From a virus (taxonomy: Duplodnaviria; Caudoviricetes), in IMG/VR virus record IMGVR_UViG_3300049135_000090, positions 1 to 40,625 of that record: a DNA stretch of 40,625 nt; one strand, written 5' to 3'. The position numbers were made by a program, and so were the translations under genes. Below, in pieces: positions 1 to 40,625 of this stretch. The notes beneath the pieces were generated by a model. That model saw only the letters and a list, made by a program, of their open reading frames with translations. It was not told the DNA's origin and did no database searches. How positions within the stretch are numbered: position 1 is the first letter of the stretch; each line of letters begins with the position of its first letter.

Positions 1-52
1 GGCCAGGGCCCCGCCATGACGGCGGGCCGGCCTCGGGCGTATAGGGGAGGCG

Positions 53-595
53 ATGATGGCGGCTCGCCCGCTCGAGATTGGCGAAGCCGGCGGATGCGTG
101 GCCGCTGCGGTCACCGCGCACCGGCAGCGCCACGGCTGGGATCAGCGGCACCTCGCCGCCCGGGTCACCGACGCCGGCCGTCCCATGAGCCCGTCCGTCC
201 TCGGCAAGGTCGAGGCCGGCGCCCGCCGGGTGGACGTGGACGACCTAGTGGCTCTCGCCACGGCGCTCGAGGTCGCCCCCGCGCAGCTGCTCCCCGGCGC
301 CGACGCCGGCGCATCCGATCCGTTCGAGGAGGCCGCGGCGCCCGGAGCCGTCCGCCGTCGGGTGCTCGAGGACATCGACGCCCTGGGCGACCTCGAGGCG
401 CTGGACATCACCGCTCCCACGCTGGCGGCCGTCGCCGTACGGCTGGCGCAGGAGATCGACGCGCCCGCGTCGCTCGGCAACTCGCTGCACTCACTGGTCA
501 AGGAGCTGCGCGCCGTTCTCGCCGAGCTGCGGTCCCTTGCACCAGAGGAGCCGGAGGATGACGACGACCTCGACGACCTGGCGTCCCCCGACTGA
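53..595 (+). CDS. Terminase small subunit with N-terminal XRE-type HTH
   Basis: First gene, overlaps terL; RBS GGGGAGG; N-terminal XRE-like HTH (RQRHGWDQRHLA..LGKVEAGARRVDVDDLVALATAL); C-terminal helical region with acidic tail like actinophage TerS. Confidence 0.7.
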   Translation: MMAARPLEIGEAGGCVAAAVTAHRQRHGWDQRHLAARVTDAGRPMSPSVLGKVEAGARRVDVDDLVALATALEVAPAQLLPGADAGASDPFEEAAAPGAVRRRVLEDIDALGDLEALDITAPTLAAVAVRLAQEIDAPASLGNSLHSLVKELRAVLAELRSLAPEEPEDDDDLDDLASPD

Positions 596-2105
596 GTTCG
601 TCGAGCAGTGCCGCGAGCTGTACGGGCTGGACTGCCCGCCGCTGTGGGGAACGCCGCGGCGGCCGGAGCTGCCGACGCTCGGCGGCAAGGTCGCCAAGGT
701 CATGGAGCGGCTCGGGTACACGCCGATGCCGTGGCAGCGGTACGTGTGGGACGTCGCCCTCGAGATCGACCCGGCCACCCGCCGACTGTGGCACCGGGAC
801 GTCGGCCTGTCCGTCCCCCGGCAGCAGGGCAAGACGCAGGGCCTGCTGGCAGTCAAGGTCCACCGTGCGCAGGCGTGGAAGCGACAGCGCATCGTCTACG
901 CCGCGCAGACCCGGAGCATGGCGCGGGAGCGGTGGGAGGACGAGTTCTGGGCGACGATCGAGGCCTCCCGCATCGCGCGCCGGTTCCTGTGTCGCAAGGC
1001 CAACGGCCACGAGGCGATCATCGCCAAGGCGACCAGCTCGAGGATCGGCATCACGTCGAACACCGAGCGCGCTGGCCACGGCCCGCCGCTCGACCTCGGC
1101 GTCATCGATGAGGCGTTCGCCCACGAGGACGACCGGCTCGAACAGGCTTTCAGCCCAGCCATGCTGACGCGCCCCATGGCGCAGCTGTGGTGGGCCTCCG
1201 CGGGCGGCACCGAGAAGTCGGTGTTCCTCAACAAGAAGCGGGAGGCCGGGCGTGCGCTGATCGAGGAGCTGTGGCGTACGGGCGTCCACACGCGGCAGGC
1301 GTACTTCGAGTGGTTCGCTCCGGAGGACATGGCGCGGGATGATCCGGCGACGTGGTGGGCGACGCTGCCGGCGCTTGGGCACACGGTGGACGAGTCGACG
1401 ATCCAGGCCGAGCTCGAGAAGCTGGACCCGGCAGAGTTCGACCGGGCGTATCTCAACCGGACCCGGAAGGCCGAACCGCCCCCTGACCCGAACGTGCCGC
1501 GCGCCAAGTGGCTGAAGATCAGCGAGCCCACGTCGCAACCGGGGGCGGACATCGCTCTGTCAGTGGACGTGTCGCAGGACCGGGGCTCGTCCTCGATCGG
1601 CGTGGCCAGCATCCGCGGCGACGGGCGTGTCCATCTCGAGCTGGTCGACCGTCGGCCGGGTACCGATTGGGTGGTGCCCGCACTGGCGCGGCTCTCGAAG
1701 CTGTGGAAGCCGCTGGTTGTGGCCGTCGCCTCGTCCGGTGCGCCGGCCGGGTCGCTCATCGACGACCTGGTGGCCGCCGGCATCACGGTGCCGGAGACCA
1801 AGGACAAGGACCGGCCGCACCGCGGCCACCTGGTCGTGATGCGGTCGAACGACGTCGTCGAGGCCTGCGGGCAGATGGCGGATGCGATGAACCAGGGCAC
1901 GGCCGTGCACCGGGACCAGGCGCCGCTGACCGCCGCGGTGAACGGCGCCCGCACCCGGCGGGTCGGGGACGCCTGGCAGCTGGACCGCACCAAGTCCCTG
2001 ACCGACGTCAGCCCGTTCGTGGCCGTGACGATCGCCCGCTGGGCGCTGGTCACCCGGGGGCCGCTCGTGCTCGACGACTACGACGTGCTGGATTCGATCT
2101 CCTGA
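558..2105 (+). CDS. terL: Terminase large subunit
   Basis: PWQ motif, Walker A VPRQQGKT, Walker B GVIDEAF, nuclease LSVDVS; start ATG 558 after GAGGAG. Confidence 0.95.
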   Translation: MTTTSTTWRPPTEFVEQCRELYGLDCPPLWGTPRRPELPTLGGKVAKVMERLGYTPMPWQRYVWDVALEIDPATRRLWHRDVGLSVPRQQGKTQGLLAVKVHRAQAWKRQRIVYAAQTRSMARERWEDEFWATIEASRIARRFLCRKANGHEAIIAKATSSRIGITSNTERAGHGPPLDLGVIDEAFAHEDDRLEQAFSPAMLTRPMAQLWWASAGGTEKSVFLNKKREAGRALIEELWRTGVHTRQAYFEWFAPEDMARDDPATWWATLPALGHTVDESTIQAELEKLDPAEFDRAYLNRTRKAEPPPDPNVPRAKWLKISEPTSQPGADIALSVDVSQDRGSSSIGVASIRGDGRVHLELVDRRPGTDWVVPALARLSKLWKPLVVAVASSGAPAGSLIDDLVAAGITVPETKDKDRPHRGHLVVMRSNDVVEACGQMADAMNQGTAVHRDQAPLTAAVNGARTRRVGDAWQLDRTKSLTDVSPFVAVTIARWALVTRGPLVLDDYDVLDSIS

Positions 2106-2117
2106 AAGGACGCAGAG

Positions 2118-2288
2118 GTGCGCGAGCAACTGACGTCATGGCTCGACGTGCTGGGGCTGCTGCTGCTCGCCGCCGGAGCGGGGGCCGGTGCCGGCCGCTA
2201 CATCGGCTGGGCGGGCCTGGCCGTGTCCGGGGCTGTCGTCCTGGTCGGCTCGGTCGTGGCTGCCCGCCGGGGAGGGGGTAGCGGATGA
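2118..2288 (+). CDS. Small two-TM membrane protein between terL and portal (56 aa; not in ORF track)
   Basis: GTG after AAGGA; VREQLTSWLDVLGLLLLAAGAGAGAGRYIGWAGLAVSGAVVLVGSVVAARRGGGSG; ATGA overlap with portal start. Confidence 0.75.
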   Translation: MREQLTSWLDVLGLLLLAAGAGAGAGRYIGWAGLAVSGAVVLVGSVVAARRGGGSG

Positions 2289-3463
2289 GCCTGTTCGCTC
2301 GCCGGTCCGCCCCGGCCGCCACCGCCGACCAGATGATCCCGCAGCGCCCCACCCAGCGGGCCGGGAACGCGACAGTCACACCGGACACCGCGCTGCGGCA
2401 CAGCGCCGTGTGGGCGTGCCTGCGGCTGCGGGCCAACCTGGTGTCCACCATGCCGGTCGACGTGTACCGGCGGGTGGGCGGGATCCAGGTGGAAGTGCCC
2501 AAGCCTCCGGTCCTGGTGAACCCGGGCGGCTCACGGATCGACGACATGATCGAGTGGATGTACTGCACCCAGTTCGACCTGGACCGGTCCGGCAACACGG
2601 TCGGCATCATCACCGCGAAAGACGGACTCGGTTTCCCAGCGCGCATCGAGCTGGTGCCCATTTCCGATGTCACAGTGCGCGTGCGCGGCGGCAAGCTGTC
2701 CAAGTACCGGATCGGGAACGAAGACTTCGACCCGTCGATGATCTGGCATGAGAAGCAGTACCCGCAGTCCGGCCTGCCCGTCGGCCTGAGCCCGGTGGCG
2801 TACGCAGCCTGGTCCATCGGCGAGTACCTCAGCGTTCAGCAGTTCGCGCTGGACTGGTTCGGCAACGGGGCCGTGCCGAGCGCCCACTTGAAGAACACGA
2901 GCAAGACCGTCGACACCAATGCGTCCGAGGAGATCAAACGCCGCTTCAAGGCCGCCACCTCGAACGGGGACCTGTTCGTCACCGGCATGGACTGGGACTA
3001 CAAGATGGTCCAGGCCGAGGCCGCCGGCTCCGACTGGATCGAGGCCAAGCGATACGGCATCGGGGACATCGCCCGGTTCTTCGACTGCCCTGGTGACCTG
3101 ATCGACGCCGCCGTCTCCGGCAGCTCCATCACCTACGCCAACATGACCCAGCGCAACCTGCAGTTCCTCATCACGGCGCTGGGCCCGGCGATCATCCGCC
3201 GGGAGAACGCGCTGTCGAGCCTGACCTCGCGACCACGGTTCGTGAAGCTCAACACCGACGCGCTGCTGCGCATGGACCCGGCCGCCCGGGCCGCGATGCT
3301 CCGCACCCAGATCGAGTCCCGGCAGCTCGCCCCGTCCGAAGCCCGGGAGATCGAGGACCGCCCGCCGTTCACCGAGGAGCAGCTCGCCGAGTTCGACCGC
3401 CTCTTCGGTAAGGGCGCCAGCCCCACACCGCAGACCGTCCCAGGACAAGGAGCGACCCCATGA
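2285..3463 (+). CDS. Portal protein (HK97 family)
   Basis: ALRHSAVWACLRL, GLSPV, F.NGAVPS, IARFF, ITYAN, E.REIEDRPP motifs; position. Confidence 0.95.
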   Translation: MSLFARRSAPAATADQMIPQRPTQRAGNATVTPDTALRHSAVWACLRLRANLVSTMPVDVYRRVGGIQVEVPKPPVLVNPGGSRIDDMIEWMYCTQFDLDRSGNTVGIITAKDGLGFPARIELVPISDVTVRVRGGKLSKYRIGNEDFDPSMIWHEKQYPQSGLPVGLSPVAYAAWSIGEYLSVQQFALDWFGNGAVPSAHLKNTSKTVDTNASEEIKRRFKAATSNGDLFVTGMDWDYKMVQAEAAGSDWIEAKRYGIGDIARFFDCPGDLIDAAVSGSSITYANMTQRNLQFLITALGPAIIRRENALSSLTSRPRFVKLNTDALLRMDPAARAAMLRTQIESRQLAPSEAREIEDRPPFTEEQLAEFDRLFGKGASPTPQTVPGQGATP

Positions 3464-4263
3464 GCATGACCGCCCTGCGTGCGCAGGCCGCCGCCGCGCG
3501 GTCCGCGGCCGCCGGTTCCACCACCATGCCGGTACCCCGCGACCGGCCCGAGTCTCCCGAGGTCCGGTTCTCCTCGCAGCTGCGCGCGAAGAAGGTCGAG
3601 CGCGACGGCCAGGAGTGGTACCAGATCGAGGGCTACGCCTCCGCGTTCGAACAGGGCTACGAGATGTGGGACATGTTCGGGCCCTACACCGAGGTCGTCA
3701 GCCACGGGGCGGCGGACGAGACGCTGGCCGCCGACCCCGAGGTGGTGTTCCGGTTCAACCACGCCGGCACCCCGATGGCCGGCACGAGGAACGGACGGCT
3801 GCAGCTGTGGGCCGACGACGCCGGCCTCGGCCAGCGGGCGTGGGTCAACCCCAAGCGTGCGGACGTGCAGCTGCTCGTCCAGGCGCTCGAGGACGACGAC
3901 GTGCGCGAGCAGTCGTTCATGTTCCGCATCACCTCGGGCCAGTGGTCCCCGGACTACACCGAGTACCGCATCAACTCCTTCGACCTGGACCGCGGCGACG
4001 TCGGCCCCGTCACGTACGGCGCCAACCCGCACACCTCGGTGTCGGCCCGGTCCGGGGAGTTCCTGGCCTCGATCCCCAACCTGCCGCCGATCGTCGCCCG
4101 CGAGGCCTACGCCCGCCTCACCCAACGCGACGATCTCGACCTGCAGCAGCGCGCGGCCGCGCCCGAGACGGCACCGGCCAGGCGCACCGAGGACACGCCC
4201 CGCATGGGGCGCTCGATCTCGATGCTGCGCACCCGGCTCCTCATCAGCGAGAGCGACGACTGA
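3460..4263 (+). CDS. Prohead maturation protease (HK97 family)
   Basis: IEGYASAF, FNH, SFMF, GPVTYGANPHTSV motifs; lies between portal and capsid. Confidence 0.92.
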   Translation: MSMTALRAQAAAARSAAAGSTTMPVPRDRPESPEVRFSSQLRAKKVERDGQEWYQIEGYASAFEQGYEMWDMFGPYTEVVSHGAADETLAADPEVVFRFNHAGTPMAGTRNGRLQLWADDAGLGQRAWVNPKRADVQLLVQALEDDDVREQSFMFRITSGQWSPDYTEYRINSFDLDRGDVGPVTYGANPHTSVSARSGEFLASIPNLPPIVAREAYARLTQRDDLDLQQRAAAPETAPARRTEDTPRMGRSISMLRTRLLISESDD

Positions 4264-4296
4264 GCCGCACCTGATCCACACCTTCCGGCACGTCCT

Positions 4297-4348
4297 CCGG
4301 CAGATCGCCCGGAGGCGGGACCTCGCCATGCCCCGGCAGATCGCCCGG
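4297..4348 (+). repeat. Two 16-bp direct repeats CCGGCAGATCGCCCGG in the capsid leader
   Basis: Identical copies at 4297-4312 and 4333-4348 in the protease-capsid intergenic region. Confidence 0.85.
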
Positions 4349-4404
4349 GGGCGCGGGTCGCGCCGCAGCACACCACATCCACGATCTACCGAAAGGACAT
4401 CGGC

Positions 4405-5826
4405 ATGCCCGCCGGAATTGACGAGCTCATCGCGTCCATCGAGGTCGAGCTCGAGGCAGCGAAGAAGCGGCGCACCAAGTGCGCCAAGGAAGTCGAGCTG
4501 ATCCTGGGCAAGGCCCAGCAGGACGGCCGGTCGAACCTGACCGCCGAGGAGGACGACCGCGTCGCCGAACTGTTCGCCGCACGCGACCAGTCCAAGACCG
4601 ACATCGAGGGCATCGAGCGCAAGCTCGAGAACGCCCAGAAGATCAAGGCCGAGGAGATGGAACGGCAGGCCGAGGCGAAGAACGTGACGCCGACCCAGGC
4701 GCGCCGCCCCGCCTACGACCAGGTCGCCCGCGTCGGCCAGGAAGAGCGCACCTACCGGCGGGACACCGACCCGCACGGCAAGAACTTCCTGATGGACGTC
4801 TCCCGCCAGTTCCTCTACCAGGACGTCGAGGCCGCACACCGGCTGTCCCGGCACATGGCCGAGGAGCGCATCGAGCGCGCCGAGTACCTGCAGCGCGCCA
4901 TCGGCACGTCCGCGTTCGCCGGCCTGACGGTGCCGCAGTACCTCACCGACATGTATGCCCCGGCGACCGCGAACCTGCGGCCGTTCGCGGACGCCTGCAA
5001 CCGGCACCCGCTGCCGGAGAACGGCATGTCGGTGAACATCTCCCGCATCACCACCGCGTCGTCGGCCGCGCTGCAGGCCGCGGAGAACGACGCCGTGTCC
5101 GAGACGAACATGGACGACACCCTGCTCACCATCCCGGTGCAGACGGCGGCCGGCCAGCAGACTGTGTCCCGCCAGGCGATCGACCGCGGCACCGGCATCG
5201 AGGACGTCACGATGCAGGACCTGTTCAACCGGGTCGCCACCGTCCTGGACAACACGCTCCTGAACCAGGCCACCACCGGCCTGAGCGCGATGGCGCAGGC
5301 CACCGCGTACACCGACGCCACCCCCACCGGCGCCGAGCTGTACCCGAAGATCCTGGGCGCTGCCGCCGGCGTCGAGCAGAACCTCCTGGCCATGGGCCGT
5401 CCGTCGCACGCGGTCATGCACTCGCGTCGCTGGTACTGGCTGTCCAGCCAGATGGCATCGGTGTGGCCGATGATCAACTGGTCGAACATTCCGGTGCAGG
5501 CCAGCGGCAAGGCGGACGCCGCATCCTCGTACGCCTCCGGGCCGCGCGGCGTCCTGCCGTGCGGACTCGAGGTCATCGTCGACAACAACGTGGTGACCGG
5601 CACCGGGGCCGGCACCAACGAGGACGAGATCTACGTGGTGCCCCAGTCGGAGTGCCACCTGTGGGAGGACGACAACGCGCCGATGTTCATCCGCGCGGAG
5701 CAGGCCAAGGCAGCCAACCTCGGCGTGCTGCTGGTCGCCTACTCCTACTTCGCCTACACCTTCGGCCGGTACACCAACGGCATGCAGAAGGTCGGCGGTA
5801 CGGGCCTGATCACGCCCGCCTTCTGA
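4405..5826 (+). CDS. Major capsid protein (HK97 fold, N-terminal coiled-coil scaffold/delta domain)
   Basis: Charged helical N-terminus, then GLTVPQYL..AAGQQTVSRQAIDR; RBS GAAAGGA; position. Confidence 0.93.
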   Translation: MPAGIDELIASIEVELEAAKKRRTKCAKEVELILGKAQQDGRSNLTAEEDDRVAELFAARDQSKTDIEGIERKLENAQKIKAEEMERQAEAKNVTPTQARRPAYDQVARVGQEERTYRRDTDPHGKNFLMDVSRQFLYQDVEAAHRLSRHMAEERIERAEYLQRAIGTSAFAGLTVPQYLTDMYAPATANLRPFADACNRHPLPENGMSVNISRITTASSAALQAAENDAVSETNMDDTLLTIPVQTAAGQQTVSRQAIDRGTGIEDVTMQDLFNRVATVLDNTLLNQATTGLSAMAQATAYTDATPTGAELYPKILGAAAGVEQNLLAMGRPSHAVMHSRRWYWLSSQMASVWPMINWSNIPVQASGKADAASSYASGPRGVLPCGLEVIVDNNVVTGTGAGTNEDEIYVVPQSECHLWEDDNAPMFIRAEQAKAANLGVLLVAYSYFAYTFGRYTNGMQKVGGTGLITPAF

Positions 5827-5834
5827 TCCGTGTA

Positions 5835-5872
5835 GCGGCCGGGCCCGTGCACGCCAGCACGGGCCCGGCCGC
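5835..5872 (+). terminator. Stem-loop after capsid gene (terminator or mRNA stabiliser)
   Basis: Perfect 16-bp stem GCGGCCGGGCCCGTGC / GCACGGGCCCGGCCGC with 6-nt loop. Confidence 0.75.
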
Positions 5873-5898
5873 CCGGCTGCCCTTGGGAGGGACAGCAC

Positions 5899-6285
5899 AT
5901 GGCCACACAGCAGGCACTCGGCGGGGACAGGTTCCCCAACTCGGCCACCCTGTCGACCGAGCAGGCAGGCGACGGCGCGTCCACGCACATCGTCGACCGA
6001 GGAGCGGCCGTCGAACGGCCGGCCCTCGTCTCCATCACCACCACGGTGGGCGCAACCCCCACGTGCACGTACGCCCTGGAGGGGAGCGCGGACGGCGCGT
6101 CCTGGTGGGCGGTGCCGCATGCCGACCCGGGCACGCCGGACACCTGGTCCGTCGACACCTTCGCCATCACGACCGCGGGCACGACCCGGCGCATCCTGCA
6201 GCCCGGCCAGCCCTGGCGGTTCCTGCGCATCACGTACTCCGCGAACACCAACGTCACCAACACCACCGAGATCACCGTCTTCTAG
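5899..6285 (+). CDS. Putative head decoration/cement protein
   Basis: Thr-rich beta-type 128 aa protein directly after the capsid; RBS GGGAGG. Confidence 0.55.
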   Translation: MATQQALGGDRFPNSATLSTEQAGDGASTHIVDRGAAVERPALVSITTTVGATPTCTYALEGSADGASWWAVPHADPGTPDTWSVDTFAITTAGTTRRILQPGQPWRFLRITYSANTNVTNTTEITVF

Positions 6286-6301
6286 GGAAGGGACCTCCGT
6301 C

Positions 6302-6595
6302 ATGGCACGGGACGACAACATGATCGCCGCTCTCAAGAGGGAGCGCGCCAGCTACGTGGCACGCGGCATGGACGACCGCGTCGCCCAGGTCGACGAGCAG
6401 CTGGCCCACTACGGACACGAGCCGTCCAAGAAGAGCCAGAAGGACGAGGAGCCGCAGGGCCGGCAGGCGCTCGACGCGCAGCAGCAGAGCACCAGCTCGA
6501 GCGGGTCGAACGACGACAGCAAGGCGCCGGCCAGGAAGACCACGGCCCCGGCGGCGAAGAAGACCGCGGCCGCCCCGGCCGAGAAGAAGGAGTGA
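6302..6595 (+). CDS. Small virion-module protein with Lys/Ala-rich tail
   Basis: MARDDNMIAALKRER..; RBS GGAAGGGA; phage-like codon usage. Confidence 0.7.
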   Translation: MARDDNMIAALKRERASYVARGMDDRVAQVDEQLAHYGHEPSKKSQKDEEPQGRQALDAQQQSTSSSGSNDDSKAPARKTTAPAAKKTAAAPAEKKE

Positions 6596-6601
6596 CCGGG
6601 C

Positions 6602-7198
6602 GTGGCCAATGAGTACGCCGAGGAGGCCACGCTCCGCGAGATGCTCGCCATCGAGGAGGACGACACCACCCGGACCAACCTCCTGCAGCGTGCTCTCACA
6701 TCGGCGTCCCGGTCGGTCGACCTGACGACCGGGCGCCGGTTCTGGCTCGACCCGGTACCCGTCGCACGGACCTACCGTCTGCACGGCCGGATCGCGTGCG
6801 AGCCGGACGGGGACGTCCTCCTGGTCGACGACCTCGGCAGCACGACCGGCCTGATCGTGGAGACCGGCACGCCAGACAACTGGTCGGCCGTCACCGGCTA
6901 CGAGACCGTGCCGGACAACGCGCTCCTCGACGGCCGGCCCATCACCGGCCTGCTCCGTGTCGGCGGCAGCTGGGGCTACGAACGTGGACGCGTGCGGGTC
7001 ACCGGCCGGTTCGGCTGGCCCGCCGTGCCGGACGACATCGCGCAGGCCACCCTCCTGCAGGCCGCCCGGCTCTACAAACGCAAGGACTCACCCGAGGGCG
7101 TGACCGGCTCCGCGGAGTGGGGCGTCGTCCGCCTCTCCCGCCGCGACCCGGACGTCTGGAACCTGCTCGAGCAGTACGTCCTCCCCGGATTCGGATAG
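6602..7198 (+). CDS. Head-to-tail adaptor (gp6-like)
   Basis: YA...L..ASRSVD..TGRRF, GWPAVPDDIAQATLLQAARLYKR, DPDV..LL..Y motifs. Confidence 0.85.
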   Translation: MANEYAEEATLREMLAIEEDDTTRTNLLQRALTSASRSVDLTTGRRFWLDPVPVARTYRLHGRIACEPDGDVLLVDDLGSTTGLIVETGTPDNWSAVTGYETVPDNALLDGRPITGLLRVGGSWGYERGRVRVTGRFGWPAVPDDIAQATLLQAARLYKRKDSPEGVTGSAEWGVVRLSRRDPDVWNLLEQYVLPGFG

Positions 7199-7206
7199 GA
7201 GACGCC

Positions 7207-7425
7207 ATGCGTATCCGCATGCTGTGCGAGATGACCGGCTCCCGCGACGGCGAGCCATGGCCCAAGAAGGGCGAGGAGGCCGACCTGCCCACCGCGGCCG
7301 CCGCCCATCTGATTGCCGCAGGTGTGGCCGAGCAGGTCGAGGACGACGACCCGCCCGGCAAGGGAGAGGACAAGCCGCGCAAGGCACGTACGGGAGGACG
7401 TCGTGCAGCCGTCAGCGATTCGTGA
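7207..7425 (+). CDS. Small hypothetical virion-module protein
   Basis: MRIRML..G.RDGEPWP..GEEADLP..AAHLIAAGVAE; RBS AGGAG. Confidence 0.7.
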   Translation: MRIRMLCEMTGSRDGEPWPKKGEEADLPTAAAAHLIAAGVAEQVEDDDPPGKGEDKPRKARTGGRRAAVSDS

Positions 7426-7852
7426 CGCCCTCGCCGATGCCGCCCGCGCAGTGGTCCTGCCCGACGGCATCGCCAAGTTGACCTGCACCGGGTACGTCCC
7501 GGACGCGATCACCGCGCCGCACTTCTTCCCCGCCGAGTACACCGTCGACTTCGACCGCGCGATGCGCCGCTCCCTCGATGAGCTCGAGTTCACCTGCCGC
7601 GTCCTCGTCTCCCGCGCCGACGACCGTGCAGCGCAGCGGGTCCTCGACGGCCTGCTCGCCGGGGCCGGCCCCGCCTCGCTGAAAGCGGCGATCGAGGCGG
7701 CCCGCGGCGCCCCGGGCGAGTACGCCCTCGGCGGCCTGGCGCACGACCTGCACGTCACGCGCATCCAGGGCTACCGCTGGTACGAGCACGCCGGCAACCA
7801 GTACGTGGGCGCCGAGCTGGTCATCAAGGTCATCGGAGAGGGGAGCGCGTAA
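7403..7852 (+). CDS. Tail terminator / neck protein
   Basis: GTG after GGGAGG; SAIRDALA..YVPD..P..SLKAAIE..LGG; precedes tail tube genes. Confidence 0.7.
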   Translation: MQPSAIRDALADAARAVVLPDGIAKLTCTGYVPDAITAPHFFPAEYTVDFDRAMRRSLDELEFTCRVLVSRADDRAAQRVLDGLLAGAGPASLKAAIEAARGAPGEYALGGLAHDLHVTRIQGYRWYEHAGNQYVGAELVIKVIGEGSA

Positions 7853-8586
7853 TGGCCAAGCACATCCTGCTCGACTGCCGGCTGTTCGCGGTGGGCGCCG
7901 ACCTTTCCGGCGCATCGAACAAGATCGAGCTGTCGTCCGAGCACGAGGACAAGGACTCCACCAACTACCGGTCCGGCGGGTGGAAAGAAGTCATGGCCGG
8001 GCTCGGCTCCGCAGAGATCGCGGGCGAGGGGCAGTGGGAGGCCGGCGACCCGTCGATGGTCGACGACTCCTCCTGGGCCGACCTCGGCGGACTCGGCCCC
8101 TACACGGTGTGCCCGACCGACTCGGTCGTGGCCGCGCTGGCCTACTTCACCAGGGGCATGCGCGCCGACTTCACGTTCGGTGAGGCGGTCGGCGAGATCG
8201 CCCCCTGGTCCGGCAACGTCAAGAGCAGCTGGCCGCTGGTGCGCGGTCAGATCGCCCACCCGCCCGGCACGGCCCGCACCGCGACCGGGTCGGGCACGGC
8301 CCTCGAGCTGGGCGCCGCCGCCACGGGGCAGCGGCTGTACGCCGCGCTGCACGTCCTGTCGGCGTCCGGCACGACACCGTCGATCACCGCGCGTATCGAG
8401 TCCGACGCCGACGGCGCGTTCGCCTCGCCCACCACCCGGCTCACCTTCGATGCGGCGGCCGCGGCCGGCGGGCAGATCCTGCGCACCGACGGCACGGCCA
8501 TCACCGATACGCACTACCGGGTCGCCTGGACCATCTCCGGCACCACCCCGTCGTTCATGTTCGCTGCCTCTCTCGGAATCAGGTGA
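7852..8586 (+). CDS. Tail tube-like protein with extra C-terminal domain
   Basis: N-terminal half aligns by eye with 8593-9003 (DLS..EDKD.T.Y.S.GWKEV..GL.S.E). Confidence 0.7.
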   Translation: MAKHILLDCRLFAVGADLSGASNKIELSSEHEDKDSTNYRSGGWKEVMAGLGSAEIAGEGQWEAGDPSMVDDSSWADLGGLGPYTVCPTDSVVAALAYFTRGMRADFTFGEAVGEIAPWSGNVKSSWPLVRGQIAHPPGTARTATGSGTALELGAAATGQRLYAALHVLSASGTTPSITARIESDADGAFASPTTRLTFDAAAAAGGQILRTDGTAITDTHYRVAWTISGTTPSFMFAASLGIR

Positions 8587-8592
8587 TCCCCC

Positions 8593-9003
8593 ATGGCCAA
8601 GATGGTTCTCCTCGCACAGTTTCTGTCCCTCAACGGGACGGACCTCAGCGAGTACATGCGCAAGTGCGAGGTGTCCGTGGAGGTGGAGGACAAGGACGTC
8701 ACCACCTACGCGAGCCTCGGCTGGAAGGAAGTCCGCGGCGGGCTCAAGTCGGGCGAGCTCGGCATCGAGTTCCTGCAGGACGTGGCCGCCTCGGAGATCG
8801 ACTCGATCATGTGGCCGCTGCTCGGCACCGTCGTGCCGTTCGTGACCCGCCTCGACCAGGCCGCGGCCGGCGCGTCGAACCCGTCCTACTCGGGCAACGT
8901 GCTGATCAAGGGCTGGAACCCGGTCGAGGGATCCGTCGGTGACGAGGCGTCCGTCTCGGTCAGCTACCCGACGTCCGGTGCCGTGACCCGCGCGACGTCC
9001 TAA
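8593..9003 (+). CDS. Major tail tube protein
   Basis: NGTDLS..DVTT..GWKE..GGLK..NPSYSG pattern, 136 aa, position. Confidence 0.8.
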   Translation: MAKMVLLAQFLSLNGTDLSEYMRKCEVSVEVEDKDVTTYASLGWKEVRGGLKSGELGIEFLQDVAASEIDSIMWPLLGTVVPFVTRLDQAAAGASNPSYSGNVLIKGWNPVEGSVGDEASVSVSYPTSGAVTRATS

Positions 9004-9539
9004 TGGCCCGGCGTCGCAACGGCCCTGCCGGACCCGGCTTGCCGTTCGAGCTGGGCGTGGAGTCACACGAGGGACTCGAGGCCCTGGTCCGCGCGATCCG
9101 CGCCGAGGCCGACGGCAAGCAGCTACGCAAGGACCTCGCGAAGAACATGCGCGAGGTCCTCAAGCCCGCAGCCGCCGAGGCCAAGTCCTCAATCATGGGC
9201 ATGTCCTCGGCCGGCCTACGCCCAGGCGGCCCGGCGCTGCGCTCCTCGATCGCCCGGAAGATCCGGCCCGAGGTCAAGCTCGGCGGCCGCTGGTCCGGCG
9301 CCCGCGTTAAGGCCTTCAAAACCAAGAACGTCCGCGGCTTCCCCAACGCCCCGCGCCGCACGAACCGCGCCCGCGGCTGGCGCCACCCGGTGTGGGGAGA
9401 CCGCGACAACTGGGTGACCCAGCACGGCAAGACCGACTGGTTCGACGACGCGTTCACGGGCCGCGAAGGCGAGTACAAGAACGCCGTTCATCAGGCGATG
9501 GAAGACATGGCGCGGCGCATCGCGAACCGAGCCGGATAG
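9003..9539 (+). CDS. HK97 gp10-like tail completion protein
   Basis: Basic protein with LRSSIARKI and WRHPVWG motifs in the tail module. Confidence 0.65.
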   Translation: MARRRNGPAGPGLPFELGVESHEGLEALVRAIRAEADGKQLRKDLAKNMREVLKPAAAEAKSSIMGMSSAGLRPGGPALRSSIARKIRPEVKLGGRWSGARVKAFKTKNVRGFPNAPRRTNRARGWRHPVWGDRDNWVTQHGKTDWFDDAFTGREGEYKNAVHQAMEDMARRIANRAG

Positions 9540-9548
9540 GAGAGACCC

Positions 9549-9959
9549 GTGTTCCTGGTGTACCAGCCCGAGGGGCAGGACGAGCCGACCCGCTGGCGCT
9601 ACAACCCGAAGCGGCTCATGTCCGTGGAGCGGGAGGACCTCGAGCGGCGCACCGGCCGCAACTTCTCCCAGTTCACGACCGACGTCATGCAGGGCAACAG
9701 CCTCTGCCGGCGCGCGCTGCTGTTCACGTTCCTGCGCCGCGACCACCCCAAGACCCGGTTCGAGGACGTCGACTTCGCGTGGGACGAGCTCACGCTCGAG
9801 TACTCCCGCCAGGAGCTCGAGCTCATCCGCGAGCAGGTCATCGAGGCCAAGCACGGCGACGAACTGGCCACGATCCTCACCTCCTTGGACAAGGAGATCG
9901 AGGACGCGTTCGACGACAGCGGCGAAGAGGGAAAAGCGGGGCTGCCGATCGCCGGATGA
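9549..9959 (+). CDS. Tail assembly chaperone (G)
   Basis: Directly upstream of tape measure; slippery G GGA AAA at 9929-9935. Confidence 0.85.
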   Translation: MFLVYQPEGQDEPTRWRYNPKRLMSVEREDLERRTGRNFSQFTTDVMQGNSLCRRALLFTFLRRDHPKTRFEDVDFAWDELTLEYSRQELELIREQVIEAKHGDELATILTSLDKEIEDAFDDSGEEGKAGLPIAG

Positions 9960-10108
9960 GGCAGCTCGGCAACGCCGCCCACCTCCTCGGGATCAAGGCC
10001 CGCGACTGGGACACCTTCACGGTCGACGAGGCCGACCGGTACCTGGACTGGCTCGACGCCTACAAGCGCGACATGGACGAGCAGGCCGAGAAGATGAAGA
10101 GGAGCTGA
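9549..10108 (+). CDS. Tail assembly chaperone G-T fusion via -1 programmed frameshift
   Basis: In-frame X XXY YYZ heptamer GGGAAAA (9929-9935); the -1 frame stays open to 10108 (GKSGAADRRMRQLG..KMKRS), 3 nt before tape measure. Confidence 0.85.
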
Positions 10109-10111
10109 GCC

Positions 10112-12313
10112 ATGTCCGACACCTCACTGGTGTTCAACCTCGTTGCCCGCGACCGGGCATCCGGTGAGGTGTCCCAGTTCGGCGAGCGGCTCACCACCGC
10201 GGCCGCCGGCATCGGCGCCGGGTTCGCCGCCGCGCTCGGTGTCGGCATCATGGCGAACCTCGACGCGGAGGCGGCCGGCGACAAGCTCGCCGCACAGCTC
10301 GGCGTCGGCCCGGCCGAGGCTGCCGAGCTTTCCAAGATCTCCGCCTCCGTCTACGAGAACGCGTGGGGCGACTCGATCGAGACGGTCAACCTCGGCATCA
10401 AGGGCGTCTACCAGAACATCGGCGACGTCTCGCAGGCAGAGGGCGGACTCGAAGCCGTCACGACCAAGGCCCTCGCCCTGGCCGAGACGTTCGACCAGGA
10501 CCTGACCATGACCACCGCGGCGGTCGGTCAGCTCATGCGCACCGGCCTGGCCGACAGCGCTGAGGAAGCGTTCGACATCATCACCACCGGCCTCGGCACG
10601 GCGGCTGACAAGTCCGGCGACTACCTCGAAACCCTCAACGAATACTCCACCCAGTGGCGCCGTGTGGGCCTGGACGGGCAGACCGCAACGGGCCTGCTCT
10701 CCCAAGCGCTCAAGGCCGGTGCCCGCGACGCCGACCAGGTCGCCGACGCGATCGGCCAGTTCGGCGAGCGCGCCCTCGCAGGCGGCACCGCAGTGGACGA
10801 CGCGTTCAAGAGCATCGGGCTGAACTCCACCGAGATGGCCAGGCTCCTCGGCCAGGGCGGTGACTCCGCCAAGCTGGCGCTGCAGAAGACGATGGACGGG
10901 CTACGCGGCGCCGAGTCGGAGACGGTCAAGCTGAACGCGGCGGCAGCCCTGTTCGGTGACCCGGGCAACGTCATGGGCGCATCGCTGTTCGCCCTCGACC
11001 CGGCCTCGGCAGCGGCGGCCGCCGGCATGGACAAGGCCGCCGGGTCCACGGACAAGCTGGTCGCCTCCGTCGGCGACAACCCCAAGGCCGCACTCGAGTC
11101 GTTCAAGCGCAAGGTCATGGGCGATCTCGGCGAAGCGGCCGGCACCTTCGTCAAGTTCGCGACGGAGAACAGGGCCGTCATGGAACCGCTCATGTACACG
11201 CTGGCCGCGCTGGCCGTGCTGGTCCTGGTGGTGAAGGGCGCGATGCTCGTCTACGCCGCGGTCGGCACGGTCGTCACCGCCGCGCACACCATCATGTCCG
11301 CCTCGGCCTGGACGGTCATGGGTAACTGGTCACGCATGATGGCCCTCGGGCTGATGGCCTACGCCCGTATCGCAGGTGCCGCGGTCCTGTCCGCGGCGAC
11401 GACGGCCGGCGCATGGATCGGCTCGGCCCTGGTGTCGATCGGCACCTGGGTCGCGGCCGTCGTGAGGGCCGCGGCAACCGCCGTGGTCCAGTTCGCTTTG
11501 ATGGCCGCGCGCGCGGTGATCTGGGCGGCGACGATGGCCGCACAGTGGCTGATCGCCATGGGCCCCATCGGCTGGATCATCGGCCTGATCGTCGGTCTCG
11601 TGGCCCTGATCATCCTCAACTGGGACACGATCAAACAGTGGACCGGGCAGGCCTGGGACTGGATCTGGGGAAAGATCACCGGCGTCGGGCAGATGATCCT
11701 CGACTTCATCATGAACCTCCCGATCGTGCGCTGGTTCGTCCAGCACTGGGACAGGATCAAGACCGGCACGATCAGCAAGGTGGCCGGCATGGTGTCCTGG
11801 CTGCAAGGCCTGCCCGGCCGGATCATGCGAGCGATTGGCGACCTCGGCTCGCTGCTCTACAACAAGGGCGGCGACCTGATCCGCGGCCTGTGGAACGGCA
11901 TCAAGTCCATGGGCGGCTGGCTGCGCGACACCCTCATGGGCTGGGCAGCGGACATGATCCCCGGCCCGATCGCCAAGGCCCTCGGTATCGCCTCGCCGTC
12001 GCGGGTGATGGCTGAGGTCGTCGGCCGGTGGATCCCTGCTGGCGTCGTCGAGGGCATCAAGGACGGCGCCCCGGCGCTGGACCGGGAGATGTCCACGCTC
12101 GTCACCCCGCCGTCCCCGGCCGCCGCCACGGCGGCAGGCCGGCAGCTGGCGCCCGTCATGGGCCGCCCGGGCAGCGGAGCAGGCCCGGCCGCAATCGTCG
12201 AGATCCGTGGCGACGGCAGCGCAGAGGCCGACTACCTGGTCAACACGCTGCGCCGCCGTATCCGCGTGCTCGGCGGCAACGTGCAGTTCGTACTCGGACA
12301 GGGAGGGACGTGA
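10112..12313 (+). CDS. Tape measure protein
   Basis: 733 aa, Ala/Gly-rich helical; Trp-periodic region; GPIGWII and LGIASPSRVM motifs. Confidence 0.95.
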   Translation: MSDTSLVFNLVARDRASGEVSQFGERLTTAAAGIGAGFAAALGVGIMANLDAEAAGDKLAAQLGVGPAEAAELSKISASVYENAWGDSIETVNLGIKGVYQNIGDVSQAEGGLEAVTTKALALAETFDQDLTMTTAAVGQLMRTGLADSAEEAFDIITTGLGTAADKSGDYLETLNEYSTQWRRVGLDGQTATGLLSQALKAGARDADQVADAIGQFGERALAGGTAVDDAFKSIGLNSTEMARLLGQGGDSAKLALQKTMDGLRGAESETVKLNAAAALFGDPGNVMGASLFALDPASAAAAAGMDKAAGSTDKLVASVGDNPKAALESFKRKVMGDLGEAAGTFVKFATENRAVMEPLMYTLAALAVLVLVVKGAMLVYAAVGTVVTAAHTIMSASAWTVMGNWSRMMALGLMAYARIAGAAVLSAATTAGAWIGSALVSIGTWVAAVVRAAATAVVQFALMAARAVIWAATMAAQWLIAMGPIGWIIGLIVGLVALIILNWDTIKQWTGQAWDWIWGKITGVGQMILDFIMNLPIVRWFVQHWDRIKTGTISKVAGMVSWLQGLPGRIMRAIGDLGSLLYNKGGDLIRGLWNGIKSMGGWLRDTLMGWAADMIPGPIAKALGIASPSRVMAEVVGRWIPAGVVEGIKDGAPALDREMSTLVTPPSPAAATAAGRQLAPVMGRPGSGAGPAAIVEIRGDGSAEADYLVNTLRRRIRVLGGNVQFVLGQGGT

Positions 12314-12316
12314 CCC

Positions 12317-15082
12317 ATGGCCTTTCCGGACACTCCGCTCGAGGTGCTGGTCGAGCTGCTGCTCAACGGCACCTGGACGGACATCTCCCAGTTCGTCTAC
12401 ACCCGCGAGCCGATCACCATCACGGCCGGCCGCAGCGACGAGGCCTCGCGTATCGAGCCGTCCCGGTGCACCCTCACCCTGAACAACCGGGACGGCCGCT
12501 TCTCCGCACGCAACCCCATGTCGCCGTACTACGGCCAGCTCGGCCGCAACACCCCGATCCGGGTGTCGATCCCCGGTGAGGAGCCGTACCTCCTGCTCGA
12601 CGGGGAGGAGACCACATACGCCTCCACGCCGGACGTCGCCGCGCTCGACATCACCGGCGACATCGACGTCCGTATCGACGCCACCGTGACGAACTGGGGC
12701 ACGTCGATCGCCCTCGAGCTGGCGTCCCGGTACGCCACCAGCAACCAGCGATCGTGGATCCTCGAGGCCCGGTTCGACGGGATCCTCTCGTTCTTCTGGT
12801 CGCCGGACGGGACGCTCGCCTCCCGCCTCAACGCGCGGTCGACCGTGCCCGTGCAGCTGCCCACCTCGGGGCGCCTGGCCATGCGGGTCACCCTCGACGT
12901 CAACAACGGCTCCGGCGGGAACACGGCCACGTTCTACACCGCCGACACGATCGCCGGTCCGTGGACCCAGCTCGGCGACCCGGTCACCACCACGGGCACC
13001 ACCTCCATCCACGGCGGCACCGCCCCGCTGCACATCGGCAACTCCCTGAACATCCTCGACTCCCCCTTCACCGGACGGATCCACGCCTTCGAGCTGCGCA
13101 ACGGCATCGCCGGGTCGGTGGTCGCCAACCCCGATTTCACCGCCCAGACGCCTGGCGTGGCCTCGTTCGTGGACGGCGCCGGCCGGACCTGGACGCTCGA
13201 GGGCGACGCCGAGATCACCGACCGGGAGCCGCGGTTCACCGGCGAGGTCAGTTCCTGGCCGCCGCGCTGGGACGTGTCCGGGCGGGACGTGTGGACACCC
13301 ATCGAAGCGGCCAGCGTCATGCGCCGCCTCGGGCAGGGCAACAAGGCCCTCGACTCCACACTGCGCAGGGCCATCCCCTCGTTCGGGCCGCTCGCCTACT
13401 GGCCGATGGAGGAGGGCGCCAACGCGGTGCGCGCCTACTCGCCGATCATGGGCGTGTCGCCGCTGCGGCTCGAGGGCGTCACCTGGGCGCAGGCCGACAG
13501 CCTTGCCTCGTCCAACCCCCTGCCCGTCCTCGCCTCGAACACCGGCGTCGCGCGGGAGATGTTCGGCAGCGTGCCGCCCCCGCCGGGCGGCTGGACCGGC
13601 TGGCAGGTCAGGTGGGTCTACCGCAACGACGACCCCGACCCCACCCTGTGGACGTTCATGCGGATCCTGTGCGGCTCCGGCAGGGTCCGCGAATGGTTCA
13701 TCCAGACCTCCGACTCGAGCAGCCGGGTGCGCGCCTACGACGCCGATGGCGTGGCCGTCGTCGACACCGTCATCGGCACCGGCCTGGACCTGTACAACCA
13801 GTGGGTGGCGGTCGAGTTCGACGCGCAGCAGAACGGCGCGAACGTCGACTGGCGGGTGGACTGGCTCGACGTCGGCGGCTCGGCCGGCGGCTTCGGCGCT
13901 AGCTTCGCCGGCACCCTCGGCCGGGTCACCGGCGTCGCCTCTCCGGAGGGCGGGTTCGCCGCCGAGCTCGATGGCATGGCGATCGGCCACATCTCGGTCT
14001 GGCCAACCGCCTCGACCACCGCCTACGACGGGGCGCTCGACGCCTGGGCGGGCGAGACCGCCGCCGAGCGACTCGAGCGACTGGCGTCCGAGGAGGAGCG
14101 GCTCATTGTCAGCCAGATCCGGGGCGACTTCGCCATCACGAGCGAGGCGATGGGGCCGCAGCGGCCGGCCGAGCTCCTCGAGCTGCTGCGCGAGTGCGCG
14201 GACGCTGACGGCGGGATCCTGTACGAGGACCGCGAGCGCCTGGCCCTCGTCTACCGGCACCGGGCCAGCCTCTATAACCAGACACCCGCGCTGTCCCTGG
14301 ACTACCTCGCCGAGGGCGAGGTGCCCCCGCCGCTCGAGCCGGTGGAGGACGACCAGCGGGTGCGCAACGACGTCACCGTCACACGCGCCGGAGGGTCTTC
14401 CGGCCGGGTCGTCATCGAGGAGGGGCCGCTGTCCACGCTCGCCCCCGAGGACGGCGGGGTGGGCATCTACGACGAGTCCGTCACGATCAACGTGAACACC
14501 GACGCCCAGACCGAGCCGATCGCCGGGTGGCGCGCCCACCTCGGCACCTGGGACGAGGCCCGGTACCCCTCGATCCGGCTGATGCTCCACGCCGCACCGC
14601 ACCTGATCCCCGCCTGGCTGCGGATGCGGATCGGCGACAAGGGCGAGATCCTCAACCCGCCCGCCTGGCTTCCGCCCAAGGCCATCGAGTTTCTCGCCCA
14701 GGGCTACACCGAGGTCCTCGACCAGTACGCGTGGGACGTCGTCCTCAACGCGACCCCGGCCAGGCCGTGGAACGTGCTCGAACTGGACAGCGCCGACTCG
14801 CGGGTCGACACGGCCGGCTCGGAGCTGGCGGTCGCCATCGGAACCGGCACCACCAGCCTGTCGGTGTCCACCGCGGGGCGCCGCTGGGCCGACAGCGCCA
14901 CGTACCCGGGAGACTTCCCGCTGACGATCACGGTGGGCGGCGAGGAGATGACCGTCACCGCGATCACTGGCACGAGCTCGCCGCAGACGTTCACTGTGAC
15001 CCGGTCCGTCAACGGGATCGTCAAGAGCCACGCCATCGGCACCGCGGTCGCCCTGGCCGACCCGGTCACCGTCGCCCTGTAA
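12317..15082 (+). CDS. Large minor tail protein (distal tail/hub with inserted LamG-like beta domains)
   Basis: 921 aa after tape measure; WTDIS..LTLNNRDGRF..NPMSPYY N-terminus; LAYWPMEEG; C-terminal FTVTRSVNG. Confidence 0.8.
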   Translation: MAFPDTPLEVLVELLLNGTWTDISQFVYTREPITITAGRSDEASRIEPSRCTLTLNNRDGRFSARNPMSPYYGQLGRNTPIRVSIPGEEPYLLLDGEETTYASTPDVAALDITGDIDVRIDATVTNWGTSIALELASRYATSNQRSWILEARFDGILSFFWSPDGTLASRLNARSTVPVQLPTSGRLAMRVTLDVNNGSGGNTATFYTADTIAGPWTQLGDPVTTTGTTSIHGGTAPLHIGNSLNILDSPFTGRIHAFELRNGIAGSVVANPDFTAQTPGVASFVDGAGRTWTLEGDAEITDREPRFTGEVSSWPPRWDVSGRDVWTPIEAASVMRRLGQGNKALDSTLRRAIPSFGPLAYWPMEEGANAVRAYSPIMGVSPLRLEGVTWAQADSLASSNPLPVLASNTGVAREMFGSVPPPPGGWTGWQVRWVYRNDDPDPTLWTFMRILCGSGRVREWFIQTSDSSSRVRAYDADGVAVVDTVIGTGLDLYNQWVAVEFDAQQNGANVDWRVDWLDVGGSAGGFGASFAGTLGRVTGVASPEGGFAAELDGMAIGHISVWPTASTTAYDGALDAWAGETAAERLERLASEEERLIVSQIRGDFAITSEAMGPQRPAELLELLRECADADGGILYEDRERLALVYRHRASLYNQTPALSLDYLAEGEVPPPLEPVEDDQRVRNDVTVTRAGGSSGRVVIEEGPLSTLAPEDGGVGIYDESVTINVNTDAQTEPIAGWRAHLGTWDEARYPSIRLMLHAAPHLIPAWLRMRIGDKGEILNPPAWLPPKAIEFLAQGYTEVLDQYAWDVVLNATPARPWNVLELDSADSRVDTAGSELAVAIGTGTTSLSVSTAGRRWADSATYPGDFPLTITVGGEEMTVTAITGTSSPQTFTVTRSVNGIVKSHAIGTAVALADPVTVAL

Positions 15083-15092
15083 GGAGCCCCGT

Positions 15093-15560
15093 ATGACGTA
15101 CACCCCGCCCCTTGCCGGCCGCAGGGTCACGGCCGCGATGCTCGAGGAAATGGTGGGCGAGTGGCAGGACTACGCCGTCGCCTGGACCTCGGGCGGCAGC
15201 GCCCCCTCGATCGGTAACGGCTCCCTGACGGGCCGGGCCGTCATCCTCGGCGACACCGGCCACTTCTCCATCAAGCTCACCGGCGGCAGCACCACCAACT
15301 GGGGGACCGGCAACTACCTCTGGAGCCTGCCCTTCACCGCCGCGGCCACCGCCGACCACGTCGGCACCTGCTTCGTCGGCGACTCCTCCGCCGGCGCGGC
15401 CGCCTACAGCACAGGCATCGCGTTCCTGTCGTCCGGCGGCACGACCGTCGGCGGCTACGTCGGCCCCAAGAACGGGGCGAGCTCGCTCAGCAACACCAAC
15501 CCGCAGGCGTGGGCCACCGGAGACAGGATCTGGCTAACAGGAACCTTCGAACTTGCCTGA
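15093..15560 (+). CDS. Minor tail / fiber protein
   Basis: AGRRVTAAML N-terminus, IGNGSLTGR, GSTTNWGTG; last structural gene. Confidence 0.7.
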   Translation: MTYTPPLAGRRVTAAMLEEMVGEWQDYAVAWTSGGSAPSIGNGSLTGRAVILGDTGHFSIKLTGGSTTNWGTGNYLWSLPFTAAATADHVGTCFVGDSSAGAAAYSTGIAFLSSGGTTVGGYVGPKNGASSLSNTNPQAWATGDRIWLTGTFELA

Positions 15561-15614
15561 TCCGACCGCTCAACCAGCGCCCCGCCAGGGGCATCTTTCA
15601 TGTCTGGAGGGCCA

Positions 15615-16550
15615 ATGGCCAGACCACCCACGCCAGATGCGTGGATCGCCGCCCTGCGCGCCGAGGGCATCACCGACATCGTCGAGATGCCCGGCTGGCG
15701 CACCAACAACCGCAATCACAAGGGCCCGTGGGGCGACGTCCACTCCACGATGATCCACCACACCGCCGGTGAAGGGCCGGGCCTGCCTTCGCTGGTCTTC
15801 AAGGGAACGGCATCCCTCCCTGGGCCGCTGTGCCACGACTACCTGGACCGGACCGGGCGGCTGTACCTGGTCGGCAACGGCCGCGCGAACCACGCGGGCA
15901 CGGTCGCGAGGAACGCCTACAACGCCGTGCTGAACGAATCCGCCACGCACCCGTACCCGGACTCCGCCGAGCCGGTCGACGGCAACGCCGTCAGCTACGG
16001 GCTCGAGGTAGAGAACTCGGGCGCCGTCGGCCGAACGTGGCCAGCCCGGCAGTACGACGTCGCCGTCCGCGTCCAGGCCGCACGCTGCCGCATGCACGGC
16101 TGGTCCGCCAACTCCGTGTGGGCACACAAGGAAGCCACCCGCCGGAAGCCCGTCGACCCGCGCCTCGACATGGACGCCTTCCGCCGCGACGTCGCCGAGC
16201 GGCTGCGACACCCCGCCGGCTGGAACCCCGGCTCCACCGCACCTACCCCGACCGAGGAGGACGACGTGGCACTGACCACCGATGACAAGAAGTGGATCGT
16301 CGCCACGATCCGCGCCGAGGTGGGCCGCGCTGTGGCTGCCTGGGCAAACGAGGACATCGACCCGCGGGACATCTTCCAGATTCAGCGCGACGCAGCGAAC
16401 TACGCCAAGCGGGCCGCCGAGCAGACCGCGGATCTCGACCTCGGAGGCGTCACCGACGAGCAGACCGCCGCGATCGCGCAGGCGGTCGCCACACACCCGG
16501 CGTTGGCGCAGGCCCTCGCCGACACCCTCGCCGCCAGGCTCAAGGACTGA
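15615..16550 (+). CDS. Endolysin, N-acetylmuramoyl-L-alanine amidase
   Basis: IHHTAG, LPGPLCH, GRANHAG, YGLEVEN, HKE..KPVDP zinc-amidase motifs; RBS GGAGG. Confidence 0.93.
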   Translation: MARPPTPDAWIAALRAEGITDIVEMPGWRTNNRNHKGPWGDVHSTMIHHTAGEGPGLPSLVFKGTASLPGPLCHDYLDRTGRLYLVGNGRANHAGTVARNAYNAVLNESATHPYPDSAEPVDGNAVSYGLEVENSGAVGRTWPARQYDVAVRVQAARCRMHGWSANSVWAHKEATRRKPVDPRLDMDAFRRDVAERLRHPAGWNPGSTAPTPTEEDDVALTTDDKKWIVATIRAEVGRAVAAWANEDIDPRDIFQIQRDAANYAKRAAEQTADLDLGGVTDEQTAAIAQAVATHPALAQALADTLAARLKD

Positions 16551-16562
16551 AAGGGCGCCATC

Positions 16563-16793
16563 ATGAAGGACTCCACCAAGCGCACCACACGGACCGTGCT
16601 GCAGACGGGCGTTGGCCTCGCCGTCGCCCTGCCGGCCATCGTGGACGCATCCGGCATCCCCGCCACCCTCCCGTGGGTCGGCATCGCCCTCGCGGCCGCC
16701 GGCGGCCTCGCCCGGGTGATGGCCCTGCCCGCCGTCGAGCAGCTGCTCGACAAGGTCGGCATAGGACTGGTCGACGACGGAGGCCGCCTGTGA
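16563..16793 (+). CDS. Holin
   Basis: 76 aa, two hydrophobic segments, RT.RT.LQT motif, follows lysin. Confidence 0.8.
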   Translation: MKDSTKRTTRTVLQTGVGLAVALPAIVDASGIPATLPWVGIALAAAGGLARVMALPAVEQLLDKVGIGLVDDGGRL

Positions 16794-17125
16794 GCGAGAG
16801 CACCGGCATTGCCGCTGTCGATTCCCTCGTCCTCTGGTCCGTCGCCGCGGTGGCGATCGCCGCCGGCCTCGGCCTTCTGTGGCGCCTCGTCCGCGGCGTG
16901 CGCCGGATCGCCACCAGAGTGGACGACTTCGTCGACGACTGGAACGGAGTACAACCCCGGCCTGGCGTCGCCGCGCGACCGGGCGTGATGGAACGCCTGG
17001 ACGGCATCGAGTCCCGCCTCGCCTCCGTAGAACACGAGCTCCATCCGAACAGCGGCCACTCCCTGCGGGACGCAGTCGACCGAGTCGACGTCGCCCTGAA
17101 CGGCACCCCACCCGCGCCGCCCTGA
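16790..17125 (+). CDS. Lysis-cassette membrane protein (TM plus coiled coil)
   Basis: N-terminal TM, DW.G...RPG, ELHPNSGHSLRDAVDR motif typical of actinophage post-holin genes; GTGA overlap. Confidence 0.75.
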   Translation: MSESTGIAAVDSLVLWSVAAVAIAAGLGLLWRLVRGVRRIATRVDDFVDDWNGVQPRPGVAARPGVMERLDGIESRLASVEHELHPNSGHSLRDAVDRVDVALNGTPPAPP

Positions 17126-17132
17126 GCAGCAC

Positions 17133-17244
17133 ACGCCCCCTGTCCCGGCCTACGTGGCCGGGGCGGGGGGCGTTCTGCTGTGCGCCCGGCGGTCAGCCGC
17201 TACGATGCGTGAAGACGCCCGGGGCCCGACTCCCCGGGCGTCTT
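17133..17244. terminator. Two stem-loops ending the late operon
   Basis: Imperfect GC hairpin 17133-17173, and 13-bp stem AAGACGCCCGGGG/CCCCGGGCGTCTT at 17212-17244. Confidence 0.7.
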
Positions 17245-17277
17245 GCCGTGTCCGCGGCCGCCGTTAGCCTTGCCCGC

Positions 17278-17532
17278 ATGCGCAAATACGAGATCAGGTA
17301 TCACGTGCTGCCCGCCGGCCTCGGTCCCGACGACTACGAGACCAAGGACCTCGAGGAGCGGACCGGGATTTTCGAGTTCCCCGACGCCGCCCCAGAGGAC
17401 ACGTTCGAGCTGCTGGGCAAGCCGACCGAGTACGGCCCGGCGTACCCGGACGTGAAGGCTGCCATCGCGGCAACGCTGCAGCCTGGCGAGACGCCTCTGT
17501 TCTCGGTCCAGACGATGCGACGCGTGGACTAG
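17278..17532 (+). CDS. Small hypothetical moron protein (84 aa), likely leaderless
   Basis: MRKYEIRYHVLP..; TAGCCT -10 lies 7 nt before ATG; good codon bias. Confidence 0.7.
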   Translation: MRKYEIRYHVLPAGLGPDDYETKDLEERTGIFEFPDAAPEDTFELLGKPTEYGPAYPDVKAAIAATLQPGETPLFSVQTMRRVD

Positions 17533-18572
17533 AGCCGCCGCTCCGCCGCCGCGAGCTGCGCCTGGTAATGCGTCAGGTCCCGCGGGTATCCCTCGAGGCG
17601 CGGAATGGCCTCCCGGAAGCCGGCGGCCGCGTCCGCCCAGCGGTGGCATGCAGCAGCTACGTCAGCCGCCTGCAGGCGTGCTCGGACCGGTGTCAGGAAG
17701 TACAGCCAGCCCGGCCGATCCGCCTCGTCCGGCGCGCGCAGCGCGAGCTCGAGGGCCTGGTCCGAGAGGTGCATAGCGCGGTCCCTCTCCCCGACGGCCG
17801 CGGCCGCCATCGCGGCCGTGTGGGCGGCCGCGGCCTCAGCTGCAGGTGTGAGGCGGCCCGGCTGTGCGCGGGCCGCCTCTGCCGTTCGCAGGGCGCGCAC
17901 GGGATCGCCGTGCCGCAGGCTGTAGTAGGAGCGGATCCGGTATGCCCAGGAGCTCATGTCTGGATGGCCGCCGTCGACAGCCCATCCGTGTGCCACATCG
18001 ATCCATGCCAGGGCCGGCCCGGGCTTCCTTTCCTGCCAGGCGACCCACGACAGCCAGTGCGCATGCTCGGCGGCGAGCAGCATCAGCCGGTCCGCGGTCG
18101 CCCCGGAGGCCAGGGGGATCAGATTGGTGACCGCGTCGAGCTGCGAGCGCACGGCGGGCCACACGTCTCTGCCGCCTGCCTCGTCCTCGTCGCGCCGGTG
18201 CTGGGCCAGGACCTGGCCGATCCAGTCTGCGGTGCGCAGGTCTGTGCGGCCTGTGGTGTGTCCGTGGGCCATCCGCTCGCGTAGCTCTGCTGGCGGCTCC
18301 CAGTCGTTCCGGGTGCGTCCCTGCTGTATGCCCGTCAGCTCCGCTGGCACTTGCAGCCCTTCAGTGATGCGGGCCATGACGTCGGCAGTTGTGACACGCC
18401 GACGGCCCGACTCGATCGCCGAGATGTGAGGCTGCGGCATTCCCGTGAGCCGCTCGAGCTCCCGCTGGGAGATGCCGGCGGCGCGCCTGTACTCGCGGAG
18501 GATGGCAGCCCAGTCTCCACGCGCCCAGGCGGCGCGCAGCCTTACGTCTGCCCAGAGTCCCCGACTACTCAT
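17529..18572 (-). CDS. XRE-family regulator with helical (TPR-like) C-terminal domain
   Basis: HTH YRRAAGISQRELERLTGMPQPHISAIESGRR; Ala-rich repeats; PGWLYF motif. Confidence 0.85.
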   Translation of the reverse strand: MSSRGLWADVRLRAAWARGDWAAILREYRRAAGISQRELERLTGMPQPHISAIESGRRRVTTADVMARITEGLQVPAELTGIQQGRTRNDWEPPAELRERMAHGHTTGRTDLRTADWIGQVLAQHRRDEDEAGGRDVWPAVRSQLDAVTNLIPLASGATADRLMLLAAEHAHWLSWVAWQERKPGPALAWIDVAHGWAVDGGHPDMSSWAYRIRSYYSLRHGDPVRALRTAEAARAQPGRLTPAAEAAAAHTAAMAAAAVGERDRAMHLSDQALELALRAPDEADRPGWLYFLTPVRARLQAADVAAACHRWADAAAGFREAIPRLEGYPRDLTHYQAQLAAAERRL

Positions 18573-18593
18573 GAGGGGACGATACTGCCGGGT

Positions 18594-18610
18594 GATACAC
18601 GCTGTGTATC
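18594..18610. promoter_or_regulatory. Candidate operator GATACAC-N3-GTGTATC between divergent genes
   Basis: 7-bp perfect inverted repeat next to the TATCGT -10 of the XRE gene. Confidence 0.6.
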
Positions 18611-18671
18611 GGTTCGCTGACGGATCATCCGCACGATGGGGCCCTCAACCGAGTCGGGTCGGGAGACACCC

Positions 18672-19079
18672 ATGAACCTTCACAGCAATGCGCAGGTTAA
18701 GGACAGCGAGACGCGGGAGCAGTGCTCCGCGGCCGGGCGGGACGCGAGACCGCTCGACATCCCCACGATGCGCGCCACGGTTCGGCGCCTCTATTCGATG
18801 GACGGGACCGCGACGCTCGAGGACCTGGACGAAATCACGGAGCTGCTGCGTGGGCACGTGCGTCTCATGGTCCCGGAGCTGCGGGACGTGATCCGCCGAC
18901 AGCCGGCCGGTGACGTCGGCGCCCAGATCGCGGAGTACGGCGTCGATGAGGCATGGCGCAGGCTGAACACAACGCCGGGCTTCGGGTCCGAAGCCATTTA
19001 CCGTCGCGCCCGGAAACTCGCCATGTCCGTGCAGTCGCTCTGCGACCACTACGAGACGTTCAACCCGCCGGCCAGCTGA
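18672..19079 (+). CDS. DUF6415-like Streptomyces protein
   Basis: PLDIPTMR..LLRGHVRLMVPE..EAWRRL..ARKLA.SV.SLCDHYE pattern; RBS GGGAG. Confidence 0.65.
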   Translation: MNLHSNAQVKDSETREQCSAAGRDARPLDIPTMRATVRRLYSMDGTATLEDLDEITELLRGHVRLMVPELRDVIRRQPAGDVGAQIAEYGVDEAWRRLNTTPGFGSEAIYRRARKLAMSVQSLCDHYETFNPPAS

Positions 19080-19215
19080 GCCGCTCCACACCCACGGCGA
19101 CCGAATCGGGTCAGGGTCGCACCCCCAAGAGCCCCCGCCCCGGGCCTATCCCCGGCAGGACCGTGCCCGGGGCGGGTTGCAAGGACAGTCACGTCCCACC
19201 TGAGAGGACATCACG

Positions 19216-19557
19216 ATGGGCACCATCAGCAACGGCATCAGCAGCAAGCCGTACGACAACGTGCACGCGGTCGGCCTGGACTGGCGCAAGAGCAGCCGTA
19301 CCGACCTGGATCCGATCTTGAAGGACTGCGTGATCCTGGCCGCCGCCCCGGAGGCGCACGGCCACCCGCACTACAGCATTCCCGACGGGACCCGCATGGT
19401 CGCCCTCTCGGACGACAAGGACACTGCCAGTCCGGTCCTGTACTTCAGCCGCGCGGAGATCCGCAAGTTCCTCGAGGGCGCCAAGGCCGGCGAGTTCGAC
19501 GACCTGATGGCGACGGACGAGGAGTTGGAGCAGGCCGCCGCCGCGGTGGCCGGCTGA
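19216..19557 (+). CDS. DUF397 (BldB-like) protein
   Basis: LDWRKSSRT..CV..A..VALSDDKD..PVLYFSRAE..FL.GAKAGEFD. Confidence 0.88.
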   Translation: MGTISNGISSKPYDNVHAVGLDWRKSSRTDLDPILKDCVILAAAPEAHGHPHYSIPDGTRMVALSDDKDTASPVLYFSRAEIRKFLEGAKAGEFDDLMATDEELEQAAAAVAG

Positions 19558-19559
19558 CC

Positions 19560-19748
19560 ATGGAGGCCGCTCAGGTCAACCGCGTGTTCGCGTGGGCTCA
19601 GCAGCGGTACGCGAGAACAGCGTGCCCCTCGTGCGGGGGCCGGTCCACCTCCGCCCTCGTCTACATGGAGATCGTGAGCGTCGCGTGTGACGAATGCGGC
19701 GAGGTGGCCCCACAAGGCCGGCTGACGCGCCGTCCCTCGCACGCCTGA
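19560..19748 (+). CDS. Small zinc-ribbon protein
   Basis: CPSC..CDEC; starts 2 nt after the DUF397 stop. Confidence 0.5.
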   Translation: MEAAQVNRVFAWAQQRYARTACPSCGGRSTSALVYMEIVSVACDECGEVAPQGRLTRRPSHA

Positions 19749-19812
19749 GCACCTGCCGGATCCTCCCCAACGGCCCCGGCCGGTCTGCGTCCCCGTCGCA
19801 GGCCGGTCGGGG

Positions 19813-20049
19813 CTACATCCGTAGGAGGTCGGCGAGCCGGATGTTCACCGCGTCGGCGATCTGCAGCAGGAGACCGAGGCTCGGATCGCTGGTCGCCTGC
19901 TCGATGCGGTGAATCGTCTTCAGGTCGACGCCGACCAGGTCGCTGAGTTTCTCCTGTGTGAGGTTGGCCTGCAGGCGTGCCTCCCGGATGCGCTCGCCGA
20001 TCATCTGGCGGCGGATGAGCACCCATGCGGGCTGCGGGTAAGTCGGCAC
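19813..20049 (-). CDS. Small XRE HTH regulator
   Basis: IGERIREARLQANLTQEKLSDLVGVDLKTIHRIEQATSDPSL. Confidence 0.9.
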   Translation of the reverse strand: MPTYPQPAWVLIRRQMIGERIREARLQANLTQEKLSDLVGVDLKTIHRIEQATSDPSLGLLLQIADAVNIRLADLLRM

Positions 20050-20082
20050 CCCACAACGCTCTGTTGATCATGAAGGCGTGTC

Positions 20083-20100
20083 TTTACCTGACCAGGTAAA
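20083..20100. promoter_or_regulatory. Candidate operator TTTACCTG-AC-CAGGTAAA in AT-richer divergent promoter region
   Basis: 8-bp perfect inverted repeat upstream of the small XRE gene. Confidence 0.6.
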
Positions 20101-20331
20101 TTACATGATCTTGAATCGCCAGCCTGTGCGGTTCTACAAAAGTCGACGCCTCCCAGGTTTTCGCTGGTGAGATAGGCAACCCTTAGCGACATCGAAAGTT
20201 TGCTCGAATTACTGTGTGTGGTCTTGACGATACGTTTCGGCCACGTAATGTACGTAGCCCAAGAGACATCTGGCATATGCCCGCGCATGCGCGACCCCCC
20301 ACGGCACGCACGAACTTGGAGGGACTGAGTT

Positions 20332-21063
20332 ATGTCGTCCGAGCTGATAGTTGGCCTGGTCCTGGGGGCAATCGCGGTAGGCATCGCCGGGTTGTACGCC
20401 ATCGCCAGAAAGGTGATGGCGGGCATCGACGCCCTGCGGTCGGAGATCGCTATGGCCCGCATCGAGGGCATCCTCGGGTCGCGGCCGGACGGCAACGGCG
20501 GCGGCGGCGAGCGCCCCGTCCTCGGCCGGCGCAAGCGTCACCTCGGTGTCGTTTCAGCCATGGCGGGCGTAGCTGTGGGTGCCGCGGCGTGGATGCGTGA
20601 CCACCGGGCCGCCAGCATGAGCCTTGCGGCGGCCGCTGCGGCGGTGGCAATCGCGGCCACCCTCATGGCCGACGGCGGCGGTACCCGCCAGGGGGAGGGC
20701 CCGGCGGGGCAAGAGCCGACGGCCACGGTCACCACCTCGTTCCTGCCGACGGCCACCAGCTCGAGCACGTCGGCCGCCCCCACCACGCCGCAGCTCTCGC
20801 CGTCGCCCTCGGCCCGACCGCCCGTGCGCGCCACGGACCGGCGCCCTGCCACCACGGTGGCGCTGCCCCGGCCGACCGGCCCGGGCCTGACGCTGCCGCC
20901 CGAGGTGCCGTCCGCATCTCCGTCGCCGTCGCCGACCACGCCTGAGGCGCCGTCCCCGACCACCACCAGCCCTACGCCGTCGCGGCCGCCCGGACGGGAT
21001 CCCCACTGCCTGCGCCTCGAGCTCCTGGACCTGGTCGACGCCGGCACCTGCGTCAGCCTGTAG
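20332..21063 (+). CDS. Membrane protein with Pro/Thr/Ser-rich stalk (moron)
   Basis: RBS GGAGGG; hydrophobic segments, long P/T/S low-complexity tract, two C-terminal Cys. Confidence 0.75.
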   Translation: MSSELIVGLVLGAIAVGIAGLYAIARKVMAGIDALRSEIAMARIEGILGSRPDGNGGGGERPVLGRRKRHLGVVSAMAGVAVGAAAWMRDHRAASMSLAAAAAAVAIAATLMADGGGTRQGEGPAGQEPTATVTTSFLPTATSSSTSAAPTTPQLSPSPSARPPVRATDRRPATTVALPRPTGPGLTLPPEVPSASPSPSPTTPEAPSPTTTSPTPSRPPGRDPHCLRLELLDLVDAGTCVSL

Positions 21064-21099
21064 GTCAGCAGGCCGCTGCCTGCGCCCACGAACCATGAA

Positions 21100-21127
21100 G
21101 GGGACCCCGGAGGAGTCCGGGGTCCCC
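21100..21127. terminator. Bidirectional terminator hairpin
   Basis: 12-bp stem GGGGACCCCGGA/TCCGGGGTCCCC between convergent genes. Confidence 0.75.
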
Positions 21128-21143
21128 CTCACCGCGTACACCC

Positions 21144-22955
21144 TCAGGCAGTCGCCTGCTGCCCATCCTGCGCCGTCGCCGACGGATTGAGGCCGCAGAC
21201 CCGCAGGGCGTCGGCACGGGCCTGCTCGTAGGCGGCCACCACCGCGCCTCGGGACAAGCCCCACGCCGATGCTCTGGTCTCGCCCGTCGGCTGCCACTCC
21301 GCACTCTTCAGGAACAGTTCATCGGTGTACTCCTCCTCCCACTCCCACACCCAGCGGACGCGCGGCTCGTGGTCCTCTGGGCGCACGACTCGTTCGGTGC
21401 CATCCGCTGAGTAGAGAGCCGGGCCGACGCTCCACACCTGGACACGATCCGGGACCTCGTGGCGGACCTGGAGGAGGCCGCCGCCCCGGCCGCCGCCGGT
21501 GGCCGTGCGCGTCCACCAAGCCGCCGACCACACCTCGACCAGCGCCGCCTCACCCTTGTCCAGCTGCCACTGCTCGGCAACGGCCCGGGCATCGTCGACC
21601 TTCCAGAAGCCCTCCTTGTGATCGCCGAAGTGGACGACGTACACGCGCCGGGAGCCCTCGGACGCCGCGCGCTCCGACAGCTCGTACGGAACCTCTTCCG
21701 AGTCCATCTCCATCTCCGGGCCGGTCGGCCCGCCGAGGGTGGCCTCGATCGTCTTCATGGCCTCGTCGTCGGCCTCGGGCAGGAGGTGGCCGTAGCGGTC
21801 GGACGTGGTGGTGATGGACTCGTGGCCCAGGCGCCGCTGTACGTACGTCAGGCCACGGCCGGCCGACAGCAGCGCGGCCGCATGGCTGTGCCTCAGGTCA
21901 TGCAGCGTCGGGCTCTTCTCCGCGGGCAGCCCGCCGGCCTCCTTCGCCCGCTCCACGGCCGCCGTCCACCGGTCGTAGAACGTCGAGTAGGGCAAACGCT
22001 CGCCCTGGCCGTTGTGAAAGATCAGGTCACCGGGCTTGAGCGCCTCGAGGCCGTGGTCCAGCAGGTCGTTCCATGTGGAGGCGCTGACGCGGATCGTGCG
22101 GCGCGACCGCTTCGACTTCGGCTTGCCCAGGTAGTAGCCCTCGCCCGGCTTGCGCTTCCAGGCACGGGAGACCTGCAGCTTGGTCTTCCCGCCGTCCCTC
22201 ACGTCCACCTTGGCGTGCCGCTTCGCCAGGGCCGTGATCTCGCCCCAGCGGAAGCCGGTCCCGTACTTCACCCGCACCAGCCGCTTGTCCTCCGGCCGCT
22301 GCAGCTGCTCGACGATCGCCTCCACTTCCTCGGGCAGCAGGAACGTCATGTCCTCGTCGCCCTCGTCCTCCACGCCGTCGTCGTCGGTGCGCGGCAGCGA
22401 GACCAGCTCGCACGGGTTGCGTGCCCGCAGGGGCGGCTCTTCCTGTACGGCCTCCTTGAGGATGGAGGACAGCAAACCGTGCAGGTTCTTGAGGGTCTTC
22501 GGGCTCATCTCCTTGTGGACCGAGCCGCGCCACACCTTCGTCTGGGACATCTTGTTGACCCAGGCCGAGATGGTCCGCTTCGAGAAGTGCTCCGTGCTGC
22601 GGACGTCGCAGTTCCCGAAAGTGGGCAGGATGTAGGTCCGCAGCTCCTTCTCGATCGCGTCGCGGTAGTGCTTCTCGACCGCGGTACGGTTCTTGATCGA
22701 CTCCAGTGCGTACGCCTCGAAGCGGTACCGCTCCTCGACGTCGGCCGTGGGGTCGATGTACCCCTGGCCCTTCACCCAGCCGGGCGGCCACTGCTGGCCA
22801 GCCTCGTCGACCGCGTCCTTGAAGAGCTCGGCGGCCGGCTCCTCTTTGAACGACTCGGTCTGCCAGTCGCCGTTACGGCCACCACCCAGCCGCCACTTGA
22901 CCTGGTAGCTGGTGATCTCTCCTGCGCGGTTCTTCCGCGGGTGCACACTCGCCAT
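21144..22955 (-). CDS. int: Tyrosine integrase with long C-terminal extension (603 aa)
   Basis: TGFRWGE (R), PKS (K), HDLRHSH, LGHESITTTSDRYGH (H, Y); start MASVHPRKN has TAGCGT -10 7 nt upstream. Confidence 0.95.
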   Translation of the reverse strand: MASVHPRKNRAGEITSYQVKWRLGGGRNGDWQTESFKEEPAAELFKDAVDEAGQQWPPGWVKGQGYIDPTADVEERYRFEAYALESIKNRTAVEKHYRDAIEKELRTYILPTFGNCDVRSTEHFSKRTISAWVNKMSQTKVWRGSVHKEMSPKTLKNLHGLLSSILKEAVQEEPPLRARNPCELVSLPRTDDDGVEDEGDEDMTFLLPEEVEAIVEQLQRPEDKRLVRVKYGTGFRWGEITALAKRHAKVDVRDGGKTKLQVSRAWKRKPGEGYYLGKPKSKRSRRTIRVSASTWNDLLDHGLEALKPGDLIFHNGQGERLPYSTFYDRWTAAVERAKEAGGLPAEKSPTLHDLRHSHAAALLSAGRGLTYVQRRLGHESITTTSDRYGHLLPEADDEAMKTIEATLGGPTGPEMEMDSEEVPYELSERAASEGSRRVYVVHFGDHKEGFWKVDDARAVAEQWQLDKGEAALVEVWSAAWWTRTATGGGRGGGLLQVRHEVPDRVQVWSVGPALYSADGTERVVRPEDHEPRVRWVWEWEEEYTDELFLKSAEWQPTGETRASAWGLSRGAVVAAYEQARADALRVCGLNPSATAQDGQQATA

Positions 22956-22975
22956 GGGTGTGACGCTAAACCACC

Positions 22976-23213
22976 GTGTTCCCAATGTGTTCCCACGGGA
23001 CGAAAGAATCACGGCGGGAACCCGCCATCGCCGCAGGTGAGCCGCCGTATGAGCAGATGTGCCCGGAGCCGGACTTGAACCGCAACCGGACACCCTCCTG
23101 ACCTGCGACAACGCTGCGACCAGCTCCTGAGGCCGCCCGTTCGACTCAGTTCGAGTCAGTTCGAAGCATCTCAGAGGCGTTCGGTGTTCCCGTGGGAACA
23201 CGGGTAGGAACAC
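22976..23213. other. attP: attP region: tRNA-derived core, arm-type repeats, putative Xis sites
   Basis: GTGTTCCC at 22976, 22987 and 23184; inverted copies at 23194 and 23206 (one mismatch); core 23059-23082; three 10-bp tandem GTTCGA repeats at 23139-23168. Confidence 0.88.
23059..23082 (-). other. attP common core = 3' end (T arm plus acceptor strand) of a tRNA-Leu, probably bldA
   Basis: Minus strand CGGTTCAAGTCCGGCTCCGGGCAC: T-loop TTCAAGT, acceptor strand TCCGGGC, discriminator A; assignment to bldA is from recalled sequence. Confidence 0.8.
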
Positions 23214-23253
23214 GCAGGCCAAGGCAACTGATGGCGGTTCACCGCCACTGTCG

Positions 23254-23691
23254 TCACCCCGCCCGCTGCGCGCGCCACTTGGCCTCGAGCTCGGACCGCA
23301 ACGCGGTCGGGATGCGATCGCCGAGCCTGCGCATCACATCCACCTGCACCCGCGGAGGCAGGTCAGCCAGGATCGTCAGGATGGCTTCGGCGCGGGGGTC
23401 GATCTCCTCCAGAGGTGCTGGCGCTTCCGGCTCGCCCTCGGCCGGCAAGTCCTCGAGCGACCTAGGTTCATCGCCGCTGAGGACGTCGTCGGCGCTCCCC
23501 TGCTGCCACTGCAGCGCCCGCTCGAGACGCCGATACGTGAGCGGCTTGACGGTCACACCCTTACGGATCTTGGACAGCGTCTCAACGGAGAAGCCGGCCC
23601 GCTGCGCCACCTCGGTGTACTCAAGACCGAGGTCGGAGATGCGGCTCTCCACTTTCTTACCCAGCCTGATGGGCCCCGTGTAAGCCGTCAT
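23254..23691 (-). CDS. Immunity repressor (XRE HTH)
   Basis: LGLEYTEVAQRAGFSVETLSKIRKG HTH; divergent from cro; TTGGAG-N18-TACTCT-N6-ATG leaderless promoter. Confidence 0.85.
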   Translation of the reverse strand: MTAYTGPIRLGKKVESRISDLGLEYTEVAQRAGFSVETLSKIRKGVTVKPLTYRRLERALQWQQGSADDVLSGDEPRSLEDLPAEGEPEAPAPLEEIDPRAEAILTILADLPPRVQVDVMRRLGDRIPTALRSELEAKWRAQRAG

Positions 23692-23723
23692 GGGCCGAGA
23701 GTACCGCGCCATTCCAACGCGCT

Positions 23724-23870
23724 CCAAGGTTGGTTTAGGTCTTCACTCTTCCGCCACGCCTCGCCTCAACGTTCCATAAATTTGGAACCCCTTCAGGCCA
23801 ACTCAGTCCAAGGTTGACCAAATTACTCGACGGTACGGCTTGATTGGGGCCAACGTTGGAGTACGTTGGA
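23724..23870. promoter_or_regulatory. Lysis/lysogeny switch with CCAASGTTGG operators
   Basis: CCAAGGTTGG 23724-23733, TCAACGTTCC 23766-23775, CCAAGGTTGA 23807-23816, CCAACGTTGG 23850-23859. Confidence 0.75.
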
Positions 23871-23873
23871 GTC

Positions 23874-24092
23874 ATGTTGAGCCTCAAGGTCGACGGAGCG
23901 AAGGCGCGTCGGATCCGGGAGGGCCGCGGCCTGTCGGTCGTCGCCGTCGCGGACGCCGCCGGCTGCTCCAAGTGGCAGATCTACAAGATCGAGAAAGGCG
24001 ACTCGCAGCCGTCTGCGCAGGTCTATGCAGGCATGAAGCGCGTCCTCGAGGCCGGCGACACGGAGCTCCAGGCGGACGGAGGCGCGATATGA
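23874..24092 (+). CDS. Cro-like HTH regulator
   Basis: RRIREGRGLSVVAVADAAGCSKWQIYKIEKGDSQPS; TACGTT -10 6 nt before ATG. Confidence 0.85.
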   Translation: MLSLKVDGAKARRIREGRGLSVVAVADAAGCSKWQIYKIEKGDSQPSAQVYAGMKRVLEAGDTELQADGGAI

Positions 24093-24355
24093 GCAGCGAG
24101 GACCTGAAGAACTACCCGGTGGATGAAGCCGTCGAGATTCTCGGCTGCAAGAAGAGCTATCTCCTCAACAACCTGGGCCGGTTCCAGCACCAGAAGATCG
24201 GCCGCGAGGTCGTCTTCGACGCCGAGGACCTGAGGGCCTTCAAGGAGATGCACCGCGTCCGTCCCGCCCAGGACACGCCGACCGCGCAGGAGTCCACCGC
24301 GCCGACGTCGTACCGCGACCTCCGGCCCGTCGGCGGCCGCCGCCGTACTGCCTGA
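24089..24355 (+). CDS. Excisionase / HTH_17-like DNA-binding protein
   Basis: YPVDEAVEILGCKKSYL..HQKIGREVVFDAEDL winged-helix pattern after cro. Confidence 0.75.
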   Translation: MSSEDLKNYPVDEAVEILGCKKSYLLNNLGRFQHQKIGREVVFDAEDLRAFKEMHRVRPAQDTPTAQESTAPTSYRDLRPVGGRRRTA

Positions 24356-24443
24356 CCCCGGACATGAGTCGGGGCCGCCCGGACCCTGGCCGGTCCCTGG
24401 CAGCCCCTACGGCACACCTCACCAACAGAGAAGAGAGGTCACC

Positions 24444-24839
24444 GTGACCATCAACCATATCCGTCAGCTTCACGAGCAGGGATCGCCGATCCTGCTGCTC
24501 GCCCAGCTGCACCGCGAGTTGAAGCACCTGCCCAGCGCCACCTTCGGCATCGACACTCACATCCCGGGGCAGCTGGACATCAGCCTGCACCCCGCGTCGA
24601 ACGAGATGCCTGCGATGGAGGCCTTCGAGGTCTGGCGGACCGCGCTCGGGCTCGACAAGCCGCACATGCTCCGGTCGGGCGCTCTCGCTTGGCTCACCGC
24701 CGAGGGCGACGTGCACGACGTGCCCGTCAAACTGACCGCCTTCGGCACCCAGGACGAGGTCACGACCGCGGCATCTGCCGTCGGTGTCGAGGCCCCTGCG
24801 TCGTGGTCCGAGAACGCCGCGACGGTGGTGCCGGCATGA
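24444..24839 (+). CDS. Hypothetical early protein
   Basis: RBS AGAGG; ATGA-coupled to next gene. Confidence 0.7.
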   Translation: MTINHIRQLHEQGSPILLLAQLHRELKHLPSATFGIDTHIPGQLDISLHPASNEMPAMEAFEVWRTALGLDKPHMLRSGALAWLTAEGDVHDVPVKLTAFGTQDEVTTAASAVGVEAPASWSENAATVVPA

Positions 24840-25114
24840 CGACCATCGGCTTCCCGCCCCGTACGCCCGAGCAGTGGGACGTCCCGCCCGCCCGTCTGGC
24901 GGCGGACATGGCCTCCCTGGTGGACCGGCAGCGGCAGCAGCGCGCCGACCAGCTCGAGAGGGAGCTGTCCGAGCTGCGCGCCCACGCCCGCCAGCGGCTG
25001 GCCGAACGCGGCACCACGCCGTTGCCCGAGCACTGGGACCAGTGGCACGAATGGCTCGACATCGACCCCGACCTGCGCGGCCGCGACTACGGCCGACCGG
25101 GCGGTGCCCGATGA
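24836..25114 (+). CDS. Hypothetical protein (coiled coil)
   Basis: ATGA overlaps on both sides. Confidence 0.65.
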   Translation: MTTIGFPPRTPEQWDVPPARLAADMASLVDRQRQQRADQLERELSELRAHARQRLAERGTTPLPEHWDQWHEWLDIDPDLRGRDYGRPGGAR

Positions 25115-25554
25115 ACACACGCACCACCTACGACCTCGACGGCGTCACCATCGACCTGACACGCGTGCAGATCGACGTCTACGGAGCGCGCTGGACCTGG
25201 ACCGGCCTGGTCACTCCCGACCGGCATGTGCCGCTCATGCAGTCCGGCACCGACACCCCGCTCCCCCTCGACGACGTGTACGCCACGTACGGGCCGCTCA
25301 TCCCCGCGCCCGCGCCGCTCACGTCGGCCGTCCTCCGCGCTGTTCTCGCACCCGAGGCACCGGACCCGCAGTGCACGGACTGCCACGACGTCGGCTGCCC
25401 GGCATGCATCCGCCCGCCGCTGCCGACCCGCCCGGTCCTCCGCTCCCCGGCCGCCGCGGTCGGCGTGCTGACCGCCGCCGCGCCGGCCGGGCCGGCCGCG
25501 ACGCCGTCCACGTTCGCCCGCCTCCTCACCCGCCTGCGCGGAGGTGCCCGATGA
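25111..25554 (+). CDS. Hypothetical Streptomyces phage protein (phiSA1 p31-like)
   Basis: DL.R..D..G..WTWTG..PLM..L.DVY..YGPLIP pattern; coupled start and stop. Confidence 0.6.
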   Translation: MNTRTTYDLDGVTIDLTRVQIDVYGARWTWTGLVTPDRHVPLMQSGTDTPLPLDDVYATYGPLIPAPAPLTSAVLRAVLAPEAPDPQCTDCHDVGCPACIRPPLPTRPVLRSPAAAVGVLTAAAPAGPAATPSTFARLLTRLRGGAR

Positions 25555-26423
25555 ATCGCAACCAGGAGCAGGGGAAGGACACCGCGCCCTGCGGCGAGTC
25601 CACCCCTGAACTGGCGGCCGCCGTCGCCGCGATGGGCGCCCTGCCGATGCCCGCCGGCCCCGACACGGCCGCCGCCGACAACGTGCGCTCCGTGATCACG
25701 GCGGCGATCGGTGAGGCGAAGCCCGCACGTGATGGCCTCCTCGTGTCACTCGCACAGTCGGTCAAGGACCGCGCCGAGCACGACCACGACACCGCAGCGG
25801 ACTGGGACTGGTACTGCCTCAACCTCTCCGGATACATGGGCGATCGCATGGGCTCGGTACTGCGCCGCCTGGTCGACGCCGAGACGGAGCGCGACACGCT
25901 GCGGGCTCGGGTCGCCGAGTTGGCAGCCGCGGCCGGTGACGGCAGCACGCGCACGGTCGACGAGGACCCGATCGCGTACTCGCTGACCCCGGAGGCGCTG
26001 CACGCCGCGTCGGGTGCGGTCATCGAGACGCCGACCCGGTCGGAGGACGTGGCCCCGCAGGCGCAGAAGCTGCGTGGCCTGCTCGCCCGGCAGCGCGCCG
26101 CGGTTGAGGACCCGCACGACTCGGAGCTGCACCACGACTACCGCGTCGGCCGCGACCTGCCCGAGGTAACGGCATGGGCTGGAGTAACGGACATCGCCCC
26201 TCCCGGGGAGGTTCAGCACCTGGCCGCCACCGGGTTGGTCGGATATCGGCAGGACCAGGGGCGACTGCTGCACTGCCTGATGCACAAGCCCGCCCCTGCA
26301 TCCCGGTACGCCGACTTTCACGAGGTGACTGCGGAGGACCTGGACGACGGCGGCATGTGTGTCCACCCCCGCTGCGGCCGGGACCTGCTCGCCTCCTGGC
26401 CCGCGGCCGAGGTGACGCCGTGA
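25551..26423 (+). CDS. Hypothetical protein
   Basis: GGAGG RBS; GALPMP, LRARVAEL and EDPHDS.LHHDYRVGRDLP segments; C-terminal Cys/His cluster. Confidence 0.7.
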   Translation: MNRNQEQGKDTAPCGESTPELAAAVAAMGALPMPAGPDTAAADNVRSVITAAIGEAKPARDGLLVSLAQSVKDRAEHDHDTAADWDWYCLNLSGYMGDRMGSVLRRLVDAETERDTLRARVAELAAAAGDGSTRTVDEDPIAYSLTPEALHAASGAVIETPTRSEDVAPQAQKLRGLLARQRAAVEDPHDSELHHDYRVGRDLPEVTAWAGVTDIAPPGEVQHLAATGLVGYRQDQGRLLHCLMHKPAPASRYADFHEVTAEDLDDGGMCVHPRCGRDLLASWPAAEVTP

Positions 26424-26596
26424 GGGTCCTCATCTGGGTGGCCATCTCCACCGTCGTGTACGTGACGAGCCTGCCGCTGTTCTTCCGGCTCGTCCACGCC
26501 GACCACCTCACGCCCGCCTGGCTGCGGGCGTGGGCGGCCCGGCTCCCGCTCACCCTGGCCGCACTTCTCCTGATCCTCGGAGGCACTTCATCGTGA
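26420..26596 (+). CDS. Small membrane protein
   Basis: Two hydrophobic segments; GTGA overlaps. Confidence 0.6.
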   Translation: MRVLIWVAISTVVYVTSLPLFFRLVHADHLTPAWLRAWAARLPLTLAALLLILGGTSS

Positions 26597-27045
26597 CCAC
26601 ACGCGAGTTGATCGCCGCCCTGCTCAAGGAGGGGGCGACATACGACCACATCCGGGCCGAGGTCCGGGTCTCGTACGGAACGATCACCGCCGTCCGCAAG
26701 GCGGCCGGCCTGCCCGAGCGGCGCAAGAGCTACGCGCTGAACAAGCCCGCCGGTGAAGCGTTCGACGACCGCACAGAACGCACTGATGACGGCCACCGCC
26801 TGTGGACTGGGCACACCGCCCACGGATGTGCCCAGTTGGCCCACGCCGGTCGCCGCGAGAGCCCACGCCGGTTCGCGTTCCGCCTCGCCTACGGCCGTGA
26901 ACCGATCGGCTACGTCAAGGCCGGCTGCGGCGTAGAGGAATGCTTCGAGCCGTTCCACCAGGAAGACCGGCCGATGCGCGAGCGGGACCGGGCGACCTTC
27001 GCCGCCATCTTCGGCAGCCTGCCGGAGGCGTCCGATGCTTCCTAA
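26593..27045 (+). CDS. HTH plus degenerate HNH-like zinc-loop protein
   Basis: N-terminal HTH-like; H.LWTG..RRFAFRLAYGREP.G.V..C....C..P.H. Confidence 0.6.
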   Translation: MTTRELIAALLKEGATYDHIRAEVRVSYGTITAVRKAAGLPERRKSYALNKPAGEAFDDRTERTDDGHRLWTGHTAHGCAQLAHAGRRESPRRFAFRLAYGREPIGYVKAGCGVEECFEPFHQEDRPMRERDRATFAAIFGSLPEASDAS

Positions 27046-27340
27046 CTGGGTCCTCTTCCTCTTCATGGCCGTGCTGCTCGCCGGGATCGTGGCCGTGCTG
27101 ACCGCGACGTTCTGCGGACTACTCGCCTGCGTCCGGTGGCTGCAGGGCGCGGTCGCCTACGTGCGCAGCGAGCGCCGTACGGCACGTCGCCGCGCCCAGC
27201 TGGTGCAGCTGCTCGCCGACCCGGACGTGCAGTACGTCCCTTGCCACGCCCTGGGCTGCGGGCACATGAGCACCCCACACCACCCGGACACGGACGGGGT
27301 CCTGCGCTGCGAGGCGTGCGGTACTCCGGCCGTCCGGTGA
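27035..27340 (+). CDS. Membrane-anchored Cys/His protein
   Basis: N-terminal TM; CH..CGH..PH..CEAC; RBS GGAGG. Confidence 0.65.
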   Translation: MLPNWVLFLFMAVLLAGIVAVLTATFCGLLACVRWLQGAVAYVRSERRTARRRAQLVQLLADPDVQYVPCHALGCGHMSTPHHPDTDGVLRCEACGTPAVR

Positions 27341-27588
27341 CGCCCCGCCGCCGCCGGCCGTGCGAACTCCCCCTCAAGCCGCACGGCCTTGGCCACGCCC
27401 GCCTGTACGTGTGCGGCTGGCGCTGCGACAAGCACACACCGAACGCCTTGCGCGGTCTGCCGGAAGCCCCGCCCGGGTCCGGCTGGCCGCCCGGCAACTA
27501 CCTCAACCAGCGTGCCCTCGAGGACCAGGAGCAGGCCCATGACGACCGCACCATCCCGCCCGACGCCGCTCGACATCGCGAACCGTGA
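27337..27588 (+). CDS. Small Cys/His protein
   Basis: C..H..RLY.CGWRCDKHTP motif; GTGA overlap. Confidence 0.55.
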   Translation: MTPRRRRPCELPLKPHGLGHARLYVCGWRCDKHTPNALRGLPEAPPGSGWPPGNYLNQRALEDQEQAHDDRTIPPDAARHREP

Positions 27589-27952
27589 CCTTGACCGCGC
27601 CCTCGCCAGCGGGATCGTGCACCTGCCCGCCAACGAACCCTTCCGGCTGCTGTGGGAGGAGGGCATCCGGCGGTCGAACCTCATCACCAACCACCGGCTG
27701 ATCGCCCTCGCCCTGGCCACGCACGCCGACTACGACACCGGCGACATCGACCACCGCCGACAGCCCTTCCTCGACGGCCTGGCCGTCGAGACCCAACTGG
27801 GCCGCGGCCAAGTGTCCGTCGCGCTCAAGACCCTCGAGCAGCGCGGCTGGATCCGGAGGGCGGGCTCACGCGCCAAGTACCTGGCGTACGAGCGCTGCCC
27901 ATGGCGCCTGGCCATCCCCGCCCTACTCCTGCCCCGCCTCCGCGGCAAGTGA
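27539..27952 (+). CDS. Winged-helix DNA-binding protein
   Basis: RLIALALATHAD..P..GLAVETQL..V..ALKTLEQRGWI; RBS AGGAG. Confidence 0.75.
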   Translation: MTTAPSRPTPLDIANRDLDRALASGIVHLPANEPFRLLWEEGIRRSNLITNHRLIALALATHADYDTGDIDHRRQPFLDGLAVETQLGRGQVSVALKTLEQRGWIRRAGSRAKYLAYERCPWRLAIPALLLPRLRGK

Positions 27953-27975
27953 CCACACAGAACGGACGACACGAA

Positions 27976-28680
27976 ATGACCCGCGCATCTCACTGGACCG
28001 ACAGCCTGTTCGACAGCGTGTACGCGCTGTACGAGGCGGCGCACGAATACCAGATCGCGCACCGCGCGGCCGGCGTCGCCGTGCAGAGCGTCGCCGTCGA
28101 CCGCCGGCAGATCCACGACGGCGAGATTGACAGCACCCTGCGTCTCAACGACTCGGGCGACACCCGCACCCGTCGCCGGCGCCCGCACGAGCACGCCGTG
28201 TTCACCCTGCTGGACCTCTACGGCAAGACCGAGCGGCAGCTGCACCACTCCTTCGAACACGCCGCCCTGCTGTACGCGACCGGCGCCGTCTGGGCGATCA
28301 ACGCTGTCCAGGGCGGTGGCACCCCGGCCGTTGTCGAGTTCGCTCGGGACGCGGACGGCGTCAGCGTCCGTCACCCGGTGCGCCTGCCCTACCTCGACCG
28401 TTACGCCGAGGCCGCCCAGCTCAAGGCCGCGCACGACCGGCTGGCCGACTGCCTCGATGCCGAGCGGTACGCCGAGCAGCTGGCCGGAGCCGAACATGTC
28501 GCCGACCACGAGGCTGGCGACATGTTCCGGGCGGGCGAGGTCGCCGAGGGCATCGCCGACGCCGCCTTCGCCTACGGCCTGCTCGCTCAACGCGCGCTGA
28601 ACTTCGTTCTCCTCGGCCCGCGACTGGAGCGCGACCGAGCGCGCGCCGCCGCCCGCGCAGGCCTCCCCACCGCCAACTGA
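27976..28680 (+). CDS. Hypothetical helical protein upstream of initiator
   Basis: Good codon bias; fills the operon gap. Confidence 0.7.
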   Translation: MTRASHWTDSLFDSVYALYEAAHEYQIAHRAAGVAVQSVAVDRRQIHDGEIDSTLRLNDSGDTRTRRRRPHEHAVFTLLDLYGKTERQLHHSFEHAALLYATGAVWAINAVQGGGTPAVVEFARDADGVSVRHPVRLPYLDRYAEAAQLKAAHDRLADCLDAERYAEQLAGAEHVADHEAGDMFRAGEVAEGIADAAFAYGLLAQRALNFVLLGPRLERDRARAAARAGLPTAN

Positions 28681-28704
28681 CCACCAGCACTACGGGAGAT
28701 ACGC

Positions 28705-30237
28705 ATGTCCGCCGCCGTCGCGCACGCAGCACCTGGTGCTGCTGCAGCGCGCCCTCGAGCAGCCGCAGCCGCGGCCGCCGGGGCACGCCCGCGCGCCGGC
28801 GGCGGCCTGCGCATCCGCGTACCTCTGCGCCTGGTTGTAGGCGTCCAGTACAGCGATGCTGCCCTGGCCGTCTACATCAAGATCGCAGCCCTGGCCCTCC
28901 GTTCGGAGGGCTGCACCGCCCGCGTTGAGACGCTCGCCCAGTACCTCGACATGTCCAAGTCCGGTGTCGAGCGGGCCCTGCGCCAGCTCACCCGGCCCGA
29001 CGACGTCGACAACATCACCGAGGTCCGCACCACCCGCCGTACGAAACGGGGCGGCACGGGTGACTCCGCACACCGCGTGGTGCGCGTCGCCGGGGCGGAC
29101 GAGCTGTTCGTCTGGATACCCGCCCGCGCGGGCACGGCCCTGCCGCCGCGCCTGCTGCGCCTGTACGCGCTCATCACCTACGCCCAGACCCGCCGCCAGC
29201 CCCTCGCGTACAGCGATATGGGCGGCGTCCTCGTCCACCAGGGCGGCAAGTCCGCCGGCGAACCCTTGGGGGACCGGCAGATCGCGCGCCTGGTCGAGGA
29301 GCTGGCCGCCACCGGCTGGGCCACCGTCCGCGAGCGCGAGGGGCTGCAGGGCCGCCACGCCTACGAGGCCCACCTCCGGCCGCTGCACACCGTGCCTGCC
29401 TCTCCTGACATTCATGACGGATCCGGTCCCGACAAGATCGACGGATCCCTGTCTGAGGAAGACCCCAGGATTGACCGACTCAAGACGAGCGCAGGGGGAA
29501 GTGGTGGGATCCGCCGTAGGCGTCTGCAGGAGGTAGCGCGAGGTCCTGTGGATAACCCGGCCCCGGACACGTTCCGGTCGGCACGGGGCCAGGGCACAAG
29601 CGGCGCCAAGGGCGGGAGCCCGGCGGACGGTTCCGGTCCTTCGCTGTCCGCCCGAGCGTGGACAGTCCTCGAGCCCGTACGGCACCTCTTGGCCGACGTC
29701 CGCCCGTTCGTGCTGCGCCGCATCGAGGCAGAGATCGCGGCGCAGCTGGCGGCCGGTACTGGGATGCGCCGGATCACCGAGCGCCTCAAGCGCCGCTACG
29801 CCACCACCAACACCGTGCGGGACGGCGGCCGCTGGATCCTCGGCGCCGGCCTGCCCCGCCACGGCTGCGGGCTCGACGTCTGCGAGGACGGCGTGCTCTG
29901 GCACACCGGCCAGACCTGCCAGGTCTGCCTCGACATCACGCTCACCGCAGACCCCGCCGCCACGCCCCTCGAGGAACAGCCACCGCCGCCGGCGGCACCG
30001 GCCGCACCGGACCCGGTCACCCTGCCGCCGCCAGCACCGCCCGGCGCAGCCGTGCCCGAGCTGACCCGGGCGCAGCGCCAGGCCCTGCGCCAGACAGCGA
30101 CGCCCGACAGCATCCGCGCCGCGATCACCGCCTACGGCCGGGCGGCCACCGGCCGCATCTATGGCCTGCAGCGCGTCGCCCAGGAGCTCAACCGACTGGA
30201 CGACTACGACCCCGAAGGAGACGACCGTGCTCAGTGA
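28705..30237 (+). CDS. Putative replication initiator (tandem wHTH)
   Basis: Two wHTH-like units (ALAVY..LAQYLDMSKSGVERALRQL; LRLYA..IARLVEELAATGW); internal repeats and a DnaA box; no polymerase or helicase elsewhere. Confidence 0.65.
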   Translation: MSAAVAHAAPGAAAARPRAAAAAAAGARPRAGGGLRIRVPLRLVVGVQYSDAALAVYIKIAALALRSEGCTARVETLAQYLDMSKSGVERALRQLTRPDDVDNITEVRTTRRTKRGGTGDSAHRVVRVAGADELFVWIPARAGTALPPRLLRLYALITYAQTRRQPLAYSDMGGVLVHQGGKSAGEPLGDRQIARLVEELAATGWATVREREGLQGRHAYEAHLRPLHTVPASPDIHDGSGPDKIDGSLSEEDPRIDRLKTSAGGSGGIRRRRLQEVARGPVDNPAPDTFRSARGQGTSGAKGGSPADGSGPSLSARAWTVLEPVRHLLADVRPFVLRRIEAEIAAQLAAGTGMRRITERLKRRYATTNTVRDGGRWILGAGLPRHGCGLDVCEDGVLWHTGQTCQVCLDITLTADPAATPLEEQPPPPAAPAAPDPVTLPPPAPPGAAVPELTRAQRQALRQTATPDSIRAAITAYGRAATGRIYGLQRVAQELNRLDDYDPEGDDRAQ

Positions 30238-30538
30238 CCACGACGTGCAGGTGTGCGAGAGCTGCGGCGCTCGTATCCGCTGGACCGTCACCGCCGCCGG
30301 GAAGCGGCTGCCGGTCGACGCCGACCCGGCCGACGACGGGAACACCGCGGCGTACTACGACGGCACCGGCCGCCTCCGCTCGCGCGGCCTGACCAAAGAG
30401 CGGCCGAGCCTCGAGCACCACGAGTGGCTGGCCAAGCCGCACTTCGCCACCTGCAAGGCCCCGCCGGTCCGGCGCAGCACCCGGCCCGGCGCCCGTACGC
30501 GGACCGGTGTCCGCCCGACGCCGTGGCGGCCGCGGTGA
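30227..30538 (+). CDS. Small zinc-binding protein
   Basis: CESCGARIRW..GK.LPVDADP..GN..PHFATC; RBS GAAGGAG. Confidence 0.75.
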   Translation: MLSDHDVQVCESCGARIRWTVTAAGKRLPVDADPADDGNTAAYYDGTGRLRSRGLTKERPSLEHHEWLAKPHFATCKAPPVRRSTRPGARTRTGVRPTPWRPR

Positions 30539-30930
30539 GCGCCCCGCCCGGGCCGGAGCTCGAGCATCTGCTCGCCGAGTGGTGGCCCACCGGAGCGTTC
30601 GGCGGGGACTGGGAGCGGCCGACGCACAGCAACGGCGAGCCCATCCGACGGGACTACGCCGCCCCTCAGCACTATGCCGCCCTGGCCGAAGCCATAGGCC
30701 CGAAGATCCCGCCCCGCAGGAGGACCACCGTGCAGTCCACACCGTGCCCGTCATGTCGCCAGCCCAAGGCCCGCGGCAAGTACCTCTGCCTGTCCTGCTG
30801 GAACCAGTTGCCCTGGACTGCCCAGCGCGCCCTCAAGCGCCGGGACCGCAGCGCCAGCCCCCGGCTCATCGAGCTGCACCGCCAGCTCGCGGCCGGCGTC
30901 CCGCTCGCCGAGATCGCCGTCTCCCCATGA
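30535..30930 (+). CDS. Hypothetical zinc-finger protein
   Basis: CPSC..CLSCW.QLP; GTGA overlap; possible internal start after AGGAGG near 30730. Confidence 0.6.
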   Translation: MSAPPGPELEHLLAEWWPTGAFGGDWERPTHSNGEPIRRDYAAPQHYAALAEAIGPKIPPRRRTTVQSTPCPSCRQPKARGKYLCLSCWNQLPWTAQRALKRRDRSASPRLIELHRQLAAGVPLAEIAVSP

Positions 30931-31033
30931 CCGTCGCCGCGCTCCTGGCGCTCCTCGACGAGGAGCTGCCCGACGTCGTACGGCACCCCGCCCCTGGATC
31001 CCACACACCGCGCACCGCCAACAGGAGTTGACC

Positions 31034-31468
31034 ATGTCTCAGCCGATCCCTGCCCCTCGCGACCCCAGCACCCGCCAGACCACGCCCGACCTGCGCGCCG
31101 TCGGTCCGGCCGAGCCCGCACCGATCACAGTCGGCCAGCTCCTGGCCTGGGCCGCCGCCCACCCGGAGAAGACGCTCCGCGACCACGCCGAGAAGGCGCG
31201 CACCCACCTGGACGCCCTGCGCAGCCGCCACCAGGCCGATGCCGAACTGACGGCCATCGCGCTGGAAGCGAAGGACCTCGAGGAGCGGCTGGCCCAACTG
31301 CGGGCCCGCGAGACCCAGCTGCAGCCGAAGAAGGCCCGCCGTCCTCGCGACCACGAACCGGCCGCCGTCCGCACCTGGGCGAAGGAGCACGGCATCGACT
31401 GCCCCGCGACCGGCCGCGTGCCCGCCGCCGTCGTCGACCAGTGGCGCACCGCCCAGGCCGGTGAGTGA
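31034..31468 (+). CDS. Lsr2-like DNA-binding domain protein
   Basis: C-terminal AVRTWAKEHGIDCPATGRVPAAVVDQW resembles the Lsr2 DNA-binding domain; central coiled coil; RBS AGGAG. Confidence 0.85.
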   Translation: MSQPIPAPRDPSTRQTTPDLRAVGPAEPAPITVGQLLAWAAAHPEKTLRDHAEKARTHLDALRSRHQADAELTAIALEAKDLEERLAQLRARETQLQPKKARRPRDHEPAAVRTWAKEHGIDCPATGRVPAAVVDQWRTAQAGE

Positions 31469-31656
31469 TGGCGACCCGGCTGATCCTGCCAGGCCCGGAC
31501 GACGCCGCGGAGATCGTCGAGGCGCTCCTCACCGCCGCCGGCACCCGCGACCACCACGCCCCCGCACAGGCCGCCCGCTGGCGGCAGCTCGCCAACGACA
31601 TCGGCGACGCCCTCGACACCCTGCCCACACCCCATGCCCAGGAAGGCACCCCATGA
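31468..31656 (+). CDS. Hypothetical protein
   Basis: Coupled TGATG and ATGA junctions. Confidence 0.6.
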   Translation: MATRLILPGPDDAAEIVEALLTAAGTRDHHAPAQAARWRQLANDIGDALDTLPTPHAQEGTP

Positions 31657-32057
31657 CCAACTTCACCGAGACCCCCGAGGCCGCCGCCCGGCGCATGGCC
31701 CGCCGCCTCCGCGCCGTCGAGCAGCTGGTCGAGGGACGCTCCTCGACCCACACGGTCACCGTCCAGGCCTTGCTCACCGCGATGGGCAAGGCCGACGAGA
31801 CCGCTCCGGCCGACGAGCTGCCGGAGGGCTTCACCGCGCACACCTGCGTCAGCCTGCGGTGCCCGGTGTGCGGCTACTTCCACGACGAGGACGAGGGCTA
31901 CAGCGCCCACTTCTCCTCGGTCGAGGAGGCCATCGGCAGTGTCCGCGGCTACGACTGGCGCCAGCTGCGCGACGGACGGCTCATCTGCTCGGACGAGGAC
32001 GAGGACCACAAGGCCCTGATCGACACGGTTGGACTCGCCCCGGACGACGCCCCGTGA
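31653..32057 (+). CDS. Hypothetical protein with CxxC
   Basis: RBS GGAAGG; C.SLRCPVCG..HF..W..DGRLIC. Confidence 0.65.
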   Translation: MTNFTETPEAAARRMARRLRAVEQLVEGRSSTHTVTVQALLTAMGKADETAPADELPEGFTAHTCVSLRCPVCGYFHDEDEGYSAHFSSVEEAIGSVRGYDWRQLRDGRLICSDEDEDHKALIDTVGLAPDDAP

Positions 32058-32257
32058 CCGGGGTGCCGTGCGAGGTGTGCGGCCGGCGCCTCGTTGCGTC
32101 GGCCGCCCGCCGGATCGGGCCCGTCTGCGAGCGCCGTACCCGCGACGGGCGGGCGTCGGCCACCGGTACACGCTCAGGCCCCGCTGTCGACCCTGCGGCC
32201 GCCGAGGCCGCCGGCCAGCTCACCATCACGGAGGAGGACCAGGATGCGGACCACTGA
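32054..32257 (+). CDS. DUF6011-like zinc protein
   Basis: CEVCGRRL..RIGPVC motif. Confidence 0.6.
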   Translation: MTGVPCEVCGRRLVASAARRIGPVCERRTRDGRASATGTRSGPAVDPAAAEAAGQLTITEEDQDADH

Positions 32258-32702
32258 CCCCGGCCTGCAGGCGATACGCGACGCGCTCGAGGACTACGAC
32301 CTCACCACCGATCCGGCCACGGCCACGACGGCCGGGCGCGCCGAGCGGATCGGCGAGTACCTGCTGTCCGGTGGCTACACGATCCGGCCCCACCGCATGG
32401 GCGTACGACGCTTCCTGCCGCGCGGCTCGGATGTTGGGCTCGCCCTCACGTACACCGCGGCGGTCGTCTCGATGGCCGCCTCCGTCCACCTCGGCTGGGT
32501 CCAGCTGTGGATCCCGGCGGCCAGCCTCATCGTCTGCGCTGCGTTCTTCGCCGCCCAGGCTCACCACCAGCGCCTCACCCGCCGAACCGCGGCCGCCGCC
32601 GAGAGCGCCGCCCGCCCGCACTCCCTCCACGCCGCCACTGCCGCGCAGGACAACGCCGCCCTGATGACCGCACGACTCCACGAGGAGCAGCACGATGCCT
32701 GA
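32244..32702 (+). CDS. Hypothetical membrane protein
   Basis: RBS GGAGGAGG; two hydrophobic segments. Confidence 0.6.
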   Translation: MRTTDPGLQAIRDALEDYDLTTDPATATTAGRAERIGEYLLSGGYTIRPHRMGVRRFLPRGSDVGLALTYTAAVVSMAASVHLGWVQLWIPAASLIVCAAFFAAQAHHQRLTRRTAAAAESAARPHSLHAATAAQDNAALMTARLHEEQHDA

Positions 32703-33216
32703 CAACCCGACCAAGCTTTGCCATCCCGGCGAGTGCCGCGACTGCGAGACTCGACGCGCAGAGGCCACTGAGCGGCTCCTCGACGAGCACGCGCATCTCC
32801 TCGATGCGGTCGTCGTCACATCGGCATCACCCGTGTCGTTTGCCGACTTCGAGCCGATGCGCCACACCGCCGACACCATCACTGACGCCGCCCTCGACGC
32901 CCTCTACGAGGAACTGGCCAAGGCCCGCGCCACCCTCGACCGTGTGCGCACCTTCCACGGTGAGATGCAGGCCCGTGCCCTGCCGCGTAGCGAGCTCGAC
33001 ATGATGGCCCGCCGCCTGGGCGACGTCTTCAAGGAGCCGGCCGCCGAGGAACAGTCCGGCCCTGCCGAGCAGTGCGGCTTCCGGCACGACCAGTGGGACG
33101 GCCCGTACCGGATGCCCCGCCGCTGCATCGCTGCGGCCGGCCACACCAAGGGGCAGTTCGCCTACGACCACGGGCCCTGGGCCTCCGTGAAAGAGGCGGA
33201 GGCCGACCGTGGCTGA
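32695..33216 (+). CDS. Hypothetical protein
   Basis: RBS GAGGAG; TADTITDAALDALY segment. Confidence 0.65.
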   Translation: MPDNPTKLCHPGECRDCETRRAEATERLLDEHAHLLDAVVVTSASPVSFADFEPMRHTADTITDAALDALYEELAKARATLDRVRTFHGEMQARALPRSELDMMARRLGDVFKEPAAEEQSGPAEQCGFRHDQWDGPYRMPRRCIAAAGHTKGQFAYDHGPWASVKEAEADRG

Positions 33217-33550
33217 GTTCGCCCGCGGTTTCCGGCTGCACCTGCGCCACGGCCAGGTCCTCGACGGCGCTGCCTTCCCGTCCGGCCGCTGCCTCGTCAT
33301 CGACGACCCGCAGTTCGGTCTGGCCTCCGTCGCCGCCAGCGAGGAGGACCTGCTGCGCGGCTACGCGGGCTCCCGCATCGAGTGGCCCGACAGCGAAGGC
33401 ACCGCCCTCACCTTCGCCGGCCTGTCCCGCAGCGCCGAGACGGACGTCACCGCCGTGCACCAGTTGGCCGAGTCCTGGAGCACGCAGCCCAACCGCTACG
33501 CCCCGCTGCAGGAGCTCCTCGCCGCTCTCGCAGCTGCCCGAACCTCGTAG
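33209..33550 (+). CDS. Hypothetical protein
   Basis: RBS GGAGG; FRLH..G..LDGA.FPSGR..IEW. Confidence 0.7.
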   Translation: MAEFARGFRLHLRHGQVLDGAAFPSGRCLVIDDPQFGLASVAASEEDLLRGYAGSRIEWPDSEGTALTFAGLSRSAETDVTAVHQLAESWSTQPNRYAPLQELLAALAAARTS

Positions 33551-33560
33551 GAGCACGACC

Positions 33561-34322
33561 ATGCACCTCTCCCGCTGCGCCATCTGCCACTACTCGCTCC
33601 CCGACGGCACCGAGGACTACGCGTGCGAGGCGTGCGCCTACCGGCTGCGCGGTCTGCTCCTCGAGCTGCCGAAGCACCTGCCACTCCTCGCCGAGCTCCT
33701 TGCCCCAGGGAGCCGCCTGCCGGGCCGCGGCGGCAGCGGACGTGCGCACTCACCGATGCCCGTGCGCCTGGACGTGATGGATCTCCTCGGCCCGGGCCAC
33801 GTCGTCGTCATCGCCGACCCGCACGGCGACCAGTCCGCCGGCGTCCCCATCACGCCCCTGCTGTACGGGTGGGCCCGCTACATCGCCGAGGCCTACTCGT
33901 CCGTGGTCCGCGATCGGCACGACACCGTACGCGTCCAGCCGTGCGACGGACCGTACAGCCACCGCGGCTCCGACGCCGCCGCCTGGTGCCACTGGCTGAT
34001 CGCCTACCTCCCCTACGCGCTCACCCAGCCGTGGGTCGACGACATGTACCGCCAGCTCGAGGAACTGGTCTGGCGGGTGCGGGCGAAGACCGACCGCCGG
34101 CCGCAGCGCACCACGCGAAACGCGCCGTGCCCGGCGTGCGAGGCCTTCGCTCTGGTCTCCGTCGAGGGCGAGCCGCTCATCAAGTGCGAAGGCTGCGGCC
34201 ACAAGCTGACCCCCGCGGAGTACCGCACGCACTCCGAGGCCGTGCTGCCAGCGCTCACCGCCCTGGCCATCCGCATCCACGGCCAGGGCGCGGCCGCCGC
34301 CGAGCAGCAGACTGCCGCGTAA
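33561..34322 (+). CDS. Zinc-binding putative regulator (last early gene)
   Basis: CAIC, CEAC, CPAC, CEGC motifs; RBS AGGAG; followed by terminator. Confidence 0.7.
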   Translation: MHLSRCAICHYSLPDGTEDYACEACAYRLRGLLLELPKHLPLLAELLAPGSRLPGRGGSGRAHSPMPVRLDVMDLLGPGHVVVIADPHGDQSAGVPITPLLYGWARYIAEAYSSVVRDRHDTVRVQPCDGPYSHRGSDAAAWCHWLIAYLPYALTQPWVDDMYRQLEELVWRVRAKTDRRPQRTTRNAPCPACEAFALVSVEGEPLIKCEGCGHKLTPAEYRTHSEAVLPALTALAIRIHGQGAAAAEQQTAA

Positions 34323-34327
34323 CGACA

Positions 34328-34366
34328 CGGCGCAGCCCCCGACCGTGGTGGTCGGGGGCTGCGCCG
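34328..34366. terminator. Bidirectional terminator hairpin
   Basis: 17-bp stem CGGCGCAGCCCCCGACC/GGTCGGGGGCTGCGCCG between convergent genes. Confidence 0.8.
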
Positions 34367-34374
34367 CGCGTGGG

Positions 34375-34638
34375 CTACTCGCCGGAGGCCGGCGGCTTGC
34401 CTTTCAGGTCGGTGCGCTCGCCCGGGCGCAATTTGCGGTTGGCGAAGTACGGCCGAGCCAGCTTGTAGTCGACGGCCTTGGAGCGGCCTACCTGCACGAC
34501 CGGCGGGAAGTCCGCGTCCTGCTGGGCCAGCTGCGATACGCGCTGGTGGGTGATCCGGGGGACGACCCCGTCAGCCACGAGCCGCCTGGCCAGCTCCCTG
34601 AACGACACCATGTCTGGCCCTCCTTCGGGCTCGGTCAT
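34375..34638 (-). CDS. Small HTH DNA-binding protein (putative Kor-like repressor of the spread cassette)
   Basis: VSFRELARRL..ITHQRVSQLA..DFPP..VGR..D AlpA/Xis-like pattern; divergent from the membrane operon. Confidence 0.75.
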   Translation of the reverse strand: MTEPEGGPDMVSFRELARRLVADGVVPRITHQRVSQLAQQDADFPPVVQVGRSKAVDYKLARPYFANRKLRPGERTDLKGKPPASGE

Positions 34639-34653
34639 GGGCATCATCCTCCC

Positions 34654-34690
34654 TGACCTACTTGCCATATGGCAAGTAGGTCACTACCTT
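34654..34690. promoter_or_regulatory. 30-bp perfect palindromic operator overlapping divergent promoters
   Basis: TGACCTACTTGCCATATGGCAAGTAGGTCA (34654-34683); TTGCCA-N17-TACCTT rightward, TTGCCA-N18-GAGGAT leftward. Confidence 0.85.
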
Positions 34691-34785
34691 GGGTCGGGCA
34701 ACAGAGCGGCCCCCGGCCGGAGTTCGCAGCTCCACATGGCCGGGGGCCAGACCCACCCACAACCTCACGAAGGAGCGGGTCCGCC

Positions 34786-35112
34786 ATGGAGCGTATCCCC
34801 ACCACCCCGACCAGCGCAGAGCCCGTCGACTACGACGAGCTGCTCCGCGAGATCCTCAGCTCGCCCTCGAACCCGGCCATCCTCATCGAGGCCATCGCCG
34901 AGCAGCTCGAGGACAACCCCTTCCTGGTCGCCAACTGGACCGTCGTCTCCGACGCCATCCGCGAGGCCAGCGCCCAGGTCCTCGAGGGCCTGCCCGAGGT
35001 CATCGTCACCGAGACGATCATGCTCGCCAACATGCGCATGCCGCTCCCGTACCCGGGCGAGCAGGCCGGCCCGTACGCCGCCCGCCTGTACACGGCAGCG
35101 AGGTACGTGTGA
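34786..35112 (+). CDS. Hypothetical acidic protein, first gene of cassette
   Basis: RBS AAGGAG; strong codon bias. Confidence 0.75.
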   Translation: MERIPTTPTSAEPVDYDELLREILSSPSNPAILIEAIAEQLEDNPFLVANWTVVSDAIREASAQVLEGLPEVIVTETIMLANMRMPLPYPGEQAGPYAARLYTAARYV

Positions 35113-35237
35113 TGGCCGAGCAGACCGACGTCGTCGACGACCAGCGGGCCACCGAGCAGCAGCTGCAGCAGCGTGCCGCCGACGACTACCGCACCGCGCA
35201 GGCCGCCCGCGAGCAGGACTCGCACCGCGCCGCCTGA
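35112..35237 (+). CDS. Small helical peptide (41 aa)
   Basis: TGATG coupling; MAEQTDVVDDQRATEQQLQQRAADDY.. Confidence 0.55.
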   Translation: MAEQTDVVDDQRATEQQLQQRAADDYRTAQAAREQDSHRAA

Positions 35238-35308
35238 CCACCAGACCGGCCGGGCCCGCAGCCCCACCGCCGCGGGCCCGGCCACCTTCTGCGCTCCGGA
35301 GGAGCCCC

Positions 35309-36166
35309 GTGAAGACCCGCACCGATACCCGCTACCGGTGGGAGCCCCACACCGTCGACGGCGAGACCGAGCTCGTCCGCGTCCCCTACGACGTCCAGGT
35401 CCCGCTCCCGCCCCGCGACTGGGACCAGCTCGTACGCACCGCCGTCACCGCCGGCGCCTGCCTCCTCGTGACCGTGTCCGTCATCTGGTCGACCGCCAGC
35501 ATCGGCGACCTCCTCGCTCGCGTCGTCGTCTCGGCCGCCGCGTACGGGGCCGCCGTCGCCTTCGACACCGCATGGATCATGTGCATGGCCGTCGAATGGC
35601 TCTGCCGCTACGACCCGCCCCGCGCCCGCACCGCCCGCCGCGCCGGCCACGTCGCCCTGCTGCTCGCCATGGGCGCCGTATTCGCGCACGGCCACATCGC
35701 CGACCAGATCGTCATCGGCGCCGTCGGCGCGCTCGTCTCCGCGCTCGCCAAGGGCGCCTGGACGATCGCCATGTCGGTCCACGCCCGCCCGCTCGACGAG
35801 CGCACCCAGCAGTGGGTCGCCGCCCGCCGCGCCGCCCTCGACGGACAGCGCGCCATGATCCCCGTCCGGCGTGACCTCCTGCGCAGCCAGGCCCTGATCG
35901 CCGCTGAGCGTGCCGCGCTCGCCGGTCCGGACACCAATCCGGATCCGGATCCGGACCAGTCCGGACAGGACACGGACAGTCCGGAGGGTGATCCGCAGCA
36001 GTCCTTCACCGGGCCCATGACCGTGAAGGACGCAGTCCGGACCGCCCTGGACAGTGGCATGACCGATCCGGATCGCGTGCTCGCCTACGTCCGGACGCGG
36101 GCGGACGCGAACGCCAAGCCTGAGACCGTCAACCGCTACATGCGCCTCGCGAAGCTGGCCGGCTGA
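35309..36166 (+). CDS. SpdB-like four-TM membrane protein with repeat linker and C-terminal putative DNA-binding domain
   Basis: GTG after GGAGGAG; four hydrophobic segments (WSTASIGDLL, AYGAAVAFDTAWI); PD/QSG repeats; basic end ETVNRYMRLAK. Confidence 0.7.
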   Translation: MKTRTDTRYRWEPHTVDGETELVRVPYDVQVPLPPRDWDQLVRTAVTAGACLLVTVSVIWSTASIGDLLARVVVSAAAYGAAVAFDTAWIMCMAVEWLCRYDPPRARTARRAGHVALLLAMGAVFAHGHIADQIVIGAVGALVSALAKGAWTIAMSVHARPLDERTQQWVAARRAALDGQRAMIPVRRDLLRSQALIAAERAALAGPDTNPDPDPDQSGQDTDSPEGDPQQSFTGPMTVKDAVRTALDSGMTDPDRVLAYVRTRADANAKPETVNRYMRLAKLAG

Positions 36167-36783
36167 TGGGCCCCGAGCAGGGCGCCGACGAGCGCCGGAT
36201 CAGCAACTGGCTGCGCCGCAGGGGAGTGGGCCCCGACGCCACACCGCCCGAGCGGACCACCGTGTCCGTCACCGTGCCCCACGAGCGCGACTGGCTGGAC
36301 CGGATCATCGCGGACACAGCCACGGACAGCAGTCCGGACCAGTCCGGACCGGCCGATCCGGGGGAGTCCACCCCCTGGTGGAAGACGAGCAAGGACACCA
36401 CCCCGGCCGCTCCTGCGCCCGCTCCGGTCCAGGAGCAGCCCGGCGTCCACGTCACCATCGTCCCGCCGGCCGCCGCCCCCGTGGACCCGCGCCGGGCCCG
36501 GATCCGCTGGTGGGTCCTGCGCCGCGGTACCGCCGCCGGCCTCGGCTGGCTGACCGGTCTCGGGCCTCTCGTACAGCAGCGCCTCACCGAGTCCGGCCCC
36601 GGGGCGCTCGGGTTCGCCCTGCTCCTGTGGCTGGTCTCCTGGTACGCCGCCGCCAAGGTCCTGCGCCTGGTCCCGGCCGAGGCCATCCAAGAGGTGAAGG
36701 ACGCAGCCGACTGGGCCGCCCACATCCCCTCCGCCACCGTCCTCCTCGCCCTCGCCCTCCACACCCCAGGAGCCATGCTGTGA
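36166..36783 (+). CDS. Membrane protein of putative spread cassette
   Basis: TGATG coupling; Pro-rich N-half, three hydrophobic segments. Confidence 0.75.
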   Translation: MGPEQGADERRISNWLRRRGVGPDATPPERTTVSVTVPHERDWLDRIIADTATDSSPDQSGPADPGESTPWWKTSKDTTPAAPAPAPVQEQPGVHVTIVPPAAAPVDPRRARIRWWVLRRGTAAGLGWLTGLGPLVQQRLTESGPGALGFALLLWLVSWYAAAKVLRLVPAEAIQEVKDAADWAAHIPSATVLLALALHTPGAML

Positions 36784-37229
36784 CCCCGATCGCCGCCCCC
36801 GCCGCCATCTTCGGAGGCCTCGGCACCGGAGGCCTCGCACTTGCCATCACCGTCCTGCTCGTCCTCGGCGTCCGCGGCAACGGCCGCGTCAAGCTCACCG
36901 CCAGCCCCGCCGCATACGTCGCCTTCCTGGCCGCCACGGCAGCCTCCGCCGCAGGCCAGATGTGGGCCAACCCCGAGAAGGTCGTAGGCCAGGGCCTGAC
37001 CGGCCTCGGCGTCGGCCAGGGGACCAGCGGCCCGTTCGGCGACGTCCAACTCGGCGCGGTCGCCCTGATCCTCCTGATCGTGTTCCTGACCGCCTCCGTC
37101 AGCCCCTGGTTCGGCGCGGCCCTCGGGGCCATCGCAGGGTTCGTGTGGCCGGCCACCGGTGACGGCACGATCTGGGCCATCCCCTGCGCGCTGGCCAAGG
37201 CCTTCCTGGCAATGCTGGGAGGCGGCTGA
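36780..37229 (+). CDS. Gly/Ala-rich multi-TM protein of putative spread cassette
   Basis: GTGA coupling, RBS AGGAG; almost entirely hydrophobic. Confidence 0.75.
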   Translation: MTPIAAPAAIFGGLGTGGLALAITVLLVLGVRGNGRVKLTASPAAYVAFLAATAASAAGQMWANPEKVVGQGLTGLGVGQGTSGPFGDVQLGAVALILLIVFLTASVSPWFGAALGAIAGFVWPATGDGTIWAIPCALAKAFLAMLGGG

Positions 37230-37230
37230 C

Positions 37231-37830
37231 ATGCGCGTCTGGATCGCCATCTGGACCGGATCCACCGTCATCTGCGGCCGGATCGGCGCCTGGATCGCCG
37301 GCGGCCCCGTACCCCGCCTGATCCTCCTCGTGTTCGTCGCCGGGTTCGCCAAGGGCCTACACCGCACCACCGAGCTCGCCTACACCGCGGCCGGCGCCTG
37401 GATCGTCACCGCCATCACCCTCGGGCTCCGCCCACCGGCCGCAGCCGCGGCCCCGGCAGCGCCCGAGAAGCCCGCACTCACCCCGGAAGCGGTCACCGCC
37501 GCCATGCACCAACTCGCCGCGCCCCACGTCCAACTGGCGCCCCTCGCCGAGCACCTGTCGACCACCACCGCCGCCCTCCGCACGGTCCTCGGCGAGATGG
37601 GCGTACCGATCGCGGGCGGGGTGCGCATGAAGGGCCACGGCGTATCAACCGGCGTCAAGGCCGAGGACCTGCCGCCCCGCTCCCCCACTGCTGCTCCCGG
37701 CACAGAAGGGGCGTTGACCAGCGACAACAACAGCAACAACGCCCTGATCGTGGAGCGCCAAGCGGGGATGTCGATCATCCGAGACCCGGCGGACCGGAAG
37801 CGTCGCCGCACGCTCCTCCGCCGCTCATAG
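37231..37830 (+). CDS. Membrane-anchored protein with C-terminal wHTH-like domain
   Basis: RBS GGGAGG; N-terminal TMs; HVQL..LAEHL..ALR.VL..GVP..GVRM..VSTGV. Confidence 0.7.
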   Translation: MRVWIAIWTGSTVICGRIGAWIAGGPVPRLILLVFVAGFAKGLHRTTELAYTAAGAWIVTAITLGLRPPAAAAAPAAPEKPALTPEAVTAAMHQLAAPHVQLAPLAEHLSTTTAALRTVLGEMGVPIAGGVRMKGHGVSTGVKAEDLPPRSPTAAPGTEGALTSDNNSNNALIVERQAGMSIIRDPADRKRRRTLLRRS

Positions 37831-37907
37831 ACCCCGGGGCGGCCCCTACCGCCAAGCAGATGGCCGCCCCGGTCCACCCATCCCGAACACGAGACAGGAC
37901 TCTGATC

Positions 37908-38135
37908 ATGGCATTCGGCCGACGCAAGAACGAGAGCAGCAGCAGCGATGCCCGCGAGGCAGCGGCCCGGCTGCCGAAGACGATGCCCGCCCGCGACCCG
38001 AAGCAGGCTGTGCCCGAGAACCCGCATTCCAATCAGTACAGCGGGATCACCGCCGGGTACACGAACCGCGAAGAGAAGCCGGTCCCGGGCAGTGGGCAGC
38101 GCAGCCGCGGCGAATGGCTCCGCAAGAGCAGGTGA
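37908..38135 (+). CDS. Small basic hypothetical protein
   Basis: RBS CAGGA; MAFGRRK..; flanked by hairpins. Confidence 0.55.
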   Translation: MAFGRRKNESSSSDAREAAARLPKTMPARDPKQAVPENPHSNQYSGITAGYTNREEKPVPGSGQRSRGEWLRKSR

Positions 38136-38202
38136 CCGCCTACCGACACTGCGCCCCGTCCGGTACTCGCCGGGCGGGGCGCTGTCACGAGAGGATCGAC
38201 CC

Positions 38203-38625
38203 ATGAGCGACGACCTGACGACGTTCCTGCGGGCCCGACTCGACGAAGACGAGCAGACCGCGCGCGCGGCCGCCGAGGAGCTCGGCGCGGACTGGTACTA
38301 CGACGACGGGTTCGTGCTGGCCCGGCGCGAAGGTGACCAGGTGGTCACAGGCTCGCAGGACTTCTTGGAGCGGGAGCGCGGCGAGCACATCGCCCGCCAT
38401 GACCCGGCCCGCGTCCTCGCCGACGTCGAGGCGAAGCGGCAGATCATCGAGCAGCACAAGCCAGCCACCGTGAGCTACCTGCCGAGCCGAGAGCGAGGTT
38501 GCGTGACCTGCTCAACCGCTCAGACGTGGGACGCACAGGCGAACGAGGCGAACTGCCAGACGCTGTGCCTGCTCGCCCTGCCCTACGCCGACCACCCGGA
38601 CTACCGGGACGAGTGGCGGCCCTGA
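38203..38625 (+). CDS. DUF6221-like protein
   Basis: FLRARLDEDE..HIARHDPARVLADVEAKRQI..LLALPYADHPDYRDEWRP. Confidence 0.85.
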   Translation: MSDDLTTFLRARLDEDEQTARAAAEELGADWYYDDGFVLARREGDQVVTGSQDFLERERGEHIARHDPARVLADVEAKRQIIEQHKPATVSYLPSRERGCVTCSTAQTWDAQANEANCQTLCLLALPYADHPDYRDEWRP

Positions 38626-38859
38626 CGACCGTTGTCAGCGCCCCGGCGTAGCGTGGACGCATCCCACCCGCGCTGATGGCTGCAGCGCTACTCAGAGCCC
38701 CTGTCCGGACCGATCCGGACAGGGGCTCGCGCGTGTCCGGACCGCTCCGGCTGGACATGATCGCCGTTTAGCACCACACTGCTGCCAGCAGCACACTTGT
38801 GCCCATAGCCACCTCAGCCCCCGCCCGCCGGGGGCTGACGCGTATCCAGGGAGGCACAC

Positions 38860-39108
38860 GTGGACACCACCTGGCTCACCGCCGCCCAGGCCGCCGACCA
38901 CGCCACCCGCGCCCGACGACTCCTCTCCGCCGGCACCGCCGCTGTCACCCGGGCCACCATTCGCGACTGGGTACGCCGCCACCACCTCGAGCCCGCCGGC
39001 CTCGCCGACGACGGCCGCACCCACCTCTACCGCCTCGCCGACGTCGCCCAGGCCGAACGCGCCACACGGGCCCGCGCCCTGCGCCTCGTCGGCATCCCCG
39101 AGCAGTAG
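38860..39108 (+). CDS. MerR-like HTH DNA-binding protein
   Basis: LTAAQAA..TIRDWVRRHHL..G..LYRLADVAQAE; RBS GGGAGG. Confidence 0.75.
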   Translation: MDTTWLTAAQAADHATRARRLLSAGTAAVTRATIRDWVRRHHLEPAGLADDGRTHLYRLADVAQAERATRARALRLVGIPEQ

Positions 39109-39122
39109 CCCCTGGAGCAAAC

Positions 39123-39269
39123 GTGAGCGACCAGCCCACCGACCCCATTACCAAGCTCGCCGGAGCTGCAGCCGCACTGCACGAGCTGTACACCGAGCTC
39201 ACCCGCGCCGGCTTCAGCGACGCCCAGGCCATGGAGCTGGTCAAGGCCGTACTGCTGAAGAAGAGCTAA
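39123..39269 (+). CDS. Small hypothetical protein
   Basis: LHELY..L.RAGFSDAQAMELV motif; RBS GGAG. Confidence 0.65.
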   Translation: MSDQPTDPITKLAGAAAALHELYTELTRAGFSDAQAMELVKAVLLKKS

Positions 39270-39329
39270 GACCCGCCCTGAGCCCGGCCGCACCCGCTGC
39301 GCCCGGGCTCCCGCATGCCTGGAGGTGCC

Positions 39330-39620
39330 ATGGCTGGCCGTAAGGACCTCACCCAGTACGGCTACCGCAAGGCCCGCGCCGCCTTCCTCGCCGACAACGA
39401 CGTCTGCCACCTCTGCGGCCACCCCGCCGCCGACACCGTCGACCACGTCCACGCCGTCAGCCGGGGCGCCAACCCGGCCGACCGGGCCAACTGGGCACCA
39501 GCACACGGCGTCAAGGGCTGCCCCACCTGCGGCCGCAAGTGCAACAGCGAGAAGAGCAACAAGCCCGCCACCGCCGCCGTACGGCTGAACACCTCACGCG
39601 ACTGGTACGCCGGACCGTAG
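39330..39620 (+). CDS. HNH endonuclease (cos-packaging associated)
   Basis: CHLCG..VDHV..RG..N..PAH..CN.EK; near the right end as in HK97-like cos phages. Confidence 0.88.
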   Translation: MAGRKDLTQYGYRKARAAFLADNDVCHLCGHPAADTVDHVHAVSRGANPADRANWAPAHGVKGCPTCGRKCNSEKSNKPATAAVRLNTSRDWYAGP

Positions 39621-39633
39621 GGCGGAGGCAGCG

Positions 39634-39831
39634 ATGGGCATCCTGCGCCGCATCGCCCGACGCTGCGAGACCCACGACAAGGCATCACCCCTCAAGATCG
39701 CTCGCCTCGAGGAGCAGACCGGCATCAACCCCAACGCCGTGGCGCAGCTCAACACCGGCAGCTTCACCGACGACCACACCAACCCAGACCTGATCGACTG
39801 CGGCCACACCTGGTGCCGCTCCCGCACATGA
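39634..39831 (+). CDS. Hypothetical protein
   Basis: RBS GGAGG. Confidence 0.6.
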   Translation: MGILRRIARRCETHDKASPLKIARLEEQTGINPNAVAQLNTGSFTDDHTNPDLIDCGHTWCRSRT

Positions 39832-39871
39832 CACACCGCAACCGGCAGAACTCAGCCCGAGGAGCGCCGCA

Positions 39872-40174
39872 GTGAGCAGCACCGGACACAGGCCCACGCT
39901 CACCCCGAGCCGCGCACCGGCGGACCCTCCACCGTCGCCCAACCCCGGCGCACCGTGGGCAACGGAACACCGGCTACACGTGATCGCCCAGACGGAGGCC
40001 CGCCCGGCATCCGCCGACAGCGAGGGCCGGCACTGGCTCGAGCGCCGCGCCACAGGCCTGGCGATCGCCGTGTGCAACTGCGGCTGGACGACTGGCTGGG
40101 TGCTGGCCGACGAACTGCCCAGCATGCCCGCACTCCTCGGCCGCCACGGCGCGCCAGACATCCAAGGACTGTGA
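39872..40174 (+). CDS. Hypothetical protein
   Basis: RBS GAGGAG; CNCGW motif; TGATG coupling. Confidence 0.55.
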   Translation: MSSTGHRPTLTPSRAPADPPPSPNPGAPWATEHRLHVIAQTEARPASADSEGRHWLERRATGLAIAVCNCGWTTGWVLADELPSMPALLGRHGAPDIQGL

Positions 40175-40533
40175 TGACCGAACGCACCGCACGCCTACGC
40201 CTGGGTCTCGGCGGCGGCACGATCGAGGTGGGCGGCCACGACGTCAGCCTCTCCGTCACCGCGCTGCAGCTGGACCACCGCGCGGGTCACCGCCCGCTGC
40301 TGCGCCTCGAGCTGCTGCTCCAGGAGCTGGACGTCGAGGGCGAGGTGCAGGCGTTCGTGCCGGATGAGACGGCGGCCGCGCTGGTCGCGCTGGGCTGGAC
40401 GCCGCCGGGTGAGCAGCCCCCGGCCGGCTGGCTGGCCGGGGTGCTGCGGAGCAGGGAGCACCGGGCCGCCGTCGAGGCCGAGGTGCGTCGCCTCGCCCGC
40501 GTTGATCGCTCATGGGCCCGCAACATGATGTGA
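40174..40533 (+). CDS. Hypothetical protein
   Basis: RBS AAGGA; IEVGGHDVS..ALVALGWTPP. Confidence 0.65.
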   Translation: MTERTARLRLGLGGGTIEVGGHDVSLSVTALQLDHRAGHRPLLRLELLLQELDVEGEVQAFVPDETAAALVALGWTPPGEQPPAGWLAGVLRSREHRAAVEAEVRRLARVDRSWARNMM

Positions 40534-40625
40534 CATTGATGCAGGTCAAACGGGTTTCGTTCGTGTTGCTCTTGATCGTCGGGCCGGTCGAGGCCGCTGG
40601 CTTTTAGGCCGCCGGCCTAAAAGCC

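Follow-up and report, generated by a model that had tools for sequence, protein, structure and literature searches.

A conserved membrane-protein cassette of a temperate Streptomyces-type phage as a possible motor-less derivative of TraB/Spd operons

The window (the whole stretch of 40,625 nucleotides analysed here) is the genome of a tailed temperate phage of Streptomyces type, with genes for portal, capsid, protease, and tape measure proteins, an amidase, a tyrosine integrase, and an HNH protein. CheckV estimated a completeness of 43% and the record has no end repeats, so the genome may be incomplete. The amidase, a lysis gene, is located at 15615, away from the cassette considered here. This cassette is a repressor-led operon with four membrane proteins, designated A to D (Table 1). 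As proposed in the initial annotation, the operon is largely coupled (TGATG overlaps at 35112 and 36166, a GTGA overlap at 36780, and a 1-nt gap at 37230, with a 71-nt gap before A), and its four successive membrane proteins are borne out by the number of hydrophobic segments (four in A at residues 41-147, two in B, three to five in C, and two to three in D). Pfam and NCBIfam gave zero matches for every cassette protein. The family of the 108-aa first gene was found in 96 loci, tblastn of other loci gave no homologue of the 41-aa ORF, and relatives of the small basic ORF are also present on TraB-less plasmids (such as NZ_CP109464, E 2e-12).

Table 1. Features of the cassette and its surroundings (positions in the window).
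Feature	Position	Strand	Basis or remark
17-bp perfect inverted repeat, likely terminator	34328..34366	.	between convergent genes
Small divergent gene, 87 aa, likely repressor	34375..34638	-	start set by likeness to relatives
Perfect 30-bp palindrome, likely operator	34654..34683	.	longest palindrome of the window
108-aa soluble protein, first operon gene	34786..35112	+	phrog_28251, E 7e-6
41-aa ORF	35112..35237	+	coupled to preceding gene by TGATG overlap
A, SpdB-like protein	35309..36166	+	hhalign against pIJ101 SpdB; PF27080 atlas neighbours; structure model
TCCGGA array, 11 copies, all three frames	35926..36348	.	3' third of A into start of B
B, Pro-rich N-terminus and 2-3 TM helices	36166..36783	+	no library match (Pfam/NCBIfam/PHROG)
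C, Gly-rich multi-TM protein	36780..37229	+	sister family directly 5' of TraB on large linear plasmids
D, two TM helices and TraB-type winged helix, no ATPase	37231..37830	+	model and profile comparison
Short CAAC-type repeat, predicted clt-like site	37722..37742	+	3' of the D winged-helix code, inside the reading frame
Small basic ORF	37908..38135	+	often last gene of the cassette; 28 loci
Second TCCGGA cluster, 3 copies, intergenic	38704..38741	.	makes a hairpin

The inverted repeat between the convergent genes is probably the terminator that was thought to insulate the cassette, but it has no T-tract and did not come up in a T-tract terminator scan. The divergent gene, described earlier as a small HTH gene, is present, but its product has no family match in Pfam, NCBIfam, or PHROG and is only by resemblance a likely HTH-like DNA-binding protein, not of the GntR type. 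Its relatives (67-75% identity) occupy the same location in seven loci. The palindrome is a likely operator, with an arm of 15 against a best arm of 7-11 in 30 base shuffles of the window. Its TTGCCA-NN-TGGCAA core is identical in five of the seven closest repressor relatives and related in the other two, and palindrome type tracks repressor type, different repressor clades having different palindromes. Regarding the GntR-type TraR/KorA repressors, the divergent phage gene gives no GntR match although an operator-like palindrome is present, whereas plasmid-borne versions of the cassette do carry GntR.

Profile comparison of A with pIJ101 SpdB by hhalign gave a probability of 92.6% (E 4.7e-7) over 106 ungapped columns, the A profile matched 53 of 120 SpdB sequences at E<1e-3, and PF27080 (SpdB_N, Pfam 38) was among the atlas neighbours of A. 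These comparisons identify A as a remote homologue of pIJ101 SpdB with a four-TM N-terminal SpdB_N domain. The relationship is distant: the reverse search with the SpdB profile found no A member below E 0.06, PF27080 is absent from the Pfam listings of the 120 closest A homologues, and the A profile remained below significance against the single sequences of pIJ101 SpdB and pSVH1 SpdB2. In the structure model, an N-terminal beta hairpin is followed by four long TM helices, a further long helix, a linker, and a three-helix C-terminal domain (pLDDT about 95); a Foldseek search with this model found nothing at E<=0.001. In SpdB of pIJ101 and SpdB2 of pSVH1 the four TM helices are likewise followed by a long helix, a linker, and a small helical domain at the C-terminus, but the C-terminal domain of A did not match HTH_SpdB_C (hhalign 0.2%) and is a different three-helix domain. 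The four TM helices that had been noticed in A stand; its C-terminus is only mildly basic (9 K/R versus 6 D/E in the final 50 residues) and the supposed repeat linker is an array at the DNA level, not merely a peptide repeat. The NCBI name 'protein transporter Sec31' on A homologues has no domain support and was rejected as a mis-naming.

D is far shorter than TraB (199 aa versus 650-850 aa). Its wHTH-like domain, already recognized beside the TM helices, was modelled as a winged helix at residues 85-142 (pLDDT 90-97); the top Foldseek rows for the model were mostly winged-helix proteins, none reaching E 0.001. The winged helix matched a profile of seven TraB C-termini, five of which had been chosen for matching the D profile, with 95.7% probability (E 8.5e-9), compared with at most 0.5% for four control profiles. 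It matches one TraB subgroup, and the TraB tails of pSVH1, pSG5, pIJ101, and pJV1 gave no match. A search with the D alignment among proteins over 525 aa, which was a weak one, found none. D is a TraB remnant that keeps the membrane anchor and the winged helix and has no ATPase. C in turn belongs to TraB operons: C-family genes are located immediately 5' of TraB in NZ_CP108263 (E 1e-26 to 1e-28) and, by gene order and annotation, in NZ_CP134613. A comparison of C8 with C4 reached E 8e-4 only. In NZ_CP108263 the TraB 3' of C does not match the D profile, and the gene 5' of C does not match the B profiles. B types are strictly paired with C types, and neither protein showed similarity to named Spd proteins in the comparisons run. 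The plasmid-type spread apparatus proposed in the initial annotation is therefore recognizable in A, C, and D, but not in B and C by likeness to named Spd proteins, nor in the C-terminal domain of A.

The reported lack of an FtsK/TraB ATPase was confirmed, since PF01580 (FtsK) had no match at E<=1 anywhere in the phage genome and a TraB ATPase-core profile had none either. In leave-out checks the latter found 14 of 14 members, 13 of them strongly, and it replaced an initial six-member TraB profile that missed four of six. The module was detected in 87 of 401 sampled Streptomyces genomes (about a fifth, E<=1e-8). It recurs in prophages without traB, and the B-C-D block is present in the isolated phages VWB (cassette region gp21-gp27), Kromp (gp82-85), and TurkishDelight (gp97-100); phiC31 matched none of the cassette profiles. 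A virion-forming phage is thus a genuine bearer but not the only one, because plasmids (including two small circular ones with the B-C-D block and no TraB) and an integrative element also carry the module. B-C-D order is intact in 117 of 133 loci, the position of the cassette 5' of the terminase is constant, and median dN/dS is 0.2-0.48 with every pair below 1, which indicates purifying selection on the block. Neither condition that would have overturned the initial proposal, a lack of Spd similarity or survival only as decayed AICE fragments, therefore holds. In VWB, where a DUF2637 protein takes the first slot, and in plasmids, the Spd slot is held by such proteins. Five A loci lack B-C-D, and a TraB-like ATPase adjoins A in three of them. 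Mutual exclusion of the module and TraB was rejected as a rule, since they occur together on two contigs (L206 and G103:C3).

Two kinds of DNA arrays, absent from the initial annotation, accompany the module. In the 3' third of A, TCCGGA occurs nine times versus 0.8 expected, and the array is predicted to be a binding array for the C-terminal domain of A; the spdB genes of pIJ101, pSVH1, and pSG5 contain no array. Among TCCGGA loci, 28 of 71 have at least three copies within 120 bp elsewhere; the generalization that such a second cluster always matches the A word was dropped, being informative for TCCGGA alone because other words are too common. DNA binding by SpdB2 has been reported to be non-specific. 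The second kind is a clt-like array 3' of the D winged helix, detected in 120 of 131 D relatives versus 7 of 315 random regions; the scan also recovered the known clt of pSVH1, GACCCGGA. The array is short and coding in the present phage genome, while in several classes it is mostly non-coding (48 of 48 CCTACC and 121 of 160 GGTAGA words lie beyond the stop codon). The array word co-varies with winged-helix type: it is shared with the nearest winged helix (<45% identity) in 78 of 120 cases versus 17 by chance, and with the nearest A in only 38 of 98 versus 23.5, the word classes having been derived from the same regions and linkage by itself yielding co-variation of neighbours. Columns of D that best predict the word are in the wing and at the start of helix 3.

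The SpdB-related A, the ATPase-less D, the arrays, and the conservation together lead us to suggest, with a probability of roughly 45%, that the cassette descends from a Streptomyces TraB/Spd operon, has been maintained without a motor, and would grip the DNA of its own phage at the hyphal membrane, helping it to pass between compartments. The divergent protein would repress the operon at the palindrome, D would recognise the repeats at the 3' end of its gene much as TraB binds clt, A would bind the TCCGGA array and form or line a pore in the manner of SpdB2, and B and C might complete the membrane complex. The driving force is the least certain step and could come from a host FtsK-type motor, from a TraB encoded by a different element, or simply from diffusion and growth. 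The phage would gain by lysogenising or infecting neighbouring compartments from a single point of entry. Like spdB of pIJ101 and spdB2 of pSVH1, the gene for A lies in a coupled operon with a divergent, likely repressor gene, but compared with pIJ101 SpdB, A is remote, has an additional N-terminal beta hairpin and its own DNA-word array, and lies in an operon without TraB, and it gives no match to pSVH1 SpdB2, an oligomeric pore that binds DNA and peptidoglycan and has a role in spreading (PMC4447253). With TraB of Streptomyces plasmids and AICEs (pSVH1, pSAM2-type), D shares N-terminal membrane helices and a C-terminal winged helix related to one group of TraB tails, followed in most D relatives by a putative clt-like direct-repeat array, and relatives of C lie 5' of TraB on large linear plasmids; it differs in having no FtsK ATPase and no match to four classical plasmid TraB tails. 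Plasmid spreading requires the TraB motor (PMC4447253, PMC5133688), and AICEs, as outlined in PMC3218068, combine Int, Rep, and TraB without virion genes, whereas this phage has full head and tail modules and no TraB. That a phage Spd protein might help phage DNA to spread has been suggested before (discussion of PMC4447253). In the main texts of the mostly open-access literature searched, we found no description of the B-C-D block, a motor-less TraB, or the arrays, and no tested function for the block genes of VWB, Kromp, and TurkishDelight.

The same cis arrays and anchors, with no motor needed, might instead constitute a membrane tether for partition or stability. The DNA of an excised phage or of a plasmid would be fixed to membranes, tips, or septa and in this way passed on to branches and spores, without moving through a cross-wall. 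A precedent is pIJ101 SpdA2, which binds a palindrome within its own coding sequence and influences segregational stability but leaves pocks unaffected (PMC4170104); it resembles the present proteins as a spread-region DNA-binding protein with a target in its own coding region, but has a stability role, is outside the four-TM family of A, and shows no evident sequence relation. No par genes were seen on the two small plasmids that lack TraB (L148 and L207), which would suit a tether, but several carriers possess ParA or ParAB, a partition system is superfluous for integrating prophages, and the module descends from transfer operons. We regard this reading as rather unlikely. Exclusion or interference, in which the cassette keeps DNA of related phages or plasmids from entering or a motor-less subunit poisons a co-resident TraB ring, would agree with the moron-like placement, the own repressor and terminator-like hairpin, the truncated-TraB look of D, and the contigs that hold both module and TraB. 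However, the word that tracks the D winged helix adjoins D on its own element, D lacks the ATPase domains that presumably build the ring, and a self-repressed operon would be mostly silent in a lysogen; since both arrays suggest a module acting on the DNA of the element that carries it, we consider jamming or exclusion, both raised initially, less likely, and indeed quite unlikely. Kil/kor-type growth inhibition or lysis control, in which derepression would produce membrane pores that arrest or kill the compartment, is improbable. Pore formation by SpdB2, the kil-kor behaviour of traB-traR (PMC4447253), and the tight operator speak for it, but the two cis arrays tracking DNA-binding domains would be left unexplained and lysis genes are elsewhere (amidase at 15615). 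A decayed, now functionless plasmid or AICE fragment, as the missing TraB ATPase and the ready decay of AICEs (PMC9513070) might imply, is hardly credible, being largely refuted by a gene order preserved in 117 of 133 loci, dN/dS values under 1 in all pairs, the fixed pre-terminase position, and the three isolated phages.

Extending the preferred reading of a motor-less TraB/Spd derivative, one could speculate, though we think it unlikely, that Spd-B-C-D amounts to a second machine for DNA transfer in Streptomyces, which works without the TraB ATPase and is shared among temperate phages, integrative elements, and small plasmids. D would be a sequence-specific adaptor that hands the DNA of its element to a membrane channel powered by a motor of the host. 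If so, phages would spread as naked DNA through and perhaps between mycelia, and TraB-less plasmids classed as non-transmissible would be mobile. Because the module is common and is carried by VWB, which has long served as a laboratory phage, as well as by a 10-kb plasmid, these ideas are testable through named genes, domains, and DNA sites, and the winged-helix/array pairs form a natural set of about ten putative protein-DNA specificities.

The cassette is real, conserved and common, and it is a variant of the TraB/Spd kind. Its layout (see Table) is as the initial annotation had described, with a 17-bp hairpin, a divergent small gene, a perfect 30-bp palindrome and the coupled membrane genes A-B-C-D, and the claimed absence of an FtsK/TraB ATPase also held, none being detected in the window genome. 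The palindrome has an arm of 15, compared with at most 11 in 30 shuffles. Since the palindrome at the equivalent place in relatives varies with repressor type, and the core of the window's palindrome is present in five of the seven closest repressor relatives, it is probably the operator. The genome (70% G+C) is of the temperate tailed phage type, with genes for portal, prohead protease, capsid, tape measure, amidase, tyrosine integrase and repressors and an HNH gene at the terminus. It is a whole virus record with end repeats absent, and its gene modules look complete despite a CheckV completeness of 43%. Every close homologue of the cassette that carries a name comes from Streptomyces.

Features of the window and of loci carrying related genes
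Feature	Location	Description
Terminase-position gene	window 558-2105	no Pfam/NCBIfam match; related genes at the same position in several other loci
NsdA-family TPR regulator fragment	window 17532-18272 (-)	above NCBIfam cut-off; developmental-regulator-like cargo between lysis genes and integrase
DUF6415 and DUF397 genes	window 18672-19557	same cargo
Lsr2 DNA-binding domain protein	window 31034-31468	early region
108-aa ORF		first past palindrome
41-aa ORF		second past palindrome
A	window 35309..36166 (+)	four-TM protein
B	window 36166..36783 (+)	membrane protein
C	window 36780..37229 (+)	membrane protein
D	window 37231..37830 (+)	TM helices, winged helix
Small ORF	window 37908	after D
spdB2-type gene, pJV1	L150 666-1781	3' DNA-word array GCTCAC
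spdB2-type gene, VWB gp24	L151 3918-5234	3' DNA-word array GCACCC
94-kb provirus	L053 10001-16441	A-family gene 4 kb upstream of full TraB; B-C-D absent
Large linear plasmids	L249 2708-10860 (NZ_CP108263); L251	uncharacterised operon in which the gene for a long coiled-coil multi-TM protein, carrying a GGACCG array, is followed by two C-family genes and TraB, and then by a CCGATC array
B-C-D carrier	NZ_CP109464 (L148)	complete 10.3-kb small circular Streptomyces plasmid; no TraB in examined DNA
B-C-D carrier	L207 (G437:C43)	10.9-kb circular Rep_1 contig, also with MobA/VirD2-like relaxase; no TraB in examined DNA
B-C-D carrier	L219 (G204:C13, about 103800-114100)	integrative element with integrase, DnaB_N/DUF3987 replication gene, GntR-NUDIX; B-C-D at traB's usual place; no TraB in examined DNA
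B-C-D carriers		larger plasmid-like contigs; no TraB in examined DNA

Of the A loci, 133 extend at least 4 kb downstream (some of them occur in more than one collection, and they are themselves the source of the profiles). B, C and D are all present in 117 of these and all missing from five; in three of the five a TraB-like ATPase lies next to A, and the other two are phage SF3. Of the genome loci, 61 reach 9 kb downstream, and 51 of these contain terminase or portal markers; the D domain was detected at E<=1e-8 in 87 of 401 Streptomyces genomes, including one that is the known centre. PF01580 was found in all six control plasmids and in 4 of 67 IMG/VR records, lying 29-48 kb from the cassette in three of these four; a search for it in VWB, Kromp, TurkishDelight, SF3 and NZ_CP109464 found none. 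The block and TraB occur together on two contigs.

A matched only unnamed PHROG families in the protein-family libraries, and its neighbouring clusters in the atlas were SpdB_N (0.93 and 0.89). Profile-profile alignment of A (126 sequences) with 120 pIJ101-SpdB homologues gave 92.6% probability over 106 ungapped columns, but searching in the opposite direction gave nothing significant and the two C-terminal domains did not match, so on these comparisons A is a remote SpdB relative rather than a plain member. Profiles of B, C and D did not match the same homologues (best 20%).

D was modelled as membrane helices plus a confident winged helix, whose profile also matched, in the 401 genomes, the C-termini of long P-loop proteins, four of them above the FtsK_SpoIIIE cut-off. 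Profile-profile comparison with seven such TraB-type tails, five chosen for having already matched the D profile, gave 95.7%; the TraB tails of pSVH1, pSG5, pIJ101, pJV1 and NZ_CP108263 did not match D. The window's C type resembles a sister family (E 8e-4, plus identical position), two genes of which lie directly upstream of a full TraB on NZ_CP108263; the same gene order on NZ_CP134613 ends in an annotated FtsK/SpoIIIE gene. Our reading is that D occupies TraB's place, the motor having been lost or never present.

An enriched word follows the D winged helix in 120 of 131 genes and in 7 of 315 random regions, with three spurious rows and proteins >600 aa removed beforehand and the ten word classes derived from the same regions as counted. 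The word tracks the winged helix even among sequences <45% identical (78/120 vs 17 by chance) and tracks A weakly (38/98 vs 23.5); linkage could account for part of this. The window's array is short, coding and of the CAAC class, in which the word is found in more than one reading frame. Kromp-like and plasmid arrays are direct-repeat runs past the D stop codon, as clt likewise lies after traB. Helix 3 of TraB reportedly reads the repeat (Vogelmann, 2011). The word scan used for D also retrieved the pSVH1 repeat GACCCGGA, whose consensus is in PMC5133688. The last 110 codons of A contain TCCGGA 9 times, where its amino-acid sequence and codon usage predict 0.8 (p 0.003); four control genes gave no significant result. 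All 71 A genes sharing the window's C-terminus type have the array (437 vs 41.6 expected); other C-terminal types have GCATC or CGGACA words instead. The spdB genes of pIJ101, pSVH1 and pSG5 are without a 3' DNA-word array.

The cassette would combine two membrane-anchored putative DNA-binding proteins, both adjacent to an array of their own, with two pure membrane proteins, B and C, whose types pair strictly. Together these parts point to a membrane complex that holds the DNA of the element itself. Element DNA would pass across cross-walls with this complex; given the origin of the cassette, such passage is our best guess for its function (probability roughly 0.45). The main difficulty is the missing motor, since plasmid spreading requires TraB (PMC5133688). 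Partition comes next, though we consider it unlikely; exclusion is improbable, killing somewhat more so, and decay very hard to credit, the median dN/dS being 0.19-0.48 across seven families with no pair up to 1. Spd-type spread of phage DNA, the headline idea of the initial annotation, is a candidate role that had been suggested before; a literature search for the B-C-D block or its arrays found no account.

The arrays and the TraB-less plasmids open this candidate role to direct test. On plasmids and an integrative element, B-C-D is preceded by a GntR gene, with DUF2637 or another multi-TM protein; the D-domain matches inspected were 40 picked from the weaker scores, so counts of carriers are not proportions. 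Four contig-end elements (L214, L215, L218, L231) have a replication gene like that at window 28705, GntR, a WhiB-like gene, DUF2637 and B-C-D, a combination of phage-like replicon and plasmid-type regulation. L003 (NZ_CP134608), a circular record of 103 kb that is classed as a plasmid, contains the phage-type cassette together with ParB and small genes resembling those of phages, and is possibly a phage-plasmid.
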